64,000 bases of DNA from NCBI GenBank assembly GCA_963757525.1, contig CAVWRM010000002.1, positions 12,795 to 76,794 on the forward strand, given 5' to 3'. The DNA comes from an uncultured Gemmatimonadales bacterium. GTDB lineage: Bacteria; Gemmatimonadota; Gemmatimonadetes; Gemmatimonadales; GWC2-71-9. The notes beneath the pieces were generated by a model. That model saw only the letters and a list, made by a program, of their open reading frames with translations. It did no database searches and was not told where the DNA came from. Shown piece by piece: positions 1 through 64,000 of the stretch. Every line of letters begins with the position of its first letter. Position 1 is the stretch's first letter. The position numbers and the translations under genes are program-made.

Positions 1-2
1 AC

Positions 3-1988
3 GGATACTGTTTCCTGTGGAATCCCTCCCTGATTTGGCTCCATACGGTCTCGGACGGCCTCATCGCCGCGGCCTACTTCACCATCCCTCTCACGCTGGT
101 CTATTTCGTCCGCAAGCGACGGGACCTCCCCTTCAACTGGATGTTCGTCTGCTTCGGCGTCTTCATTCTCGCCTGCGGTACCACACACCTGCTTTCGATC
201 TATACCATCTGGGTGCCGGCGTGGTGGCTGTCGGGCGGGGTGAAAGTGCTGACGGCCGCCGCATCGGTGCCCACGGCCGTACTCCTCTATCGGCTGGTGC
301 CCGATGCGGTGGCGCTGCCGAGCCCGAGCGACCTCGCGGAGGCGAACGCCGCGCTGCGAGAAGCGCACGATGCCTTGGAGCGCCGGGTCGCCGAGCGCAC
401 CGCCGAGCTGGCCGCCGCCAATCGGGAGCTGGCGCGGAGTCGCGAGCGCTATCGCTCACTCGTCGAAGCGACGGCGCAGATCGTCTGGCACACGGACGCG
501 GCGGGGACCTTCGGCGGTGAGCAGCCTGGCTGGAGCCGGTTCACCGGACAAACGACCGCGCAGCTCGAGGACCGGGGCTCGGCTGAGGTCGTCCATCCCG
601 AGGATCGTGACCGGATGGACGCGGTATGGCGGCGGGGCATCCTCGCGGGAAAGGCGTTCGAGACCGCCTGCCGCATCCGCCGGCGGGACGGTGAATACCG
701 TCACATGGCCGTTCGCGCCGTTCCGGTGCGGGACGACTCCGGCGGCGTGCGGGAGTGGGTCGGCACCCATACCGACATCACGGAGCAGGTGGAGGTCGAG
801 GAGCAGCTGCGCCGCACCGAGAGCCAGCTCCTGCAGGCGCAGCGGATGGAGGCCGTCGGCCGTCTTGCCGGAGGGGTCGCCCACGACTTCAACAACATCC
901 TCACCGTCATCACGAGCGCGAGCCAGGTGCTGCTCGAGACGTTGCCGGCGAACAGCGAGGCCCACGCGGATGTCGTGGATATCGAGCAGGCCGCCAAGCG
1001 GGCCGCCTATCTCACCCGCCAGTTGCTGGCGTTCAGCCGCCGCCAGGTTCTCCAGATGCAGGTGCTATCCCTCAACGCCATCGTCGAGGACATCGAGACG
1101 ATTCTTCGCCGCGTCATCGGCGGCGACGTCGAGCTGCACACGCGGCTGTCCGCCGATCTCGGCACCGTGCGGGCCGATCCGGGCCAGATCGAGCAGGTCA
1201 TCATGAACCTGGCCGTGAACGCCCGCGACGCGATGCCCGACGGAGGGCACCTGACGATCGAGACCGCGAATGTGGACATCGGCGCGGAGTATGCCGGCAC
1301 TCACCTCGGTGTCGAGCCGGGAGCGTACGTGGCGCTGCTCGTGTCCGACACGGGGCAGGGGATGGATGCGATGACGCGCGCCCAGATCTTCGAGCCCTTC
1401 TTCACCACGAAAGGACCCGGGAAAGGCACGGGCCTCGGACTGTCGACCGTGTACGGCATCGTCAAACAGTGCGACGGGACGATCTGGGTGTACAGCGAGC
1501 CGGGAAAGGGCGCGGCCTTCAAGATTTATCTGCCGCGAACCGAGGAATTCGCCGCCCGCGCGGCCCCCACGCCGCCCGTGTCGGTCACCGACAACCTCCA
1601 CGGCGGCGAAGTGATTCTCCTCGCCGAAGACGAGATCGGTGTCCGGGTTCACTCCGCCCGAGTGCTCCGCCGCGCCGGCTACACCGTTCTCGACGCGCCT
1701 GACGGTGCCGGCGCACTGGCGCTGGCCCAGGGTTGGAGCGGCCCCATCGACCTGCTCATCACCGACATGATCATGCCCGGGATGGGGGGCAGGTCGCTGG
1801 CGGAACGGGTTACCGAGCGTTATCCGTCGATCGCGATATTGTTCATGTCGGGCTATACGGACGATGACGTGGTACGCCAGGGCGGTGTCGGCGCGCCGGC
1901 CTTCCTGCAGAAGCCCTATACGCCGAGCTCGCTTGCACGAAAGGTCCGCGAGGTGCTCGAGGCCTCGCAGGCGGCGCGGCAGGCCTGA
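3..1988 (+). CDS. hybrid sensor histidine kinase / response regulator (5' end outside window)
   Basis: The frame of ORF 141..1988 stays open back to base 3. The N-terminal stretch (WNPSLIWLHTVSDGLIAAAYFTIPLTLVYFVRKRRDLPFNWMFVCFGVFILACGTTHL) looks like a membrane sensor module. It is followed by a coiled coil, a PAS-like region, the H-box GGVAHDFNNIL, the ATPase boxes NLAVNARDAM / DTGQGM / GKGTGLGLS, and a C-terminal receiver (LLITDMIMPGMGG). Confidence 0.9.
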   Translation, partial: GYCFLWNPSLIWLHTVSDGLIAAAYFTIPLTLVYFVRKRRDLPFNWMFVCFGVFILACGTTHLLSIYTIWVPAWWLSGGVKVLTAAASVPTAVLLYRLVPDAVALPSPSDLAEANAALREAHDALERRVAERTAELAAANRELARSRERYRSLVEATAQIVWHTDAAGTFGGEQPGWSRFTGQTTAQLEDRGSAEVVHPEDRDRMDAVWRRGILAGKAFETACRIRRRDGEYRHMAVRAVPVRDDSGGVREWVGTHTDITEQVEVEEQLRRTESQLLQAQRMEAVGRLAGGVAHDFNNILTVITSASQVLLETLPANSEAHADVVDIEQAAKRAAYLTRQLLAFSRRQVLQMQVLSLNAIVEDIETILRRVIGGDVELHTRLSADLGTVRADPGQIEQVIMNLAVNARDAMPDGGHLTIETANVDIGAEYAGTHLGVEPGAYVALLVSDTGQGMDAMTRAQIFEPFFTTKGPGKGTGLGLSTVYGIVKQCDGTIWVYSEPGKGAAFKIYLPRTEEFAARAAPTPPVSVTDNLHGGEVILLAEDEIGVRVHSARVLRRAGYTVLDAPDGAGALALAQGWSGPIDLLITDMIMPGMGGRSLAERVTERYPSIAILFMSGYTDDDVVRQGGVGAPAFLQKPYTPSSLARKVREVLEASQAARQA

Positions 1989-2059
1989 CCCGGGAGCGCG
2001 ATCACGATCACGATCGACCCACCCACAGCGCCCTGAACACCACCGCGGGCACGGACGGT

Positions 2060-2674
2060 GTGCTGGCCGTCGCCACCTCGGCCGGCATCGCGTATCTGCT
2101 CAGCCGGACACCGGCCTCGCCGCTTCGCGGCTGGTGGCTGGTGGCGCTGACGGGCTGGGGTGTGAGCGCGCTGCTCGGCATGGTCACCCATGGATTCGAT
2201 CTCGATCCCCGGGTGTCCGCTCTCCTCTGGCAGCCCCTCTACATCGGACTCGGTCTGGCCCAGGCGCTCGTCGTGGTCGCCTCGGTCGAGGTCTGGCGTG
2301 GCACTGCCGCGGCCCAGCGAATGCTGCCGATCATGCTGGCCGCGACCGCCGCGTTCTACTGGGCCACCTGGCACTGGGCAGGTGACTTCCTGGTGTTCGT
2401 CGTGTTCTCCGCGGCAACGACGATCTTCGCCCTCGTCGTTCATGCGGCCCTCGCGAGGCGTGGCATCCCGGGCGCCGGATGGGTGGCCGCCGGGCTCGGC
2501 GCAAGTCTCGCCTCGGGGCTGCTCCAGGCTACCGACGTTTCGTTCCGACTGATCTGGGACTTCGACCACAATGGCCTGTTCCACCTGGCGCAGATGGCGG
2601 GACTCGCGCTCCTGATCGCGGGCCTGCGGCGGCTCCTCCTCGCTCACTCGCCTCCGACGCAGTCCACCCGGTGA
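2060..2674 (+). CDS. multi-pass integral membrane protein, unknown function
   Basis: 204-aa ORF with about 6 hydrophobic helices (WWLVALTGWGVSALLGMV, LYIGLGLAQALVVVASV, FLVFVVFSAATTIFALVV, MAGLALLIAGL). Third codon positions are GC-rich. GTG start. Confidence 0.6.
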   Translation: MLAVATSAGIAYLLSRTPASPLRGWWLVALTGWGVSALLGMVTHGFDLDPRVSALLWQPLYIGLGLAQALVVVASVEVWRGTAAAQRMLPIMLAATAAFYWATWHWAGDFLVFVVFSAATTIFALVVHAALARRGIPGAGWVAAGLGASLASGLLQATDVSFRLIWDFDHNGLFHLAQMAGLALLIAGLRRLLLAHSPPTQSTR

Positions 2675-3117
2675 TAGGGATACGACACCCGGTTCCCCGT
2701 GTCCCCGTCGCCACCGTCGATCCAGGCATCGATCGAATCGGGCGTCACCAGGCGGTAACCGACCCGCCTCGGGAAATCGTGCTCCGGATTCTCGAACACC
2801 ATGTCCCGGGCGGACGGATTCTTCGCCCGGAACACCACTTCTGGTTGCTTGCCGGCCTGTACCCGGTATTCGAGCGTCGACCCGACCCGCTTCAGTATGA
2901 CGAATTCGAATTCCTTGAGCTCGCCCGAGGCCGAGGTCCGGCTCATGCCGAGCATGACGCCGCCGCGGTCGGGAAGCCAGGACTCTTCGACGAGACGGTT
3001 GCCCTGTCGCAACGCCCAGCAGCCGGCGAGCCAGGTCGCTGACGGCGGGTGCACCTGCGGGCGAAAGGAGAGCAAGAGCAGGGCGCCGGCCGTCGCGCCG
3101 TACGCGAGCGGGTGCAT
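2644..3117 (-). CDS. hypothetical exported protein
   Basis: Only the last 157 codons of ORF 2644..3564 look coding. Internal ATG at 3117 (MHPLAYGATAGALLLLSF, signal-like), followed by a non-repetitive globular sequence (ELKEFEFVILKRVGSTLEYRVQAGKQPEVVFRAKNP...). The upstream part is Arg/Ser-rich junk. Confidence 0.6.
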   Translation of the reverse strand: MHPLAYGATAGALLLLSFRPQVHPPSATWLAGCWALRQGNRLVEESWLPDRGGVMLGMSRTSASGELKEFEFVILKRVGSTLEYRVQAGKQPEVVFRAKNPSARDMVFENPEHDFPRRVGYRLVTPDSIDAWIDGGDGDTGNRVSYPYHRVDCVGGE

Positions 3118-3151
3118 GACAGCTCCATTGTGGTGGGTGGGCCGATCCTCC

Positions 3152-3487
3152 CTACGACCTGCGTAGGCGACTGGTCGCGTGCCCGATACGCGCCCGGTAA
3201 TCGGCGGCGCGCTCACCGTCCCGCCGGATCGGGGGAACGAACTCGGGCGCCTCGGGCTGGGGCGATCCGATGCGGTTGACGAACAGGTCGCCGCCGCGTG
3301 CCTCGACCGCCGACTCGAATCGCTCGATGGCGTCGAGCAGGTCCGCCACGGCTTCGTCGTCGTCCTCCGCGAGCACCTGGATCCCGCGCGCGCCCAGCCT
3401 CGATTCCGACTCCTTGCGCGCCCGCCGCTGTTCCTCGGCGCGATGCGGGTCGAGCTCGCGCTGCTCCGTCTCGTACCTGTCTGCCAC
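3152..3487 (-). CDS. hypothetical acidic protein
   Basis: 111-aa ORF with strongly GC-biased third positions and a non-repetitive charged sequence (MADRYETEQRELDPHRAEEQ...DDDEAVADLLDAIERFESAVEA). It lies 35 nt upstream of, and co-directional with, 2644..3117. Confidence 0.5.
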   Translation of the reverse strand: MADRYETEQRELDPHRAEEQRRARKESESRLGARGIQVLAEDDDEAVADLLDAIERFESAVEARGGDLFVNRIGSPQPEAPEFVPPIRRDGERAADYRARIGHATSRLRRS

Positions 3488-3709
3488 TGTGCCTCCGCGT
3501 TGTGGGGACTGCCGACGTCGTCACCATAGGCCGAGCGGCGGGATTCGTTTGTGTGACAGGTCACCTCGCGGCGGCAACCTCTACGCGGATTCTGGACACC
3601 GACGGCCCTGGGTTGCGCAATCTATCGCGAAGCCCGCTAATGTCTTACGGAATTCGGCCCGGGCGCAACTCCGGGTCGGCTTCGGAAATGCGGCACCCGC
3701 CCGGCCCCC

Positions 3710-5023
3710 ATGCAGCCGCTTGCTCGGTCTCTGCTGCTTGACAGCGCCGAGCGCCTGTTCGAACCTTACGCACGGAACCCAGACGTCGTTACACCCTCTA
3801 CATCACCATTCCCGATGCCGGCTGCTGCTACAGTCGCTCCGATGTTTTTCATCAGCTACCGGCGAGACGACAGTGCGGGGCACGTGGGTCGTCTCTACGA
3901 CGCGCTTTCCGCCCGCTTCGGCCGGCAGCGACTCTTCTTCGACATCGATCATATCGCGCCGGGCCAGGACTTCGTCCAGGTGCTCGACGACTCGCTCAAC
4001 CGGTGCTCGGTGCTCCTGGTCGTGATCGGGAAGCGATGGGCAGGCAGTGGCCGGATGGGGTCGCGACGGATCGATCAACCGGATGACTTCGTACACCTCG
4101 AGGTAGCCGCCGGCCTGCGCCGCTCCGACCTGCGGGTCATTCCGGTGCTCATCCAGGGCGCGAAGATGCCGGGGCCCGCGGCACTCCCGGACGCTCTCAA
4201 GGACCTGTCACGCCGGAACGCGACCGAGCTGAGCGATCTGCGCTGGAAGGAGGATGTGGCCCGGCTCATCTCGAGTCTCGAGGGCGACCGCGCCGCCAGC
4301 ACCGGCGAGGCCCCGGGCGAGGCGCTGCGGCGGCTGGCGAGCGGCATCAAGCTTCCGGCCGGGCTCCCCCCGTGGGCCAAGCCGGCCGGTGTCGCCGCGG
4401 TCGCGCTCGTTCTCGTTGGCCTCGCCGCGGCGGCATTCTCGTCACGAGACGGCAAGGAGGGAGTGGCGACGGCGGCCGTGACCGGGACGAGCTCGGTGCC
4501 CCGCGGCGATCCGCTCAGGCTGCCGTCCCGTCTCGATCAGGCCGTGAAGGTGGTGCAGCCGGTGGCCCGGAAGTGGCGCGCCGATGCCCAGCTCACCGAG
4601 ATCGAAGCTACCCTGCCGCCAGCGGGGTCGAGCCTCGAGGAGTACATCCTCAACTTCAGTTACCGCTCGTCAACCGATGGAGCGGGACTCAAGGTGACGA
4701 CGGGGTCGGCCGACGGTCTCCGCTACGACAAGCTTCCGGCGATCGCGCGCGCGTCCATCCGGCCGCTCGCCGATACCTTCATGAATCTCCCCGACGCCTT
4801 GTCGGCGGCTCGGAGCGCCGGCATGTTCGGCCAGGTTCAGTCGGCTCGGCTTTACGTGACCGCCAGCGGGACGCGCGCCGGTCGTCCCACCTGGAGCATC
4901 CGGCCGGTCGAGAATGGACAGGCCAAGGCCTATTACCTCGACGCCATCACCGGTAAATCCGTCGCCGCTCCGCCGAGCAAGAAGGGCGGGCTGCTCGGCA
5001 AGGTCGAAGGCATCTTCAAGTAG
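3710..5023 (+). CDS. TIR domain - single TM - PepSY-like extracytoplasmic domain protein
   Basis: TIR_2-type motifs: FFISYRRDDSAGHVGRLYDAL, RLFFDIDHIAPGQDF, SVLLVVIG, and DDFVHLEVAAGL with the candidate catalytic Glu at nt 4100-4102. One hydrophobic helix follows (AGVAAVALVLVGLAAAAF). The C-terminal ~190 aa end in AYYLDAITGKSV, which is PepSY-like. Alternative starts are ATG 3812 and ATG 3842. Confidence 0.85.
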   Translation: MQPLARSLLLDSAERLFEPYARNPDVVTPSTSPFPMPAAATVAPMFFISYRRDDSAGHVGRLYDALSARFGRQRLFFDIDHIAPGQDFVQVLDDSLNRCSVLLVVIGKRWAGSGRMGSRRIDQPDDFVHLEVAAGLRRSDLRVIPVLIQGAKMPGPAALPDALKDLSRRNATELSDLRWKEDVARLISSLEGDRAASTGEAPGEALRRLASGIKLPAGLPPWAKPAGVAAVALVLVGLAAAAFSSRDGKEGVATAAVTGTSSVPRGDPLRLPSRLDQAVKVVQPVARKWRADAQLTEIEATLPPAGSSLEEYILNFSYRSSTDGAGLKVTTGSADGLRYDKLPAIARASIRPLADTFMNLPDALSAARSAGMFGQVQSARLYVTASGTRAGRPTWSIRPVENGQAKAYYLDAITGKSVAAPPSKKGGLLGKVEGIFK

Positions 5024-5033
5024 TCCAGTCCGG

Positions 5034-7004
5034 TCACACCTTGGGCAGCTTGATCGGGCGCTCGCGGTGAAGCATGAGCCAGTCGCCATGCTCGGCGAGC
5101 GCTTCCTTCCCGAGCTCCACCGCCAGTGCCCGCGCCCCATCCAGCTTGCCGTCGTGCAGGAGCGCCGCCATGCGGTCGCCCGCGCGGGTGAAGCTCTCCG
5201 CCATCCGCGCGTACTGACGCGCGTGTTCCCCGAACGCCCGCTTGTCCGTCATGGAGTGAATGAGCGCGCCGGCGACCGTCACCACCGTCAGTGACAGCAC
5301 CGACCACGCGTGACGGTCACCCTCCACCTCGGGCCAGCGGGCGTGAGCCCAGCCGGAGAGCACCCTGACCAGCAGAAAGAAGAGCCCCCCTGCCGCCGCG
5401 CCGACCAGGAACGGCCGCAGCTCGACGAGAAACGCGCGGGCGCCGCGTGACTGGGCTCCTCGCACCATCTGTGAGCCCTTGAAGGCGAGGTGCCAGGCGA
5501 GCACGAGGCTCACGAGGAGCAGTGGCACCTGGAGAATCCGGGTCCAGTTAGGGGCGCCCTCCGGCATGGCGCGGAGGTTGAGAGCGACACTCGGAATGGC
5601 CCACAGCAGGCTCGCGAGAATCACGCCCCCGGCCACCGAGCGGTACTTGGATAGCCGGTCGCGCTCGCGCCGGGTCGATCGGGTGTAGTAGTCGCGCTGA
5701 CTCTCGATCCATCCGGTTGCCAGGGCGCCAAGATCCCCATCCCGGGCCGGCGCCGCGCGGATGCCCGCCGCCCGGATGGCTTCACGAATCCACGCCAGCT
5801 CATCCCGCTGCTTCCGCAGGTAATAGTCGGCCGCCGAGCGCTCCAGTCCCGCCAGGCGCCAGTAGAACTGCACCCGGAGTCCCTCCGCCACCGCGCGGTA
5901 GTCCTGAAACTTGTTCTGGCTCTGTCGGTGGCGGGACATCAGGTACACGACGTCGGCGACGCCGAGCACGGCCACATAGCCCGCGAGAAAGAGGGCGACG
6001 CGGGGGTCCTCGCCGGGAAAGGCGTGGGCGTACAGCTGGAACAGCAACACCGCGAGCATCGCCAGCCCGTAGATGCTCCACATCACGCGATAGGTCTCCC
6101 GCTGAAAACGCGATGCGAGGGCGTCGGCCACGCCGAACGAGCGCCGCAGCCCAGCCAGGGAGCGGGAAGCGCCCTCGAGCGGCCCTTCGTGGAGCCAGCG
6201 CTCGCTCGTGTCGACCGCGGCTCCGTTGGCGGATGTGACGCGGAGCGCGTCGCGGTTGAAGGCGTCGACGTGGGCCAGTGTCTGGGCGAGCGGCGACGGA
6301 ATCGTGTCACTGTCCGCTGGCTCCGGGGTGTGCTCGGGCAGGAGCCAACGTCCGGAGAACGGATCGTCCGGGCAGGGGCGGTCCTTCCTTGGGGTCGCGA
6401 TGTGATAAACGGGGCCGGTGTCGTGCGGATCGAGCGGGGTGCCGGACAGCGCGTAGGGTTCGGGCGCGAGCTCGAGCTGGTCGCCCACGAAGTCCCCCGT
6501 GCCGAACCGGCCGCTCCTTCGGTAGGCGATGACCTGTGAGGTGCCGCCCACACTGTCCGACTCGATCCCGTCCCACAAGGCGACGAGCACATGGCTCTGG
6601 CGGGCAACGAACGCGCCGGCGAGCGCGTACTGCAGCGCGCGATCATCGCCGAGCGGGGGCAGCTCGAGATGGCGAACGGCGCGAAGGTCGTCGAACAGCC
6701 GGTCGAATTCGACGATGGTGGCCGGAAAGTCCCTGGCGTAGTCGGCGCGAGGCAGGGGTATGGGGGCGACGAGCTCCGCGCCGAGCTCCAGCGCCACCCG
6801 CGCCGCGAGCCGGTCGGCTCCCTCGGCCAGCGGTGTAATCAGGACCAGGGGACTGCTCGGATAGTCGCGCCGGAGACGCTCCAGGAACCGGCGCACCGCG
6901 GCCTGCAGGGGCGCGACGTCTCCATCGCGGAGATCGCGGTGTCCCGTGATGCCTACCACGATCGGGATCAGGCCAGCGCTGGACGCGTCAGCCGGCGGGG
7001 TCAT
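5034..7004 (-). CDS. SLOG-like (LOG/DprA-type Rossmann) domain fused to six-TM, SLATT-like membrane domain
   Basis: The N-terminus reads IPIVVGITGHRDL...PLVLITPLAEGADRLAARVAL...HVLVALWDG...GGTSQVI, a beta-alpha-beta pattern of the SLOG superfamily. Three pairs of TM helices follow (VMWSIYGLAMLAVLLFQLY / VALFLAGYVAVLGVADVVYL; VAGGVILASLLWAIPSVAL / ILQVPLLLVSLVLAWHLAF; FLVGAAAGGLFFLLVRVL / WSVLSLTVVTVAGALIHSM). Each pair is followed by a charged amphipathic helix. Confidence 0.8.
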   Translation of the reverse strand: MTPPADASSAGLIPIVVGITGHRDLRDGDVAPLQAAVRRFLERLRRDYPSSPLVLITPLAEGADRLAARVALELGAELVAPIPLPRADYARDFPATIVEFDRLFDDLRAVRHLELPPLGDDRALQYALAGAFVARQSHVLVALWDGIESDSVGGTSQVIAYRRSGRFGTGDFVGDQLELAPEPYALSGTPLDPHDTGPVYHIATPRKDRPCPDDPFSGRWLLPEHTPEPADSDTIPSPLAQTLAHVDAFNRDALRVTSANGAAVDTSERWLHEGPLEGASRSLAGLRRSFGVADALASRFQRETYRVMWSIYGLAMLAVLLFQLYAHAFPGEDPRVALFLAGYVAVLGVADVVYLMSRHRQSQNKFQDYRAVAEGLRVQFYWRLAGLERSAADYYLRKQRDELAWIREAIRAAGIRAAPARDGDLGALATGWIESQRDYYTRSTRRERDRLSKYRSVAGGVILASLLWAIPSVALNLRAMPEGAPNWTRILQVPLLLVSLVLAWHLAFKGSQMVRGAQSRGARAFLVELRPFLVGAAAGGLFFLLVRVLSGWAHARWPEVEGDRHAWSVLSLTVVTVAGALIHSMTDKRAFGEHARQYARMAESFTRAGDRMAALLHDGKLDGARALAVELGKEALAEHGDWLMLHRERPIKLPKV

Positions 7005-7076
7005 CGGATTCCTGGGCCTGAAGTGGACGGAGTGTCCCTAAGATGCGCCCGATGTCGCGACGGGCAAGGCGACACG

Positions 7077-7108
7077 AACGCCCAGGACTCCGGAGGGTCC
7101 TGGGCGTT
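7077..7108 (-). other. perfect 12-bp stem hairpin between the receiver gene and the SLOG-TM gene
   Basis: aacgcccaggac-tccggagg-gtcctgggcgtt: 12/12 complementary arms with an 8-nt loop. There is no U-tract on either strand, so it may be an attenuator, a processing site or a Rho-type pause rather than a classical terminator. Confidence 0.4.
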
Positions 7109-7152
7109 CCAATGGTGAGACTCGGCCCGAGGTCGGGTCGATTGGTGCGCGG

Positions 7153-7551
7153 CTAGGCGCTCCGGCGCTGGGAGGCTTCCAGGCTCAACAGGTGGGCGAC
7201 CGAGCTCCAGAGCGGATTGAGGTCGCCTCGCGCCGCGACATCGAAGGGTCCCCGGAGTCGCGCCGCCTGGCGGAGCTGGGCGGTGATGAACGTGTTATGC
7301 GGCAGGATCGGCGTGTCCGGCGCAATCTCGCCGACGCTGCGCAGCGCGCTCAACGCGGAGACGTCCGGCAGCTTGGTGTCGAGCAGCACGAGGTCGAACG
7401 GGTGCCGCCGCAGAATATCGAGGCCGGCTCGAAACGTGGTGACCTCGGTGACGCGCACCCGCCCGCGTCCACGAAGCGCCAGGAGCTCCTGAACGATCTG
7501 CCGATCGAGCTGGTCATCCTCGATGAGGAGAACTTCCGCAACCGAAATCAT
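7153..7551 (-). CDS. single-domain response regulator (receiver only)
   Basis: CheY-like receiver: VLLIEDDQLDRQIV, phospho-acceptor context FDLVLLDTKLPDVSA. No output domain. Start taken at ATG 7551 (MISVAEVLLIED); the ORF extends to 7647. Confidence 0.8.
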   Translation of the reverse strand: MISVAEVLLIEDDQLDRQIVQELLALRGRGRVRVTEVTTFRAGLDILRRHPFDLVLLDTKLPDVSALSALRSVGEIAPDTPILPHNTFITAQLRQAARLRGPFDVAARGDLNPLWSSVAHLLSLEASQRRSA

Positions 7552-7872
7552 GGCCCTCTGCCTTGTCTGGGCTGACGGGGGAAAGGCGGGATGGTCCCGG
7601 AGGGGGAAAACGCCAGACATGTGCCAGAAGGGCCAGTCGTGTCGCAAATTTATCAGAGCTACTGTAAACGACTGAGGGGTATAGGTTTATATATTGTCAT
7701 ATCAGGTAATATCTCACCTCGCCCCTGGGGCGCGGTCTTGCGGTGCAGCACTCGACTGGTCCCGGAGTGTTGCTCCCAGCCTACAAAAACCACGCACCGG
7801 CCATCTCGTCGCGTAGGCGGGATGACCGGTGCGTGGGGCTGGGGTCCCCGGCGTAGCAGCGCCGGGAATGGA

Positions 7873-9018
7873 TCAGGTCGTAAGCACCTTCCCGAAGCGA
7901 TTCACGTCATCGAGAATGCGGCCGGTGCCGCGCACGACCGACGTCAATGGGTCGTCATCCACCCGAACCGGCAGACCGGTCTCGTCCTGCAGCAGCTGGC
8001 TCAGCCCGCGGATCAGCGAGCCGCCGCCCGTGAGCACGATGCCGTGCTCCAGGATGTCGCTCGAGAGCTCGGGCGGCGTCATCTCGAGTGCCCGGCGCAC
8101 TGCGTTCACGATGCGGGAGAGCGGCTCCTGGATCGCGTCGCGGATGCCCGACGAATCCACCCGCACGGTCTTGGGCAGGCCGGAGACGAGGTCGCGACCC
8201 TTCACGTCCATCTCTTCCTCGGGCATCAGCGGCACCGCGGAACCGAGCTGAATCTTGATCTTTTCGGCCGTGGGGTCGCCGATGAGCAGGCTGTAGGTCT
8301 TCCGCATGTACTGGACGATCGCCTGATCGAGCTCGTCACCGCCCGTGCGAATCGAGGCGTCGCAGACGATCCCGCCGAGGGCGATGACGGCGATGTTGGT
8401 CGTCCCTCCGCCGATGTCGATCACCATGCTTCCCGTGGGCGTTTCGACGGGGAGGCCGACGCCGATGGCCGCGGCCATGGGCTCCGATACCATCAGCAGC
8501 CGCTTCACGCCGGCCGAGCGCGCCGAGTCGCGCACCGCGCGCCGCTCGACCTCGGTGATGCCGGACGGGACGCAGACGATGACCGTGGGCTTGACCTTGA
8601 GGACGGTGCGATCGATGACGAGGCGGAGGAAGTGGCGCAGCATCTTCTCGGCGATATCGAAATTCGCGATCACCCCGTCCTTCATCGGGCGCACCGCGAG
8701 AATGCCGTCCGGCGTGCGTCCGAGCATCATCTTCGCCTGGTGCCCGATCCCCATGATGTTGCCGGCCTTGTCCACCGCGGCGACGGAGGGCTCGTTGAGC
8801 ACCACGCCTTCACCCTTCACGAGGACGAGCGTATTGGCCGTGCCGAGATCCACCGCGAGCTCGGTAGCGGGACGCCAGGCCTTTCGCTTGGGAAGCGCAC
8901 GGGCATGTCCGTTGGCCTGCCCGAGAGCCAGCGACGTGGGGAGTGGGGAGTCGGGTTCGAGAACAGCCGTCACGGTGCGAAGTCCCTTCTTCGAGTGATG
9001 AACGCCAGGGCCGAACAA
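7873..9018 (-). CDS. mreB: rod shape-determining protein MreB
   Basis: Actin-fold motifs AVDLGTANTLVLVKGEGVVLNEPSVAAV, VCVPSGITEVERRAV, MVIDIGGGTTNIAVI and VLTGGGSLIRGL. The TTG start at 9018 gives an N-terminus about 30-40 aa longer than usual; GTG 8973 is an alternative. Confidence 0.9.
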   Translation of the reverse strand: MFGPGVHHSKKGLRTVTAVLEPDSPLPTSLALGQANGHARALPKRKAWRPATELAVDLGTANTLVLVKGEGVVLNEPSVAAVDKAGNIMGIGHQAKMMLGRTPDGILAVRPMKDGVIANFDIAEKMLRHFLRLVIDRTVLKVKPTVIVCVPSGITEVERRAVRDSARSAGVKRLLMVSEPMAAAIGVGLPVETPTGSMVIDIGGGTTNIAVIALGGIVCDASIRTGGDELDQAIVQYMRKTYSLLIGDPTAEKIKIQLGSAVPLMPEEEMDVKGRDLVSGLPKTVRVDSSGIRDAIQEPLSRIVNAVRRALEMTPPELSSDILEHGIVLTGGGSLIRGLSQLLQDETGLPVRVDDDPLTSVVRGTGRILDDVNRFGKVLTT

Positions 9019-9161
9019 ACCCCGGCGCCTGCCTTGCAGTTCTCCTGCGGCGATTGCGTTTCACCGGGAGGCCGAAGGGAAACGTCCTGACAGTGCTGGG
9101 TCCGGGCGGGGAATGTGCAAGATGTGATCCACACGAGGCGGCGCGGCTCCGGCGGCGCGCG

Positions 9162-10019
9162 TCAGGCGATGATGCCGAGCGTGGCCAGGACCGGGGCCCC
9201 GAGCGCCGGATCGCCGCTGAGGCTGACGCGGGCCCGGTCGGCCTCGGTCTTGAGGGCCTTGGAGAACAGCCGCCAGGCGGTATCGCCGGTCATCGTCGCG
9301 GTGGCGTCGGCCAGGCCGGCAGCGCCTCGGAACAGCCGCCACGCCCCGGCTTCCCGCAGCAGGGTCCAGTGCCCGCCGGCGTCGCCGGTGATCTCCACGT
9401 GCACCGTCGTCCCGTCGTTCCGCCGCACCGCCCGAAAGCCGTGGGGCAACGAGCGGATGAAGAGATCGAGCACCGGCCCGAGCCACCGGCGGTCCAGCAG
9501 GCCCGGCGCGCCGACCGCGAGGCGGATGTGCTGCTGGTGCAGCCACCGCTCGGTGTAGTCGCGTCCGATGTCGAACCAGTTCTGCGAGTGCTCTTCACCG
9601 GCCCACGAGACACCGAACCGGGCCGGACCGAACGGGTCGAGCGACGCGAAATGGGCCGCGACCTGGGGACCGGTGAGCTCGAGCAGGTCGACGATGACGC
9701 GCGGACTCAGGCGCCGCGCGGCGGTCACCCACTCGGCGTTGAGCCGGTTGATGAATTCGGCCAGCGCCGCGTCGCCCGGCCCGCCCGGACCGATCGGCGG
9801 CTGATGACCGTCGCGGTCGAAGGAGAGGCGCCGGAGATCGTCGTCGAGCAGATGGGCCGCGATGTCGCGGACCGACCAGCGGGCGCACAGCGTCGGCCGA
9901 TTCCAGTCGTCGGCCCGCAGGCCGCGGAGCAGCGCGATCAAGGCCGCGTGCAGCGGCGAAAAGAGGTCGTGCACCAGGAGGGGCTCCACCGGGCGCAGCG
10001 CGGATCGCGGGTCGGTCAT
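9162..10019 (-). CDS. DinB/MDMPI-like protein (maleylpyruvate isomerase N-terminal domain family)
   Basis: Only the 3' 285 codons of ORF 9162..10493 look coding: MTDPRSALRPVEPLLVHDLFSPLHAALIALLRGLRADDWNRPTLCARWSVRDIAAHL is the typical DinB-like helix bundle start. ATG 10019 is used; ATG 10049 is an alternative. Confidence 0.7.
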   Translation of the reverse strand: MTDPRSALRPVEPLLVHDLFSPLHAALIALLRGLRADDWNRPTLCARWSVRDIAAHLLDDDLRRLSFDRDGHQPPIGPGGPGDAALAEFINRLNAEWVTAARRLSPRVIVDLLELTGPQVAAHFASLDPFGPARFGVSWAGEEHSQNWFDIGRDYTERWLHQQHIRLAVGAPGLLDRRWLGPVLDLFIRSLPHGFRAVRRNDGTTVHVEITGDAGGHWTLLREAGAWRLFRGAAGLADATATMTGDTAWRLFSKALKTEADRARVSLSGDPALGAPVLATLGIIA

Positions 10020-10139
10020 GACGGCAATCTGCGGAAAACGCTCCCGCATCGCAAAGCGGCTCGTTGATTCCTCCTCTCGGCGCGCCCATATTTCGCCTCG
10101 ACACGATGACGAAACGGCGCATTCCACGAGGATGAGACC

Positions 10140-10772
10140 ATGCCCTTCACCCTGCCCCCGCTTCCCTACGCCTACAATGCGCTCGAGCCGCATATCGACG
10201 AGCAGACGATGCGCATTCACCACGACAAGCACCACGGTGCCTATGTCACCAACCTGAACACCGCCCTCGAGTCCCACCCCGACCTCCAGAACAAGACCAT
10301 CGAGCAGCTGCTCGCCGATATCGACACGCTGCCCGAGGCCATCCGGACCGCGGTTCGGAACAACGGCGGCGGCCATGCCAACCACACCATGTTCTGGGAG
10401 ATCATGGCCCCGGGTGGCGCCAAGGAGCCCTCGGGGCCGCTCGCCGACGCCATCGGCAAGGCGTTCGGCGACTTCACCAAGTTCAAGGAGCAATTCGCCA
10501 AGGCCTGCGCCGGACGGTTCGGCAGCGGCTGGGCCTGGCTACTGTTCGACCGCGGCACCCTCAGCATCGAGAGCACGCCGAATCAGGACAGCCCGCTCAT
10601 GGCGGACAAGGCGCCGGTGCTCGGCTGCGACGTCTGGGAGCACGCGTACTATCTCAAGTATCAGAACCGCCGTCCGGACTACGTCAGCGCCTGGTGGAAC
10701 GTGGTCAACTGGACCGAGGTGGGAAAGCGCTTCGCCGCGTCCAAGAGCTTCGCGACCGCAGCCAAGAAGTAG
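10140..10772 (+). CDS. sodA: Fe/Mn superoxide dismutase
   Basis: [32 protein letters not shown] and the family signature [18 protein letters not shown]. Confidence 0.95.
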
Positions 10773-11234
10773 ATGGGGGCGTTGCCTGCCGTCGGCTCCC
10801 CCGCGCCCGACTTCACCCTGCCGTCTACGGCCGGCGTCGACGTCACGCTGTCGACACTGAAAGGGAAGAACGTGCTGCTTGCGTTCTTCCCGCTCGCCTT
10901 TACCAGCACCTGCACGACGGAGATGAGCGCGTTTCGTGACGACTACGAGAAATTTCGTGACTTGCATGCCGTCATATTGCCCATCAGCGTGGACTCGGTG
11001 CCAACGCTCAAGGAGTACAAGGCCAAGGAGCGACTGCCCGTCGATCTCCTCAGCGACTTCAAGCGCGAGGTGAGCCGGCGGTACGGCACGCTGATCGAAG
11101 ACAGGTTCTTCTCCAACCGCGCGTACATCCTGATCGACGCTCAGGGCATGGTCCGCTGGGCGTTCGCCGAGCAGACGCCTTCCACCCGGCGCGAGAACGA
11201 AGAGATCTTCCAGCAGTTGCGCGCGCTCACCTGA
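10773..11234 (+). CDS. peroxiredoxin (AhpC/TSA family, AhpE/Bcp-like)
   Basis: PAPDFTLPS...GKNVLLAFFPLAFTSTCTTE contains the peroxidatic Cys motif. The start codon immediately follows the sodA stop. Confidence 0.9.
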   Translation: MGALPAVGSPAPDFTLPSTAGVDVTLSTLKGKNVLLAFFPLAFTSTCTTEMSAFRDDYEKFRDLHAVILPISVDSVPTLKEYKAKERLPVDLLSDFKREVSRRYGTLIEDRFFSNRAYILIDAQGMVRWAFAEQTPSTRRENEEIFQQLRALT

Positions 11235-11271
11235 ACCACGCGGCCGCTCCGGTCTTCCCTCGAGGATTCCG

Positions 11272-11781
11272 ATGGCCCGACGCCCGCCCGCCGTCCTCCT
11301 CCTCATCCTCATGCTGGTGGGGGCGGGGGCGTGCCGGATCGAGGATCACACGCCTGACGGCTCGCGCCGGGACGAGGAAGCCGTGCAGGCGCTCGTCGCC
11401 GGGTACGCGCGCACCCTGTCCTCCCGCGACTGGAGGGGCGCCCGCGCGCTGTTCTGGGCGGACGCGAGCTACGCCGGCCCGATGATCCCCCTGGCCGGCG
11501 ACGCCCATCAGGCCGTCCCGATCGATCTCGCCATCAACACCATCGCACGCCGGGTCGAGGGAGTCGACACCCAGCGCTTCGATGTCCGGATTCTCCGCGC
11601 GGACATCCGCCAGGACGGCGACATTGCCGCCGTCTGGATGACCACCCGGCGCCGGATCCCGGCCGCCGGGCGAGTGATGGAGGGCGACTGGGTGGAGCAC
11701 CTCGTGCTGAGGCGCATCGATGGCGAGTGGCGAATCCTGAGCGTCACCGCCCGTGCGGCGCGGCGCGCTCCCAGGTCATGA
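11272..11781 (+). CDS. SnoaL/NTF2-like (DUF4440-type) lipoprotein
   Basis: Signal plus lipobox (LLLILMLVGAGAC). The pattern EEAVQALVAGYARTLSSRDWRGARALFWADASY ... GEWRILSV is typical of the NTF2-like fold. The stop overlaps the next start (ATGA). Confidence 0.65.
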   Translation: MARRPPAVLLLILMLVGAGACRIEDHTPDGSRRDEEAVQALVAGYARTLSSRDWRGARALFWADASYAGPMIPLAGDAHQAVPIDLAINTIARRVEGVDTQRFDVRILRADIRQDGDIAAVWMTTRRRIPAAGRVMEGDWVEHLVLRRIDGEWRILSVTARAARRAPRS

Positions 11782-13277
11782 CCACCGCGGACGGACCGCT
11801 GGCCCTCATCGGATCCGTCGCCAAGCTGCTCACCGCCGGGCTCGGCACCGAGGCGACCGTCGCGGCGGTTGCCGAGACGGTGCGGGCCGGACTGCCGGCG
11901 GCCGGCGTGACCCTCTGGGTGCGGGGACCGGGAGCGACGGCGTTTCGGCCGGTGGCGGCGCCGATGGCCCCGGACGCCCTGAGGCTGGTGGCGTCGCTGG
12001 CGGAGGTTCCGCAGGGCGAGGGGCGGCGCTTCGTCCTGGAGCACGAGGGCATCGAGCTCGGCCTCATGGACGTGGCCTTCGAGGAGGACGGTGCCCGGCT
12101 CGACGCGCTCGGCATCGTGGCGGACATCCTGTCGCCCTATCTCGCGTCCGCCGAGCTGTCGACCGATCTCGCGGGCGAAGTGGCCGAGCAGTCACGCGAA
12201 ATCGACGAGCACCGGCGCTTCACGGGCCTCATCATCGACAGCCTGCCGGTAGGACTCTACGTTGTGGATCGCGACTACCGGATCACGACGTGGAATCGCA
12301 AGCGGGAGACGGGCACCCAGGGACTCCGCCGTGACGCGGTGGTGGGCCGGCCCGTCTTCGAGGTGCTGACCCGGCAACCCGCGGCCCAGCTCCGCGCCGA
12401 CTTCGACCGGGTTTTCCGGACCGGCGAGATTCAGCAGCGGGAAATCGAGGTGGCGGCCGGCGGGGAGACGCGGTACTACCGGCTCAGCAAGATTCCGATG
12501 CGGCTCGAGGGCGACGAGATCACCCACGTGATCACGATCGGTGAAGACGTCACCGAGCGGCAGGGCATTCAGGCGCAGATCGCGCAGAGCGAAAAGTTAG
12601 CCGCCGTGGGGCAGCTCGCCGCGGGCGTCATGCACGAGATCAACAACCCGCTCGCCACCATCAGCGCGTGCGTGGCGGCGATCCAGGGTCGCCTGCCCGC
12701 CGGATGGGCCGGCGCCGAGCCGGTGACCGAATATCTCGAGATGATCGACAAGGAAGTCGAGCGGTGCACCCGCATCGTGGACGGACTCCTCGACTTCAGT
12801 CGTCCCAAGGGCAAGACCAAGGGCCCCGTCTCGCTCAATCGCCTCGTGGCGGATACCCTCTTTCTGTTGAAACACCACCAGCGCTTCAGGCATCTCCAGG
12901 TCGTTCAGGAGCTGGACCCGGCGGAGCCGGTCGCCGCCGGGAACTCGGAGCAGTTGACCCAGGTGCTGCTGGCGCTCACGCTCAACGCCGTGGATGCGAT
13001 GGAGGAGGGCGGTACGCTGACGCTGCGGACCTCGGCGGGGCGTGGCCGGGCGGACGAAACCCTGCTCGAAGTGGAAGACACGGGCGTGGGGATCCCCCGG
13101 GCCGACCAGGGAAAGATCTTCGAGCCGTTCTTCACGACCAAGCCGCCGGGGAGGGGAACCGGGCTCGGCCTGTCGATCTGCTACGGCATCGTCGAAGACC
13201 ACCGCGGCCGGATCGAGGTCGACAGCGCGCCGGGCCGCGGGTCGGTGTTCCGGGTCTACCTGCCGGTGAGGCCATGA
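11778..13277 (+). CDS. cytoplasmic GAF-like/PAS sensor histidine kinase
   Basis: PAS ([26 protein letters not shown]), H-box [13 protein letters not shown] box [11 protein letters not shown] boxes EDTGVGIP and [18 protein letters not shown] 11778 overlaps the upstream stop. Confidence 0.9.
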
Positions 13278-13942
13278 AAGTCCTGGTCATCGAGGACGAC
13301 CGCACCGTCGGCCAGCACGTCAAGCGCGGCCTCGAGGAGCATCACTACCACGCGGACCTGGTGGATGACGGGCTCGAGGGGCTGCGGCTGGCCTCGGGTG
13401 GCCGGTACGATCTGATCGTGCTGGACCTCCGGCTTCCGAGCATGAACGGGCTCGAGATGCTGCGGACGCTGCGTGACCGGGGCACCACGACGCCCATTCT
13501 GGTGCTGACGGCGCAGGATGCCGTGGACTTCAAAGTGGAAGCGCTGCGGGCCGGCGCCGACGACTACGTCACCAAACCCTTCGCCTTCGAGGAGCTGCTG
13601 GCGCGGGTCGAGGCGCTCGGGCGCCGTCCGAAGGAGATCCGCGACCCGGTGCTCCGGGTGGGCGACCTCGAGGTGGATACCGCCACGCGGGAGGTGCGGC
13701 GCGCGGGCGCGCGCATCGACCTGACGCCCAAGGAGTACACCGTGCTCGAGTATCTGATGCGTCACGCGGGCCGGGTCATGTCCCGGACGCTCATCACCGA
13801 GTACGCCTGGGATTACCACTTCGATCCCGGCACCAACATCGTGGACGTGGTGATCAACCGGCTGCGGAAGAAGGTGGACTCGGGCCACGCGCGGAAGATG
13901 GTGCACACGGTGCGCGGTGTCGGGTACGTCGTGAAGGCGTAG
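13274..13942 (+). CDS. OmpR-family DNA-binding response regulator
   Basis: MKVLVIEDD..., YDLIVLDLRLPSMNG, ADDYVTKPF, and a winged-helix output domain (LTPKEYTVLEYLMRHAGRVMSR...VHTVRGVGYVV). ATGA overlap with the upstream HK. Confidence 0.95.
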   Translation: MKVLVIEDDRTVGQHVKRGLEEHHYHADLVDDGLEGLRLASGGRYDLIVLDLRLPSMNGLEMLRTLRDRGTTTPILVLTAQDAVDFKVEALRAGADDYVTKPFAFEELLARVEALGRRPKEIRDPVLRVGDLEVDTATREVRRAGARIDLTPKEYTVLEYLMRHAGRVMSRTLITEYAWDYHFDPGTNIVDVVINRLRKKVDSGHARKMVHTVRGVGYVVKA

Positions 13943-13943
13943 C

Positions 13944-15416
13944 GTGACCACGATTCGCCGGCGGCTCACCACATGGTACACGGTGGCCCTGGGCGTGACC
14001 GTCGTCGCCTTCGGCACGCTGCTGTACCTGGAACGCCGGCAGTCGAGCATCCGGGAGCTCGATCGCCGGCTGGGGCTCGAGGCGGAGCTGGCGACCCGCT
14101 GGCTCAGCGAGTCCTACAAGGTCCTGGGGCGGATCGTGGCGACCCAGGGGTTGAGCCGGGCGCTCGACCCCGGCATCAGCGCGTACCTCGAGGCGGTGCG
14201 CGACTACCTCGTGGTCACCGACACCAGTGGAAACATCCTCGCCCTGTCCGAGGCGGCGCGCGGGCTTCCCGGCGCCGACCTCGAGCGTCTCACCGCTCCG
14301 ATCGACTCGCTTCCCGCCAAGGCCTCCGGTACGATCGCCCTCGCGCCGCCGAACGGCTCGCTGCGCTATTACGCCAGCAGGGTCAACAACGCGGGGCCGG
14401 AGATCGGCGGCCTCCTCGTGGCGACCTCCACCACCCAGTTGGCGTTCGGCCCGGCGGAGCTGCTGCGGTCGATGCTGCTCATCTCGCCGCTCGTGCTCAT
14501 CGCCGCCGCGCTGCTCGGGTTCTGGCTAGCCGACACCAGCCTTCGACCGGTGCAGGGGATCATGGACGAGGTCGAGGCGATCACCGACGGCCGGAGTCTC
14601 CATCGGCGCCTCGCCGTTCCCGTCTCCGGCGACGAGATGGCGCGGCTCGCCCTGACCGTGAACGGCATGCTGGCGCGGCTGGAGAAGAGCTTCACGAGTC
14701 TGCACCGGTTCACCGCCGACGCGAGCCACGAGCTCAAGACCCCCTTGCAGGTGCTCCGCGTGGGAGTGGAGCGCGCCCTCGTGCATCCCGGTGTGCCACA
14801 GGAGATCCTCGAGTCGCTCGACGAAACGCTGGCGCAGATCAATCAGATGACCGAGATGGTGGAAAGCCTGCTCACGCTGGCGCGGGCCGATGAAGGCGCC
14901 GTCCCCCTGGCGATGGAGGAATCGGACCTTCGGGAGATTCTGAGCGATGTGGCCGAGACGGCGGGCATGCTGGGCGAGAGCACCGGTGTGCGGGTGACGA
15001 GCGATCTGCCGCCCGCGCCGGTGCGGATGCGGGTGGATCTGCACCGGATCCGCGAGATGCTGCTCAACCTCGTCACCAACGCGATCAAGTACACGCCGGC
15101 CGGGGGCGCGGTCGGCGTCGGTCTTTCCGAGGAGGACGGCGCTGTGGTGATGACGGTTCGAGACTCGGGGATCGGGATCGCCCCCGGCGATCTGCCTCAC
15201 ATTTTCGACCGGTTCTGGCGCGCGGATCCCGCCAGATCCCGCACCGGAGACCGTCCCGGGACCGGCCTCGGCCTGGCGATTACCAAGTGGATCGCGGAGG
15301 CGCACGGCGGCTCCATTACCGTGCAGAGCCGGCCGGGACGCGGAACCATGTTCACTGTGCGGCTGCCTCGGCGCTCGATCGTCCCCGCTCTTGACGTTCC
15401 ATCGGATCGGCGATAG
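13944..15416 (+). CDS. membrane sensor histidine kinase with HAMP domain
   Basis: Two TM helices, HAMP (LRPVQGIMDEVEAITDG...MARLALTVNGMLARLE), H-box FTADASHELKTPL, N box NLVTNAIKYTP, G boxes RDSGIGIAP and GTGLGLAITKWIAEAHGG. GTG start 1 nt after the RR stop. Confidence 0.9.
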   Translation: MTTIRRRLTTWYTVALGVTVVAFGTLLYLERRQSSIRELDRRLGLEAELATRWLSESYKVLGRIVATQGLSRALDPGISAYLEAVRDYLVVTDTSGNILALSEAARGLPGADLERLTAPIDSLPAKASGTIALAPPNGSLRYYASRVNNAGPEIGGLLVATSTTQLAFGPAELLRSMLLISPLVLIAAALLGFWLADTSLRPVQGIMDEVEAITDGRSLHRRLAVPVSGDEMARLALTVNGMLARLEKSFTSLHRFTADASHELKTPLQVLRVGVERALVHPGVPQEILESLDETLAQINQMTEMVESLLTLARADEGAVPLAMEESDLREILSDVAETAGMLGESTGVRVTSDLPPAPVRMRVDLHRIREMLLNLVTNAIKYTPAGGAVGVGLSEEDGAVVMTVRDSGIGIAPGDLPHIFDRFWRADPARSRTGDRPGTGLGLAITKWIAEAHGGSITVQSRPGRGTMFTVRLPRRSIVPALDVPSDRR

Positions 15417-15554
15417 CTCATGGTCACTGTGGCTCGCCGGTCCGGTCCGAAGCTGTTAATCCTGTTGTCATGGAATTGTCATCTTCAGGCAAAGGGCCCG
15501 CTACCAGCGCGTGGTACTTTCCGGCCACGATAACCCTCCGCTGGAGGTAGTTGC

Positions 15555-16256
15555 GTGTTCGACAACCTGATCGAATCGAAGGCCAAGGGAACCCGGACGC
15601 TGGGGCAATCGGTCCTGTCCCTGCTCGTCCACGGCGCAGTCATCTTCGGCGCCGTCAAGGCGACCCAGGGTGTCGCCGAGACGATCAAGAACCGCCCGGT
15701 CGACACCACGATGGTGTTCCTGAAGCCGCCCCCGCCGCCCCCGCCTCCCCCCGATCAACCGCCGCCCGATGTCATCGTCTCCGCCAACCCGCCGCCGAAG
15801 GGTTTCCAGACGGTGGTGGCGCCGACCGACATCCCCAAGGACATCCCGCCCATCGATCTGAACGAGAAGCCGTTCGATCCGCGGGACTTCACGGGGAAGG
15901 GCGTGGAGGGTGGCATCGCGACGGGTGTCGTCGGCGGAACCGGGCCGGTGACGGGCGAGGTGTTCCTCGAGGCGCAGCTCGACGACCCGGTTCAGCCCAT
16001 CTCCATCCCGACGCCGCGGTATCCGCCCGTGCTGCAAAGCGCGGGAATCGCCGGGGCGGTGGACCTGCAGTACGTAGTGGACACCACCGGCCATGCCGAG
16101 CCCAACTCGTTCAAGGTGCTCAAGACGACGCATCCGGCGTTCGTGGAGCCGGCCCAGGAGGCGATCCGCAAGGGCGTCTTCAAGCCGGCCAAGTTCAAGG
16201 GCACGCCGGTGCGCCAACTGGTGCAGCAGCGGATCTCGTTCAAGGTAGGCCAATAG
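15555..16256 (+). CDS. tonB: energy transducer TonB
   Basis: N-terminal anchor (SVLSLLVHGAVIFGAV), Pro-rich spacer (KPPPPPPPPPDQPPPD), and a TonB C-terminal domain (PRYPPVLQSAGIAGAVDLQYVVDTTG...FKPAKFKGTPV). Confidence 0.85.
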   Translation: MFDNLIESKAKGTRTLGQSVLSLLVHGAVIFGAVKATQGVAETIKNRPVDTTMVFLKPPPPPPPPPDQPPPDVIVSANPPPKGFQTVVAPTDIPKDIPPIDLNEKPFDPRDFTGKGVEGGIATGVVGGTGPVTGEVFLEAQLDDPVQPISIPTPRYPPVLQSAGIAGAVDLQYVVDTTGHAEPNSFKVLKTTHPAFVEPAQEAIRKGVFKPAKFKGTPVRQLVQQRISFKVGQ

Positions 16257-16317
16257 TCGTTCTCTCCGTCGGGCCGCGCGCGGTCCGGCCAGGCGCTCTT
16301 CCAGGAGGCATCGCAAC

Positions 16318-17047
16318 ATGAGTGTAGATCTTCTCCATCTGTGGGCCCAGATGGGCATGTTCGCCAAGGGCATCGTCGTCATCATGGCGATCATGTCCAT
16401 CTATTCCCTCACGATCGTCTTCACCAAGCTGATTCAGCTCAAGCGGAGCGAGTCTGAGACCCGGAAGTTCGCGCCCCAGTTCTCCCGGGCCATCCAGGAG
16501 GAGAACCTCGATCAGGCCATCTCGCTGGCCGAGAAGAACAAGAAGAGCCACGTCTCCCGGGTGCTCGGCGAGGCGCTGGCCGAGGTGAAGCCGCTGCTCC
16601 GCGACCGCGCCACCATCACCGCGGCCGACATCAACTCGGCGGAACGGGCGGTCGAGCGGCAAATGCTGATCGTGCTCTCGGAGTTCAAGCGGGGTCTTGG
16701 CGTGCTCGGGACGGTCGGCTCGACCGCGCCGTTCGTCGGCCTCCTCGGCACCACGATGGGTATCGTGAACGCGTTCGTCGGCATGGCGGCGCAGGGCGCC
16801 TCCGGCGGCCTGGCGGGCATCTCGGCCGGTATCGCCGAGGCGCTGATCACGACGGCCTTCGGTCTGATGGTGGCGATCCCGGCGGTGTGGGCCTACAACT
16901 ACTTCACGACCAAGATCGAGAATCTCACGGTCGAGATGACCTACACTTCCAAGGAGCTGATCGACTACCTCATCAAGAGCGTGGGGAGCGAGTTCGGGCG
17001 TTCGATCTTCACGAAGGAATTCCAGGCCCAGAAGGCGGTGACCGGCA

Positions 17048-17067
<20 letters not shown>
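16318..17067 (+). CDS. exbB: MotA/TolQ/ExbB proton channel protein
   Basis: Three TM helices and the family motif LGTVGSTAPFVGLLGTTMGIVNAF ... GIAEALITTAFGLMVAIPA. Confidence 0.9.
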
Positions 17068-17509
<442 letters not shown>

Positions 17510-17510
17510 C

Positions 17511-17930
17511 ATGGCGATGGCTACCGGAAGTTCCGGCGGTGTCCAGTCGGACATCAACGTCACGCCGATGATCGACGTCCTGCTCGTGCTGCTGATCATC
17601 TTCATGATCACCCAGCCGCTCTCGCGGATGGCGCTCGATGTTCAGGTGCCGCCGCCGGAGGACAACGTGGCCACCAAGACGCCGCCGAGCCAGATCGTGC
17701 TGGAGCTGGCCAACGACGGCGGGTACTCGATCAATGGTCAGCCGGTCCCCAAGGACCAGCTCGACGCCCAGATTCACGCCATCTACGATCAACGTCCGGC
17801 CAAGCTCCTGTTCATCAAGGCCGGGGCCAATCGGATCTACCAGGACGTGATCGAGGCCATGGACGTGGCGCGGGGCGCCGGCGTACAGATCATCGGCTTC
17901 ACGCCGAAAGAGGCGGACAAGCAGCAATAG
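17511..17930 (+). CDS. exbD: biopolymer transport protein ExbD/TolR (second copy)
   Basis: DINVTPMIDVLLVLLIIFMITQP. The start is 1 nt after the previous stop. Confidence 0.9.
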   Translation: MAMATGSSGGVQSDINVTPMIDVLLVLLIIFMITQPLSRMALDVQVPPPEDNVATKTPPSQIVLELANDGGYSINGQPVPKDQLDAQIHAIYDQRPAKLLFIKAGANRIYQDVIEAMDVARGAGVQIIGFTPKEADKQQ

Positions 17931-17954
17931 GTCGCGGGTCACCAGTCACGGGTC
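17931..17954. repeat. left arm of inverted repeat (partner at 18080..18113)
   Basis: gtcgcgggtcac (17931-17942) is the exact reverse complement of gtgacccgcgac (18080-18091). 17944-17954 is the reverse complement of gacccgtgact (18089-18099). Confidence 0.8.
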
Positions 17955-18079
17955 TCTCGACCGGCCGGGGCATGGAGTGGGGAGCATTCTCCACCCATGC
18001 CTCTATGTTTCCCAGGGCGTGTGGATCCCCGTCACCGGCTCGTCGCCATTCAGGTGAGCGCCCCTGCGACTCGAGAACT

Positions 18080-18113
18080 GTGACCCGCGACCCGTGACTC
18101 GCGACCCGTGACC
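18080..18113. repeat. right arm: tandem 13-mer cgcgacccgtgac x2 (14-nt period), inverted relative to 17931..17954
   Basis: cgcgacccgtgac occurs at 18086-18098 and 18100-18112, preceded by a partial gtgacc. This reads directly from the sequence. Confidence 0.8.
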
Positions 18114-18905
18114 TCTGACCGACCTCCCCTCCGACTCGATCTCCCGCGCGAACGACCGGGCCGCACGGGCCTGGTCTTGTCGTTGCTGCTGCACGCGCTC
18201 GTGATCGGGCTGGCGGTACATCACGGCGAGCGGATCTGGAGTCGGACCCTCGCGCCCGGCGATACGGCGCTGCTGAGGGGTGGCGGCGGTGGTGGCGGGG
18301 GCACCCGCGTGGCGTATATTACCCTGCCTGCTCTGCCCCCTTCGGCGGCACCGCGTTCGACGCCGGTCGTGCCACCGCCCGCTGCTCCGCCGAAGATTGT
18401 TCCGAAGCCCGATCCTGTTCCGGTCCCGAAGCCCGAGCCAGCCGTCCCGTCGGCTCCGGCCGATACACAGCCGACTCCGGTCGCGGCGGCTGCTGATGCG
18501 GCCCCGGCCGGAAGTGGTCTCGGACCCGGAACCGGAGGGGCCGCCGGCGATGGGCAGGGTCCGGGGGCCGGACCCGGTGCCGGCACCGGCGCGGGTCCCG
18601 GCGGGCCCGGTGGCGGCCAGGGAGGTACCACCCGGCCGCCCGAGCTGCGCGATCTCGCCTTCCCGTTCGACGAGCCGCCCAAGCAGCTCCGGGGCGCGTC
18701 GTTGAGCGTGACCTTCTGGGTCCGGGTGGACGGACGGGTGGATCGCTACGAGGTCGATCCGGCGATCGCCGACCGGGACTATGCCCGCAAGTTCGACGAA
18801 GTGATCCGTTCGTTCCGCTTTACCCCGGCCCGCGCGCCGGACGGGAGCCGTGTGGCCGGCACGACGACGGTCACCTTCACTCTCCCAGGCAAGAGCAGCT
18901 CCTGA
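18108..18905 (+). CDS. TonB-like protein (second copy, Pro/Gly/Ala-rich spacer)
   Basis: Anchor LVLSLLLHALVIGLAV, a long low-complexity Pro/Ala/Gly spacer, and a TonB-C-like end (SLSVTFWVRVDGRVDRYEVDP...FRFTPARAPDGSRVAGTTTVTFTL). The GTG start lies inside the repeat, so the start is uncertain. Confidence 0.7.
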   Translation: MTSDRPPLRLDLPRERPGRTGLVLSLLLHALVIGLAVHHGERIWSRTLAPGDTALLRGGGGGGGGTRVAYITLPALPPSAAPRSTPVVPPPAAPPKIVPKPDPVPVPKPEPAVPSAPADTQPTPVAAAADAAPAGSGLGPGTGGAAGDGQGPGAGPGAGTGAGPGGPGGGQGGTTRPPELRDLAFPFDEPPKQLRGASLSVTFWVRVDGRVDRYEVDPAIADRDYARKFDEVIRSFRFTPARAPDGSRVAGTTTVTFTLPGKSSS

Positions 18906-18945
18906 GCGACAGCAGAACACTCCCCGCCGCGATATCGAGGACGCA

Positions 18946-20484
18946 ATGAGCCGGCTGTTTCTTCGGAAGTCAGTGGAGGATTGCGAGAACGACCTCATCG
19001 AGCGCGGCGGGCTTCGGCGCTCGCTCGGCAAGTGGCACCTGACCGCCCTCGGCGTCGGGGCAACGATCGGCGCCGGGATCTTCGCCACCACGGGCACCGC
19101 GATCGTCGGCGACGCGCTGCGGCCCGGCGCGGGCCCCGCGATCGTCCTGTCCTTCCTCCTCACCGCGGTCACCTGTGGTTTCGCCGCGCTCTGCTACGCC
19201 GAGTTCGCCGCGATGGTGCCGATCTCGGGCTCGGCATACACCTACGCCTACGCGTCCCTCGGCGAGTTCGTGGCGTGGATCATCGGCTGGGACCTGATCG
19301 TGGAATACGCGGTGGGCAATATCGGGGTGGCCATCGGATGGTCGGGGTACTTCAGAGAGCTCCTCTCGCATTTCGGATTGACGCTTCCGGCGTGGCTCGC
19401 CACCGACTACCGATCGGCCCACGCCGCCGCGGAAGCGGTGGCCGCCGGCGCGACGGATCTGGTCAATACGTATCTCGCTTCGGCCATTCCCGCCGCGCCT
19501 CGCGTCTTCGGCTTCCCGTTCATCGCCAACGTCCCCGCCTTTTGCGCCGTCGCCATGATCACCGTGGTTCTCGTCATCGGCATCCGCGAATCGGCCGGCA
19601 CGAACAACGCGATGGTTCTGCTCAAGGTGGCCATCATCCTCTTCTTCTGCACCGTGGGGATCGCGCTGATCAAGCCCGAGCACTGGAACGATCCCGCCAC
19701 CGGCGGCTTTGCGCCCAACGGCTTCGCGGGCATCAGCGCCGGCGCGGCGATCATCTTCTTCAGCTACATCGGCTTCGACGCGACTTCCACGGCCGCGGAG
19801 GAAGCGCACGACCCGGCGCGCGACATGCCGTTCGGCATCATCATGAGCCTGGTTGTCTGCACCGTACTTTACATCCTGGTCTCGGCCGTCATGACCGGGA
19901 TGGCGCCCTGGCAGAAGCTGGGCACGGCCGAGCCCATGATTACCGCCCTCGCGCTCGCGGACGGCTCTCCCCGGCTCATTACCGCGTCGCGGCTGATCGT
20001 GTCACTGGGCGCCGTGGTGGCGATGAGCAGCGTGCTGCTCGTCTTCCAGCTCGGACAGCCCCGCATCTTCATGTCGATGGCTCGCGACGGGCTGCTCCCG
20101 CCTTTCCTGGCCAAGGTACATCCCCGGTTCAAGACGCCGTACGTCGGGACCATCATCACGGGTCTCTTCGTGGCGACGTTCGCCGCCTTCGCGAACATCG
20201 CGGAGGTGGTGGATCTGACGAACATCGGGACGCTGTTCGCGTTCGTGCTGGTGTCGGCGGGGGTCATCGTGCTGCGACGGGCCGAGCCGGACCGGAAGCG
20301 GCCCTTCCGGGCGCCGTTCGTGCCGTTCACGCCCATCGTGTCGATTCTGGCGTGCCTCTACCTGATGGTGCAGCTGCCGAAGCTCACCTGGATCCGGTTC
20401 GCGGTCTGGTTGCTCCTCGGTCTGATCATCTACTTCTCGTACGGGTTACGGAACAGCCGGCTGGGGCGGCGCGCCGGCCCCTGA
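18946..20484 (+). CDS. APC-superfamily amino acid permease
   Basis: LGKWHLTALGVGATIGAGIFATTG signature, about 12 TM helices, and an FSYIGFDATSTAAEEA motif. ATG 18946 lies inside ORF 18850..20484. Confidence 0.9.
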   Translation: MSRLFLRKSVEDCENDLIERGGLRRSLGKWHLTALGVGATIGAGIFATTGTAIVGDALRPGAGPAIVLSFLLTAVTCGFAALCYAEFAAMVPISGSAYTYAYASLGEFVAWIIGWDLIVEYAVGNIGVAIGWSGYFRELLSHFGLTLPAWLATDYRSAHAAAEAVAAGATDLVNTYLASAIPAAPRVFGFPFIANVPAFCAVAMITVVLVIGIRESAGTNNAMVLLKVAIILFFCTVGIALIKPEHWNDPATGGFAPNGFAGISAGAAIIFFSYIGFDATSTAAEEAHDPARDMPFGIIMSLVVCTVLYILVSAVMTGMAPWQKLGTAEPMITALALADGSPRLITASRLIVSLGAVVAMSSVLLVFQLGQPRIFMSMARDGLLPPFLAKVHPRFKTPYVGTIITGLFVATFAAFANIAEVVDLTNIGTLFAFVLVSAGVIVLRRAEPDRKRPFRAPFVPFTPIVSILACLYLMVQLPKLTWIRFAVWLLLGLIIYFSYGLRNSRLGRRAGP

Positions 20485-20491
20485 GGCTGGG

Positions 20492-21394
20492 TCAGGGCGG
20501 CTCCTGGGCCGCCATCCGCAGCGCGCCCATCACGGCCTCGACCGGCTCCTCCTGAGGTGCCAGGTCCTGCTCTTCGCCCAGTATCGCGAGGACGCTGCGG
20601 CGGAGCGGGCCGTCCACGCTGAGCAGTCCGCCCGTGATGGCCACACCCACCCGGCCATCCAGGTCCATTTTCGGGAGCAGACAGATAGCGAGCTGCGACA
20701 GCTCGCGGGCCGCATAGTCCGCGATCCCTCTCGCGAGGGTATCGCCGTGCTCGGCGATGTCGAGGACATGGGGGGCCAGCGCGGCGACCTCGGCCGGTGA
20801 GGCGCCGGCTGCCCAGCGGACCAGCGCGTCGAAGTCGGCGCTCCGCGTGGCGCTCAGAATCCGATCGCTGAGCGCGGTTCGGGGACTCCGGCCGTCCACC
20901 GCGCGGCTCACGGCGCCGAGGGCGGCGCGACCGATGGCGTAGCCGCTTCCCTCGTCGCCCATCTGCCAACCGTACCCGCCGATGCGATGGCGGTGCCCCT
21001 CGCGATCGCGTCCCACCGCGACGCTCCCCGTGCCCGCGCTCACCACGATTCCGGGGCCGTCGGCGAACGCCGCCGCGAGCGCGACCTCGATGTCCGTGAC
21101 CACCGTGACCGTGCCGGCGATGTTCTCGCTGCGCAGCATCTTGCGGAGCTCATCCCGCTCCTGCTCCCGGCCCGCCCCGGCCGCCCCCACGAGGAGCACG
21201 TCTCCGGTGAGCCGCCCCGAGACGGCCAGCGCCTGGCGGACGATCTCCGCGATGATGCCGGCCGAAGCGAGCGCGCGGCCGGGGCGAACCGCACCGCCGA
21301 CTCCATCGGCGCGCCCGAGAATCTTCTCGCCATCGGAAACCGCAACGGCGGTCTTGGTTCCACCCACATCGGCGCCGATCAGAATGCGCGTCAC
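20492..21394 (-). CDS. BadF/BadG/BcrA/BcrD-type ATPase, N-acetylglucosamine kinase-like
   Basis: Last 300 codons of ORF 20492..22303: VTRILIGADVGGTKTAVAV, VVSAGTGSVAVG, GGYGWQMGDEGSGYAIG. GTG 21394 overlaps the stop of the upstream symporter (GTGA). Confidence 0.85.
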   Translation of the reverse strand: MTRILIGADVGGTKTAVAVSDGEKILGRADGVGGAVRPGRALASAGIIAEIVRQALAVSGRLTGDVLLVGAAGAGREQERDELRKMLRSENIAGTVTVVTDIEVALAAAFADGPGIVVSAGTGSVAVGRDREGHRHRIGGYGWQMGDEGSGYAIGRAALGAVSRAVDGRSPRTALSDRILSATRSADFDALVRWAAGASPAEVAALAPHVLDIAEHGDTLARGIADYAARELSQLAICLLPKMDLDGRVGVAITGGLLSVDGPLRRSVLAILGEEQDLAPQEEPVEAVMGALRMAAQEPP

Positions 21395-22947
21395 ACCTTG
21401 CTCGCCTCGCTTGAGATCGCGGTTCGCCCGGGAACATAACTGAGCGCCACTCCGCTGCCGACCGCCAGCAGGGTGCCCAGCGGCACGTACCAGGGCCAGG
21501 CGAGGCGGCCCACGGGCGCGAGCCACCCCAATCCCGGCGCCATGGCGAGCCGCTTGGCGAAGATGACGACCACCATGACCGCGACCGTGATCGCCACCGC
21601 TCCCACGACGTCCCTCCCGCGCGCGCGAGGCCAACGGCCGGCCAGGAGGTAGGTGCCGAGCAGCGGGCCGTACGTGATGGATGCGATGGAAAGCGCGAGC
21701 ACCACCACCGGCGTGTCCTTCCCGCCGGCCGCTCCGTGGAAGAACAGGGCGCCGCCGATGAGCCCGAGCGCCCAGATGGCGGAGAAGGCACGTCCCACGC
21801 GGAGCAGGTGTGCCGGATCGGTGCGTCCGGTCCAGGACGCGTACAGGTCGTGTGTGGCCGAGGACGCCAGCGAATTGATGGCGGAGCTGTGCGTCCCCAT
21901 GGCGGCGGCCAGGATGCCGGCGATGACGAGACCCGCGAGGCCCGCCGGCAAGTGCTCGATCACGAACGTGGGGAACAGCTGGTCGCTTTGGACGCCCTCG
22001 GGCGCCTGACCCGCCGCCCAGAGGGCCGAGCCGACCAGCAGAAAGAGCAGGAACTGGAAGATCACCATGACGCCCGAGCCCACGAGGGCAACGCGGGCGT
22101 CTTTGAGCGATCGGGTGGCGAGCAGCCGCTGGACGATCAGGTGATCGGTGCCGTGCGAGGCCGCCGAGAGCAAGGCCCCTCCGACGAGCCCGCCGAGGAG
22201 CGTGTAGGTCGATGTGAGGTTGATGGAGGGGTCGATCAACCGCAGCTTGCCCGCCATCAACGTCGCCACGAAGGTGTTGCCGGCGCCGCCCGCCAGCGAC
22301 CATGCGATCAGCAGCGTGGCGATCCCGCCCGCCAGGTAGACCGTGAGCTGCATGACGTCAGTCCAGACGACCGCCTTGAAGCCGCCGAACCAGGTGTAGA
22401 TCATCGTCACGATCCCCATCACCACGATGGCCCACGGAATGCCCCAGCCCGTGACGAGGGCCAGTGGGATGGCGCTCGCGAAGACGCGGACGGCGTCGCC
22501 GAGGAACCGGGAGACGAGGAAGATGACCGAGGTGAGCCGCCGGGTGCCGACGCCGAATCGCGATTCGAGCCGGGCATAGGCCGTCTCCTGCTCACCACGG
22601 AAATATCCGGGGAGCAGCCAGATCGCGACCCCGATGCGGCCGATGAGATAGCCGAAGGTGAGCTGGAGGAACGTGAGATCGCCGCGGGCACCGATGCCCG
22701 GGACGGAGATCACGGTGAGGGCGGAAGTCTCCGTTGCGACGATGGACAGCAGGATGGCGAACGCCGGAAGGTCCCGGGCGCCGAGGAAGTAGTCGGCCGC
22801 GCTCCGCTGGCGCCGGGCCACCCAGAGGCCGAGGCCGAGGGTGAACGCGAAATAGACCCCGACGATGGTGAGGTCGAGCGAATGGAGGGTGGACGGCGAG
22901 GACGGCGAGGATAGCACAAAAAGAGAGGACGGAATGTCGCTCGCCAC
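21391..22947 (-). CDS. sodium:solute symporter (SSS) family transporter
   Basis: LDLTIVGVYFAFTLGLGLWVARRQRSAADYFLGARDLPAFAILLSIVATETSALTVISVPG is a typical SSS N-terminus, with about 13 TM helices. The ORF start at 23016 would overlap erpA, so GTG 22947 is proposed; the start is uncertain. Confidence 0.8.
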   Translation of the reverse strand: MASDIPSSLFVLSSPSSPSTLHSLDLTIVGVYFAFTLGLGLWVARRQRSAADYFLGARDLPAFAILLSIVATETSALTVISVPGIGARGDLTFLQLTFGYLIGRIGVAIWLLPGYFRGEQETAYARLESRFGVGTRRLTSVIFLVSRFLGDAVRVFASAIPLALVTGWGIPWAIVVMGIVTMIYTWFGGFKAVVWTDVMQLTVYLAGGIATLLIAWSLAGGAGNTFVATLMAGKLRLIDPSINLTSTYTLLGGLVGGALLSAASHGTDHLIVQRLLATRSLKDARVALVGSGVMVIFQFLLFLLVGSALWAAGQAPEGVQSDQLFPTFVIEHLPAGLAGLVIAGILAAAMGTHSSAINSLASSATHDLYASWTGRTDPAHLLRVGRAFSAIWALGLIGGALFFHGAAGGKDTPVVVLALSIASITYGPLLGTYLLAGRWPRARGRDVVGAVAITVAVMVVVIFAKRLAMAPGLGWLAPVGRLAWPWYVPLGTLLAVGSGVALSYVPGRTAISSEASKV

Positions 22948-22987
22948 GACCGTTCCGTCCTTTCCGTCCTTGCCCTTTTTCCGTTCC

Positions 22988-23356
22988 CTATGCGGTAAAG
23001 CTGCTCCCGCAGCCACAGCCGCCGGTAGCGTTCGGGTTGCTGAACGTGAAGCCGGAGCCCTGCATGGAGCTCACGTAGTCGACGGTGACGCCGCTCAGGT
23101 ATTGGGCACTGAAGCCATCGACGAAAACGCGGACGCCGTTGAGAGCCAGGACCATGTCGTCGTCCAGCGGCCGCTCTTCGACGTTGAGGCTGTACTTGAA
23201 GCCCGAGCACCCGCCCGGCAGCACGCTGACTCGGAGGCCGGCCACGTCGGCGGCCACTTGCTCCTGGACGATGAACTTCTGCACCTCTTCAGCCGCCCGG
23301 TCGGTCAGGGTCAGGCCGAACCCGGTGGCCGGGGCGTGCTGCGGGATGCTGGTCAT
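22988..23356 (-). CDS. erpA: iron-sulfur cluster insertion protein (HesB/IscA/ErpA family)
   Basis: GLRVSVLPGGCSGFKYSL ... FTFSNPNATGGCGCGSSF (C-terminal CGCG motif). Confidence 0.9.
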   Translation of the reverse strand: MTSIPQHAPATGFGLTLTDRAAEEVQKFIVQEQVAADVAGLRVSVLPGGCSGFKYSLNVEERPLDDDMVLALNGVRVFVDGFSAQYLSGVTVDYVSSMQGSGFTFSNPNATGGCGCGSSFTA

Positions 23357-23401
23357 GCGCCACTCCTTGCTTGCGTTGGGACCGGACCTGTTGGGACAAA
23401 C

Positions 23402-25180
23402 CTAATCGTTGCCGGCCGGGACTGTCAACGGACCTTCAAGCGTCTTGTCTGAGCGTAAGTTGCGTTGTATCAAGAGGAAAGCGCCAATCGCCACGATCAC
23501 ATACACCAGGGCCCGGAGGGGGAATCCCGTCACCACAGCGCCTACGGCAAAAACTGCCGCGTATACGGCCAGTAGACCGGCGACCCAGTTGAGCCATGAC
23601 AAGGCACCTCCTGGAATCCGATCCTCGCTGAAGCCCAGTCGACCGGCCACGCGCCGCCAGCCCGGTCCACCCGGCCGCACCTGACGGTAGAAGCGATCGA
23701 GGGTCTCCTCGGACTCGGGCGCGGTGAGAAATGTGACCGCGAGCCAGACGGCCGTCGACACGGCCACGGTAGCCAGCAGCGTGAACGCGTAGTCGGGCGT
23801 GCCGGTGTCGCTCATCGAATGGCCGAACCGGGCAAGCGATATCGAGGTGACGAACGACGCGACCATCGCACTGATCTCGGACCAGGCATTCACGCGCCAC
23901 CAGTACCAGCGGAGAATGAAGACGAGTCCGGTCCCGGCGCCGAGGCCGATCAGGATCTTCCAGCCTTGTTCGACGCTGCTCAGGAAGCCCATGACGATGA
24001 GGGATGAGACCATGAGCACTCCGGTCGCGAGCCGGGACGCCAGAACCTGAGCGCGAGGGCTCGCATCGGGTTTGAGGAACCGCAAGTAAACATCGTTGAC
24101 CAAGTAAGAGGCACCCCAATTGAGATGGGTGCTGATCGTGCTCATGTACGCCGCCGCGAAGGCGGCCAGGAGCACCCCTTTGAACGGGGACGGAAGGACG
24201 TCCACCATCACCCGGACATAGCCCTCCTCTGGATTGGTCAAGCTGGGGTAGCGCAGCAGGCCGACGAACCCGACGAGGATCCAGGGCCACGGCCTCAGCG
24301 CGTAGTGTGCGATCGTGAACCAGAGCGTCGCCAGCAGGCCGTGACGCTCATCCTTGGCCGACAGGATCCGCTGCACCACATATCCGCCACCGCCCGGCTC
24401 CTGGCCGGGATACCACGCTGCCCACCATTGCACGCCGAGCCAGACGAGCAGGGTAGTCACGGGCAGCCAGGGAGCGTCCATCGGCGGAATCACACCGAAG
24501 GCAGCCTCGGTCGATCCGAAGTGGGCCGAGGCCTTGGCGGTCAGCGCGTCGAGACCGCCGACGGACTGCACGGCCAGCACCGCCAGCAGGATCGAGCCGC
24601 CCATCGCGAAGACAAACTGGAACAGGTCGGTGACGATGACGCCCCACAAGCCGGCGAACACACTGTAGAACGCGGTCACGCCGAAAAGGACAATCGCGGC
24701 CTTCCAGGGGTCGATGTTGAGACTAATGTGCAGAATGGTGACCATCGCCCGCGTCACCCATCCCATGATGATGAGGTTGATCGGAAGCGCGAGATACAAG
24801 GCGCGGAATCCACGTAAGACCGCCGCGGGCTTGCCGCCGTATCGCAGCTCGGCGAACTCGACGTCGGTCAACACGCCGGCCCGTCGCCACAGGCGGGAAA
24901 AGAAGAACACGGTCAGCACGCCCGAGAATGCGCCATTCCACCAGAGCCAGTTGCCCGCAACGCCGTACTTGGCGACCAGTCCCGCGACGACCAGCGGCGT
25001 GTCGGCGGCAAACGTCGTCGCCACCATCGACGTGCCGGCGAGCCACCACGGGAGCGACCGACCCGACACGAAGTAATCCGCGAGCGAGCGACTGGCCCTG
25101 CGGGTGTACGCCAATCCGATGGCGCCGGACACGGCGAAGTACAGCGCGATGATCAGCCAGTCGGCAAGGGTCAGATGCAT
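23402..25180 (-). CDS. sodium:solute symporter (SSS) family transporter
   Basis: MHLTLADWLIIALYFAVSGAIGLAYTRRASRSLADYFVSGRSLPWWLAGTSMVATTFAADTPLVVAG, with about 14 TM helices. ATG 25180 lies inside ORF 23402..25309. Confidence 0.85.
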   Translation of the reverse strand: MHLTLADWLIIALYFAVSGAIGLAYTRRASRSLADYFVSGRSLPWWLAGTSMVATTFAADTPLVVAGLVAKYGVAGNWLWWNGAFSGVLTVFFFSRLWRRAGVLTDVEFAELRYGGKPAAVLRGFRALYLALPINLIIMGWVTRAMVTILHISLNIDPWKAAIVLFGVTAFYSVFAGLWGVIVTDLFQFVFAMGGSILLAVLAVQSVGGLDALTAKASAHFGSTEAAFGVIPPMDAPWLPVTTLLVWLGVQWWAAWYPGQEPGGGGYVVQRILSAKDERHGLLATLWFTIAHYALRPWPWILVGFVGLLRYPSLTNPEEGYVRVMVDVLPSPFKGVLLAAFAAAYMSTISTHLNWGASYLVNDVYLRFLKPDASPRAQVLASRLATGVLMVSSLIVMGFLSSVEQGWKILIGLGAGTGLVFILRWYWWRVNAWSEISAMVASFVTSISLARFGHSMSDTGTPDYAFTLLATVAVSTAVWLAVTFLTAPESEETLDRFYRQVRPGGPGWRRVAGRLGFSEDRIPGGALSWLNWVAGLLAVYAAVFAVGAVVTGFPLRALVYVIVAIGAFLLIQRNLRSDKTLEGPLTVPAGND

Positions 25181-25208
25181 CGGGCAGCCTCGGTGACGAG
25201 TGGCCTGC

Positions 25209-26966
25209 TCACGAATCGGTCCTGCGCTGCAGTCCCCAGCCCCGCGGATAGCGGGGCGGGAGCGAGATGGGAAGCCGGCCGGTGATCGCCGTCTCGCCGG
25301 CGAGCGCACGCGCGACCGCCTGTTCCACGATCGCGTTGGAGCGCCACCCGATGAGATAGGAGCCGACTTCGGGCAGCTGGCTCAGGAGATAGGGGTTCCC
25401 GAGCGAAACGAGCACCGCCGGGCGCGAGCGCGCGGTCGTGGCGATGAGCTGCCCGAGTGCCGCCGGCAGCCCAAGCGCGCCGCGCCAGGCCGTGGGTCGA
25501 TCGGCCGTCACGAAGATGGTCACCGGGCTGCGTGAGATGGCCGCGAAGGCGGAGTCGTAGCTCGCGGGCCCGCTGGCCGGCCACAGGCGCGCGAGTGTCA
25601 CCGCGTATCCCCGGGTCCGGAGCTCCGAGGCCATCGCCTGACCCACGGCGCGGTTCTCCTCCTCGGCGTAGGTCACCAGGGTGAGCGCGGGCCGCGCGCT
25701 CCGAAGCGAGTGGATCACTCCGCCCGAATCCTTCACCATCACCAGCGAGCGCCCCGCGATCTCCGCCGCTTCCCGCGCCATCTCCGCGCTGCCCACGACC
25801 GCAGGGATGCTGTCGAGCGGCACGGTGCGCGCCCGGAACAGGCCGAGCGAGCGCTTGAGCGCGAGCACGCGACGCACCGAGCGGTCGAGACGCTCGCTCG
25901 TGATCTCTCCGCGATCCATCGCGGCGGCCATTGCGTCGATGGCGGCGCCCGGCTCGGCCGGCTGCAGCAGCAGATCCGCCCCCGCGAGAAAGGCCCGCAC
26001 GCCCGCCTCGGCTCCGTAGCGTGCGGCGATGCCCGACATGTTGAGCGCGTCGGTGACCACGAGCCCCTGAAAGTGGAGCGAGTCGCGCAGGATGCCGGTG
26101 AGGATGTTGGGCGCCACGGTGCCCGGCCGGGTCTCGCCGGGGTCGATCCCGGGCAGCGCGATGTGCGCCGACATGACCACCTGCACCCCCGCCGCGATGG
26201 CCGCGCGGAACGGCACGAGCTCCACCGAATCGAGACGCGCCCAGGTCGCGTCGATGACCGGTAGCGCGATGTGCGAGTCAGTGCCCGTGTCGCCGTGTCC
26301 GGGAAAATGCTTCGCCGTGGCGAGCATCCCGTGATCCTGCAGCCCGCGGACCTCGGCCGCGACCATCCGGGCGACGAGGGCGGGGTCCTCACCGAACGAG
26401 CGCGTGTTGATGATGGGATTGGCGGGATTGTTGTTGACGTCGGCTACCGGCGCGAACGCGAGATGCACGCCCACCGCCCGCCCCTCGAGCGCCGTGATCC
26501 GTCCGATCTCATAGGCGGCGCTGTCGCTCCCGGTGGCGCCCACACCCATATTGGGTGGCAGCGGCGTCCCCCCGGCGAACCGCAGGCTGGTGCCGCCCTC
26601 GAAATCCGATGCGATGAGGAGCGGGAAACGGGAGCGCTGCTGCAGGCGATTCAGCTTGGCGGCGATGTCGAGCGGCGAGCCGATCGAGACGATGAGGCCG
26701 CCGACGTGGAGCGAGTCCACCCAGGTCTCCGCGCGCGCGAACCCGTCGTCGTCGTAGGCCGCGTAGGTGCCGGGAATCCACGGCACCACGAGCTGCGCGA
26801 TCCGGTCGCGCACCGACATCCCGGCCAGCAGCTCGTCCACTTCGGGATCGAAGAGATTTTTGCGGGTGGGTGGCAGGGGGACGGGATGCGGCGGTGTCAC
26901 GCGCGGGCCCGACGGGGCGCACGCGCACACCAGGACCATCAGGACCGCGAGGCGTCTGAGGTGCAC
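25209..26966 (-). CDS. nagZ: glycoside hydrolase family 3 beta-N-acetylhexosaminidase (NagZ-like) lipoprotein
   Basis: LLIASDFEGG, NNNPANPIINTRSFGEDP and KHFPGHGDTGTDSHIALP (GH3 motifs). A signal/lipobox (VHLRRLAVLMVLVCAC) starts at GTG 26966. The upstream 197 codons of ORF 25209..27557 are antisense to namZ. Confidence 0.85.
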   Translation of the reverse strand: MHLRRLAVLMVLVCACAPSGPRVTPPHPVPLPPTRKNLFDPEVDELLAGMSVRDRIAQLVVPWIPGTYAAYDDDGFARAETWVDSLHVGGLIVSIGSPLDIAAKLNRLQQRSRFPLLIASDFEGGTSLRFAGGTPLPPNMGVGATGSDSAAYEIGRITALEGRAVGVHLAFAPVADVNNNPANPIINTRSFGEDPALVARMVAAEVRGLQDHGMLATAKHFPGHGDTGTDSHIALPVIDATWARLDSVELVPFRAAIAAGVQVVMSAHIALPGIDPGETRPGTVAPNILTGILRDSLHFQGLVVTDALNMSGIAARYGAEAGVRAFLAGADLLLQPAEPGAAIDAMAAAMDRGEITSERLDRSVRRVLALKRSLGLFRARTVPLDSIPAVVGSAEMAREAAEIAGRSLVMVKDSGGVIHSLRSARPALTLVTYAEEENRAVGQAMASELRTRGYAVTLARLWPASGPASYDSAFAAISRSPVTIFVTADRPTAWRGALGLPAALGQLIATTARSRPAVLVSLGNPYLLSQLPEVGSYLIGWRSNAIVEQAVARALAGETAITGRLPISLPPRYPRGWGLQRRTDS

Positions 26967-28190
26967 CGATCTCTCGTGTTGCTGGGTCTGTTGGGATGGT
27001 CGCTCGGATGCAGCACACCCGGGCCGCGGGCGCAATCGACCGCGCCCGCTCGGGTGCGGCCTGGCATCGAAGTCCTGCTGAGCGACAGCGTGCGCCTCGT
27101 TCGCGGGCGGCGCGCCGGCCTGGTGACCAATCAGGCCGGCGTCGACTCGCGGGGGACGAGCGACGTCACCCGACTGCGAGACGCCGGTGTCGAGCTGGTG
27201 GCGCTGTTCAGTCCGGAGCACGGCTTTCGCGGCGCCGCCGAACCCGGCGCGCAGGTCGCGTCGTCGGTCGATTCGGCTACCGGTCTTCCAATCTATAGTC
27301 TTTACGGAAGGACTTCCGCCCCCACCGACGCGATGCTCGACGGCGTCGACGTCATGCTGGTCGATCTGCAGGACGCGGGCGCGCGGTACTACACCTACCT
27401 GTTCACCACCGTGGAAGTCATGAGATCGGCCGCGCGGAAGGGCATCCCCGTCGTCGTGCTCGACCGGCCCGATCCGATCGGCGGCGCGGTGCAGGGCAAC
27501 GTGCTCGATCCCGCATTTGCCTCGACGGTCGGGTATCTCGCCGTTCCCATGCGGCACGGCATGACCCTCGGCGAGCTGGCGCGCCTCGCGCGGGCGGACC
27601 TCGCCGTGGGTGGCGATCTATCCGTCGTGCCGGTCTCGGGATGGCGACGCTCAGCCGTCCTCGACGAGACCGGGTTGCCGTTCATTCCACCCAGCCCGAA
27701 CCTCCGGACGATCGAGAGCCTGCTGCACTATCCGGGCCTCTGTCTGTTCGAGGGAACCAACCTCTCGGTGGGTCGCGGGACCTCCACGCCGTTCGAGCAG
27801 ATCGGGGCGCCCTGGCTCGACACGGCCCGCGTGCTCGACGCAGTCCGGGCCGCTCGACTCCCGGGCGTGACCTTCCACGGGGTGAGCTTCACGCCGAGCC
27901 GGCCGGGAGACGGCAAGTACGGAGACACCCTCGTGACCGGCATTCGGCTCCAGGTCACGGACAGGGAAACGTACGACCCGGCTGCGACCGCGATCTATCT
28001 CCTTGCCGCGGTCCGCGCATCCGCGGCCGGCCGTTTCGCGTGGCTGGCCCCGCATTTCGATCGGTTGGCCGGCGGGCCCCGGTTGCGCCACCAGCTCGAT
28101 GAGGGCACCGAGGCGGGTGCGATCGTGGCGGGGTGGAGGGGGGAGCTGGGCCGGTTTCTGGAGCGACGGAGGCCGTATTTGATCTATTAG
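26961..28190 (+). CDS. DUF1343 family protein (exo-beta-N-acetylmuramidase NamZ-like) lipoprotein
   Basis: AGLVTNQAGVDSRG, LFSPEHGFRGAAEPG, DVMLVDLQDAGARYYTY, PMRHGMTLGELA and EGTNLSVGRGT are DUF1343 hallmark blocks. The signal/lipobox VHRSLVLLGLLGWSLGC begins at GTG 26961. Confidence 0.85.
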   Translation: MHRSLVLLGLLGWSLGCSTPGPRAQSTAPARVRPGIEVLLSDSVRLVRGRRAGLVTNQAGVDSRGTSDVTRLRDAGVELVALFSPEHGFRGAAEPGAQVASSVDSATGLPIYSLYGRTSAPTDAMLDGVDVMLVDLQDAGARYYTYLFTTVEVMRSAARKGIPVVVLDRPDPIGGAVQGNVLDPAFASTVGYLAVPMRHGMTLGELARLARADLAVGGDLSVVPVSGWRRSAVLDETGLPFIPPSPNLRTIESLLHYPGLCLFEGTNLSVGRGTSTPFEQIGAPWLDTARVLDAVRAARLPGVTFHGVSFTPSRPGDGKYGDTLVTGIRLQVTDRETYDPAATAIYLLAAVRASAAGRFAWLAPHFDRLAGGPRLRHQLDEGTEAGAIVAGWRGELGRFLERRRPYLIY

Positions 28191-28319
28191 ACGTCCCTGC
28201 GCCCCCTCCGTCTGCCGGGTCCTCCGAATTGCCCTAACCAGTTCTGGCGATTATCCTTTCGCCCGGCCATCGGTCGGGCGACCGGCGGGCCCCCCGTCCC
28301 AGAGAGGGCTGAGACGACT

Positions 28320-28994
28320 GTGAAGCTGCTCGGTGCACTGGAGAGGCCCTTTTACACCGTGGTGAACCCACTGGTGGAGCGGCTGATCCGAGCGGGCGTG
28401 CGGCCGAACACCATCACCACGATCGGGACCGGCCTGGTGCTGGTGTCCGCGCTCGCCTATGCGGTCGGCTACATCCGCGTGGGCGGCCTGCTCCTGCTGC
28501 TCAGCGGGGTCACCGACACGCTCGACGGCCAGGTGGCGCGGGGCGGAGCGATGGTGACCAAATTCGGGGCCTTCTACGACTCGACTCTCGACCGAGTGGG
28601 CGACGGGGCCACGTTCATCGGCATCGGGGCCTTTCTGCTGACCGCCCCCGATGTCGCCTACCGGACCCCGGCGATCATCAGCTGCATGATCGCGATCCTG
28701 AGCTCCCTGCTCGTGTCCTACGCTCGGGCCCGGGCCGAAGGGCTCGGGCTCGAGTGCAAGGTGGGCATCGCCCAACGCGCGGAGCGGATTCTCGGGCTGG
28801 GCCTCACCTCGCTGATCGTCGGCGCCGGTCCCCGCGCCCTCGTGCTGGAGGCCGCCGTCGTGCTCCTGGCCGCGGCCTCGGTCATCACCGTGGTCCAGCG
28901 CTTCGTCTACGTGCATCGGACAGCGGACGGTGGGCCCGCCCGGACCCGTGACGTCGAGCCCGCCGCGCTCGATACTTTCGCGAAAGGACGTTAG
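28320..28994 (+). CDS. CDP-alcohol phosphatidyltransferase (phosphatidylinositol-phosphate synthase-like)
   Basis: Exact family motif D-x2-D-G-x2-A-R-x8-G-x3-D-x3-D, read as DTLDGQVARGGAMVTKFGAFYDSTLDRVGD. About 6 TM helices. GTG start. Sits immediately upstream of ino1. Confidence 0.85.
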   Translation: MKLLGALERPFYTVVNPLVERLIRAGVRPNTITTIGTGLVLVSALAYAVGYIRVGGLLLLLSGVTDTLDGQVARGGAMVTKFGAFYDSTLDRVGDGATFIGIGAFLLTAPDVAYRTPAIISCMIAILSSLLVSYARARAEGLGLECKVGIAQRAERILGLGLTSLIVGAGPRALVLEAAVVLLAAASVITVVQRFVYVHRTADGGPARTRDVEPAALDTFAKGR

Positions 28995-28996
28995 CA

Positions 28997-30325
28997 GTGG
29001 CAGACCAGACCGCCCGGCAGATCGCGCCGGCCAAGGGAAAGCTCGGGGTGCTGTGCGTGGGCCTCGGGGCCGTCGCGACCACCTTCATCGCCGGCGTCGA
29101 GAACGTTCGCCGTGGCGCGGCCAAGCCGATCGGATCGCTCACCCAGATGGGCACCATTCGCCTCGGCAAGCGGACCGAAGGACGTGCGCCGCTCATCCGC
29201 GACTTCGTGCCGCTCGCGCGTCTCGAGGACCTCGTGTTCGGCGCGTGGGACCCGGTGCCCGACGACGCCTACACCGCGGCCGTCCAGGCCGGCGTCCTCG
29301 ACCGCCACGAGCACCTCGAGCCCATCGCCGGCTTCCTCAAGTCCCTCAAGCCCATGCCCGCCGTGTTCGACCAGGCCTACGTCAAGCGGCTGGAGGGCAG
29401 CAACGTGAAGAAGGCCGCGAGCAAGCGGGAGCTGGCCGAGGCGCTGCGGAAGGACATCCGGGACTTCCAATCGAAGCACTCGTGCGACCGGCTGGTCATG
29501 GTCTGGTGCGCGTCCACCGAGATCTTCATCAGCCCCGGGCCGGCCCACTGGACGCTCGACGCGTTCGAGAAGGCAATGGACGCGAACGATCCGAGCATCG
29601 CGCCCTCGATGCTCTACGCCTACGCGGCGATCCAGGAAGGCGTGCCGTTCGCCAACGGGGCGCCCAACCTCACGTGCGATTTCCCGGCCATGGAGGCGCT
29701 CGCCAAGGAGCGGCGCGTGCCGATCGGGGGCAAGGACTTCAAGACCGGCCAGACGATGGTGAAGACGGTGCTTTCCCCGATGTTCAAGGCCCGCATGCTG
29801 GGGGTCTCGGGGTGGTACTCCACCAACATTCTGGGCAATCGTGACGGTGAGGTCCTGGATGATCCGGAGAGCTTCAAGACCAAGGAAGAGTCCAAGCTCG
29901 GCGTGCTCGAGTACATCCTGCAGCCGCAGCTGTACCCGGAGCTTTACGGCAACATCTTCCATAAGGTGCGGATCAACTACTATCCGCCGCGGGGTGACAA
30001 CAAAGAGGGCTGGGACAACATCGACATCTTCGGGTGGCTTGGCTACCCGATGCAGATCAAGGTCGATTTTCTCTGCCGCGACTCGATCCTGGCCGCGCCG
30101 CTGGTGCTCGACCTGGCGCTGTTCTTCGACCTGGCCCAGCGGGCCGGCATGACCGGAATCCAGGAGTGGCTGTCGTTCTATTTCAAGAGCCCGCAGACGG
30201 CGCCGGGACTCTACCCCGAGCACGATCTGTTCATCCAGCAGACCAAGCTCAAGAACACGCTGCGCTACATGATGGGCGAGCACCAGATCACCCACCTGGG
30301 CATCGAGTACTACCAGGAAGCATGA
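28997..30325 (+). CDS. ino1: inositol-3-phosphate synthase (myo-inositol-1-phosphate synthase)
   Basis: 442 aa. The N-terminal Rossmann segment GKLGVLCVGLGAVATTFIAG and the blocks WCASTE, NGAPN, GKDFKTGQT and SWYSTNILGNRDG are typical of bacterial/archaeal MIPS. Confidence 0.9.
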   Translation: MADQTARQIAPAKGKLGVLCVGLGAVATTFIAGVENVRRGAAKPIGSLTQMGTIRLGKRTEGRAPLIRDFVPLARLEDLVFGAWDPVPDDAYTAAVQAGVLDRHEHLEPIAGFLKSLKPMPAVFDQAYVKRLEGSNVKKAASKRELAEALRKDIRDFQSKHSCDRLVMVWCASTEIFISPGPAHWTLDAFEKAMDANDPSIAPSMLYAYAAIQEGVPFANGAPNLTCDFPAMEALAKERRVPIGGKDFKTGQTMVKTVLSPMFKARMLGVSGWYSTNILGNRDGEVLDDPESFKTKEESKLGVLEYILQPQLYPELYGNIFHKVRINYYPPRGDNKEGWDNIDIFGWLGYPMQIKVDFLCRDSILAAPLVLDLALFFDLAQRAGMTGIQEWLSFYFKSPQTAPGLYPEHDLFIQQTKLKNTLRYMMGEHQITHLGIEYYQEA

Positions 30326-30612
30326 AATACTTTCACCGCACGCATCTGAGCCCGGACGACGTGCTCGCCCGCGCCACCGCCTATTTCGGTGCCCGGCTCG
30401 CGCCGGTCGAGGAATCGTCCCGGCGGCGCAGGTTCGGCGGCGCCATCGGGCAGGTGACCGTCACCGCCCAGGCCGAGGGCGGGCATTACACGCTGGTGAC
30501 GGTGGAGACCAACCAGGTGGGCGAGAGCGAGGCCGACAAGGTGGCCAAGCGCTTCCTCACCGAAGTCCATACGATGGCCGACCCGACGCACCGACCCATC
30601 GGCGCGTACTGA
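30322..30612 (+). CDS. hypothetical protein, translationally coupled to ino1
   Basis: ATG 30322 overlaps the ino1 stop (ATGA). 96 aa, non-repetitive (MKYFHRTHLSPDDVLARATAYFGARLAPVEE...GHYTLVTVETNQVGESEADKVAKRFL), with GC-rich third positions. Confidence 0.6.
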   Translation: MKYFHRTHLSPDDVLARATAYFGARLAPVEESSRRRRFGGAIGQVTVTAQAEGGHYTLVTVETNQVGESEADKVAKRFLTEVHTMADPTHRPIGAY

Positions 30613-30650
30613 CGTTCCCGCGTGACCGCACCCTCAGGAGGCGTTTTCCG

Positions 30651-33194
<2,544 letters not shown>

Positions 33195-33235
33195 TCCCGA
33201 TGATACGGCGGTGACGATTCGGTGAGTCGGATCGG

Positions 33236-34123
33236 CTACGGCTCGTTCGCCGGCCCGTAATCCGCATATTCGTCGAGTGCCTCCTGCGCGGCCCGCTGGA
33301 GGCGCTCGGCTATTGTGTCGTCCAACCCTGCCACACCCGGGGCGCCGTCTGGAGAACGCCCCGAGAGCCCCGCGAAGATCGTGACCGCCGCGGCGTAGGT
33401 GCCGGCTACCGTCGGATGGAACCCATCCCCGCCATAGAGCGCCAGCGAGGGCTCCTCGCTCCAGGCCGCCCGCCATGTTTCCCCGGCCGGCAGAAACCAG
33501 CCCGAGACGTCTCGGGCTGCCAGGGCGTACGAATCGCGCACCCGGTCGAACCAGGCGAAGCGGCTGCGATCGGGCCAGACCATGTAGAGTGCCGAGCGCC
33601 CGCCCGAGCCCCGCACCAGCGGATCGAATTCCCGAATCCACTGGCGGAGACTTGTTCGGCTCTCCGGCAGGGATGAAGGGCCTTGCTGAAATACGACCGC
33701 ATCCCAGTGCTCGCCCTGAATCCGCGCTGGGGCGACGCCCCGGTTCCAGTGATCTTCCAGGCTTGCACCACCCTGGACCTGCATCTGGACGTCCCAATCG
33801 AGACCGGCCGCGTCGGCCATGGTGCGGACCATGCCTGGCAGGTCGTTGACCTGCGTCAGGCTGTTTCCGACGAAGAGCACTCGCGCGCCATTCCCGATCG
33901 CTGTGGGATTGGGGATCGGCGGTCCTGGCGGAGGTGAGGGCGGTGGCTGTGACGGCGGTGGCTGCGGAGCCGGTGGCTCGGGTGGCGCTGGCGGGTCGGG
34001 TGGGTCCGGCGGCGGCGGGTTGTTGCCCGAGGGAGGCTCCACAACGTCCGTTGACGAACCGCCACAGCCCTGCGAGGCGAGAGCAAGACACAGGACCAAC
34101 GGGGCCAGCCAGCCGTAGCGCAT
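33236..34123 (-). CDS. SGNH/GDSL-type hydrolase lipoprotein with Pro-rich linker
   Basis: Lipobox LCLALASQGC, a PPPPDPPDPPAPPEPPAPQPPPSQPPPSPPPGPP linker, then VLFVGNSLT (the GDSL block with Ser) and a late GDGFHPT (the DxxH block). Confidence 0.75.
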   Translation of the reverse strand: MRYGWLAPLVLCLALASQGCGGSSTDVVEPPSGNNPPPPDPPDPPAPPEPPAPQPPPSQPPPSPPPGPPIPNPTAIGNGARVLFVGNSLTQVNDLPGMVRTMADAAGLDWDVQMQVQGGASLEDHWNRGVAPARIQGEHWDAVVFQQGPSSLPESRTSLRQWIREFDPLVRGSGGRSALYMVWPDRSRFAWFDRVRDSYALAARDVSGWFLPAGETWRAAWSEEPSLALYGGDGFHPTVAGTYAAAVTIFAGLSGRSPDGAPGVAGLDDTIAERLQRAAQEALDEYADYGPANEP

Positions 34124-34284
34124 GGGATGCCGTCCTCGGGCACGATGGTCGCGGTGAGACCGGTCTCGCTATTCCCAGGGGACGCTGTTCATCGTCTCGG
34201 CAGCACGCCGTCGTTCCGCTTGACTCCGCTTCCCGCCTGGTCGATTTTCCTGCCCGGATTGAAGCACACACGAACAGGATTGAC

Positions 34285-35388
34285 ATGGCCGCCACATCCG
34301 CAACCGTCCCATCCTCCTCCGCTGCCGGCGGCCTGACTCGTGAGCAGCTCCTCGAGCTGTACTACTGGATGCGTCTCACCCGTTCCCTCGAGGAGCGGCT
34401 CGTCAACCTCTATCGGCAGACCAAGGTCGTCGGGGGCCTGTTCCGCTCGCTGGGACAGGAGGCGTGCGCCGTCGGCTCCGCCTACGCCCTCCGGCGCGAG
34501 GATGTGCTCTCTCCCCTCATCCGCAATCTCGGCTCCATGCTCGTGAAGGGCGCGGCCCCCGCCGAGGTACTCCGGCAGTACATGGCCAGGGGCGATTCCC
34601 CGACCCGTGGCCGGGAGCTCAACATCCACTTCGGCGACGTCGTGGACCGGAACTTCATCGGACAGATCTCCCACCTTGGCGACATGGTTCCGGTGATGGC
34701 CGGCGTGACACTGTCGTTCCGGCTGCGGAAGCAGCCGCGGGTCGGTCTCGTGTACGTGGGCGACGGAGCCACCTCCACGGGCGCGTTCCACGAAGGCATC
34801 AACTTCGCCGCCGTGCAGCGATGTCCGCTCGTGGTGATCGTGGAGAACAACGGCTACGCCTATTCGACGCCCATCAACCGTCAGACGGCCGCCGAAAAAC
34901 TGATGGACAAAGCCGCCGGCTACGGCATTCCCGGCGCCCGCGCGGACGGCAACGACGTGGTCGCGACGTACCAGGTCACCAAGGACGCGGTGGACCGGGC
35001 CCGGAAGGGCGGGGGCACGTCGCTGATCGAGCTCATGACCTACCGCCGCAAGGGCCACGCCGAGCACGACAACCAGTCGTACGTGCCGGCGGGCGAGATC
35101 GAGCGCTGGGCCCGCGAGAACGACCCGCTCGACCGGTACGTCGCCCGCTTGAAGGATGGGGAAGGCGTGTCGGAGACCGAGCTCGCCGAGATCGACGCCC
35201 GGGTCAAGGCGGAGATCGACCGGGCCACCGAGGAGGCGGAGGCGGCTCCGCCGCCCGAGCCCCGCGATTGTCTCACCGGCGTGTACGCCGACCCGGCCGA
35301 CATGCCGGCGTTGTGGTACCGCGAGGGGATTCGGACGGCGGTGGAGACGCACGAGCGTGCGGCCGGCTGGGGCACGCACGATGGCTGA
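34285..35388 (+). CDS. 2-oxoacid (pyruvate/branched-chain) dehydrogenase E1 component alpha subunit
   Basis: ATG 34285 inside ORF 33934..35388. LYYWMRLTRSLEERL, and the TPP motif VYVGDGATSTGAFHEGINFAAV...VVIVENNGYAYSTP. Confidence 0.9.
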   Translation: MAATSATVPSSSAAGGLTREQLLELYYWMRLTRSLEERLVNLYRQTKVVGGLFRSLGQEACAVGSAYALRREDVLSPLIRNLGSMLVKGAAPAEVLRQYMARGDSPTRGRELNIHFGDVVDRNFIGQISHLGDMVPVMAGVTLSFRLRKQPRVGLVYVGDGATSTGAFHEGINFAAVQRCPLVVIVENNGYAYSTPINRQTAAEKLMDKAAGYGIPGARADGNDVVATYQVTKDAVDRARKGGGTSLIELMTYRRKGHAEHDNQSYVPAGEIERWARENDPLDRYVARLKDGEGVSETELAEIDARVKAEIDRATEEAEAAPPPEPRDCLTGVYADPADMPALWYREGIRTAVETHERAAGWGTHDG

Positions 35389-36358
35389 GACGACGTATCT
35401 CGAGGGAATCCGTCAGGCGCTCTTCGAGGAGATGGAGCGGGATCCCGCGGTCTTCTGCCTGGGTGAGGACATCGGTGCGTACGGGGGGGCGTTCAAGGTC
35501 ACGGAAGGATTGCTCGACCGGTTCGGTCCCGATCGCGTCATCGACACACCCGTCAGCGAGACGGGGTTCGTGGGCGCGGCGGCGGGGGCGGCCCACATGG
35601 GCCTCAGGCCCGTGTGTGAGATGCAGTTCATCGACTTCGTCTCGTGCGCCTACAGCATCCTCACCAACTACGTCGCCACCGCGCGGTACCGCGCGTTCCT
35701 CCCCTGTCCGATGGTGGTGCGCGGGCCGAGCGGCGGGTACGTGAGGGGTGGACCCTTTCACTCCCAGAATCCCGAGGCCGCGTTCCTCCATACCCCCGGC
35801 CTCAAGATCGTCTATCCGGCCACCGCGGCCGATGCGAAGGGGCTGCTCAAGTCCGCCATCCGGGACGACGACTGCGTACTGTTCTTCGAGCACAAGTATC
35901 TCTACCGGCGGATCAAGGAAGAGCTCCCGACGGGAGATCACGTCGTCCCCATCGGCAAGGCTCGGGTGGCGCGCGAGGGGACGGACCTGTCTATCATCAC
36001 ATATGCCGCGACGGTGTGGAAGTCGCTGGAGGCGGCGGAGCAGCTGGCTCGCGAGGACGGGATCTCCGTCGAGGTCCTCGACCTGCGCTCCCTCCTTCCG
36101 ATGGACGACGAGGCCCTCGTGGCGACCGTCAAGAAGACGAACCGCGTGCTCATCGTCCACGAGGACACCGTGACCGGCGGGATTGCCGGCGAGATCACTG
36201 CCCGGATCAACGAGCTGGCGTTCGAGTGGCTCGACGCGCCGATCCGCCGGGTCGCCGCCCACGACGTCCCGCTTCCCTACGCGCCGCAGCTCGAGGACTT
36301 CGTGTTGCCGCAGACGGCGGATATCGTCCGGGCGGCGCGGTGGATGGTGAGGTATTAG
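35381..36358 (+). CDS. 2-oxoacid dehydrogenase E1 component beta subunit
   Basis: MAETTYLEGIRQALFEEMERDPAVFCLGEDIGAYGGAFKVTEGL...VIDTPVSETGFVGAAAGAA. 8-nt overlap (ATGGCTGA) with E1 alpha. Confidence 0.9.
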   Translation: MAETTYLEGIRQALFEEMERDPAVFCLGEDIGAYGGAFKVTEGLLDRFGPDRVIDTPVSETGFVGAAAGAAHMGLRPVCEMQFIDFVSCAYSILTNYVATARYRAFLPCPMVVRGPSGGYVRGGPFHSQNPEAAFLHTPGLKIVYPATAADAKGLLKSAIRDDDCVLFFEHKYLYRRIKEELPTGDHVVPIGKARVAREGTDLSIITYAATVWKSLEAAEQLAREDGISVEVLDLRSLLPMDDEALVATVKKTNRVLIVHEDTVTGGIAGEITARINELAFEWLDAPIRRVAAHDVPLPYAPQLEDFVLPQTADIVRAARWMVRY

Positions 36359-36391
36359 GCTACGGCCTTCAGCTTCTCCGAAGGAGAAGAC

Positions 36392-37846
36392 ATGTCCAAG
36401 ATCGACGTCATCATGCCCCAGATGGGCGAGTCCATCGCCGAGGGCACCCTCTCCCGCTGGATCAAGAACGTGGGCGACAAGGTCCAGCGCGACGACCCCA
36501 TTTTCGAGATCTCGACCGACAAGGTCGATGCCGAGATTCCGTCGCCGGCCGCGGGCGTGATCGCCGAGGTGCTGGTGAAGGAAGGAGAGACCGTGGCCGT
36601 GCAGACCGTGGTGGCGCGGATCGAGACCGATGCCACGGCCGCCGCCTCCGCCCCGGCGCCCGCCCCGACGGCCTCCACCCCGACGCCCACGCCCGCTGCG
36701 CCCGCCGCCAAGGCCCCGGCGCCGGCCATCGCGAAGCCTGCCGCGGCGGCTGCGCCCTCCGCGCCCTCCGCGCCCTCCGCCCCAGCTCCCGCTCAACGTC
36801 CCGCCGCGACCGCCCCGCCGGCGCCTGCCGCCCGCCCCGCGGCCGATGCCACGGGAGACAACGGGGACAACGGCGGTAGCGAGACCCTCGAGGAGCGGCT
36901 CCGCCGGCGCTCGACCCCGCTGGTACGCAAGATGGCCGCCGAGCACAACCTCGATATCAGCGCCGTTCCCGGCACCGGGCTCGCGGGTCGGGTGACCAAG
37001 AACGACATCCTGAACTACCTCGAGACGGGGCAGGCCGCCCCCGCGGCCCCTGTAAAACAGCCGGCGCCCGCCCGAGCCCCGGCAGCAACGCCGGCCGTCG
37101 CCCCGGCCGCCGCATCGCCGTCGCCCGCGGGCGTCGAGCCATGGGAAGGCGATCGGGTCGAGCCCTGGTCGCGTATCCGGAAGCTCACCGCCGAGCACAT
37201 GGTGATGTCGCGGCGAGTCTCCCCGCACGTCAACACGATCTTCGAAGTGGACTACACCCAGGTCGCCCGACTTCGCGCCAAGGTCAAAGGAGAATACGCC
37301 TCGCGGGGCGTGAACCTCACCTACCTCGCGTTCATCGGCAAGGCGGTGGCCGACGGGCTCCGGAAGCACCCGGTTGTGAACTCCGCGGTCAACGGCGAAA
37401 GCACCATCCTGCGGCGGGACATCAATCTGGGGATCGCGGTGGCGCTGGACTGGGGCCTCATCGTTCCCGTGGTGAAGCGGGCGGACGAGCTGTCGCTGCT
37501 CGGCCTCGCCCGCGCCATCAACGACCTCGGCGAGCGGGCCCGCACCAAGAAGCTGAGCCCCGACGAAGTGCAGAAGGGCACCTTCACCATCACCAACCCG
37601 GGGGTTTTCGGCTCGATGATCGGCACCCCCATCATCAACCAGCCGCAGGCGGCCATCCTGTGTGTCGGGACGATCGAGAAGCAGCCGGCCGTCATCACGG
37701 TGGACGGCACGGACAGCCTCGCGATCCGCACCCGGGGTCTGCTGTCACTGGCATTCGATCACCGCATCGTGGACGGAGCCGACGCGGACCGGTTCATGTC
37801 CGACGTCAAGAAACAGATACAGGAGTTTCCCGAAAGCGCCGTCTGA
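36392..37846 (+). CDS. 2-oxoacid dehydrogenase E2 (dihydrolipoamide acyltransferase)
   Basis: Lipoyl domain (FEISTDKVDAEIPSP), Ala/Pro linkers, E3-binding domain (TPLVRKMAAEHNLDISAVPGTGLAGRVTKNDI), and catalytic domain with DHRIVDGA. Confidence 0.9.
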   Translation: MSKIDVIMPQMGESIAEGTLSRWIKNVGDKVQRDDPIFEISTDKVDAEIPSPAAGVIAEVLVKEGETVAVQTVVARIETDATAAASAPAPAPTASTPTPTPAAPAAKAPAPAIAKPAAAAAPSAPSAPSAPAPAQRPAATAPPAPAARPAADATGDNGDNGGSETLEERLRRRSTPLVRKMAAEHNLDISAVPGTGLAGRVTKNDILNYLETGQAAPAAPVKQPAPARAPAATPAVAPAAASPSPAGVEPWEGDRVEPWSRIRKLTAEHMVMSRRVSPHVNTIFEVDYTQVARLRAKVKGEYASRGVNLTYLAFIGKAVADGLRKHPVVNSAVNGESTILRRDINLGIAVALDWGLIVPVVKRADELSLLGLARAINDLGERARTKKLSPDEVQKGTFTITNPGVFGSMIGTPIINQPQAAILCVGTIEKQPAVITVDGTDSLAIRTRGLLSLAFDHRIVDGADADRFMSDVKKQIQEFPESAV

Positions 37847-37848
37847 CC

Positions 37849-38145
37849 GTGGCCCGCACGCTGACCGTTTCCCGAGTGCAGGTGCGGCCGGGCGCGGAAC
37901 CGGAGTACCTTGCTGCGGTGGGCGCGCTCGCCTCGCTCGCCGAGAGTCGTGGGTGGCACCTGTGGGTATTCCGATCCGCCAGCGATCCCCAGCTCTTCCT
38001 CGAGTGCAGCGAGAGCCGCTCCGCCGAGACCCACCGCTCGACGGGCGAGCGGCCCGCCGACGAGCGGCGCCTCGAGGAGCGGATTCGCGCGGTGGCCAGG
38101 TACGGTTCGGACGCCTGGGATCTCTGGGAAGAAGTGAGGAGCTAA
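37849..38145 (+). CDS. hypothetical small protein
   Basis: GTG 37849 is 3 nt after the E2 stop. 98 aa (VARTLTVSRVQVRPGAEPEYLAAVGALASLAESRGWHLWVFRSASDPQLFLE...), ferredoxin-like/ABM-like by eye. Only the tail of ORF 37141..38145 looks coding. Confidence 0.45.
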   Translation: MARTLTVSRVQVRPGAEPEYLAAVGALASLAESRGWHLWVFRSASDPQLFLECSESRSAETHRSTGERPADERRLEERIRAVARYGSDAWDLWEEVRS

Positions 38146-38150
38146 CGCCG

Positions 38151-38417
38151 ATGCCGCGTCGGGTAATCGAGGCCGGCGGTGACCAATGGACGGTCGCCGT
38201 AAGCGGCCGCAACACGCAGTACATCAAGGACGAATTCGGCCTCATCTTCACGCGTGGCACCGGCGCCGCGAGGGAGCAGCGGGTGGCGCGATACTCGCCC
38301 CTCGGCGCCAAGAGCCGAGAGCTGTCGCTCCACGAGCTGACTGATGAGGACTTGCGGGACCTGCTGGCCAGGTCTCAGCCGTCGTGGACGGCGCCTGAGA
38401 TGGGGTATCGCCGCTGA
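38151..38417 (+). CDS. hypothetical small protein
   Basis: ATG 38151. 88 aa, non-repetitive (MPRRVIEAGGDQWTVAVSGRNTQYIKDEFGLIFTRG...). Tail of ORF 37662..38417. Confidence 0.45.
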   Translation: MPRRVIEAGGDQWTVAVSGRNTQYIKDEFGLIFTRGTGAAREQRVARYSPLGAKSRELSLHELTDEDLRDLLARSQPSWTAPEMGYRR

Positions 38418-39297
38418 CCGACACCGACTCCGCGCTACGGCTTGCTGGCGCGACGATCGACCTGCACGTCCATTCCACCGCGTCCGACGGCAGCCTGGCG
38501 CCCGATGTCGTCGTCGTGCGCGCCCTGTCCGCCGGACTCAGCGCCATCGCCCTCACGGACCACGACACCGTGGCCGGCATTCCGTCCGCCACCGCCGCGG
38601 GTGAGCGCCTCGGCCTCCGGGTGGTCGGCGGATGCGAGTTCTCCTCTGCCGCCCCCTGGGGCGAGATGCACGTGCTCGGCTACTTCCTGCCGGCCGAATC
38701 CGCTACGCTCGAAGAGTTCCTCCAGCGCCGTCGCGACGACCGAGTCCGGCGTGGGCGCGAGATGGTGACCCGCCTGCGCGGCCTCGGCGTGGAGCTGGAC
38801 TTCGAGGACGTGCTGGTGCAGGCGCGGGGTGGGGCTGTCGGTCGGCCCCACGTGGCCCGGGCCATTGTGCGCCGCGGAAGCGCCGCCGACATCGGCCAGG
38901 CTTTCGACCGCTACATCGGTCGCGGCCGGCCGGCGTTCGTCGAAAAGGTCCTGCCGCAATTCCGCGACATCGCCGACGTCGTTCACTCGGCGGGGGGCTC
39001 GTGTCCGCGGCGCACCTCAAGGAACGGGGCACCCGGTCGTTCCTCGAGCGGCTCAAGCACGAAGGCCTCGACGCGATCGAGGTCCGCCATCCGAGCCACG
39101 ACCACGCAGTGCGTGCCCGGCTGACGGACATCGCCGGCCGGCTCGGGTTGCTCCGGACCGGCGGCAGCGACTGGCACGGTGATCCCGAGCCCGGCGAAGT
39201 GCACGGCGCACTCGGGTCCCAGGAAGTGCCGGCTGAATGGCTCGACCGGCTCGAGGCGCTGCGTCCGGTTCCCCCGGCGCCGACGGTGGGTTCGTGA
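38414..39297 (+). pseudogene. PHP-domain metal-dependent phosphoesterase, reading frame broken at a G6 tract (38992-38997)
   Basis: Frame A (up to ~38997) reads IDLHVHSTASDGSLAP...IALTDHDTVAG...VVHSAGG. Frame B continues LVSAAHLKERG...GLDAIEVRHPSHD...RTGGSDWHGD and ends at 39297. One extra G in gcggggggctc would restore HSAGG-LVSAAH. The conserved HVHS motif (from 38465) lies upstream of the first ATG/GTG/TTG (38516). CTG 38414 overlaps the preceding stop (CTGA). Confidence 0.75.
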
Positions 39298-40028
39298 GCG
39301 CCGCCGGCTTCGACTTCAAGGGGAAGGTGGCGTTGGTCACGGGCGTTGGCCGCGCCGGTCAGATCGGCAATGCGGTCGCCCTCGCGTTCGGCCAGGCGGG
39401 CGCCAAGATCGTGGCCTGCGACCTGAACGCGGTCGGTGTGACCGAACGGGTCAGGGAGTTCGCGGCGGCCGGCGTCGACGCTCGGCCCTGCGCCGGCGAT
39501 CTCACGCAGCCCGACATCGCCGCGCTCGCGGTCGAAACGGCGCTGCGCCACTTCGGCCGGCTGGATGTCGTGGTGAACGTCGCCGGCGGACTGACGACCT
39601 ACGGGCCGATCGAGGAGCTTTCCCTCCAGGCGCTCGATCGAGAGGTCGCCATCAACCTCAAGACGACGGTACTGGTGTCCCAGGCCGCCATCGGAGCCCT
39701 GACGGCCAGCGCGGGCAACATCGTGAACTTCGCGTCGATCGCCTACTTCCAGCCGCAGAGCCCCATGGCGGTATACGTCGCGGCCAAGGCCGCCGTCGCC
39801 GGGTTTACTCAGAGCCTGGCCCTCGAGCTGGGCGACCGGAAGATTCGGGTCAACGCCGTGGCTCCCGGCATGGTCCGCACCAGCGACAATGTCGCCGCGG
39901 CCGGCGAAGCGGCCCAGTACGTCGAGCTGGCGGATATCACGGAGGGTGTGATGTCGCTGGCCGATCCTTCCTCCTCGACCACCGGACACATTCTCCCCAT
40001 CGCGCCGGACTCCTCCGGCGCGCGCTGA
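39294..40028 (+). CDS. SDR-family oxidoreductase
   Basis: KVALVTGVGRAGQIGNAVA, NVAGG and YVAAKAAVAGFTQSLALEL (YxxxK), then IRVNAVAPG. GTG 39294 overlaps the PHP stop (GTGA). Confidence 0.85.
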   Translation: MSAAGFDFKGKVALVTGVGRAGQIGNAVALAFGQAGAKIVACDLNAVGVTERVREFAAAGVDARPCAGDLTQPDIAALAVETALRHFGRLDVVVNVAGGLTTYGPIEELSLQALDREVAINLKTTVLVSQAAIGALTASAGNIVNFASIAYFQPQSPMAVYVAAKAAVAGFTQSLALELGDRKIRVNAVAPGMVRTSDNVAAAGEAAQYVELADITEGVMSLADPSSSTTGHILPIAPDSSGAR

Positions 40029-40759
40029 TGCAGCTCCGCGGCCGCGTCGCACTCGTGACCGGAGCCGGCCGGCGCCTCGGACGGGCCTTCGCGGAGGCGC
40101 TCGCGGGCCGGGGCATGACTCTGGCGATTCACCACCACTCCTCGAGCAGCGGCGCCGAGTCGCTGCGGCACGAGATCGTGGCCGGTGGAGGGCGGGCGGC
40201 GTGCTTCGCCGCCGATCTCACGGATGCCGCCGCGGCCGTCGAGCTGCCGCGCCGTGTCGTCGCGGAGCTGGGCCACCTCGACGTCCTGGTCAACTCCGCC
40301 GCGGTCATGCGCCGGCTCGGTGTCGACGACACGACACCGGCCCAGTGGGACGCGATTCTCGATCTCAACCTTCGCGCCGCCTTTTTCTGCGCGCAGGGCG
40401 CGACGCCGGCTCTCCGCGCCGCCCGTGGGAAGATCGTGAACATCGCGGACCTGAGCGGGCTCGAGCCCTGGCCCGGCTTCGCGGCCCATTCGATCTCCAA
40501 GGCAGGGGTCGTGATGCTCACCAAGGTCCTGGCGCGGGCGCTCGCGCCCGAGGTCACGGTCAATGCCGTCGCCCCGGGTGCCGTGCTGGTGCCCGAGGAG
40601 TACGACGCCGCGGAGCGGAAGCGGCTGGCCGACGCGGCGCCGCTCAAGCGGCTGGGCGCGCCGGAAGACGCCGTGGCGGCCATGCTCTACCTGCTCGAGG
40701 GCGGTGACTTCGTGACCGGCGAAGTGCTCGCGGTCGATGGCGGACGACTCCTCCGATAA
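40028..40759 (+). CDS. SDR-family oxidoreductase (pteridine-reductase-like by eye)
   Basis: RVALVTGAGRRLGRAFAEAL, NSAA, HSISKAGVVMLTKVLARAL and VTVNAVAPG. ATG 40028 overlaps the upstream stop by 1 nt (TGATG). Confidence 0.85.
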   Translation: MQLRGRVALVTGAGRRLGRAFAEALAGRGMTLAIHHHSSSSGAESLRHEIVAGGGRAACFAADLTDAAAAVELPRRVVAELGHLDVLVNSAAVMRRLGVDDTTPAQWDAILDLNLRAAFFCAQGATPALRAARGKIVNIADLSGLEPWPGFAAHSISKAGVVMLTKVLARALAPEVTVNAVAPGAVLVPEEYDAAERKRLADAAPLKRLGAPEDAVAAMLYLLEGGDFVTGEVLAVDGGRLLR

Positions 40760-41471
40760 GGTCGCGCTCGGCGACGTGATCGTCGTCGGCGGCGGGTGCT
40801 ATGGCTCCTTCTACGCCCGGCAGCTCATGCGGGCGCGGCAGCGCGGCAAGGCCGATTGGCGCACGCTGATTGTGGTGGATCGGAATCCTGCCTGCGGTGT
40901 GGCACTGGACCCGGAGCTCGCAGCCGACTGCGACGTCGTCACCCAAGAGTGGGGAGCGTTCTTCGACCATGTTCTCGCCCGCCCGCCCAAACCGGACGGC
41001 CCGCCCGACACGATCGTGCCGTCTCCCCTCATGCCTCATCTCATGTACGAATGGCTCGTCCGGCGTGCCCGGGCGCGCTGGCCGGAACGCGCAGTCGAGA
41101 CGCGCCCGCTCGAAGTCGGGCCGGGGACGCCGTATGACGTGCAACACCAGGACGGCACGCGCTACGTCTCCTATGCCGATTGGCTCTGCCCCACCCATTG
41201 CATCGAGCCGGCCATCTGCCCCGTGATCAGGGCACCCCGCAGCTGGGAAATGACGGACGCGATGGTGTGGCTGGCCGCGAGTATCGGTGCGGCCGGTCCC
41301 GCGCTCTTCGTCTGCCGGCATCGGGTGCATGGGGTCGGCATGTTCGACGTGTCCGCTGTCCTGGCGGGCGATGCCCTGGTGGAGGAAGCGGGTCGGGACG
41401 GACCCCGCGATGTCCTGGTCGGAACCATCTCCGCCTGCCATGGGGCCGCAAGTCTGATTCACATCGGCTAA
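40737..41471 (+). CDS. hypothetical dinucleotide-binding protein with Cys cluster
   Basis: N-terminal Rossmann fingerprint VIVVGGGCYGSFYARQL, then DWLCPTHCIEPAICPVIR and later FVCRH / ISACHG. I do not recognise the family. GTG 40776 is an alternative start. Confidence 0.6.
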   Translation: MADDSSDKVALGDVIVVGGGCYGSFYARQLMRARQRGKADWRTLIVVDRNPACGVALDPELAADCDVVTQEWGAFFDHVLARPPKPDGPPDTIVPSPLMPHLMYEWLVRRARARWPERAVETRPLEVGPGTPYDVQHQDGTRYVSYADWLCPTHCIEPAICPVIRAPRSWEMTDAMVWLAASIGAAGPALFVCRHRVHGVGMFDVSAVLAGDALVEEAGRDGPRDVLVGTISACHGAASLIHIG

Positions 41472-41520
41472 AGGCTGAACATCGGCTAAAGGCGAAAGGC
41501 GAAAGGCGAAAGGCGAAAAG
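41462..41520. repeat. direct repeat catcggctaaaggc x2 followed by (gaaaggc) x3.9
   Basis: catcggctaaaggc occurs at 41462-41475 and 41480-41493. gaaaggc occurs at 41494, 41501 and 41508, with a partial copy at 41515. The first copy spans the stop codon of 40737..41471. Confidence 0.85.
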
Positions 41521-41612
41521 CTGGTCGCTTCAGCCTATGGCCTTTACCCTATAGCCGACCTTCCGGAACCCCTGGTTGTTCTATATTTGAGCGATTCATC
41601 CTGGGGTATGGT

Positions 41613-42578
41613 ATGGCGGGCAGGAAAGAATTCGACGTCATCATCGTCGGTGCGGGGCCGGCCGGCCTCTGTGCTGCCATGTACGCTGGCCGCGGCATGT
41701 TGCGGACCGTACTCCTGGAGCGGGGTGTGCCTGGGGGCGAGCTGCTCAACACCGAGTGGATCGACGACTATCCCGGTTTCGACCACATCCTCGGGCGTGA
41801 GCTCGCGGCCAAGATGGCCGATCACGCGCTCAAGTTCGGGGCGGATCTGAGACAGGAGACGGTCGAGACCATTCACCGGCGCCACGATGGGATCTTCGAG
41901 GTCTCGACCGCCGGGGGGCCGGTGTACGAGGCGCCCGCGGTCATCCTGACCGCCGGCGGCACGCCGACCAAGCTGGGCGTGCCGGGAGAGATGGAATACG
42001 CCGGCCGCGGCGTGTCGTACTGCGCCGTGTGCGACGGCGCCTTCTTCAAGGGCGAGACTATCGCGGTCGTCGGCGGGGGCGACGCCGCCGTGGAGGAGGC
42101 CGACTACCTGACCCGGTACGCCGAAAAGGTCTACGTCATCCACCGCCGTGACGAGTTCCGGGCGTCGAGAATCCTGCAGGAGCGGCTGTTCGCCAATCCC
42201 AAGATCGAGGTGATCTGGAACCGGCGCGTCCGCGAGTTGCGGGGAGGCCCCTCCGGCCTCCAATCGATCGAGATGGACGACACCGTGACGGGTGAGCCAT
42301 CGTCGCTCGCCGCGACCGGCGTCTTCGTCTTCATCGGCTTCAAGCCCAATACCGGCCTGGTGCGGCACCACTTCGAGCACGATGTGGCGGGCTACATGGT
42401 CACTGACGACCGCATGATGACATCGATCCCCGGCCTCTTCGCCGCGGGCGACGTCAGGGTGCAGCTGACGCGGCAGGTCACGACCGCGGTGGGCGACGCG
42501 ACGACGGCGGCGATCGCGGTGGAGAAGTACCTGAAGGAGCGGAAGGAGCAGATCATGGAGGCCAGGGCCGGTGTCTGA
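41613..42578 (+). CDS. trxB: thioredoxin-disulfide reductase
   Basis: DVIIVGAGPAGLCAAMYA, redox-active CAVCDG, second Rossmann segment IAVVGGGDAAVEEA, and FAAGDV. Confidence 0.95.
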   Translation: MAGRKEFDVIIVGAGPAGLCAAMYAGRGMLRTVLLERGVPGGELLNTEWIDDYPGFDHILGRELAAKMADHALKFGADLRQETVETIHRRHDGIFEVSTAGGPVYEAPAVILTAGGTPTKLGVPGEMEYAGRGVSYCAVCDGAFFKGETIAVVGGGDAAVEEADYLTRYAEKVYVIHRRDEFRASRILQERLFANPKIEVIWNRRVRELRGGPSGLQSIEMDDTVTGEPSSLAATGVFVFIGFKPNTGLVRHHFEHDVAGYMVTDDRMMTSIPGLFAAGDVRVQLTRQVTTAVGDATTAAIAVEKYLKERKEQIMEARAGV

Positions 42579-43218
42579 AATCGAAGTCGTGCCGCTTCCC
42601 AACGGACAACTGGTCGAGAACTGCTACCTCGTGGCCGACCGCCGGACCGGCGAGGCCGTGATGATCGATCCTGGCGAGGAGCCGGCGATGTTCCTCGCCG
42701 AGCTGGACACGCGCGGATGGTCGCTCCGGGGCATCTGGCTCACCCACGCGCACGTCGATCACATCATCGGCGTCGAGGCGGTGCGTCACGCCACCGGCGC
42801 GCCGATCCATCTTCACCCGCTCGACCGCGCGATCTACGATGCCCTGCCGCAGTTCGGCAGTTGGGTCGGGATGAACCTCGATCCGCCGCCCCCACCGGAC
42901 GGCGATCTCCGCCCTGGCGAGACCCTCGCGGTCGGCGGGCTTCGGTTCGAGGTGCGCCACACACCGGGCCACTCGCCGGGCAGCGTCAGCTTCGTTGGCG
43001 CCGGGCGGGTATTCTGTGGGGACGCCCTCTTCAACGGGTCGATCGGGCGCACCGACCTGCCGGGCGGCGACTATGCCACCCTGATGGCCGGCATCCAGTC
43101 CCAGCTCCTCTCGCTTCCCGACTCGACCATCGTGCACAGCGGACACGGCGCCGAGACGACGATCGGCGTTGAGCGTCTGACCAACCCCTTTCTCACGGAT
43201 GCCTACCGCCTTGGCTGA
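42571..43218 (+). CDS. MBL-fold metallo-hydrolase (glyoxalase II-like)
   Basis: LTHAHVDHIIG (HxHxDH motif), HTPGHSPGS, GDALFNGSIGRTDLPGG. GTG start overlaps the trxB end by 8 nt. Confidence 0.9.
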   Translation: MSEIEVVPLPNGQLVENCYLVADRRTGEAVMIDPGEEPAMFLAELDTRGWSLRGIWLTHAHVDHIIGVEAVRHATGAPIHLHPLDRAIYDALPQFGSWVGMNLDPPPPPDGDLRPGETLAVGGLRFEVRHTPGHSPGSVSFVGAGRVFCGDALFNGSIGRTDLPGGDYATLMAGIQSQLLSLPDSTIVHSGHGAETTIGVERLTNPFLTDAYRLG

Positions 43219-43360
43219 GTCCGCCGCTCCGGGTCAGATCTCGAGGCCCGTGCCCACCTGCGGCCGGTGCGGCTTTCCGGTTCCGGCGCGGCCCGGGGGA
43301 TGCAAGAACCCCTGCGGTAACTGCGGGACCGTGTACCCGCTCGGGGACTGCTCTGACTGA
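43199..43360 (+). CDS. candidate small Cys-rich (zinc-ribbon-like) protein, 53 aa, not in the ORF track
   Basis: My translation is MPTALAESAAPGQISRPVPTCGRCGFPVPARPGGCKNPCGNCGTVYPLGDCSD*. About 44 of 53 third positions are G/C, clearly higher than the alternative frame over the same bases. CxxC...CxxxCxxC spacing. Confidence 0.4.
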   Translation: MPTALAESAAPGQISRPVPTCGRCGFPVPARPGGCKNPCGNCGTVYPLGDCSD

Positions 43361-43451
43361 TCGCACGGCGGGCATTCTCGACCTCGAGCTGATCGCGCCG
43401 GCCGGCACCCGGGCGTCGCTCGACATCTCCCGTATTGCGCTCCCACCCAGG

Positions 43452-44618
43452 CTGCGACCCACTGCCGGTCTCGGCGTCCTCGACATCACTGAGTTCTTCG
43501 GTGATACGACGGGCGGTGTCCGGACCTACCTCCTCGAAAAGGCCCGCTACGTCCAGCGCCGCCCCAGTCTGCGCCAGGTCGTGGTGGTGCCGGGCGAGCG
43601 CGACGAGATTCTCGAGGCCGCCGGCGTGAGGTGCTATCGCCTTCAGGGGCCCGCCGTGCCGACCCAGAAGCCGTACCGCTTCATGCTCGCCACCCGTTCG
43701 ACCAGTCGCATCGTGGCGCACGAGCGCCCCGACTTGATTGAAGTAGGCAGCGCCTGGTTCGCGCCGTGGCTCGTGCACCTGGCCACCCGCCAGGTCAACG
43801 TCCCGGCCGTGTGGTACTACCACAGCAACTTCCCTCGCGTCATCGCGCCGCACCGTCCCGGCATCGGACGCCTGCGCCGCGGCGCCAGCTCGCTTGCGTG
43901 GGCCTACGTGCGACGCCTCTCCCGCCTGGTCCTCGCCACGCTCGCCCCGTCGCGCGCGGTGGTTCACGAGCTCGAGGCGGCGGGTGTCGAGAACGTGATC
44001 CGGCTGCCGCTCGGCGTGAACCTCGAGCTGTTCCATCCTGCGCGTCGCGCGTACGCGGCCGAGACCCGGGCGCTGTATGGCTTACCCGAGGGGCCGCTCG
44101 CCCTCTACGTGGGCCGCCTCGCCGCCGAGAAAGAGGTGGAGCTGCTGGTGAAGGCATGGCCCGCGGTGAAGCGCCGAACCGGGGCACGTCTCGTCCTCGT
44201 GGGCGACGGCCCGGCTCTCCGGTCGCTCCGCCGCTCGCCCGGCGGGCGGGAAGTCACCTGGCTGCCGTTCGAGCAGGACCGAAACCGGCTGGCCGATCTC
44301 TACGCCGCGGTGGACATCTGCGTGTCTCCCGGCTCGCTCGAGACCTTCGGACTCTCCGCCATCGAGGCGTTTGCCAGCGGTACCCCGGTGCTCTCGGCGG
44401 ACGAGGGCGGAGTCGCGGAAAATGTCGGCCTCTCCGGAGCCGGACGCACGTTCGCGGCGCGGGACGCGGGTTCGCTGGCTGAGGAAGCGGTGAGTCTGCT
44501 CGGCGCCGATGTCGAGGGGCTCGGCGCCCGCGGCCGCGCGTACGCCGAGGCCCACCACGGGTGGGACCTCGTCCTCGACCGTCTCTTCGAGATCTATCGC
44601 GGAGTGCTCGCCGCGTGA
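43452..44618 (+). CDS. GT4-family glycosyltransferase (start codon non-canonical/uncertain)
   Basis: GT4 blocks: GVLDITEFFGDTTGGVRTYLLEKARY (N-terminal glycine loop, 43470 onward), LYVGRLAAEKEVELL, ETFGLSAIEAFASGTPVL. The first ATG/GTG/TTG in frame is 43581, downstream of the glycine loop. In-frame CTG codons are at 43353, 43389 and 43452. Confidence 0.75.
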   Translation: MRPTAGLGVLDITEFFGDTTGGVRTYLLEKARYVQRRPSLRQVVVVPGERDEILEAAGVRCYRLQGPAVPTQKPYRFMLATRSTSRIVAHERPDLIEVGSAWFAPWLVHLATRQVNVPAVWYYHSNFPRVIAPHRPGIGRLRRGASSLAWAYVRRLSRLVLATLAPSRAVVHELEAAGVENVIRLPLGVNLELFHPARRAYAAETRALYGLPEGPLALYVGRLAAEKEVELLVKAWPAVKRRTGARLVLVGDGPALRSLRRSPGGREVTWLPFEQDRNRLADLYAAVDICVSPGSLETFGLSAIEAFASGTPVLSADEGGVAENVGLSGAGRTFAARDAGSLAEEAVSLLGADVEGLGARGRAYAEAHHGWDLVLDRLFEIYRGVLAA

Positions 44619-45346
44619 CCCTTCTCGTGTCGATCCACGATGTCTCGCCGGCGTTCGGGCCCGACGTGCGGCGGCTGTCTGCCCTCTGCGCCCGGCACGG
44701 CGTCGTGCCGGCACTGCTCGTCGTTCCCGACTGGCACGGGCACTGGCCGCTCGAGCGTCATCCCGATTTCGTCGCGTGGCTGCGGGAGCAGCGGGCGGCC
44801 GGCGCGGAAATCGTCCTGCACGGCGAGCGGCATGACGAGCACGGGCTGCCCCGTTCGTCTGCGGATGCGCTCCGGGCCTGGGGCCGTACCGCGCTCGAGG
44901 GCGAGTTCCTCACCCTCGACGAGCCGGCGGCCCGGGCGCGCATCGAGCGCGGCGCGGCTCGCCTCTGTGCGCTGGATCTGCCGCCGGTGGGATTCGTCCC
45001 GCCCGCCTGGCTCGCCACCGAGGGCGGCCATCGTGCCGTCGCGGCGGCCGGCCTCGAGTTCAGCGAGGACGAAGGCTCGATTCGGCTCCACCCTGGCGGA
45101 CGGCGGGTGCGCTCGCCGGTCTTGCGATGGAGCACGCGCACCCGGCTCCGGGCCCTCGGATCGCTCGCGGTGGCCCGAGGCCGGTGGACCCTGCAGCGCC
45201 GGGCCAGTTTTCCCCGTCTCGCGCTCCACCCCCAGGACCTCTCCCATCCCGCCGTCGCGCGATCGCTGGAGCCAACCCTCGCGCGGTGGCTCGCTCGCCA
45301 TGAGGCCGGCGGCTATGCCGAGGTGCTTACGGCCCTCACGGCATGA
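44615..45346 (+). CDS. DUF2334 / polysaccharide-deacetylase-like protein
   Basis: VTLLVSIHDVSPAFGPDVRRL...LLVVPDWHG...EIVLHGERHDE is the DUF2334 pattern. GTG 44615 overlaps the GT4 stop (GTGA). Confidence 0.75.
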   Translation: MTLLVSIHDVSPAFGPDVRRLSALCARHGVVPALLVVPDWHGHWPLERHPDFVAWLREQRAAGAEIVLHGERHDEHGLPRSSADALRAWGRTALEGEFLTLDEPAARARIERGAARLCALDLPPVGFVPPAWLATEGGHRAVAAAGLEFSEDEGSIRLHPGGRRVRSPVLRWSTRTRLRALGSLAVARGRWTLQRRASFPRLALHPQDLSHPAVARSLEPTLARWLARHEAGGYAEVLTALTA

Positions 45347-46206
45347 CCCCGCTGCACGCCCATCTCGTCTGCGTCGCGCTCGTGGCGGCGGATCTGATCG
45401 CCCGCGCGTGGAGAATCCAGTGGATCGTGCAGGGCCTCGGGCATCGTATCAGCTTCGCGGACTCGTTCATCCTCAACGCGTTCGGCGACGCCGCATGCGC
45501 CCTCACCCCCCTGCGGATCGGGGGAGAGCCGGCTCGGCTCGCCGGCATGTTGCGAAGCCGGGTGCCGGCCACCGCCGCGTTCGTGGCCATCAGCCTCGAG
45601 GTCCTCGCCGCCTGGCCCGTGATCATCGTCGCGGCGGGATGGCTCGCGTGGCGGTATGCGCCGGAGTGGTGGGATCTCGCCGGGCCTCGTCTCGGGTCCG
45701 CCGCCGAGGCCGCCTGGCCCTGGGTGCTGCTGGTGCTGATCGCGAGCATTATCGCCTGGAGGGTGGCGGGTCGCGTCACCTCGCCGGTCAAGATCTTCGG
45801 TCGTCCGATTCGGCGAGCGCTCGTGTACTGGCGCCGGATGCCGCGCTGGCCGCTCATCGCGAGCATCCCGATGACGTTCGTGAACCTCGCGACTCGTGTC
45901 GCCATCCTTCCGGTGCTCGCGCTCACCCTACCCAACCCCCCCGCGATGGGCCCGCTCACCGTGGGCTCCTTCGCGCTCCTCTATAGCCAGCTGGTGCTGC
46001 CGACGCCGTCGGGTGCGGGCGCCGTGGAGCTGGGCTTCCTGGGTGGCGCCGCCGGTGAACTCGGGCCGAACCAGGGCTCGCTGCTGTTCGCCTGGCGGAT
46101 GTACACCAACGGGATCGGCGTAATCCTGGGGGTCGGCCTCGCGGCGCGGATCTACGGGTGGGCGGCCCTGCGGCAGCTAGCGGGGCGGTGGAGCGATTCC
46201 CACTAG
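45343..46206 (+). CDS. UPF0104 / lysylphosphatidylglycerol-synthase-TM-region-like (flippase-like) membrane protein
   Basis: About 8 TM helices. LNAFGDAACALTPLRIGGEPARL and PTPSGAGAVELGF are motifs typical of the family. ATGA overlap with DUF2334. Confidence 0.75.
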   Translation: MTPLHAHLVCVALVAADLIARAWRIQWIVQGLGHRISFADSFILNAFGDAACALTPLRIGGEPARLAGMLRSRVPATAAFVAISLEVLAAWPVIIVAAGWLAWRYAPEWWDLAGPRLGSAAEAAWPWVLLVLIASIIAWRVAGRVTSPVKIFGRPIRRALVYWRRMPRWPLIASIPMTFVNLATRVAILPVLALTLPNPPAMGPLTVGSFALLYSQLVLPTPSGAGAVELGFLGGAAGELGPNQGSLLFAWRMYTNGIGVILGVGLAARIYGWAALRQLAGRWSDSH

Positions 46207-46500
46207 AAGCACCGTGCGCTCGAGCGCCTCGGCCACGCCGTGGGGAACGTGCGCCGGCGCCCAGACTACGGTGCCGGGGCCGGCCTCGACGGTCTCGACC
46301 CCGACGGTCATCCGGGCCCGTCCGCTCACGACCAGGTAGAACTTGTCGGCGTCGACATGCACGTGGATCGGCTGGGTTTGTCCCGGCTCGAAGCAATTGA
46401 GGCCGACGAACAGCTGGCGGCCGGCGTAGAGTTCGCGTTTGACCGGTCGCTCGGTCGCGAAGTCCGCGACGGCGTCCACCGCCGTGAAGAACTGACTCAT
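46177..46500 (-). CDS. cupin domain protein
   Basis: GQTQPIHVHVDADKFYLVVSG...VWAPAHVPHG (cupin motifs 1 and 2). ATG 46500 lies inside ORF 46177..46551. Confidence 0.8.
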   Translation of the reverse strand: MSQFFTAVDAVADFATERPVKRELYAGRQLFVGLNCFEPGQTQPIHVHVDADKFYLVVSGRARMTVGVETVEAGPGTVVWAPAHVPHGVAEALERTVLLVGIAPPPR

Positions 46501-46540
46501 CGTGTCGGCCTCCCTGCCCGTCGTGTTATCATTCCCGCCT

Positions 46541-47959
46541 ATGACGACCACCAGAATCGAGCGCGATCCGCTGGGGGAAAAGCCGGTCCCCGACTCGGCG
46601 CTCTACGGCGTTCAGACGCTTCGTGCGGCCGAGAATTTTCCCATCTCGGGGCTCCGCCCGCTGCCCCTCTTCGTCGACGCCGTAGTCTGGATCAAACGCT
46701 CGGCGGCGCTCACGCACAAGGAGACCGGCCGCCTCGAGGGCCGGCTGGCCGACGCGATCGTCAAGGCCGCCGACGAGGTGCTTGCCGGACAGCATCGGGA
46801 TCAGTTCATCGTGGACGTCTATCAGGCCGGTGCCGGGACGAGCCACAACATGAACGTCAACGAGGTCCTCGCCAACCGGGCCAACGAGCTGCTCGGGGGG
46901 TCGCGTGGGACCTACACGCCGGTGCATCCCAACGACCACGTGAACATGGCGCAGAGCACCAACGACGTCATTCCGACCGCCATGCGGCTGGCCACCCTCG
47001 CCGCCCTCCCGGGCCTGCTGGCCGCCCTCGACGGTCTGGCCGGCTCGCTGCTTGCCAAGGGAAAGGCGTTCGACTCGATCATCAAGTCCGGACGCACCCA
47101 TCTCCAGGACGCGACGCCCATTCGCCTCGGGCAGGAGTTCACCGCGTACGGCCACACCGTGCAACGGCATCGGAAGAAGCTGGTGGAGGCAGCAGACTGG
47201 CTCCGGGAGATGAACATCGGTGGTACGGCCGTCGGCACCGGCATCAACGCCGAGCCCGAGTACCCGGGGCTGATGGTCAAGTATCTCGGCGAGATCTCGC
47301 GCCTCGAGCTGCGGGAGGGCGCCGACCGGGTGCAGCTCATGCAGTCCATGGGCGATATCGCTACGTTGAGCGGCGCATTGCGGGCCTATGTTCTCGATCT
47401 CAACAAGATCGCCAACGACATCCGGCTGCTCGCGTCGGGGCCCCGCACGGGTCTCGCCGAGATCCTCTTGCCGCCCGTTCAGCCGGGCTCCAGCATCATG
47501 CCGGGCAAAGTGAATCCATCGATCGCCGAGATGGTGAACCAGGTGTGCTATCAGGCCCTGGGCCTCGATACCACCGTCGCGATGGCAGCCGAGGCGGGCC
47601 AGCTCGAGCTCAACGTGATGATGCCCGTCATCACGCACAACATCGTGTTCGGGCTCACGATCGTGGGCAACGCCACCCGGGTGCTCGCCGAGCGGTGCGT
47701 CGATGGGATCGAAGCCGACGAGGCGCAGTGCGCCTACTGGCTCGAGCGGAGCCCGGCACTCGTCACCGCGCTGGCGCCCAAGATCGGCTACGCCGAAGCC
47801 GCCAAGCTCGCAAAGGAAGCGCTCGCCACCGGGCTCACGGTCAAGGAGCTGGTGACCAGGAAAGGCATTCTCAAGGGCGACGAGCTGGCCGAAGTGCTCG
47901 ACCTCCGCGCCATGACGGAGCTGGGCGTGCCGGGAGGCAAGGGGATTCCCGCGGGGTAG
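46541..47959 (+). CDS. aspA: aspartate ammonia-lyase (fumarase/aspartase family)
   Basis: MTTTRIERDPLGEKPVPDSALYGVQTLRAAENF, GAGTSHNMNVNEVLANRA, and the signature GSSIMPGKVNP. Confidence 0.9.
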   Translation: MTTTRIERDPLGEKPVPDSALYGVQTLRAAENFPISGLRPLPLFVDAVVWIKRSAALTHKETGRLEGRLADAIVKAADEVLAGQHRDQFIVDVYQAGAGTSHNMNVNEVLANRANELLGGSRGTYTPVHPNDHVNMAQSTNDVIPTAMRLATLAALPGLLAALDGLAGSLLAKGKAFDSIIKSGRTHLQDATPIRLGQEFTAYGHTVQRHRKKLVEAADWLREMNIGGTAVGTGINAEPEYPGLMVKYLGEISRLELREGADRVQLMQSMGDIATLSGALRAYVLDLNKIANDIRLLASGPRTGLAEILLPPVQPGSSIMPGKVNPSIAEMVNQVCYQALGLDTTVAMAAEAGQLELNVMMPVITHNIVFGLTIVGNATRVLAERCVDGIEADEAQCAYWLERSPALVTALAPKIGYAEAAKLAKEALATGLTVKELVTRKGILKGDELAEVLDLRAMTELGVPGGKGIPAG

Positions 47960-47990
47960 AAGTCGCGGGCCGCGGGTCTGGAGGAGCGGC

Positions 47991-48764
47991 CTAGGGACTC
48001 GGGACTCGGGACTCGGGACTCCCGACTTCCAGCTCGATGACCCGGAAGGGCAGGGCGCCGGGAAAGACGCGCTGCAGCAGGTTGAGGGACACGTTGTAGA
48101 CCGGCACCTTCCCCTGCGTCGACCCTTCCGCCGCCCCATGGTGTGCATGTCCGTGAAACACGGCATCCACCGGGTATCGCGTCAGCGGTTCCTCCAACCG
48201 GCTGCATCCCAGGAAGGGATAGATCTCCCGCGGCTCCCCCTCGACGGTGCTCTCGACCGGCGAGTAGTGCAGCAACGCCACCCGGCGTTTGCTGCGCAGG
48301 CGGCCCAAGGCGGTCTCGAGCTTGAGCGCCTCGTTGAGAGCCTCTTGCACGAAGCGTTTGATGATGTCTTCGCCCCAGGGCCCGAGCGTGCCTCGGCCGA
48401 ATCCCCCAGCGAATCCCTTGATCCCGGCGAAGCCGACGCCCTCGACCTCGCATGCGTCTCCATCGAGCATCCGCACGCCGGCGTCGCAGAGGATCTTCGA
48501 GACCTCCGCCGCCTTGCCGAGCTGGTAGTCGTGATTGCCGAGCACGGCGACGATGGGGATCGTGACCGCACCGAGCACCCGCGCCAGGGTCCGGGCCTCG
48601 TCCGGATTCCCGTTGTCGGTGAGGTCGCCGCAGAGGGCCAACACATCCGCCCGTTCGCCCACCTCGGCGAAGAGGGTCCTGAGCGGCACTCCCTGCTCCG
48701 TGCGGCCGAAGTGGAGATCTCCTACCGCGGCCACGCGGACGATCCTGCGCTGCCCATTGGTCAT
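47991..48764 (-). CDS. calcineurin-like metallophosphoesterase
   Basis: RVAAVGDLHFG, VLALCGDLTDNG, AVLGNHDY, GHAHHG. ATG 48764 lies inside ORF 47991..48812. The C-terminal 9 aa are encoded by the heptamer repeat. Confidence 0.85.
   Translation of the reverse strand: MTNGQRRIVRVAAVGDLHFGRTEQGVPLRTLFAEVGERADVLALCGDLTDNGNPDEARTLARVLGAVTIPIVAVLGNHDYQLGKAAEVSKILCDAGVRMLDGDACEVEGVGFAGIKGFAGGFGRGTLGPWGEDIIKRFVQEALNEALKLETALGRLRSKRRVALLHYSPVESTVEGEPREIYPFLGCSRLEEPLTRYPVDAVFHGHAHHGAAEGSTQGKVPVYNVSLNLLQRVFPGALPFRVIELEVGSPESRVPSP
47994..48021. repeat. tandem heptamer (gggactc) x4
   Basis: Four perfect copies at 47994, 48001, 48008 and 48015. They form the last 9 codons (SPESRVPSP) of the minus-strand ORF 47991..48764. 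Confidence 0.9.
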
Positions 48765-48835
48765 GGCGCCAATCAACCGGATGACGGCCGTCCGAGCGGT
48801 GATCCCCCGCACAACGCCTCGCCGGGGGGCCAGGT

Positions 48836-49663
48836 ATGATGAGGGCCCCAGGAGGAGGACGGATGGGTCTTTCGCCGACGCAGTCGATGGTCGAGACGCC
48901 TTCGCGCGTGTTCTACCGGGAGGCGATGGAGATGCTGACCCGGGCCGGCGTTCCGTTCCTGGTCGGCGGCTCCTTCGCCTTCATCCACCAGTCGGGCATC
49001 GACCGCTCCACCAAGGACCTCGACCTCTTCGTCCGGCCCGAGGACGTGCACAACCTGCTGGAGGCGTCGGCGGCGGCGGGTTACCAGCCGGATCTCGTGC
49101 ACTCCCACTGGCTCGCCAAGATCCGGTCGAAAGACTCGTTCATCGACGTGATCTTCAACTCCGGAAATGGCATGGCGCGGGTGGACGACGAGTGGTTCGC
49201 GCATTCCCGGGTGCGCGAGGTGCTGGGGATGGAAGTCCGGATCGCGCCGGCGGAGGAGTCCCTCTGGTCCAAGGCGTTCGTAATGGAGCGCGAGCGATTC
49301 GACGGCGCCGATGTCGCCCATATCATCCTCATGCACGGCGACAAGCTCGACTGGACCCGAGTGCTCGATCGCTTCGGTGCCTATTGGCGCGTGCTGCTCG
49401 CCCATCTGACGCTCTACGGATTCATCTTCCCGTCCGCGCGATCCAAGGTGCCCGTGTGGCTCATGGACGAGCTGCTCGGCAGGCTCCGGGGCGAGATCGG
49501 AACCCCGGACGCCGAGGAGCCGGTCTGCTACGGGACGCTTCTCTCGTGGTCCCAATATCTCGGCGACGTGTTGGCCGGATCGTTTCGCGACGCGCGAATC
49601 CGTCCGTACGGCACGCTCAGCGCCGAGGAGGTCGTGCGCTGGACGGCGGCGGAAAAAAAGTGA
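48836..49663 (+). CDS. nucleotidyltransferase-fold family protein
   Basis: FLVGGSFAFIHQSGIDRSTKDLDLFV matches the minimal NTase pattern G[GS]-x(n)-D-x-D. The rest is helical. The start is uncertain (ATG 48836, 48839, 48863 or 48887). Confidence 0.6.
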   Translation: MMRAPGGGRMGLSPTQSMVETPSRVFYREAMEMLTRAGVPFLVGGSFAFIHQSGIDRSTKDLDLFVRPEDVHNLLEASAAAGYQPDLVHSHWLAKIRSKDSFIDVIFNSGNGMARVDDEWFAHSRVREVLGMEVRIAPAEESLWSKAFVMERERFDGADVAHIILMHGDKLDWTRVLDRFGAYWRVLLAHLTLYGFIFPSARSKVPVWLMDELLGRLRGEIGTPDAEEPVCYGTLLSWSQYLGDVLAGSFRDARIRPYGTLSAEEVVRWTAAEKK

Positions 49664-49719
49664 CCGCCGCCGCTCGGCCAGCTTGAATCCCGACCCTTTC
49701 GACCCCATATTCTCCCCTC

Positions 49720-50178
49720 ATGCGGGTCACCACCTGGACCGAATACAGCCTCATCATTTCGCTGCACCTTGCCCGCCGCGGACGGACGGGGTCCGGCCCG
49801 GTCGCGGCAAGGGAGCTCGCCGACATCGAGCGCCTGCCGGCTGACTACGTCGAGCAGATTCTCCTGCGCCTGCGCCGCGCGGGCCTCGTCGAGAGCGTTC
49901 GCGGCGCCAAGGGCGGATACTTTCTCGCCAAGGAACCGTCGGCCATCTCCGTGCGGGACGTGATGACCGCCTCCGAGCATCAGACCTTCGAAGTCAACTG
50001 CGATTCCCATCCGGTGGATGCCGAGCGATGTAGCCCGGGCTCCACCTGCAGCATCCGGCCGGTTTGGCACGCCCTCCAGCAGCGGGTCGACGAGTTGCTG
50101 GCGAGCATTTCACTCGCCGACCTGATGAAGCAGGAGCTCCAGGTTCAGGAACTGGTCGGGATCTCATCGGCGAGCTAG
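49720..50178 (+). CDS. Rrf2-family transcriptional regulator
   Basis: MRVTTWTEYSLIISLHLAR...ELADIERLPADYVEQILLRLRRAGLVESVRGAKGGYFLAK (wHTH), plus Cys residues (CDSH...C...C) that could ligate an Fe-S cluster. Confidence 0.9.
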   Translation: MRVTTWTEYSLIISLHLARRGRTGSGPVAARELADIERLPADYVEQILLRLRRAGLVESVRGAKGGYFLAKEPSAISVRDVMTASEHQTFEVNCDSHPVDAERCSPGSTCSIRPVWHALQQRVDELLASISLADLMKQELQVQELVGISSAS

Positions 50179-50242
50179 GCGTTTCGCGTCTCCGCCCGCG
50201 CCCGGCCGCATCGGCCGGGCGTTTTTCTTTTCGGGGTGGGAC

Positions 50243-51169
50243 ATGAGAGTCGTGACGGACACGGTGACGACGGGCGAGCCGGCCATCTGGAGCGCGGTGG
50301 GCAATACGCCGCTTTTCCCGGTGACCTTTCCGGAGATCGCCACCGACCGCCTGTGGCTCAAGGCGGAGTGGCTGAACCCGGGCGGGAGCGTCAAGGACCG
50401 AACGGCCCGGGCGATTCTCCGCGACGCCATGCGGCGTGGACACTTGCCGGGAAGGCGGCTGCTCGATGCGTCGAGCGGCAACACCGGCATCGCGTACGCG
50501 ATGCTCGGAGCGGCCGCGGGCATCGACGTGACGATCTGTCTTCCGGGGAATGCGAGTCCGGAGCGCAAGGCACTTCTGGAGATCTACGGCGCCGAGGTGA
50601 TCCTCACCGACCGCCTCGACGGAACCGAGGGCGCCTCACGGCGTGCCCGAGAGCTGGCGGCGAGTGAGCCGGACCGGTACTTCTACGCCGATCAGTACGG
50701 CAACCCCGCCAATCCCCAGGCCCACCGTGAGACGACGGGCCCGGAGATCTGGCGCCAGACCGAAGGCCGGATCACCCATTTCGTCGCGGCGATGGGCACG
50801 ACGGGAACCATGATGGGCACCGGCGGGTATCTGAAGGAGAAGAACCGCGGGGTGACCCTCGTCGGGGTGCAGCCGGACGGGCCGTTTCACGGACTCGAAG
50901 GGCTGAAGCACCTGCGTACGACGACGTCGCCGCCGGCCCTGTACGATCCATCGGTTCCGGACCAGGTGATCGAAGTGTCCACCGAGTCGGCCGACGCCGC
51001 GGCTCGGCGGCTGGCACGCCAGGGTTACCTCGTGGGCTGGTCCGCCGGCGCGGCGGTCGCTGCGGGTCTGGGTATTCTCGAGCGGGAGCCCAACGCCTAC
51101 GTCGTCGTCGTCGGATGCGACACCGGTGCGCGGTACCTGAGCGAGCCCCATCGCTGGGAGGCATCGTGA
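50243..51169 (+). CDS. cysM: PLP-dependent cysteine synthase (CysM-type, CysO-thiocarboxylate dependent by context)
   Basis: VGNTPL, NPGGSVKDRTA (PLP Lys) and SSGNTGIAYA. Followed by mec and cysO, as in the mycobacterial cysO-cysM-mec pathway. Confidence 0.9.
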   Translation: MRVVTDTVTTGEPAIWSAVGNTPLFPVTFPEIATDRLWLKAEWLNPGGSVKDRTARAILRDAMRRGHLPGRRLLDASSGNTGIAYAMLGAAAGIDVTICLPGNASPERKALLEIYGAEVILTDRLDGTEGASRRARELAASEPDRYFYADQYGNPANPQAHRETTGPEIWRQTEGRITHFVAAMGTTGTMMGTGGYLKEKNRGVTLVGVQPDGPFHGLEGLKHLRTTTSPPALYDPSVPDQVIEVSTESADAAARRLARQGYLVGWSAGAAVAAGLGILEREPNAYVVVVGCDTGARYLSEPHRWEAS

Positions 51170-51597
51170 CGTTACGACTGGCCGCGTCGATGGCCGACGA
51201 CATCCGCCGCCACGGGGAGGCTGCGTATCCGGCGGAGTGTTGCGGCGCCCTGGTGGGTCGAACGGGGGAACCGGACGTGAAGGAAGTGGTGCGACTGGCG
51301 CCGGCGGTCAACCGCCGCACCGACGACCCGCATCGGTATCTCATCGCTCCGGACGACTTGCGCAGGCTCGAGGCGCAGGTGCGGTCGGAGGGGCTCGAGA
51401 TCGTCGGCTATTACCACTCCCATCCGGATCATCCGGCGGCGCCCTCCGCGTTCGATGCCGATCACGCCTGGCCGTGGTACAGTTATGTCATCGTGCGCGT
51501 GGAGCAGGGCCGCGGCGCGGAGCTGGCCAGCTGGGTGCTGGACGACGATCGCCCCCGGATGCACGCCGAGCCACTCGAAGTCCCGAGCGAGGTATGA
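51166..51597 (+). CDS. mec: JAMM/MPN+ metalloprotease (Mec-like)
   Basis: ECCGALVG (Glu) and the JAMM motif HSHPDHPAAPSAFD (HxH-x7-S-x2-D). GTG 51166 overlaps the cysM stop (GTGA). Confidence 0.85.
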   Translation: MTLRLAASMADDIRRHGEAAYPAECCGALVGRTGEPDVKEVVRLAPAVNRRTDDPHRYLIAPDDLRRLEAQVRSEGLEIVGYYHSHPDHPAAPSAFDADHAWPWYSYVIVRVEQGRGAELASWVLDDDRPRMHAEPLEVPSEV

Positions 51598-53033
51598 CCA
51601 TGTCCGTGACCGTTTCCATCCCGACTCCCCTTCGCAGCTTCACCGGCGGGCACGACGCCGTGGAGCTCGCCGGCTCGACGGTCGGCGAGGTGCTCCACGG
51701 CCTCTTGAGCACTCACGCCGGCCTGAAGCGTCACCTGGTGCAGGACGACGGCCGTCTGCGGACCTTCGTCAACCTCTATCTCAACGACACCGACATCCGG
51801 CAGCTCGCCTCCACCGCCACGCCGGTGCGTGAGGGCGACGTCCTCACCATCGTGCCGAGCATCGCCGGCGGAAGACCCGCGGTCGAAACCGAGCTGCCCA
51901 AGCTCGCCCACGCCGAGGTGCTGCGGTACTCCAGGCACCTGCTGCTGCCCGAGGTCGGTGTCGAGGGGCAGCGGAAGCTCAAGGCCGCGCGTGTGCTCAC
52001 GATCGGAGCCGGCGGGCTGGGATCGCCGCTGTCCCTCTATCTCGCGGCGGCGGGTGTGGGCACGATCGGCATCGTGGACTTCGACGTGGTGGATCTCACC
52101 AATCTCCAGCGGCAGATCGTGCACGGTACATCCACGCTGGGCACGCCCAAGCTCGAGTCGGCCAAGGCGCGGCTCACCGACCTCAACCCCAACATCACGG
52201 TGGACACCTACGAGGCGCGGCTGACGTCCGAGAACGCCCTCGGCATCATCCGCGACTACGACATCGTCGTCGATGGCACCGACAACTTCCCGACCCGGTA
52301 TCTCGTGAACGACGCGTGCGTACTTCTGGGCAAGCCCAACGTCTACGGGAGCATCTTCCGGTTCGAGGGACAGGCGTCGGTCTTTTACGCGAAGGAAGGC
52401 CCCTGCTACCGATGCCTCTACTCCGAGCCGCCCCCTCCGGGCCTGGTTCCGAGCTGTGCCGAGGGCGGGGTGCTGGGTGTGCTGCCCGGCATCATCGGAA
52501 GCATCCAGGCGCTCGAGACGATCAAGTGGATCATCGGCGCGGGTGATTCTCTGGTCGGGCGGCTGGTGCTGTTCGACGCGCTCAAGCTCCGCTTCCGCGA
52601 GCTCAAGCTGCGCAAGGACCCCGATTGCCCGATCTGCGGGACCAACCCGACGATCCACGAGCTGATCGACTACCAGGCCTTCTGCGGCATCGGGGCCGAG
52701 CCCGACTACACCGGTCTCGAGATCTCGGTCGAGGACTTTCGCCGGGAGCGTGAAGCCAAGAGCGACGACTTGGTGCTGATCGACGTCCGCGAGCCTCACG
52801 AGTGGGAGATCGCCCACATCGACGGCGCCCGTCTCATTCCGCTCGGCCAGCTCCCCGAGCGGCTGGGCGAACTCGACGGCCATGCGGAGATCGTCACCCA
52901 GTGCCACAAGGGCAGCCGCTCGATGAAAGCGCTGCAGATCCTGCGCGGCGCCGGCTTCGGAAAGGTGCGGAACCTGGCTGGCGGCATCGATGCGTGGGCG
53001 GAGCGGATCGAGCCGGGGATGGCGCGGTATTGA
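51594..53033 (+). CDS. fusion protein: CysO-like ThiS/MoaD sulfur carrier (aa 1-93, ends ...SIAGG) + MoeZ/MoeB-like E1 adenylyltransferase + rhodanese
   Basis: MTMSVTVSIPTPLRSFTGG...TFVNLYLNDTDIR...GDVLTIVPSIAGG is a CysO-like beta-grasp domain ending in GG at nt 51867-51872. There is no stop codon there. It continues RPAVETELPKLAHAEVLRYSRHLLLPEVGVEGQRKL, VLTIGAGGLGSP, NLQRQ, DNFPTRYLVNDA and CAEGGVLG, then a rhodanese with CHKGSRS. ATGA overlap with mec. Confidence 0.85.
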   Translation: MTMSVTVSIPTPLRSFTGGHDAVELAGSTVGEVLHGLLSTHAGLKRHLVQDDGRLRTFVNLYLNDTDIRQLASTATPVREGDVLTIVPSIAGGRPAVETELPKLAHAEVLRYSRHLLLPEVGVEGQRKLKAARVLTIGAGGLGSPLSLYLAAAGVGTIGIVDFDVVDLTNLQRQIVHGTSTLGTPKLESAKARLTDLNPNITVDTYEARLTSENALGIIRDYDIVVDGTDNFPTRYLVNDACVLLGKPNVYGSIFRFEGQASVFYAKEGPCYRCLYSEPPPPGLVPSCAEGGVLGVLPGIIGSIQALETIKWIIGAGDSLVGRLVLFDALKLRFRELKLRKDPDCPICGTNPTIHELIDYQAFCGIGAEPDYTGLEISVEDFRREREAKSDDLVLIDVREPHEWEIAHIDGARLIPLGQLPERLGELDGHAEIVTQCHKGSRSMKALQILRGAGFGKVRNLAGGIDAWAERIEPGMARY

Positions 53034-53066
53034 GGGCGAAAGGGCGAAAGGGCGAAAGGCGAAAGG
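53034..53066. repeat. tandem (gggcgaaa) x3 + ggcgaaagg; left arm of inverted repeat
   Basis: Copies at 53034, 53042, 53050 and 53058, immediately after the stop of 51594..53033. Confidence 0.9.
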
Positions 53067-53130
53067 AACAACTGGTGAAACGTGAGCCCCGGTGTCCTGA
53101 GATGCCGTAGGCTCACATCACCGGGCTATC

Positions 53131-53150
53131 TTTTCGCCCTTTCGCCCCTC
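53131..53150. repeat. right arm: ttttcgccctttcgcccctc, reverse complement of gaggggcgaaagggcgaaaa
   Basis: Complementary to the 53031-53066 repeat. It abuts the 3' end of tRNA-Leu (53152). Confidence 0.85.
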
Positions 53151-53151
53151 A

Positions 53152-53235
53152 TGCCGAAGGCGGGACTCGAACCCGCACGGGCTTGCGCCCACTGCGCCCT
53201 GAACGCAGCGCGTCTACCAGTTCCACCACTTCGGC
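53152..53235 (-). tRNA. tRNA-Leu (anticodon CAG)
   Basis: The reverse complement is GCCGAAGTGGTGGAACTGGTAGACGCGCTGCGTTCAGGGCGCAGTGGGCGCAAGCCCGTGCGGGTTCGAGTCCCGCCTTCGGCA. It has a 7-bp acceptor stem (GCCGAAG/CTTCGGC), anticodon stem CTGCG/CGCAG with loop TTCAGGG, a long variable arm, and a T-loop GGTTCGAGTCC. Confidence 0.95.
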
Positions 53236-53329
53236 GAAGCGGGCAAGCTACCGCTCCGGGCAGGGCGGGTCAACCCGCGCCGTTGACCGGGCCGAAGTGC
53301 TGGCCTATCCTTTGCTTAGGAAAGGTGAT

Positions 53330-53815
53330 GTGACCCCCGATTCCTCCCCGCCCCCCGAGCGCAAGCAGTTCGTCGCCCGCAATCCGAAGGCGACGCACGA
53401 CTACCACATTCTGGACACCTGGGAGTCGGGCATCGTGCTCACCGGTACCGAGGTCAAGTCGCTGCGAGACGGCAAGGCCTCCATCAAGGAAGCCTACGCG
53501 CGAGTGCGCCGTGGGGAGATCTTCTTGGAAGGCATGAATATCACGCCTTACGAGCAGGGGAACCGCTACAATCACGACCCGGTGCGCACCCGCAAGCTGC
53601 TGCTGCACCGCAAGGAGATCGAGAAGCTGATCGGCGCCGTCGAACAGCAGGGTCTGACCCTGATTCCCCTCGAGCTGTACTTCAAGAACGGTCGAGCCAA
53701 GGTGGCGCTTGCCCTGGGACGGGGCAAAAAGCAGCACGACAAGCGGCAAGATCTGAAACGCCGGGTGGCCGAGCGTGAGGCCGCCCGGGCTGTCTCCATT
53801 CGGGGACGCCAGTGA
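53330..53815 (+). CDS. smpB: SsrA-binding protein SmpB
   Basis: ARNPKATHDYHILDTWESGIVLTGTEVKSLRDGKASIKEAY...NHDPVRTRKLLLHRKEI...LIPLELYFKNGRAKVALALGRGKK. GTG 53330 lies inside ORF 53183..53815, whose 5' part is antisense to the tRNA. Confidence 0.9.
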   Translation: MTPDSSPPPERKQFVARNPKATHDYHILDTWESGIVLTGTEVKSLRDGKASIKEAYARVRRGEIFLEGMNITPYEQGNRYNHDPVRTRKLLLHRKEIEKLIGAVEQQGLTLIPLELYFKNGRAKVALALGRGKKQHDKRQDLKRRVAEREAARAVSIRGRQ

Positions 53816-55005
53816 TCGCCGCGCTGGCCATCGCCACCGCGCTGCTGGCCCCCGTACACCTCCCGACCGAGGTGACCGTGGCCGGCGCCAGGATCGCGGT
53901 CCGGTCCGATCCTTCGGGCGCGGCCGTGGTCCCGGCGGCTCCGCTGCTGCTCGCGCTGCACGGGACGATGCGGATGGACGAGGCCTGGGCCGAGGTCACG
54001 GTCGCCCGTCAGCCGTTCCGCTTTCTGATCGGGGCGCCGCTGTGTGTGTTCGGCACCCGTCTCGTCCCGCTGGCCGGCCAGGCCTCGTTCACCAAAGACA
54101 GCCTCTACCTCCCGTTCCAGTTCGTCGCCGAGATTCTGCCGTACTACCTCGGCGACCGGTATCGCTACGATCCCCGTCAGGCCCGGCTGGACGAGGTCGG
54201 CGCCCAGGTAGCTCGCCTTGGCGCCAGCGTCGCCTCGTCCACCGGCGTCACCCGTCTCCCCAACGGCCTTCGCCCCGGACACGTGGTCACCATCGATCCC
54301 GGTCACGGGGGCGTCGACCCCGGCAATCCCGGTATCTTCTTCCCCCGCGGGACGAGGGAGAAGGACGTTACCCTCGCGGTCGGGCTGCTGCTGCGTGAGG
54401 AGCTCAAGCGTCGCGGGGTGGGTGTCCGCATGACCCGCTCCACCGACACCTTGATCGCCCTGGGCGACCGGGGTGGGTATTGCACCGAGGCGTGTGATCT
54501 CTTCGTCAGCCTGCACGTCAATGCATTGAAGCGACGGCCAGGATTCACCTACGTCCGCGGATACGAGACGTACTTCCTCGCCGAGGCGAAGACCGAAGAC
54601 GCGGCGCGGGTGGCCCAGATGGAAAACGACGCCGTTCGGTTCGAGACCGCGCCCGACGCGGCCGGCCCGAGCGGGTTGGATTTCATCCTGAAGGACCTCC
54701 AGTTGAACGAGCATCTGCGGGAATCCGCGCGGGTGGCGGAGCTGGTGCAGAAGGGCCTTGGCACCATTCATACCGGCGACAGCCGCGGCGTGAAGCAGGC
54801 CGGATTCATGGTGCTCACCACCGCGAGACGTCCCGCGATTCTGGTCGAAATGGGCTACAGCACCAATCCTCAGGACGGACGGTTCCTCACGACGACCGCG
54901 ATGCAGCGGTCGATGGCATCGGCCATCGCCGACGCGATCGTGGCCTATCTGCTGGAATACGAGCGCAAGACCGCGGCTGCCCGCGATTCGGGGGCCGCGC
55001 GGTGA
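53812..55005 (+). CDS. N-acetylmuramoyl-L-alanine amidase (Amidase_3 family)
   Basis: VVTIDPGHGGVDPG, KDVTLAVGLLLREEL, LFVSLHVNA, and GVKQAGFMVLTTARRPAILVEMGYSTNP. GTGA overlap with smpB. Confidence 0.9.
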   Translation: MIAALAIATALLAPVHLPTEVTVAGARIAVRSDPSGAAVVPAAPLLLALHGTMRMDEAWAEVTVARQPFRFLIGAPLCVFGTRLVPLAGQASFTKDSLYLPFQFVAEILPYYLGDRYRYDPRQARLDEVGAQVARLGASVASSTGVTRLPNGLRPGHVVTIDPGHGGVDPGNPGIFFPRGTREKDVTLAVGLLLREELKRRGVGVRMTRSTDTLIALGDRGGYCTEACDLFVSLHVNALKRRPGFTYVRGYETYFLAEAKTEDAARVAQMENDAVRFETAPDAAGPSGLDFILKDLQLNEHLRESARVAELVQKGLGTIHTGDSRGVKQAGFMVLTTARRPAILVEMGYSTNPQDGRFLTTTAMQRSMASAIADAIVAYLLEYERKTAAARDSGAAR

Positions 55006-56465
55006 ACCGACGCGCCGGTCTCCGGCGCTTCCCCGCCTTCGCCATCCTGGCGGCCCTGCTCGCGGGCTGCGTGTACTACAACGGCATGTACAACACCAAC
55101 CGGCTCGCCCGATCGGCCCGCAAGGCCGAGCGCGAGGGCAAGCCCTACGAGGCGCAGAGCCTGTGGGGGCAGGTCGTCACGCGGGCGGAGTCGGTGGAGG
55201 TCCGCCATCCGCGCAGCAAGTACGCTCCACAGGCCGCCGTGCTCCGCGGCCTCGCCATGTCGCGGCTCGGCCAATGTGAGGCCGCCATCGCGCCGCTCAA
55301 CCAGGCCTCGCTGCTCCCGCCTGGTGACCTCGCGGATGAGGCGGCGCTCGCCCTGGGGCGCTGCCAGCTTCAGATGGGCGACCCCGCCTCGGCCGACCTC
55401 GCATTCGCCCGGCTGGTCGACAGCCGCGACACGTACATCAGGAGCGAGGCCCGATACCAGCATGGGCGGGCGCTGCGGATGACGGGGCACTTCGAGGAAG
55501 CGGTGGCGCTCTTTCGAAACGAGTCGGGGCGGCGAGTGGCGGACGAGCTGCTGATCTCGCTGGCCGGCGCCGGGAGAGATACGGAGGCCGATTCGCTCGC
55601 CGCCGCGCTCCTGGCGACCAACGACACCACTCGGAAATGGGACTCGCTCGTCGTGGCGGTGGGGCGGGTGAATCCGTCGGCCGCGGGAAGGCTGGTGGAC
55701 CGGCTCGGGACCGGTCCCGGGACATCGCCCATGATCATGAGCCGGCGTCTGTACGAGGACGGCGTCCGCCTCGAACCGGTGGACTCGGCGCGCGCGGTCG
55801 CCCGCTTCCGTGAGGCGGCGCGTATCGGGGCGGGCACCGAGGCCGGCGAACGGGCGTCTCTCCGTCTCCTCCGCCAGGACATCGCCGCCGCCCGCTCGGT
55901 CTCCGCCCTCGGCCCGGCATTTGATACGCTTCGCGCGCTGGCGTCTCACGGCGCGAGCGTTGCCGGGGAGTCGGCCCAGCTTCTGGGCGCCGTCACACGG
56001 GTGCGCGTGGCCGCCGACTCGGGCAGTCCGGAATATCCCCAGGGAGATCTTCGCCTGTTTCTGGCCGCCGAAGTCGCCAGGGACTCGCTCAGGGCCCCGC
56101 TGGTTGCGAACGAGCTGTTCCGCCGCATCGTCGATCAGTGGTCCGACTCGCCGTACGCTCCCAAGGCGCTCCTCGCCGCGCAAGTTCTGGACTCGACGCT
56201 GGCCGATTCCGCGCAGGTTCTCTTCACCGAGCGCTACTACGATAGTCCCTACATGGCCATGCTGCGGGGTGACTCCGCCGATGGCTACCGGGCGCTCGAG
56301 GACTCGCTCCAGGCCTTTGCGGGCAAGCTGCCCGCCGCTCGCGGCGCGCCGCCTGCCGTCCGGCGCCGACCAGGCCAGCCCAATCCGCCCCCCGGCGACC
56401 GCCGCCGCCCACGCAAACCGGATGCACCGGACGACGTCTCCGGTGGCCGGCGCGTTCTCCAGTGA
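55002..56465 (+). CDS. TPR-like repeat lipoprotein, unknown function
   Basis: Signal/lipobox FAILAALLAGC, followed by a helical-repeat sequence. GTGA overlap with the amidase gene. Confidence 0.65.
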   Translation: MNRRAGLRRFPAFAILAALLAGCVYYNGMYNTNRLARSARKAEREGKPYEAQSLWGQVVTRAESVEVRHPRSKYAPQAAVLRGLAMSRLGQCEAAIAPLNQASLLPPGDLADEAALALGRCQLQMGDPASADLAFARLVDSRDTYIRSEARYQHGRALRMTGHFEEAVALFRNESGRRVADELLISLAGAGRDTEADSLAAALLATNDTTRKWDSLVVAVGRVNPSAAGRLVDRLGTGPGTSPMIMSRRLYEDGVRLEPVDSARAVARFREAARIGAGTEAGERASLRLLRQDIAAARSVSALGPAFDTLRALASHGASVAGESAQLLGAVTRVRVAADSGSPEYPQGDLRLFLAAEVARDSLRAPLVANELFRRIVDQWSDSPYAPKALLAAQVLDSTLADSAQVLFTERYYDSPYMAMLRGDSADGYRALEDSLQAFAGKLPAARGAPPAVRRRPGQPNPPPGDRRRPRKPDAPDDVSGGRRVLQ

Positions 56466-57340
56466 GGGCGGCCCGCGACCTGTCGAGGACGGTCTTCGGC
56501 CGCCAATTCCAGAATCCGATCCTGCTGGCCGCCGGGACCGCCGGATTCGGCCGCGAGCTTGACGGGATCGTGGATCTCGAGCGGCTGGGAGGTCTTGTCA
56601 CCAAGGCGGTATCACGCGAGCCCCGAACCGGAAACCCTCCACCTCGGGTAGCCGAGTTCCGGGGTGGCATGCTCAATTCGGTGGGACTGGCGAATCCGGG
56701 GTTGCAACGAGTCCGTGCCGAGGAATTGCCGTGGCTGGCATCGCGGCTCGGGCGCGCGCGCGTCATCGTCAACGTCGTCGGGTTTACCGTGGAGGAGTAC
56801 GGCGAGGTCGTCGCCGGGCTCGACGGTGCTCCCGGTGTCACCGCCCTGGAGCTCAACCTGTCCTGTCCCAATACCAGCGCGGGCGGCATCGAGTTCGGGG
56901 CCGACCCCGAGTCTGTCCGCCGCATCGTCACGCTTTGTCGCCGACTGACGAGCCTCCCGCTCGCGGCCAAGCTTTCGCCCGTGCTGCCGGACATCGCGGG
57001 AATGGCCCTCGTGGCCAGGGACGCCGGAGCCGACGCGATCACGGTAGTCAACACCATGCCCGGCCTGCTCTTCAGCGATGCCGCCACGGCCAGGCTGGGG
57101 CAGGGAAACGGAGGCGTGAGCGGGCCGGCGCTGTTGCCGGTGGGCGTGCTGGCTGCTGCCCGGGTCCTGGAGGGCACCGGGGGAATGCCCGTCATCGGCG
57201 TCGGTGGCGTGCGATCGGCGGAGGACGTGGAACACTACCTGCGGGTAGGCGCCAGCCTCGTGGGGGTGGGCACCGCCGCACTGGCCGACCCCCGATTGCC
57301 CGAGCGGATCGTGTCCGACCTGGAGGGCTCGAATGGCTGA
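56462..57340 (+). CDS. pyrD: dihydroorotate dehydrogenase (class 1)
   Basis: FQNPILLAAGT, GGMLNSVGLANPG, ELNLSCPNT (active-site Cys), and VIGVGGV. GTGA overlap with the upstream gene. Confidence 0.9.
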   Translation: MRAARDLSRTVFGRQFQNPILLAAGTAGFGRELDGIVDLERLGGLVTKAVSREPRTGNPPPRVAEFRGGMLNSVGLANPGLQRVRAEELPWLASRLGRARVIVNVVGFTVEEYGEVVAGLDGAPGVTALELNLSCPNTSAGGIEFGADPESVRRIVTLCRRLTSLPLAAKLSPVLPDIAGMALVARDAGADAITVVNTMPGLLFSDAATARLGQGNGGVSGPALLPVGVLAAARVLEGTGGMPVIGVGGVRSAEDVEHYLRVGASLVGVGTAALADPRLPERIVSDLEGSNG

Positions 57341-58025
57341 GCTCATCGTGGCGCTCGATGTTCCCCACGCCGGCGCGGCGCTCAGCCTCCTCGACCGTTT
57401 GCCTGATGTCCGGTGGGTCAAGCTCGGCTCGGTGCTCATGACCCGCGAAGGTCCGGGGCTGGTGCGCGAGCTGGTGAACCGGTCCGTCCAGGTGTTCCTC
57501 GACCTCAAGTGGCACGACATCCCCAACACCGTCGCGGAAGCGGTCGCGGGCGCAAGAGAGCTCGGCGTCGCCATGGCGACGGTGCACACGGCCGGAGGGG
57601 CGACGATGATGCGGGCGGCGGCGGCCGCCGCGGGCCAGGAGCTGTCCATCGTGGGGGTCACGGTGCTGACCTCGCACGACGCGTCCTCCTACGCCCGGGC
57701 CGTCGGCCGCGATCGGGTGGAGCTCCCGGACGAGGTCGTGCGGCTCGCCGGTGAGGCGACGGAGGCCGGATTGTCGGGCGTCGTCTGCTCGCCGCGCGAG
57801 GTGTCGCTGGTCCGGGCTCGCCTCCGTCCCGGAGCCCGCATCGTAGTGCCCGGGATCCGCCGCCGCGCCGATCCTCGTGGCGACCAGGTGCGGGTGGCTA
57901 CGGCCGCGGACGCCGCCGCGGCGGGCGCGACGCATCTCGTGGTCGGTCGCCCCATCCTCCAGGCGGCCGACCCCGCCGCGGCGTTCACCGAGCTCCTCGA
58001 GGAGGCCCAGTGCGTGGGCTCCTGA
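57333..58025 (+). CDS. pyrF: orotidine 5'-phosphate decarboxylase
   Basis: LIVALDV, VFLDLKWHDIPNTV (the DxKxxD active site), and LVVGRPI. Confidence 0.9.
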   Translation: MAELIVALDVPHAGAALSLLDRLPDVRWVKLGSVLMTREGPGLVRELVNRSVQVFLDLKWHDIPNTVAEAVAGARELGVAMATVHTAGGATMMRAAAAAAGQELSIVGVTVLTSHDASSYARAVGRDRVELPDEVVRLAGEATEAGLSGVVCSPREVSLVRARLRPGARIVVPGIRRRADPRGDQVRVATAADAAAAGATHLVVGRPILQAADPAAAFTELLEEAQCVGS

Positions 58026-58441
58026 TCGCCTGCGCGATATCCCTCGGAATTCAGGTGGGACACGCCCAATCCGCGCCGGGCACGCCGGCGGGCCTGAGTG
58101 AGGCGGCGGAGCGCGCCCGGCGGGCCTGGTTCGCCCACGATGCCGGCGGACTGGTCGCGGACAGCCCCCGTCTCGTGGTCCAGCTCCCGGGCGCCGATCC
58201 GTCGGCAGCCCTGGAGCCGGCCCAGGCCGCGGCTCTAATCCGGGACTACCTGGCATCTGCGGAGGAGGTGGAGACCGTCGTGAGCGCGGCGCGGGAGGTG
58301 GAGGGAGGCAGGGGATACGTCGAGATCCAGCGCCGCTATCGGGTCTCCGGCACCCAGGACGTGCGGACCCAGAGCCTCCTCCTGGGGTACCGCCAGGGGC
58401 GGTCCGGATGGCTCCTGGTGGAGTTGCGGGTGGTGGCTTGA
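58010..58441 (+). CDS. hypothetical exported protein
   Basis: Signal peptide (MRGLLIACAISLGIQVGHAQS), followed by a 120-aa globular sequence ending SGWLLVELRVVA (NTF2/DUF4783-like by eye). GTG start. Confidence 0.55.
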   Translation: MRGLLIACAISLGIQVGHAQSAPGTPAGLSEAAERARRAWFAHDAGGLVADSPRLVVQLPGADPSAALEPAQAAALIRDYLASAEEVETVVSAAREVEGGRGYVEIQRRYRVSGTQDVRTQSLLLGYRQGRSGWLLVELRVVA

Positions 58442-58481
58442 GGGGGCGGGGCAGCGGAGCTTCGAGAGAGCCGTAAGCGGC

Positions 58482-58510
58482 TTGCACAACTGAAGATTCG
58501 GGTCTATCTT
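58482..58510 (+). promoter_or_regulatory. candidate sigma70-type promoter of the rpmJ-rplQ operon
   Basis: TTGCAC (58482-58487), a 17-nt spacer, then TATCTT (58505-58510). It lies ~35 nt upstream of the rpmJ GTG, and GGAG sits 8 nt before that start. Confidence 0.4.
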
Positions 58511-58544
58511 AGCAAGCTAGTCTATAACCGGCCCGGAGACTTCA

Positions 58545-58661
58545 GTGAAGGTTCGTTCCAGCGTCAAGCCGATTTGCGAGCACTGCAAGGTCGTCAAGCG
58601 ACAGGGCGTGACCCGCATCATCTGCAAGCGCAATCCCAAACATAAGCAGCGGCAGGGCTGA
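58545..58661 (+). CDS. rpmJ: 50S ribosomal protein L36
   Basis: My translation is [38 protein letters not shown] (38 aa, below the ORF-track cutoff). GTG start. Confidence 0.9.
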
Positions 58662-58663
58662 TC

Positions 58664-59044
58664 ATGGCGCGCATCGCAGGCGTCGATCTCCCGCGCGAAA
58701 AGCGGGTCGAGACCGCCCTCACGTATATCTACGGTATCGGCCGCCCCACGAGTGCGCGGATCCTCGGTGAGACGGGCGTCAGCCCGGACACTCGGGTGCG
58801 CGATCTCTCCGATACGGAAGTCGCCCGCCTCCGCCAGATCATCGAGCGTTCGGTGAAGGTGGAAGGTGCGCTCCGTACCGAAATCGCGATGAACATCAAG
58901 CGACTGATGGACATCGGGAGCTACCGCGGCATCCGCCATCGCCGCGGGCTGCCGGTCCGCGGTCAGCGGACCCATACCAATGCCCGGACCAAGAAGGGTC
59001 CGCGGCGTGCCATCGCCGGCAAGAAGAAAGTGACCAAGAAGTAA
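58664..59044 (+). CDS. rpsM: 30S ribosomal protein S13
   Basis: [26 protein letters not shown]...[25 protein letters not shown]. Confidence 0.97.
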
Positions 59045-59455
59045 ATGACTGCTCCCGCATCCCCGACGCCCGCCAAGGCGCCGGCCGCCAAGCGCGCCAA
59101 AAAGGTGGTCGAGTCCGAGGGCATCGCCCACATCTCGGCCACCTTCAACAACCTCCTGATCACCATCACCGATATGCGGGGCAACACCCTCGCGTGGGGA
59201 TCGGCGGGCAAGGCCGGGTTCAAGGGCTCCAAGAAGTCCACTCCGTTCGCGGCCACCGTCGCCGCGGAGAACTGCGGCCGCGAGGCGATGAATCTCGGCC
59301 TGCGCCGGGTCCACGTCCGGGTCCAGGGGCCTGGCAGCGGCCGCGAATCGGCCATCCAGGCGCTCGCCTCGGTGGGGCTTCGGGTGGTGTCGATTCGCGA
59401 CGTTACCCCCATCCCGCACAACGGCTGCCGTCCTCCCAAGAAGCGGCGGGTCTGA
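59045..59455 (+). CDS. rpsK: 30S ribosomal protein S11
   Basis: [30 protein letters not shown]...[13 protein letters not shown]...[18 protein letters not shown]. Confidence 0.97.
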
Positions 59456-59458
59456 GCC

Positions 59459-60094
59459 ATGTCGAGATACGTGGGTCCCAGCTGCCGTCTGTGCCGCCGC
59501 GAAGGCGTCAAGTTGTTCCTGAAGGGCACCAAGTGCCTCACCGAGAAGTGCCCCGTCGAGCGTCGCGCCTACGCGCCCGGCCAGCATGGGCAGTCCGGCG
59601 GACGCCAGCGCAAGGCGTCCGAGTATGCCAAGCAGATGCGTGAAAAGCAGAAGGTGAAGCGGATGTACGGCCTCTCCGAGCGCCAGTTCCGCAATACGTT
59701 CGACGCGGTAACGCGGGAGCCTGGCGTGAAGGGCACCAACCTGCTCGTCGCGCTCGAGAGCCGGCTCGACAATATCGTCTACCGCATGGGCTTCGCGGCC
59801 AGCCGGAAGGCGGCCCGCCAGTTCATCGGGCACGGCCACGTCGAAGTGAACGGCCACCGGGTCGACATTCCCGCGTACCGGGTCGTCCCCGGAGAAGAAG
59901 TGCGGGTCGCGCCGGCCAGCCGGGAGAGCGTGTCGGTCAAGCTCGCCCAGGAGGCCGCGTCGCGCGGCCAGCCGGTTTCGTGGATCACGGTGGACGCCGA
60001 CAAGGCGGCCGGCCGGGTCACCGAGCGCCCGACCCGCGACGCCATCCCGATCAACGCCCAAGAACAGCTCATCGTCGAGCTCTACTCGAAGTGA
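59459..60094 (+). CDS. rpsD: 30S ribosomal protein S4
   Basis: MSRYVGPSCRLCRREGVKLFLKG...YGLSERQFRN...LESRLDNIVYRMGFA. Confidence 0.97.
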   Translation: MSRYVGPSCRLCRREGVKLFLKGTKCLTEKCPVERRAYAPGQHGQSGGRQRKASEYAKQMREKQKVKRMYGLSERQFRNTFDAVTREPGVKGTNLLVALESRLDNIVYRMGFAASRKAARQFIGHGHVEVNGHRVDIPAYRVVPGEEVRVAPASRESVSVKLAQEAASRGQPVSWITVDADKAAGRVTERPTRDAIPINAQEQLIVELYSK

Positions 60095-60096
60095 CC

Positions 60097-61155
60097 ATGA
60101 CCATTGACCTGACCGGCCTGGTTCGTCCCCACCTCGTCGAGATGACCAAGCGGGACGACAACCCGAACGCCGCCGAGTTCCGGCTCCAGCCGCTGGAACG
60201 GGGCTTCGGCTACACCCTCGGCAATTCACTCCGCCGTCTCCTCCTCTCCTCGCTGCGGGGCAGCGCGGTCTGGGGCTTCCGCCTCGATGGGGTGGTGCAC
60301 GAGCACCAGACGGTGCAGGGCGTCCTCGAGGACGTCCACCAGATCGTGCAGCGCCTCAAGGCCCTCACACTGGTGATGGCCGAGGACGTCGACGAGGCGG
60401 TGCTCCATGTCCGCCGCGACGGCGCCGGGCCCGTGTACGCCCGCGATATCCAGGAGCACGGGTCGGTGACGGTGAAGAACCCCGACCACCTGCTCTTCAC
60501 GCTCCAGGACGACCGCGAGGTCACCATGGAGCTGTACGTGAACAAGGGCCGCGGCTACGTCGAGGCCGAGATGCATCCCGCCGACCGGTCGCTCCCCGTC
60601 GACCTGGTGCGGATCGACGCCATCTACAATCCGGTGCGCCGGGCCAACTTCTCGGTGGCCGAAACCCGCGTGGGCCAGCGGACCGACTACGACCGGCTCA
60701 CGGTGTCGGTCGAGACCAACGGCACCATCACGCCGGAAGACGCCATCGCCTACGCGGCCGCCCTGGCCCAGGTTCATTTCCAGTATTTCGTGGACTTCGG
60801 CAAGGTGCCCACCATGCGCGATGCCGGGGCCCCGTCGGGGCCCGGCACCGGCGGCAACCTGCGCCAGCGCCTCGCCCGGCCCATCGACGACTTCGGGCTC
60901 TCGGTGCGGTCGCTCAACTCGCTCAAGAACTCGAACATCCGGACGCTCAAGGACCTGGTCGAGTTCTCCGAGGACGATCTGCTCAAGGTCAAGAACGTGG
61001 GCGAGAAGGCCCTCGGCGAGATCGCCGAGCTGCTGCAGCGTGAAGGGTTGAATTTCGGGATGGGCTTCGAGGAGGCCGACGGCGAGCTTCGCATCGCTCG
61101 CGCGGGCAGCCCGCCCGTCGCCCAGCCTCCCGCCGGCACCGGGGACTCGCTCTGA
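60097..61155 (+). CDS. rpoA: DNA-directed RNA polymerase subunit alpha
   Basis: GFGYTLGNSLRRLLLSSL, and a C-terminal domain LSVRSLNSLKNSNIRTLKDLV...LLKVKNVGEKALGEI. ATG 60097 lies inside ORF 59980..61155. Confidence 0.97.
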   Translation: MTIDLTGLVRPHLVEMTKRDDNPNAAEFRLQPLERGFGYTLGNSLRRLLLSSLRGSAVWGFRLDGVVHEHQTVQGVLEDVHQIVQRLKALTLVMAEDVDEAVLHVRRDGAGPVYARDIQEHGSVTVKNPDHLLFTLQDDREVTMELYVNKGRGYVEAEMHPADRSLPVDLVRIDAIYNPVRRANFSVAETRVGQRTDYDRLTVSVETNGTITPEDAIAYAAALAQVHFQYFVDFGKVPTMRDAGAPSGPGTGGNLRQRLARPIDDFGLSVRSLNSLKNSNIRTLKDLVEFSEDDLLKVKNVGEKALGEIAELLQREGLNFGMGFEEADGELRIARAGSPPVAQPPAGTGDSL

Positions 61156-61511
61156 TGCGTCACCGCGCCAAGGGCCGGCAGCTCTCGCGAACGTCGACAC
61201 ACCGGCGGGCATTGCTGAACAACATGGCTGCCAGCCTGTTCGAGCACGGCCGCATCATCACCACCGAGGCCAAGGCCAAAGAGCTGCGGCCCTTCGCCGA
61301 GAAGCTCATCACTCTGGCCCGCCGCGGCGACCTGCACGCGCGGCGGCTGGTGGAGCGGCGGATCAAGAGCCGGGAGACGCTCTCGCGTCTGTTCTCCGAG
61401 ATCGGTCCCCGGTTCGCCGCGCGTCCCGGGGGGTACACCCGGATTCTCAAGCTGGGGCACCGTGACGGCGACGGCGCGGACATCGCGCGCATCGAGTTGC
61501 TCTCCGAGTGA
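61155..61511 (+). CDS. rplQ: 50S ribosomal protein L17
   Basis: MRHRAKGRQLSRTSTHRRALLNNMAASLFEHGRIITTEAKAKELRPFAEKLITLA. Confidence 0.97.
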   Translation: MRHRAKGRQLSRTSTHRRALLNNMAASLFEHGRIITTEAKAKELRPFAEKLITLARRGDLHARRLVERRIKSRETLSRLFSEIGPRFAARPGGYTRILKLGHRDGDGADIARIELLSE

Positions 61512-61540
61512 CCGGCGTCTCTGCGTCTGGAAACACGAAA

Positions 61541-61563
61541 GGGGACCTTCGGGTCCCCTTTTT
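61541..61563 (+). terminator. Rho-independent terminator after rplQ
   Basis: ggggacc-ttcg-ggtcccc followed by ttttt. It lies between the convergent genes rplQ and rpmB. Confidence 0.8.
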
Positions 61564-61587
61564 CGGCCGCGATGCGGCTGGTGGGAG

Positions 61588-61797
61588 CTAGACGGCGGCG
61601 CGGACGCGCGGCGCCTTTACCACCCGGTTACTCTTCAGGCACTGCGTGCACACCCGCACTCTGCGCGGCGTGCCATCCACCAAAATGCGCACGGTTTGCA
61701 GGTTGGGATACCAGCGCCGCTTGCTGCGATTGTTGGCGTGGCTGACGTTGTTGCCGGTGACCGGCCCCTTGGAGCACACGGTACATACCCGTGCCAT
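61588..61797 (-). CDS. rpmB: 50S ribosomal protein L28
   Basis: [37 protein letters not shown] 61797 lies inside ORF 61588..61923. Confidence 0.93.
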
Positions 61798-61870
61798 AGC
61801 GATCCGTCCTTCGAAGAGTCCTGGTGTCAACGACCCGGAGCCCCAAAAGCTAACGTGCCGCCAGCCATGA

Positions 61871-63808
<1,938 letters not shown>

Positions 63809-63825
<17 letters not shown>

Positions 63826-64000
63826 CCTCAAGACCATTCTCCTCATCGGGTCCGGGCCGATCGTCATCGGACAGGGCGCGGAATTCGACTACTCCGGCAC
63901 CCAGGCGGTGCGGGCTCTCAAGGAAGAGGGATACCGGGTCGTCCTGGTCAATTCCAATCCCGCGACGATCATGACCGATCCCGAGCTGGCCGACCGCACC
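63809..64000 (+). CDS. carB: carbamoyl-phosphate synthase large subunit (3' end outside window)
   Basis: [64 protein letters not shown]. The frame is open to the window edge. Confidence 0.9.

Follow-up and report, generated by a model that had tools for sequence, protein, structure and literature searches.

A candidate membrane-based TIR and SLOG-SLATT signalling module in an uncultured Gemmatimonadales bacterium

Two adjacent genes in the window, which is the whole 64,000 nt stretch of Gemmatimonadales DNA that was analysed, most likely make up a TIR-based signalling module that works at the membrane by a Thoeris-like logic, a reading that on balance is somewhat favoured. One encodes a TIR protein with a membrane anchor, and the other a protein in which a SLOG domain precedes a SLATT-like membrane region. 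Pairs of this kind are so far known as predictions.

The two genes and their products

A preliminary description of this DNA reported a TIR open reading frame at 3710..5023 on the forward strand (437 aa) converging on a partner at 5034..7004 on the reverse strand (656 aa), and the ORF positions agree with this layout. The stop codons are separated by a 10 nt spacer (5024..5033), within which a search for a terminator-like site found none. The proposed interval, 3710-7551, holds for the pair itself but overextends into a response-regulator gene (7153..7551, reverse strand) that is not conserved alongside it. The surrounding genes encode a histidine kinase, DUF6962 and DUF6265 proteins, a receiver-only response regulator, MreB, SodA and a peroxiredoxin, all of which are housekeeping functions, as had been recognised, and the GC content is even at 0.64-0.72. 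The start of the TIR gene requires revision: while the longest ORF begins at 3710, the identical public protein P0127 (100% identity, 393 aa) begins at an internal methionine, 'MFFISYRRDD', and hence the gene more likely spans 3842..5023.

The assignment of a TIR domain, predicted to be cytoplasmic (3845..4267, forward strand), is supported by a Pfam TIR_2 match above the cut-off (E = 6e-12, 46.6 bits against 28, aa 46-186 in the 437-aa ORF numbering). The residue previously singled out as E131 in that numbering, E87 of the 393-aa protein, is the catalytic glutamate and is invariant in 32/32 orthologues. At least 179 full-length orthologues were detected, nearly all in Gemmatimonadota, across which this domain is under very strong purifying selection. 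In structure search its closest matches are active NADase TIRs, the top TIR matches in Foldseek being SARM1 (TMt 0.78), TIR-1, AbTir and SPARTA. A single transmembrane (TM) helix follows (4385..4441, forward strand), with a hydropathy of 2.31 over 19 residues (aa 226-244 of the 437-aa ORF; residues 179-200 in the structure model). The 193 aa C-terminal to the helix have a confident fold in the model, comprising a domain of two helix-plus-sheet repeats (4532..4942, forward strand; pLDDT about 90) for which the top PDB match is the lipoprotein 4exr (TMt 0.65). Pfam PepSY matches this domain in just 2/32 orthologues (E about 0.02), and it can tentatively be termed PepSY-like. Of the membrane-anchored TIR with an outward-facing domain originally envisaged, the anchor and the folded domain are evident, and the orientation is deduced: the C-terminal domain is predicted to be periplasmic because the TIR domain requires cytoplasmic NAD+.

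The partner, identical over its full length to the public protein P0001 (100% identity), belongs to a family that comprises 3,798 clusters when grouped at 50% identity (E <= 1e-30). Its N-terminal domain (aa about 13-225; 6330..6968, reverse strand) carries the motifs GxTGHRD, AEGADR, WDG and GGT, and the segments on which a SLOG assignment was originally based (VVGITGHRD, ITPLAEGADR, LVALWDG and GGTS) are indeed present and invariant or nearly so in an alignment of 30 homologues. The single-sequence profile match is sub-threshold (YAcAr, 22.4 bits against 28.2), while 10/30 family members match the same profile at E < 0.01. Structure search agrees with the assignment: in an AlphaFold model with a pLDDT of 86.7, the best solved matches of the domain are YpsA (2nx2, E = 4.7e-4, TMt 0.65), DprA, ShosA, a MoCo carrier protein, LOG, the SLOG domain of ThsA and the TRPM N-terminus. 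These include ThsA-SLOG with bound 3'cADPR (7uxs) and TRPM2, an ADPR-gated channel. No input domain besides SLOG is present in the protein.

The three two-TM hairpins attributed to the remainder of this protein can be recovered by combining five hydropathic segments (aa 307-325, 336-354, 457-475, 490-508 and 532-550) with a sixth helix supplied by the structure model (aa about 564-589). The first hairpin (aa 307-354; 5943..6086, reverse strand) lies inside a DUF4231/SLATT_3-like module (aa about 289-379), and an NCBIfam SLATT_1 match covers aa 432-509. A SLATT-type identity is supported by the 30 homologues, of which 16 match DUF4231, 12 SLATT_3 and three SLATT_1, some above Pfam cut-offs, including that for DUF4231, but the window protein itself falls below the curated cut-offs. 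Hydropathy, alignment and SLATT_1 define a TM3-TM6 region (aa 457-587; 5244..5636, reverse strand), in which TM3 and TM6 are family-wide while the inserted TM4-TM5 hairpin (aa about 477-567; 5304..5576, reverse strand) is missing from the commoner 560-620-aa forms, as seen in the gaps of these short forms at alignment columns 580-690. Two further segments are conserved. The juxtamembrane helix FQDYRAVAEGLRVQFYWRLAGL (aa 362-384, also helical in the model; 5853..5921, reverse strand) is highly so, with D368, R370, A373, E374, G375, R377, V378 and W382 invariant. The cytoplasmic C-terminal helices ending ELGKEALAEHGDWLMLHRERP (5055..5234, reverse strand; model helices 591-647, pLDDT above 90) contain the invariant residues G632, E634, L636, W642, H646, R647, R649 and P650.

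Linkage across genomes

The neighbourhoods of 81 SLOG-SLATT family loci from many phyla were compared, 63 of them with both flanks. Of these loci, 41/81 have a TIR_2 gene no more than 1 kb away, a density 16 times that of the far flanks, and 41-51 of the 81 have TIR_2 genes flanking; restricting the comparison to the well-flanked loci, a TIR gene is nearby in 44/63. In the reverse direction, the partner gene was found on 3/3 long contigs carrying a TIR orthologue. Co-occurrence, proposed earlier as a check, comes out in favour of the pairing. In the other 19/63 well-flanked loci the neighbours are unrelated housekeeping genes, which implies that the effector can occur without an adjacent producer.

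The pair is convergent in the window and four relatives (L001-L003 and L082), divergent in two (L004 and L005) and co-directional with gaps of 12-100 bp in two more (L084 and L085). The reservation originally attached to the pair, that it is convergent and not an operon, therefore holds for the window but is answered by these co-directional relatives. Across Gemmatimonadota, where all three orientations occur, the pair is vertically inherited while its flanking genes change, and in 18 contig-matched pairs the two genes diverge in a correlated manner (rho = 0.89). The adjacency thus survives rearrangement, and the two genes are co-inherited. The same module is also present on a mobilizable Caballeronia megaplasmid, and a Ti plasmid carries a TIR-caspase operon with a member of the same SLOG clade.

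The TIR partners vary greatly in architecture, encompassing TPR, WD40, AAA_35 and SIR2 fusions and tandem TIR arrays; all 54 that cover the relevant alignment column retain the catalytic glutamate. Most are either membrane-anchored with sensor-type domains or encoded 3' of a Tll0287-HAMP membrane sensor gene.

Relation to known systems

The preliminary description did not recognise the architecture as a described Thoeris type. The fusion of SLOG to a TM region does set it apart from types I and VII, but the logic is less new than was supposed: a TIR with a SLATT effector constitutes type VII Thoeris, earlier literature had already predicted TIR-SLOG systems, and an unverified 'SLOG and 4TM' candidate exists. 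Type I Thoeris (ThsB TIR and ThsA SIR2-SLOG) also places a TIR gene beside a SLOG protein that probably receives an ADPR derivative made by the TIR, and the fold matches include the ThsA SLOG structures 7uxs and 6lhx. However, the output of ThsA is a SIR2 NADase and not a membrane region, whereas the SLOG domain here is N-terminal and nearer to YpsA/YAcAr-type members, and the TIR protein carries a membrane anchor and an outer domain. ThsA models do not match the window proteins, and ThsB models do so weakly (24 bits).

In type VII Thoeris a TIR is paired with the SLATT effector ThsH, the messenger being canonical cADPR (bioRxiv 10.64898/2025.12.03.692087). The common element is a membrane effector of SLATT type, which is proposed to break the membrane barrier once the messenger is bound. 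According to its description, ThsH consists of SLATT alone, and ligand pockets are predicted between the SLATT protomers (bioRxiv 10.64898/2025.12.03.692087); compared with that description, the proteins here differ in their N-terminal SLOG fusion and four to six TM helices, and the published type VII TIR domains are unlike that of the window.

Tables S1-S2 of the same preprint contain an untyped, unverified candidate labelled 'SLOG and 4TM' or '4TM SLOG' (bioRxiv 10.64898/2025.12.03.692087), and by label alone this shares a TIR and a SLOG domain accompanied by four TM helices. The SLOG protein beside a 60%-identical relative of the candidate's Nitrospira TIR can be aligned with the window SLOG (hhalign probability 80%, E = 1.4e-5). 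By contrast, the closest recoverable loci encode a stand-alone 219-aa SLOG without TM helices, the candidate's TIR domains are unrelated to that of the window beyond the fold, and none of the window TIR motifs occurs in the compared part of Table S1. The order of the name, together with a Streptomyces plasmid encoding 8xMP and SLOG, hints that the layout there is 4TM followed by SLOG, opposite to the one seen here.

Type III Thoeris likewise pairs TIRs, several of them, with a SLOG-domain effector. Its ThcB4 is the top NCBIfam match of the window TIR, but at 34 bits against a cut-off of 220, and in the relative L038 the SLOG-SLATT gene is followed by four TIR genes in tandem. A single TIR is encoded in the window, however, and type III effector models do not match its SLOG-SLATT protein. 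Type II Thoeris, in which His-ADPR made by a TIR acts on a Macro-TM effector, resembles the proposed arrangement in that its effector spans the membrane and is activated via a nucleotide-binding domain in the cytoplasm, but this sensor is Macro instead of SLOG and the membrane parts are unlike. Outside Thoeris, TRPM channels have a SLOG-type domain N-terminal to a helical membrane channel, with ADPR as the ligand of TRPM2, but their six-TM, voltage-gated-like channel domains have no relation to the membrane region here. This likeness is an analogy and not common ancestry of the whole protein.

Proposed mechanism and alternative roles

In the favoured arrangement, the TIR protein would sit in the inner membrane, its TIR domain facing the cytoplasm and its folded C-terminal part the periplasm. 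A cue at the envelope would cause the TIR domains to assemble and cleave NAD+ to an ADP-ribose-derived messenger, perhaps a cADPR isomer or a relative of one. The SLOG domain of the partner protein, on the cytoplasmic side, would bind this messenger as opposed to processing it, and binding would alter the conformation or oligomeric state of the partner's four-to-six-helix SLATT-like membrane region. The resulting permeabilisation, presumably through a pore, would lead to ion flux or depolarisation, and thence to growth arrest or death. The SLOG fold, the SLATT matches, the linkage and the precedent of types I, II and VII Thoeris and of the role predicted for SLATT support the combination of producer and sensor/membrane effector originally suggested, and neither the SLOG match nor the neighbourhood, the computational tests it was exposed to, went against it. 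The anti-phage role is a different matter, as it is not supported by genomic context: there is no defence-island signal, since among 107 neighbours PADLOC matches number fewer than about 10, with none recurrent, and a search for phage copies of the module found none. The SLOG-SLATT effector itself has no PADLOC match. Furthermore, 'SLOG and 4TM' candidates, likened here by name, gave no protection in E. coli (bioRxiv 10.64898/2025.12.03.692087). Conflict or abortive infection is a default role, suggested by analogy.

A possible, if rather less probable, alternative retains the same wiring from producer to receiver for a physiological purpose, an envelope or environmental cue that the periplasmic domain would read leading via a TIR-made nucleotide to a regulated, non-lethal channel comparable to ADPR-gated TRPM2. 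This would accord with vertical inheritance and strong purifying selection in Gemmatimonadota, the housekeeping flanks and even composition, the lack of recurrent defence genes among the neighbours and of phage copies, the sensor-type domains or Tll0287-HAMP genes accompanying the TIR partners and the TRPM2, TRPM4 and TRPM8 chains listed by Foldseek for the full-length model, which are weak global matches (TM-scores 0.09-0.17). Against it, the extreme variety of TIR partners is typical of conflict systems, the module shifts relative to its flanks and reaches a mobilizable megaplasmid, its SLOG clade occurs in the TIR-caspase operon, and the SLATT effectors so far characterised kill cells.

It is doubtful that the TIR is instead an NAD+-depleting effector to which the SLOG-SLATT protein is accessory, whether as its activating membrane sensor or scaffold or as an enzyme processing or removing nucleotides. 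Many bacterial TIRs do act in this way, the closest structure is the NAD+-consuming executioner SARM1, and certain SLOG clades are enzymes; such a role is left possible for unverified types (bioRxiv 10.64898/2025.12.03.692087). However, domains of sensor type, namely TPR, WD40, AAA_35 and outer domains, are found on the TIR proteins and not on the SLOG-SLATT protein, which has SLOG as its sole input domain, and this places the TIR upstream. In addition, the glutamate following GGT, the catalytic position in LOG enzymes, is not conserved across the 30-homologue alignment. Finally, that the genes are unrelated neighbours brought together by chance is highly improbable, since the convergent, non-operonic layout and the lack of detected shared regulatory signals in the window are outweighed by neighbourhood data that effectively refute it, namely the enrichment of TIR genes, their retention in all orientations amid changing flanks, the reverse look-up and the correlated divergence.

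Linkage of the TIR and SLOG-SLATT genes

The TIR gene and its partner converge in the window, their stop codons separated by 10 nt, just as the preliminary description had it. The TIR ORF (3710..5023, +) encodes 437 aa; because the public annotation begins the protein at an internal methionine, giving 393 aa, 3842..5023 is the likelier gene. The partner ORF (5034..7004, -) encodes 656 aa and belongs to what is here termed the SLOG-SLATT family, in which an N-terminal SLOG domain precedes a SLATT-like membrane region. Public collections place both proteins on one 269-kb contig, the closest named relatives being Gemmatimonadales metagenome-assembled genomes (MAGs).

The association between family members and TIR genes, the latter found with a TIR profile, was studied in 81 loci, comprising the window and 80 genomes spread over more than ten phyla. 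In 51 of these loci a TIR gene is present, and in 41 one lies no more than 1 kb away; the density of TIR genes within 1 kb is 16 times that of the far flanks of these loci. At loci with both flanks present, 44 of 63 have a TIR. Pfam TIR_2 was above cut-off in all nine of the stronger profile matches scanned and was confirmed in eight of ten weaker ones, WD40-type matches having taken up all 25 families listed for the remaining two. The two genes are linked, and the co-occurrence across genomes to which the preliminary description had looked is borne out.

Every Gemmatimonadota locus examined has the same TIR orthologue adjoining the partner, in three arrangements: convergent in the window, L001-L003 and L082, divergent in L004 and L005, and co-directional with a 12-100 bp gap in L084 and L085 (L numbers denote loci of relatives). 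The earlier caveat that the genes are convergent, and not an operon, holds in the window but not for the co-directional pairs of L084 and L085. No flanking gene is common to these loci, the response regulator found beside the pair in the window included. Across 18 pairs of TIR and partner from two homologue lists, matched via contigs of identical length such that a shared contig is inferred, TIR and partner diverge from the window pair to correlated degrees (Spearman rho 0.89). The pair looks vertically inherited in the Gemmatimonadota and strongly constrained. A true family member ("DUF4231 domain-containing protein") is found on a RefSeq-annotated mobilizable megaplasmid of Caballeronia, with genes for a TIR and a WD40 protein after it.

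The 19 of 63 well-flanked loci without a TIR gene are mostly from Bacteroidota and Ignavibacteriota. Their neighbours are unrelated genes of housekeeping type (FBPase, urocanase, MipA, TonB receptors and similar), and no alternative conserved partner was found among them. At some TIR-less loci, the gene adjoining that for the SLOG-SLATT protein is suggestive, encoding a SLOG-less DUF4231 and SLATT_1 protein (L054:9744-10841), an Ion_trans channel (L017:9795-10661) or an AAA_35-TPR protein (L056:4854-7940); AAA_35 is itself fused to TIR-TIR in L032 and L076.

The flanking genes in the window are ordinary, in agreement with the earlier caveat of housekeeping neighbours, and encode DUF6962 and DUF6265 proteins, MreB, a DinB-like protein, superoxide dismutase and peroxiredoxin; the region has an even GC content of 0.64-0.72. 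Immediately upstream of the SLOG-SLATT gene, in the same orientation and across a 148-nt gap, is a receiver-only response regulator gene (7153..7551, -), whose product weakly matches the PADLOC model PDC-M60B (E=1.5e-5). As a candidate third component it was rejected, being shared with none of eight other Gemmatimonadota loci. Two PAS-type histidine kinases are encoded within 12 kb in the window, one a PAS/histidine-kinase/receiver hybrid with a C-terminal receiver domain (141..1988, +) and the other a PAS-type sensor histidine kinase (11727..13277, +), with no link to the TIR pair. Between the DUF6265 and TIR genes, a highly charged 111-aa ORF (3152..3487, -) matches no family above the noise level, lacks a counterpart in related loci and may not be a gene. 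A promoter and terminator scan was uninformative.

PADLOC matched nothing in the SLOG-SLATT protein of the window and gave weak ThsB-like matches for the TIR. Fewer than about 10 of 107 neighbours of the TIR-positive loci match any PADLOC model at 1e-10, with no system recurring, and no phage copies of the family were found.

Architecture of the two proteins

The TIR domain of the window protein is well supported, TIR_2 (PF13676) matching it with 46.6 bits against a cut-off of 28 (E=6e-12) and matching all 32 orthologues. The catalytic glutamate singled out in the preliminary description, E87 of the 393-aa protein (E131 of the ORF), is likewise invariant in the alignment of these 32 orthologues, across which the TIR domain is nearly frozen. 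Foldseek relates the modelled domain to the TIR domains of SARM1, TIR-1, AbTir, MyD88 and TLRs with a probability of 1.00 and TMt values of up to 0.78, the NAD+-cleaving TIRs nearest in fold being SARM1 (TMt 0.78), TIR-1, AbTir and SPARTA; as predicted, the domain has the flavodoxin-like TIR fold.

Hydropathy indicates a single strong TM helix in this protein. Its AlphaFold model (pLDDT 75.9 overall, about 90 in the C-terminal domain) is in three parts, namely the TIR fold, a long helix, and a C-terminal domain of two helix-plus-sheet repeats, for which the secreted lipoprotein 4exr is the nearest Foldseek match. Since Pfam PepSY matches only two of the 32 orthologues, and weakly, the label 'PepSY-like' for this outer domain is tentative. 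TIR enzymes need cytoplasmic NAD+, and lysine and arginine are more frequent on the N-terminal flank of the TM helix than on the other; on these two grounds, the C-terminal domain probably lies in the periplasm. Of the anchored TIR with an outward-facing domain originally described, the one TM helix is thus evident, with the orientation of the C-terminal domain following from this argument.

For the partner, the claim of a SLOG domain is supported by structure search. The SLOG-family model YAcAr matches the window protein below its cut-off (22.4 against 28.2 bits, E=1e-4), and the family profile has no meaningful match among PDB sequences, such that the relationship to SLOG proteins of solved structure is seen by fold search only. 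The AlphaFold model (pLDDT 86.7, pTM 0.86) has SLOG members as its best solved matches in Foldseek, including YpsA (E=4.7e-4, TMt 0.65), DprA, ShosA, MoCo carrier protein, LOG proteins and the SLOG domain of ThsA, and TRPM channels match weakly over the full length. The predicted N-terminal domain accordingly has a Rossmann-like SLOG fold. In an alignment of 30 family members the motifs GxTGHRD, AEGADR, WDG and GGT show little or no variation, and the same holds for the residues G18, G21, H22 and R23, E61-G62-A63-D64, W144-D145-G146 and G153-G154. The conserved Gly-rich loops, which follow the first strand and precede the last helix, are presumably the SLOG ligand loops. A juxtamembrane helix (FQDYRAxAEGLRVQF.W) and a C-terminal motif (ELGKEALxExGDW..LHRxRP) are as conserved as the SLOG motifs.

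The membrane region contains the six TM helices in three hairpins that had been described. According to model and hydropathy, 2TM hairpins at 307-354 and 457-508 have short outer loops and are followed by conserved helices; the pair in the middle, TM4-TM5, is inserted relative to the commoner 560-620-aa forms, which lack it. The comparison with SLATT profiles gave a divided result, in that the window protein is below every cut-off (SLATT_3 14.9-20.3 bits, SLATT_1 19.7, DUF4231 13.6), but its homologues in L084 (34.8 bits), L085 (27.9) and L090 (30.9) pass the DUF4231 cut-off of 24.7. When the 30 members were scanned singly, 16 matched DUF4231, 12 SLATT_3, 10 YAcAr and 3 SLATT_1, the counts for YAcAr, DUF4231 and SLATT_3 being at E<0.01. 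An internal duplication of the membrane region into two homologous SLATT modules found no support (hhalign probability 1%), the two-module idea drawing solely on separate Pfam and NCBIfam matches. The family comprises at least 772 close relatives and is found in at least 473 species genomes; at 50% identity, there are 3,798 clusters with E<=1e-30 and 11,131 at 1e-3.

TIR partners across the family

The catalytic glutamate is present in all 54 TIR neighbours covering that alignment column. Judged by hydropathy, the TIR is membrane-anchored in about 30 of the 51 TIR-positive loci, a figure covering TIRs beside the SLOG-SLATT family only. Anchored proteins are laid out either as TIR, TM helix and outer domain (PepSY-like, TPR, WD40 or SH3) or in the reverse order. 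Apart from these and the nine loci described next, the partners are TIR-TIR-AAA_35, SIR2-TIR, and TIRs joined to large regions of other kinds that seem soluble. Sensor-type parts thus lie on the TIR side, which puts the TIR ahead of the SLOG protein in the pathway.

At nine further loci (L021, L039, L042, L048, L062, L064, L066, L067 and L072, at about 6400-9700 in most), co-directional genes encode a membrane sensor with Tll0287-like and HAMP domains, a soluble TIR of 220-250 aa and the SLOG-SLATT protein, in that order, the sensor here being separate from the TIR protein. Eight of these loci are from Steroidobacteraceae MAGs and the ninth is from an unclassified Gammaproteobacteria MAG. In a Rhodoferax MAG, a SIR2_2-TIR_2 fusion (L015:9887-11335) adjoins the SLOG-SLATT gene, bringing two NAD+-consuming domains together in one partner. 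In a Gammaproteobacteria MAG, the SLOG-SLATT gene is followed, about 2 kb downstream, by a tandem array of four TIR-TM-X genes in one direction (L038:9100-14670), resembling the multi-TIR layout of type III Thoeris.

Relationship to Thoeris and possible roles

Thoeris types I-XI were set out in a December 2025 preprint (bioRxiv 10.64898/2025.12.03.692087). Type I has a SIR2-SLOG effector and the messenger 3'cADPR; type II a Macro effector forming a membrane pore, with His-ADPR as messenger; type III several TIRs with a SLOG effector; and type VII a TIR with a SLATT effector and canonical cADPR (all bioRxiv 10.64898/2025.12.03.692087). In work by the Aravind group, SLATT is predicted to be a nucleotide-responsive pore former, and TIR-SLATT and TIR-SLOG systems are noted. 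The SLOG-SLATT family is like Thoeris in the conserved position of a TIR gene beside the effector gene, and like SLATT systems in that its SLATT-like region, fused to SLOG, has a TIR adjacent in 41-51 of 81 loci. The window pair does not match the curated models of named Thoeris proteins: the TIR scores 24 bits with ThsB1 and 34 with ThcB4, the latter against a cut-off of 220, and no Thoeris model in PADLOC or NCBIfam matches the SLOG-SLATT effector.

The preprint also lists an untyped 'SLOG and 4TM' candidate from Streptomyces sp. GKU 895 and Ca. Nitrospira nitrosa, which gave no defence in E. coli (Table S2, bioRxiv 10.64898/2025.12.03.692087). The SLOG-SLATT family could not be equated with this class, the published TIR domains not being close to that of the window and the effectors being compared via proxies. 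Relatives of the Nitrospira TIR are on contigs with no effector or with a stand-alone SLOG without TM helices, which aligns remotely with the family SLOG (hhalign probability 80%, E=1.4e-5). A reading of the L088 fragment as having the same architecture as the family was abandoned in the light of L092. Motifs of the window TIR are absent from the portion of Table S1 searched, and the open-access literature searched contained no description of the family or of membrane-anchored TIR sensors paired with it. The preliminary impression of an undescribed architecture applies to part of the design. The logic of producer, sensor and membrane effector is already established; what is new is the family in which SLOG and SLATT are fused, none of whose members has been characterised, together with the size of that family and the receptor-like nature of its TIR partners.

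As the most likely mechanism, which we regard as having a somewhat better than even chance of being correct, a NAD+ derivative made by the TIR would gate the SLOG-fused, SLATT-like membrane effector. The Thoeris-like interpretation originally put forward holds as a candidate. Against a simple reading as a new Thoeris type speak the TIR-less loci, the few PADLOC matches, the lack of phage copies and the vertical-looking inheritance, and the role may be in phage defence or in envelope or physiological signalling. One possible, though rather doubtful, alternative is a receptor-type pathway, in which extracytoplasmic sensors act via one TM helix on a cytoplasmic TIR whose messenger gates the SLOG-fused channel in the service of envelope surveillance or physiology. 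The sensors may be PepSY-like here and TPR, WD40 or SH3 domains elsewhere, or a separate Tll0287-HAMP protein. Vertical inheritance in the Gemmatimonadota and an apparent location outside defence islands would, on this alternative, point to such functions and not to classical cytosolic phage sensing. This would be outside-in TIR signalling, near in logic to Toll-like receptors and the ADPR-gated TRPM2.

Should gating by a TIR product occur as proposed, the SLOG sensor fused to a SLATT-like module would be a new effector class for bacterial TIR signalling, one that is very common, with thousands of clusters in more than ten phyla, and that has no experimental member. Thoeris TIRs characterised so far are described as sensing phage invasion, in one study through the capsid. 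The partners found here, mostly membrane-anchored with outward sensor domains, would by contrast read envelope cues, and would so tie bacterial TIRs to the receptor-type signalling of animals. With one TIR, one effector, an invariant catalytic residue and a predicted ligand-binding domain, the Gemmatimonadota pair is a compact test case in which to seek a possibly new TIR-made messenger and TIR signalling outside immunity.

SLOG domains of the same clade were also observed in other contexts. A metagenome scan returned mainly a soluble family, distinct from SLOG-SLATT and abundant in soil and sediment (L093-L171, e.g. L096:2546-4594), whose members of about 660 aa have TPR-S (PF20308) in the middle and the SLOG at the C-terminus, most without a TIR nearby. 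On a plasmid of Streptomyces sp. NBC_00984 (L089:5407-6501), a gene of the octameric membrane protein family 8xMP precedes a stand-alone SLOG gene (E=3e-15 to the clade); an IS110 transposase lies close by, and the locus showed no TIR. This layout may correspond to the '4TM SLOG' label of the preprint. Agrobacterium pTiCFBP5877 (L091:4642-6483) carries, among CHAT-domain genes, an operon for a TIR, a caspase-family protein and a stand-alone SLOG of 149 aa (E=9e-24 with A1, the profile used to score members of the clade), which looks like type IV-like Thoeris plus an additional SLOG protein.

Follow-up and report, generated by a model that had tools for sequence, protein, structure and literature searches.

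A CysO-type sulfur carrier joined in frame to a MoeZ-type E1 beside a JAMM protease gene in an uncultured Gemmatimonadales bacterium

In the window analysed here, a 64,000-nt stretch of DNA from an uncultured Gemmatimonadales soil bacterium (assembly GCA_963757525.1, contig CAVWRM010000002.1, positions 12,795 to 76,794 of the forward strand), three consecutive plus-strand genes, cysM, a JAMM metalloprotease gene and cysO::moeZ, probably constitute an operon for cysteine synthesis by way of a protein thiocarboxylate, like the mycobacterial CysO/CysM/Mec+/MoeZ pathway, in which the carrier makes up the N-terminal domain of the E1 itself. Judging from sequence comparison, it is likely that the JAMM enzyme cleaves this carrier-E1 precursor after the di-glycine and that the pathway then runs as in the CysO/CysM/Mec+/MoeZ system. 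The architecture of the fusion gene, its intact catalytic motifs, the conservation of its junction and its phyletic linkage to a JAMM gene are observed directly, and we infer the cleavage after the di-glycine and the identity of the protease. Given that the carrier is fused to the very enzyme that must activate its free tail, the adjacent protease most likely must free the carrier; the requirement of adenylation for a free carboxylate is established for ThiS, MoaD and CysO (PMC4326299). The layout is real and common, and represents a putative variant of a known pathway.

The fusion gene (51594/51600..53033, plus strand) encodes a single chain in which a linker joins a CysO-type ThiS/MoaD domain, ending in AGG, to a ThiF domain of MoeZ type, and a rhodanese domain closes the chain. 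In the 479-aa ORF read from 51594, Pfam placed ThiS at residues 7-93 (E 2.8e-9), ThiF at residues 112-346 (E 1.9e-83) and Rhodanese at residues 384-470 (E 3.1e-18). The carrier is a beta-grasp domain ending in Ala-Gly-Gly (51600..51872, with an alternative in-frame start at 51594), and its residues 3-93 matched residues 1-93 of M. tuberculosis CysO over the full length (PDB 3dwg_C; phmmer, E 4.6e-20), upholding the sequence-only reading that residues 1-93 align with CysO from end to end, and also matched an Amycolatopsis ThiS/MoaD-family protein (4n6e_B; E 1.7e-22). That reading was equally right that no stop follows the di-glycine (gcc ggc gga aga ccc gcg, an open frame in which 51867-51872 encode Gly92-Gly93) and that the chain continues into a MoeZ-like E1/rhodanese, as the ThiF and Rhodanese matches attest. 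A free C-terminal Gly-Gly is not encoded, Gly92-Gly93 being followed by 386 further in-frame residues, so that only processing could produce such an end, and the predicted processing site, read from the sequence, is Gly92-Gly93/Arg94 (ggc gga aga; 51867..51875, plus strand).

A 17-residue linker, RPAVETELPKLAHAEVL (51873..51923, plus strand), leads from the carrier to the E1 core, in which the ThiF/MoeB adenylation domain (51927..52631, plus strand) contains GAGGLG, a CxxC...CxxC zinc site and the loop Cys288, and the C-terminal rhodanese domain (52743..53003, plus strand) contains the active-site Cys437 within CHKGSRS. Across 42 fusions, G138, G140-G143, C271, C274, C288, C345 and C348 of the E1 and C437, G440, R442 and S443 of the rhodanese domain are invariant. 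The fused E1 matched MoeB in the PDB (1jw9_B; E 4.6e-62) and scored 489 bits against NF005902 (MoeZ), under the cut-off of 647, and 474 bits against NF006444, over the cut-off of 449. An AlphaFold2 model with a mean pLDDT of 85.6 was confident in both domains, with residues 91-99 below 50 and modelled as disordered. In a tryptic digest, the uncleaved fusion would yield the junction-spanning peptide EGDVLTIVPSIAGGR, and the cleaved carrier is predicted to end in the non-tryptic C-terminus EGDVLTIVPSIAGG.

Upstream of the operon lies a gene for an Rrf2-family (IscR/CymR-like) transcriptional regulator (49720..50178, plus strand; Pfam Rrf2 E 2.1e-32; TIGR00738, 108.5 bits), which is syntenic in relatives with and without the cassette. 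Between it and cysM, a consensus scan predicted a terminator-like G+C-rich hairpin with a T tail (50198..50222, plus strand) comprising 11 pairs, 10 of them G-C, and then TTTTCTTTTC. The cysM-like gene (50243..51169, plus strand) encodes a PLP-dependent cysteine synthase (Pfam PALP E 6.4e-65) whose top PDB match was E. coli CysM (2bht; E 1.2e-67), with M. tuberculosis CysM at E 6.8e-45 (3dwg_A). This closer likeness to the E. coli protein than to the CysO-dependent mycobacterial enzyme, together with a score of 306.9 bits against the NCBIfam cysM model TIGR01138, under its cut-off of 394, counts against the proposed pathway.

The JAMM/MPN+ (Mec-like) zinc metalloprotease gene follows (51166..51597, plus strand; Pfam Prok-JAB E 5.2e-28), its GTG start overlapping the cysM stop (GTGA). 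Its product matched PDB 2kcq (E 1.1e-29), and the catalytic motif E...HxHx7SxxD is intact in the sequence alignment, with E23 and H83-S-H85-x7-S93-x2-D96 all present. The order of cysM and the JAMM gene ahead of the fusion and the GTGA overlap thus stand as originally described, and only the ATGA coupling between the JAMM and fusion genes probably falls away. The second ATG (51600) is the likelier start of the fusion gene, because most homologues are 477 aa long and this ATG has a GAGG 7 nt ahead of it, and a start at this position leaves a 2-nt gap after the JAMM stop rather than an ATGA overlap.

Soil phyla carry the fusion very commonly, and its operon type is catalogued as type 4c in Iyer et al. 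2006 (PMC1779556). All three domains occur together in 120/120 near homologues among the matches listed, the fused layout of the window's gene is shared by 68 of the loci fetched, spread over about a dozen phyla, and the open fused frame recurs in 7/8 same-genus genomes, the eighth ending at a contig edge; on these counts an assembly artefact was rejected. The frame is moreover maintained through changes in linker length across about a dozen phyla. The same-genus genome G018, considered as a case of an unfused E1, was uninformative, its gene being cut by the contig end. Our literature search found no experiment on any member of this fusion.

The sequence-only reading had proposed a database search for carrier-E1 fusions and their association with JAMM genes, and the search that recovered the 68 fused loci found this association too. 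The JAMM gene adjoins the fusion gene in most fetched loci and lies inside the fetched flanks at all fused loci but three, among them one whose sequence is too short for a verdict; at the fused loci L051 and L069 the surrounding 5 kb contain no JAMM gene, and both genomes carry an orthologous JAMM gene elsewhere. In a phylum sample of 121 Gemmatimonadota genomes, of which 20 fused and 100 unfused were scored for JAMM, the gene was present in 20/20 fused versus 4/100 unfused genomes, a two-by-two count that overstates the support because kin are not independent. Given that the CysM pathway needs Mec+ to release cysteine, perfect co-occurrence with JAMM is expected anyway and does not single out precursor cleavage.

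At the junction, PS[IV]AGG is invariant in 67/67 aligned fusions from many phyla, with G92 and G93 invariant, and the residue after GG (P1') in relatives is mostly Ser, Ala, Val or Thr. The linker measures 10-46 residues (median 19) among the 69 fused genes and is not conserved in sequence. In nine split relatives, the stop comes after GG plus 1-27 extra residues (GGV, GGR, GGTA, GGRN, GGNGDR and GGVAVVR, each directly before the stop, and longer tails), and a JAMM gene is adjacent at 9/9 of these loci. Because all nine combine extra residues past GG with an adjacent JAMM gene, the carrier appears to be a precursor even when unfused. All nine split loci share the reading frame of the E1, which probably reflects how the tblastn-based retrieval selected them.

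The E1 presumably has a wider remit than the operon in which it is encoded. The fused E1 is the ortholog of the unfused moeZ found at the same locus in relatives, and it is the sole ThiF-family enzyme in a near-complete genome. ThiS/ThiG, MoaD/MoaE and a third carrier, whose gene neighbours a thrC-like one, are encoded there as well, with ThiS and ThiG located away from the cassette. The released E1 therefore presumably activates the stand-alone ThiS, MoaD and third carrier too, and the description of the locus as a self-contained cassette had to be given up, since its E1, the only one of the ThiF family in the organism, must also serve other carriers. The same genome contains a CysO-like carrier that stands alone and ends in GG (G000:C1:2126245-2126481); in principle CysM could use this protein, which counts against the proposed role of the fused domain. 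In five genomes (G009, G012, G058, G082 and G098), readthrough or selenocysteine insertion at an in-frame TGA or TAG between carrier and E1 was considered, and no sign of recoding was found; the search had returned only in-frame carrier/E1 pairs as a single match. The carrier in these genomes is a different one, with an exact GG-stop and an ATG 4-8 nt later, and lies behind a thrC-like gene at the one locus inspected.

According to the proposed mechanism, the JAMM metalloprotease would hydrolyse the Gly93-Arg94 bond of the ~51-kDa chain. The products would be a CysO of ~9.5 kDa that ends in Gly-Gly and a MoeZ of ~386 residues, ~42 kDa in size and starting with RPAVETEL. The ThiF domain would then adenylate the freed glycine, and the rhodanese persulfide would convert it to the thiocarboxylate, which CysM would join to activated serine to form a CysO-cysteine adduct. 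In the last step, the same JAMM enzyme would free cysteine and regenerate CysO.

In M. tuberculosis, Mec+ hydrolyses the CysO-Cys amide. The mycobacterial CysO/CysM/Mec+/MoeZR system (types 4c and 4d; Iyer et al. 2006, PMC1779556) shares with the present operon the same four protein families, the clustering of carrier, protease and synthase, and the use of one MoeZ-type E1 by several carriers, MoeZR having a dual role (PMC3227635). By contrast, M. tuberculosis CysO ends at GG with moeZ located elsewhere, whereas here the carrier reads through in frame into the E1, cysM, JAMM and cysO::moeZ follow one another in this order behind an Rrf2 regulator, and CysM resembles the E. coli enzyme better than the mycobacterial one.

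QbsD trims QbsE in the thioquinolobactin pathway and HcyD trims HcyS in that of Wolinella homocysteine, one or two residues past GG being removed by a JAMM protease of the same cluster ahead of E1 activation. Residues past the carrier GG are likewise found here, in the window, the 68 fused and the nine split loci, with a JAMM gene in the cluster or genome, and the nine split relatives are exactly of this kind. In the fusions, however, the extension is a whole E1-rhodanese enzyme of ~386 residues, so that cleavage would yield two functional proteins at 1:1. MoaX, the MoaD-MoaE fusion that acts as a molybdopterin synthase in M. tuberculosis, is cleaved between Gly82 and Ser83, and its activity requires this cleavage (PMC4326299). 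Replacing Gly81 by Ala (G81A) prevents the cut in MoaX, whereas the G82A protein is cut but has no activity. MoaX too is a ThiS/MoaD-family carrier fused through its GG tail to a partner enzyme, with a small residue after GG as in most fusions here (Ser or Ala), but its partner is the sulfur acceptor MoaE rather than an activating E1, and no JAMM gene is adjacent to it.

A role for JAB enzymes in releasing ThiS or MoaD domains from fusions was proposed in Iyer et al. 2006 (PMC1779556), and Ubl-E1 fusions in Thaumarchaeota and bacteria were noted by Makarova and Koonin 2010 (PMC2948915). The Ubl-ThiF fusions of Campylobacter and delta/epsilon-proteobacteria in Iyer et al. 2006 likewise place a ubiquitin-like domain N-terminal to an E1-like enzyme; that Ubl is described as distinct from ThiS, belongs to a thiamin operon that has its own solo ThiS but lacks a JAMM gene, and was read as a non-carrier, a precedent that counts against our reading although it concerns a different fusion. 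The domain studied here is instead of the CysO/ThiS family, with an invariant GG and with JAMM and cysteine synthase neighbours, and does not fall within the Campylobacter type.

One alternative, which we consider improbable, is that the fusion is never cleaved and that the beta-grasp domain is a non-carrier module, docking CysM or JAMM, for example, or regulating the E1 in cis by filling its carrier site, with free GG carriers doing the chemistry. The stand-alone GG-ending CysO-like carrier would suit this arrangement, as would the other role that Iyer et al. 2006 gave to a different Ubl-ThiF fusion co-occurring with solo ThiS, and the exact GG-stop carriers of relatives, which precede the MoeZ gene with no JAMM match in the 2-kb flanks fetched. 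However, a non-carrier domain would have no cause to keep an invariant AGG tail, and along its full length the fused domain is closely homologous to CysO. It is found as a separate small protein in the split relatives with their 1-27 extra residues, and is followed by a disordered, hypervariable linker that resembles a spacer rather than an interface. Cleavage after GG might also be carried out by another protease or by self-cleavage, JAMM acting only later to free cysteine from CysO-Cys as Mec+ does, an unlikely course given that a JAMM enzyme hydrolysing the amide after CysO-GG already has the needed specificity and that QbsD and HcyD are themselves JAMM enzymes trimming carrier tails. The fused loci L051 and L069 speak for another protease in having no JAMM gene nearby, but their genomes encode the orthologous JAMM, and 0/20 fused genomes of the phylum sample are without one; in favour of the other protease, the Mec+ role already accounts for the JAMM linkage, and the MoaX-cleaving protease in mycobacteria is still unidentified (PMC4326299).

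It is very improbable that translation from an internal start yields the E1 on its own, with the fused product minor, or that a stop or frameshift is masked by an error in sequencing or assembly. An in-frame GTG (Val109) does lie eight codons ahead of the Pfam ThiF match, and the related long-read MAG loci L001 and L004 have broken frames in neighbouring genes, but this GTG has no upstream Shine-Dalgarno-like motif and the same open frame, kept despite the changes in linker length, is found in the 120 listed homologues and the seven same-genus genomes. No conserved internal E1 start was found across the 69 fused linkers, 26/69 of which contain no ATG, GTG or TTG, and in only 14/69 does a Shine-Dalgarno-like motif precede such a codon; at the split loci an ATG is present in 9/9 cases, with a motif of this type ahead of it in 7/9. 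Independent internal initiation of the E1 is thus unsupported by the linker survey.

Taking these observations together, the comparative evidence indirectly supports the original proposal of a precursor that would be processed behind its di-glycine, for which the JAMM enzyme encoded next to it is the natural candidate protease. More tentatively, and with considerable doubt, we speculate that in this genus the sole E1 for thiamin, molybdopterin, the thrC-like-linked carrier and cysteine is made only as a CysO-E1 pro-protein from an operon behind the Rrf2 gene, and that JAMM cleavage, or cis-occupation of the E1 by the tethered carrier until it is cut, would act as a checkpoint on all carrier-mediated sulfur flux, which would make the fusion more than a simple 1:1 delivery device. 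Because earlier papers already foresaw the principle and such fusions are common, the gain lies in confirmation and mechanistic detail rather than in a new kind of system. If cleavage is confirmed, a bacterial JAMM enzyme would both mature a ubiquitin-like precursor and later strip its adduct, the two jobs that eukaryotic deubiquitinases perform on ubiquitin fusion precursors and conjugates. The fusion would then be a natural, easily assayed substrate in which one polypeptide gives two active proteins, and a protease that processes fused sulfur carriers at the GG site, such as is still missing for MoaX, would have been named. In this genus, such processing would sit upstream of thiamin, molybdenum-cofactor and cysteine synthesis.

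The region comprises four genes in one orientation, encoding an Rrf2 regulator (49720..50178, + strand), a CysM-like enzyme (50243..51169, +), a JAMM metalloprotease (51166..51597, +), read from a GTG that overlaps the stop of cysM, and a 479-codon ORF (51594..53033, +) carrying ThiS, ThiF and Rhodanese domains. Pfam placed these domains at residues 7–93, 112–346 and 384–470, and NCBIfam matched SAMP1/MoaD-type models over residues 12–93 and MoeB/MoeZ-type models over 102–479, in agreement with the sequence-only reading of a carrier running on into a MoeZ-like protein with a rhodanese domain. The by-eye alignment with CysO was likewise correct: against solved structures, residues 3–93 matched Mycobacterium tuberculosis CysO (3dwg_C) end to end (E 4.6e-20) and an Amycolatopsis ThiS/MoaD-family protein (4n6e_B, E 1.7e-22), and the diglycine codons ggc gga (51867–51872) continue directly into aga ccc gcg with no stop. 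The upstream cysM and JAMM genes and the GTG-start overlap were likewise confirmed. The fusion gene more likely starts at its second ATG (51600) than at 51594, since the usual homologue length is 477 aa and a GAGG precedes that ATG by 7 nt; the ATGA overlap between the JAMM stop and the fusion gene is therefore probably not the real coupling. In an alignment-based reading of the query, the JAMM motif was intact (E23, H83-x-H85-x7-S93-x2-D96). A strong terminator-like hairpin of 11 bp (10 G–C) with a T-rich tail (50198–50222) separates the Rrf2 gene from the operon; it ends 20 nt before the cysM start and may terminate Rrf2 transcription or attenuate the cysteine operon. Downstream (53034–53235), the stop codon of the fusion gene gives way at once to short repeats of the GGGCGAAA type, and beyond these lie a tRNA-Leu(CAG) gene (53152–53235, − strand) and smpB.

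The fusion is real and common. All 120 of the homologues listed (86–96% identical), drawn from independent JGI, ENA and NCBI assemblies, combine the ThiS, ThiF and Rhodanese domains in a single protein, and in a locus scan of one genome per species carrier and E1 share a single open frame at 68 of 80 loci, spanning Gemmatimonadota, Acidobacteriota (Vicinamibacteria, Blastocatellia, Bryobacterales and Terriglobia), Chloroflexota, Ignavibacteriota, Kryptoniota, Armatimonadota, Verrucomicrobiota, Elusimicrobiota, Omnitrophota and others, as well as Rubrobacteraceae. Together with the full open frame in seven of eight same-genus genomes, the eighth being interrupted by a contig end, these counts rule out an assembly artefact. 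In two uncultured Gemmatimonadales MAGs of the MFD series (L001, L004), cysM, JAMM, aspA and other genes match the window proteins only in shifted pieces, which suggests assembly indel errors rather than real pseudogenes.

An alignment of 67 full-length fusions revealed that P88, A91, G92 and G93 are invariant, while the linker from the diglycine to the conserved L[ST]xxE[IV]xRYSRHL is rich in Ala, Pro, Thr and Glu, unalignable and 10–46 residues long (median 19). Among 69 fused linkers, the residue after the diglycine is Ser in 25, Ala in 20, Val in 9, Thr in 6 and Arg, as in the window, in 4. An AlphaFold2 model (42-sequence alignment, mean pLDDT 85.6) resolved both domains confidently, with pLDDT below 50 at residues 91–99 and otherwise only at 285–290, including Cys288. 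A stop codon separates carrier and E1 at nine loci, all adjoining a JAMM gene, yet at none does it directly follow the diglycine: the carriers end in GGV*, GGR*, GGTA*, GGRN*, GGNGDR*, GGVAVVR*, GGSSLRCICS*, GGCCPCGCCCCPR* and GGKDIDDF...CGR*, so that in this clade the carrier is invariably made as a precursor, with a tail ranging from one residue to a whole enzyme. In the E1 tree, the split forms are nested among fused ones and require at least six separate changes; such repeated interconversion by fusion and fission argues for functional equivalence of both forms. Three split Terriglobia CysO genes (L060:5013-5300, L055:5001-5363, L075:5001-5297) bear cysteine-rich tails beyond the diglycine (GGCCPCGCCCCPR, ...PVGCCPPACGR, GGSSLRCICS), possibly metal-binding or redox-active, and a fourth Terriglobia locus (L063) has a CCCPSCP remnant in its spacer.

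The order cysM, JAMM, fusion is kept at most loci; where no JAMM gene lies within 5 kb of the fusion, as at two fused loci (L051, L069), the genome encodes an orthologue elsewhere. A fusion–JAMM association also emerged when 121 Gemmatimonadota genomes, one of them uninformative on fusion state, were searched with both proteins: allowing that kin genomes are not independent, the JAMM gene was present in 20 of 20 fused genomes from 12 genera versus 4 of 100 unfused ones, and not found in the other 96. This co-occurrence is consistent with cleavage and falls short of proof, because of that kinship and because the CysM route needs a Mec-type hydrolase anyway.

Architecture, motifs, conservation and phyletic patterns are direct observations; the mechanism we propose is a reading of them. 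Adenylation by E1 enzymes takes place on a C-terminal glycine that is free. The MoaD–MoaE fusion MoaX is inactive unless cut after its diglycine (PMC4326299). In our model, the JAMM enzyme would cut Gly93–Arg94, the freed CysO would be thiocarboxylated by the E1–rhodanese, CysM would form the CysO–Cys adduct and the JAMM enzyme would then release cysteine. Cleavage after the diglycine is very probable, and the JAMM enzyme is its likely agent; that another protease makes the cut is unlikely, and so is a fusion left uncleaved with an N-terminal domain that is no carrier. Separate initiation of the E1 at an internal start, or an artefact, is highly improbable: the three-domain frame recurs in every listed homologue, 26 of 69 linkers lack an in-frame ATG, GTG or TTG, and just 14 have a start behind a Shine–Dalgarno-like motif, so separate initiation is not conserved.

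The window's assembly (4.11 Mb, three contigs, 99.98% complete) has one ThiF-family match, the fused gene, and four ThiS-family carriers: the fused domain, a ThiS adjoining ThiG after a gene read as thiE, a MoaD adjoining MoaE near a radical-SAM gene read as moaA, and a CysO-like protein with a GG terminus, whose gene immediately follows that of a thrC-like PLP enzyme. Given this single match, the fused E1 would have to serve all four. The last pair (G000:C1:2124936-2126484, outside the window), a 429-aa enzyme with an N-terminal Cys-rich ribbon followed by a stand-alone carrier ending AIAGG-stop, resembles the MetM/MetO-type homocysteine route; no E1 gene adjoins this carrier, which would thus have to depend on the fused E1. 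A second Gemmatimonadales genome likewise has a single E1, and a Rubrobacteraceae genome gave no second ThiF match above the Pfam cut-off. In Amycolatopsis, a single MoeZ enzyme reportedly serves several carriers. Such sharing has been reported in actinomycetes (PMC3227635).

In the E1 tree, the window's E1 moiety is placed beside the unfused MoeZ enzymes that relatives encode at the equivalent locus (support 96/92) rather than among the fused E1s of other phyla, so the housekeeping moeZ itself is the fusion partner. Two relatives (L029, L087) have the order AspA, Rrf2, unfused moeZ, smpB, amidase, with a TPR gene also visible in L029, and a third (L025) shows the moeZ–smpB–amidase–TPR half; the window's genus has AspA, two extra genes, Rrf2, cysM, JAMM, cysO::moeZ, smpB, amidase, TPR. 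Either insertion of the cassette in the window's genus or its deletion from the relatives would explain the difference. At five loci of other Gemmatimonadota (L081–L085, from G012, G082, G009, G058 and G098), a homologous carrier has its stop codon immediately after GG, and 4–8 nt further on a second, unfused MoeZ gene begins without a change of frame (GG TGA xx ATG), with no JAMM or cysM match in the fetched 2-kb flanks; at the one inspected (L083), a thrC-like ORF precedes the carrier. The arrangement resembles a gene pair about to fuse, or one that split recently.

The window operon corresponds to type 4c of Iyer et al. 2006 (ThiS/MoaD, E1–rhodanese, JAB and cysteine synthase), listed for Solibacter, Rubrobacter, Salinibacter and Chloroflexus, and the same authors proposed that JAB enzymes may free ThiS/MoaD domains fused to other proteins (PMC1779556). 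In two other Gemmatimonadota (G032:C80:52908-54607, G033:C395:726-1927), a JAMM gene immediately precedes an unfused E1 gene, the gap between them being too small for a carrier gene, which is the carrier-less JAB plus E1 layout of their type 4b. Ubl–E1 fusions are common to Thaumarchaeota and bacteria (Makarova and Koonin 2010, PMC2948915), and our literature search found no paper naming or testing a CysO–MoeZ fusion. As an operon type the fusion is already on record, and its logic was anticipated in the literature; the local twist is that its partner is the genome's sole housekeeping E1.
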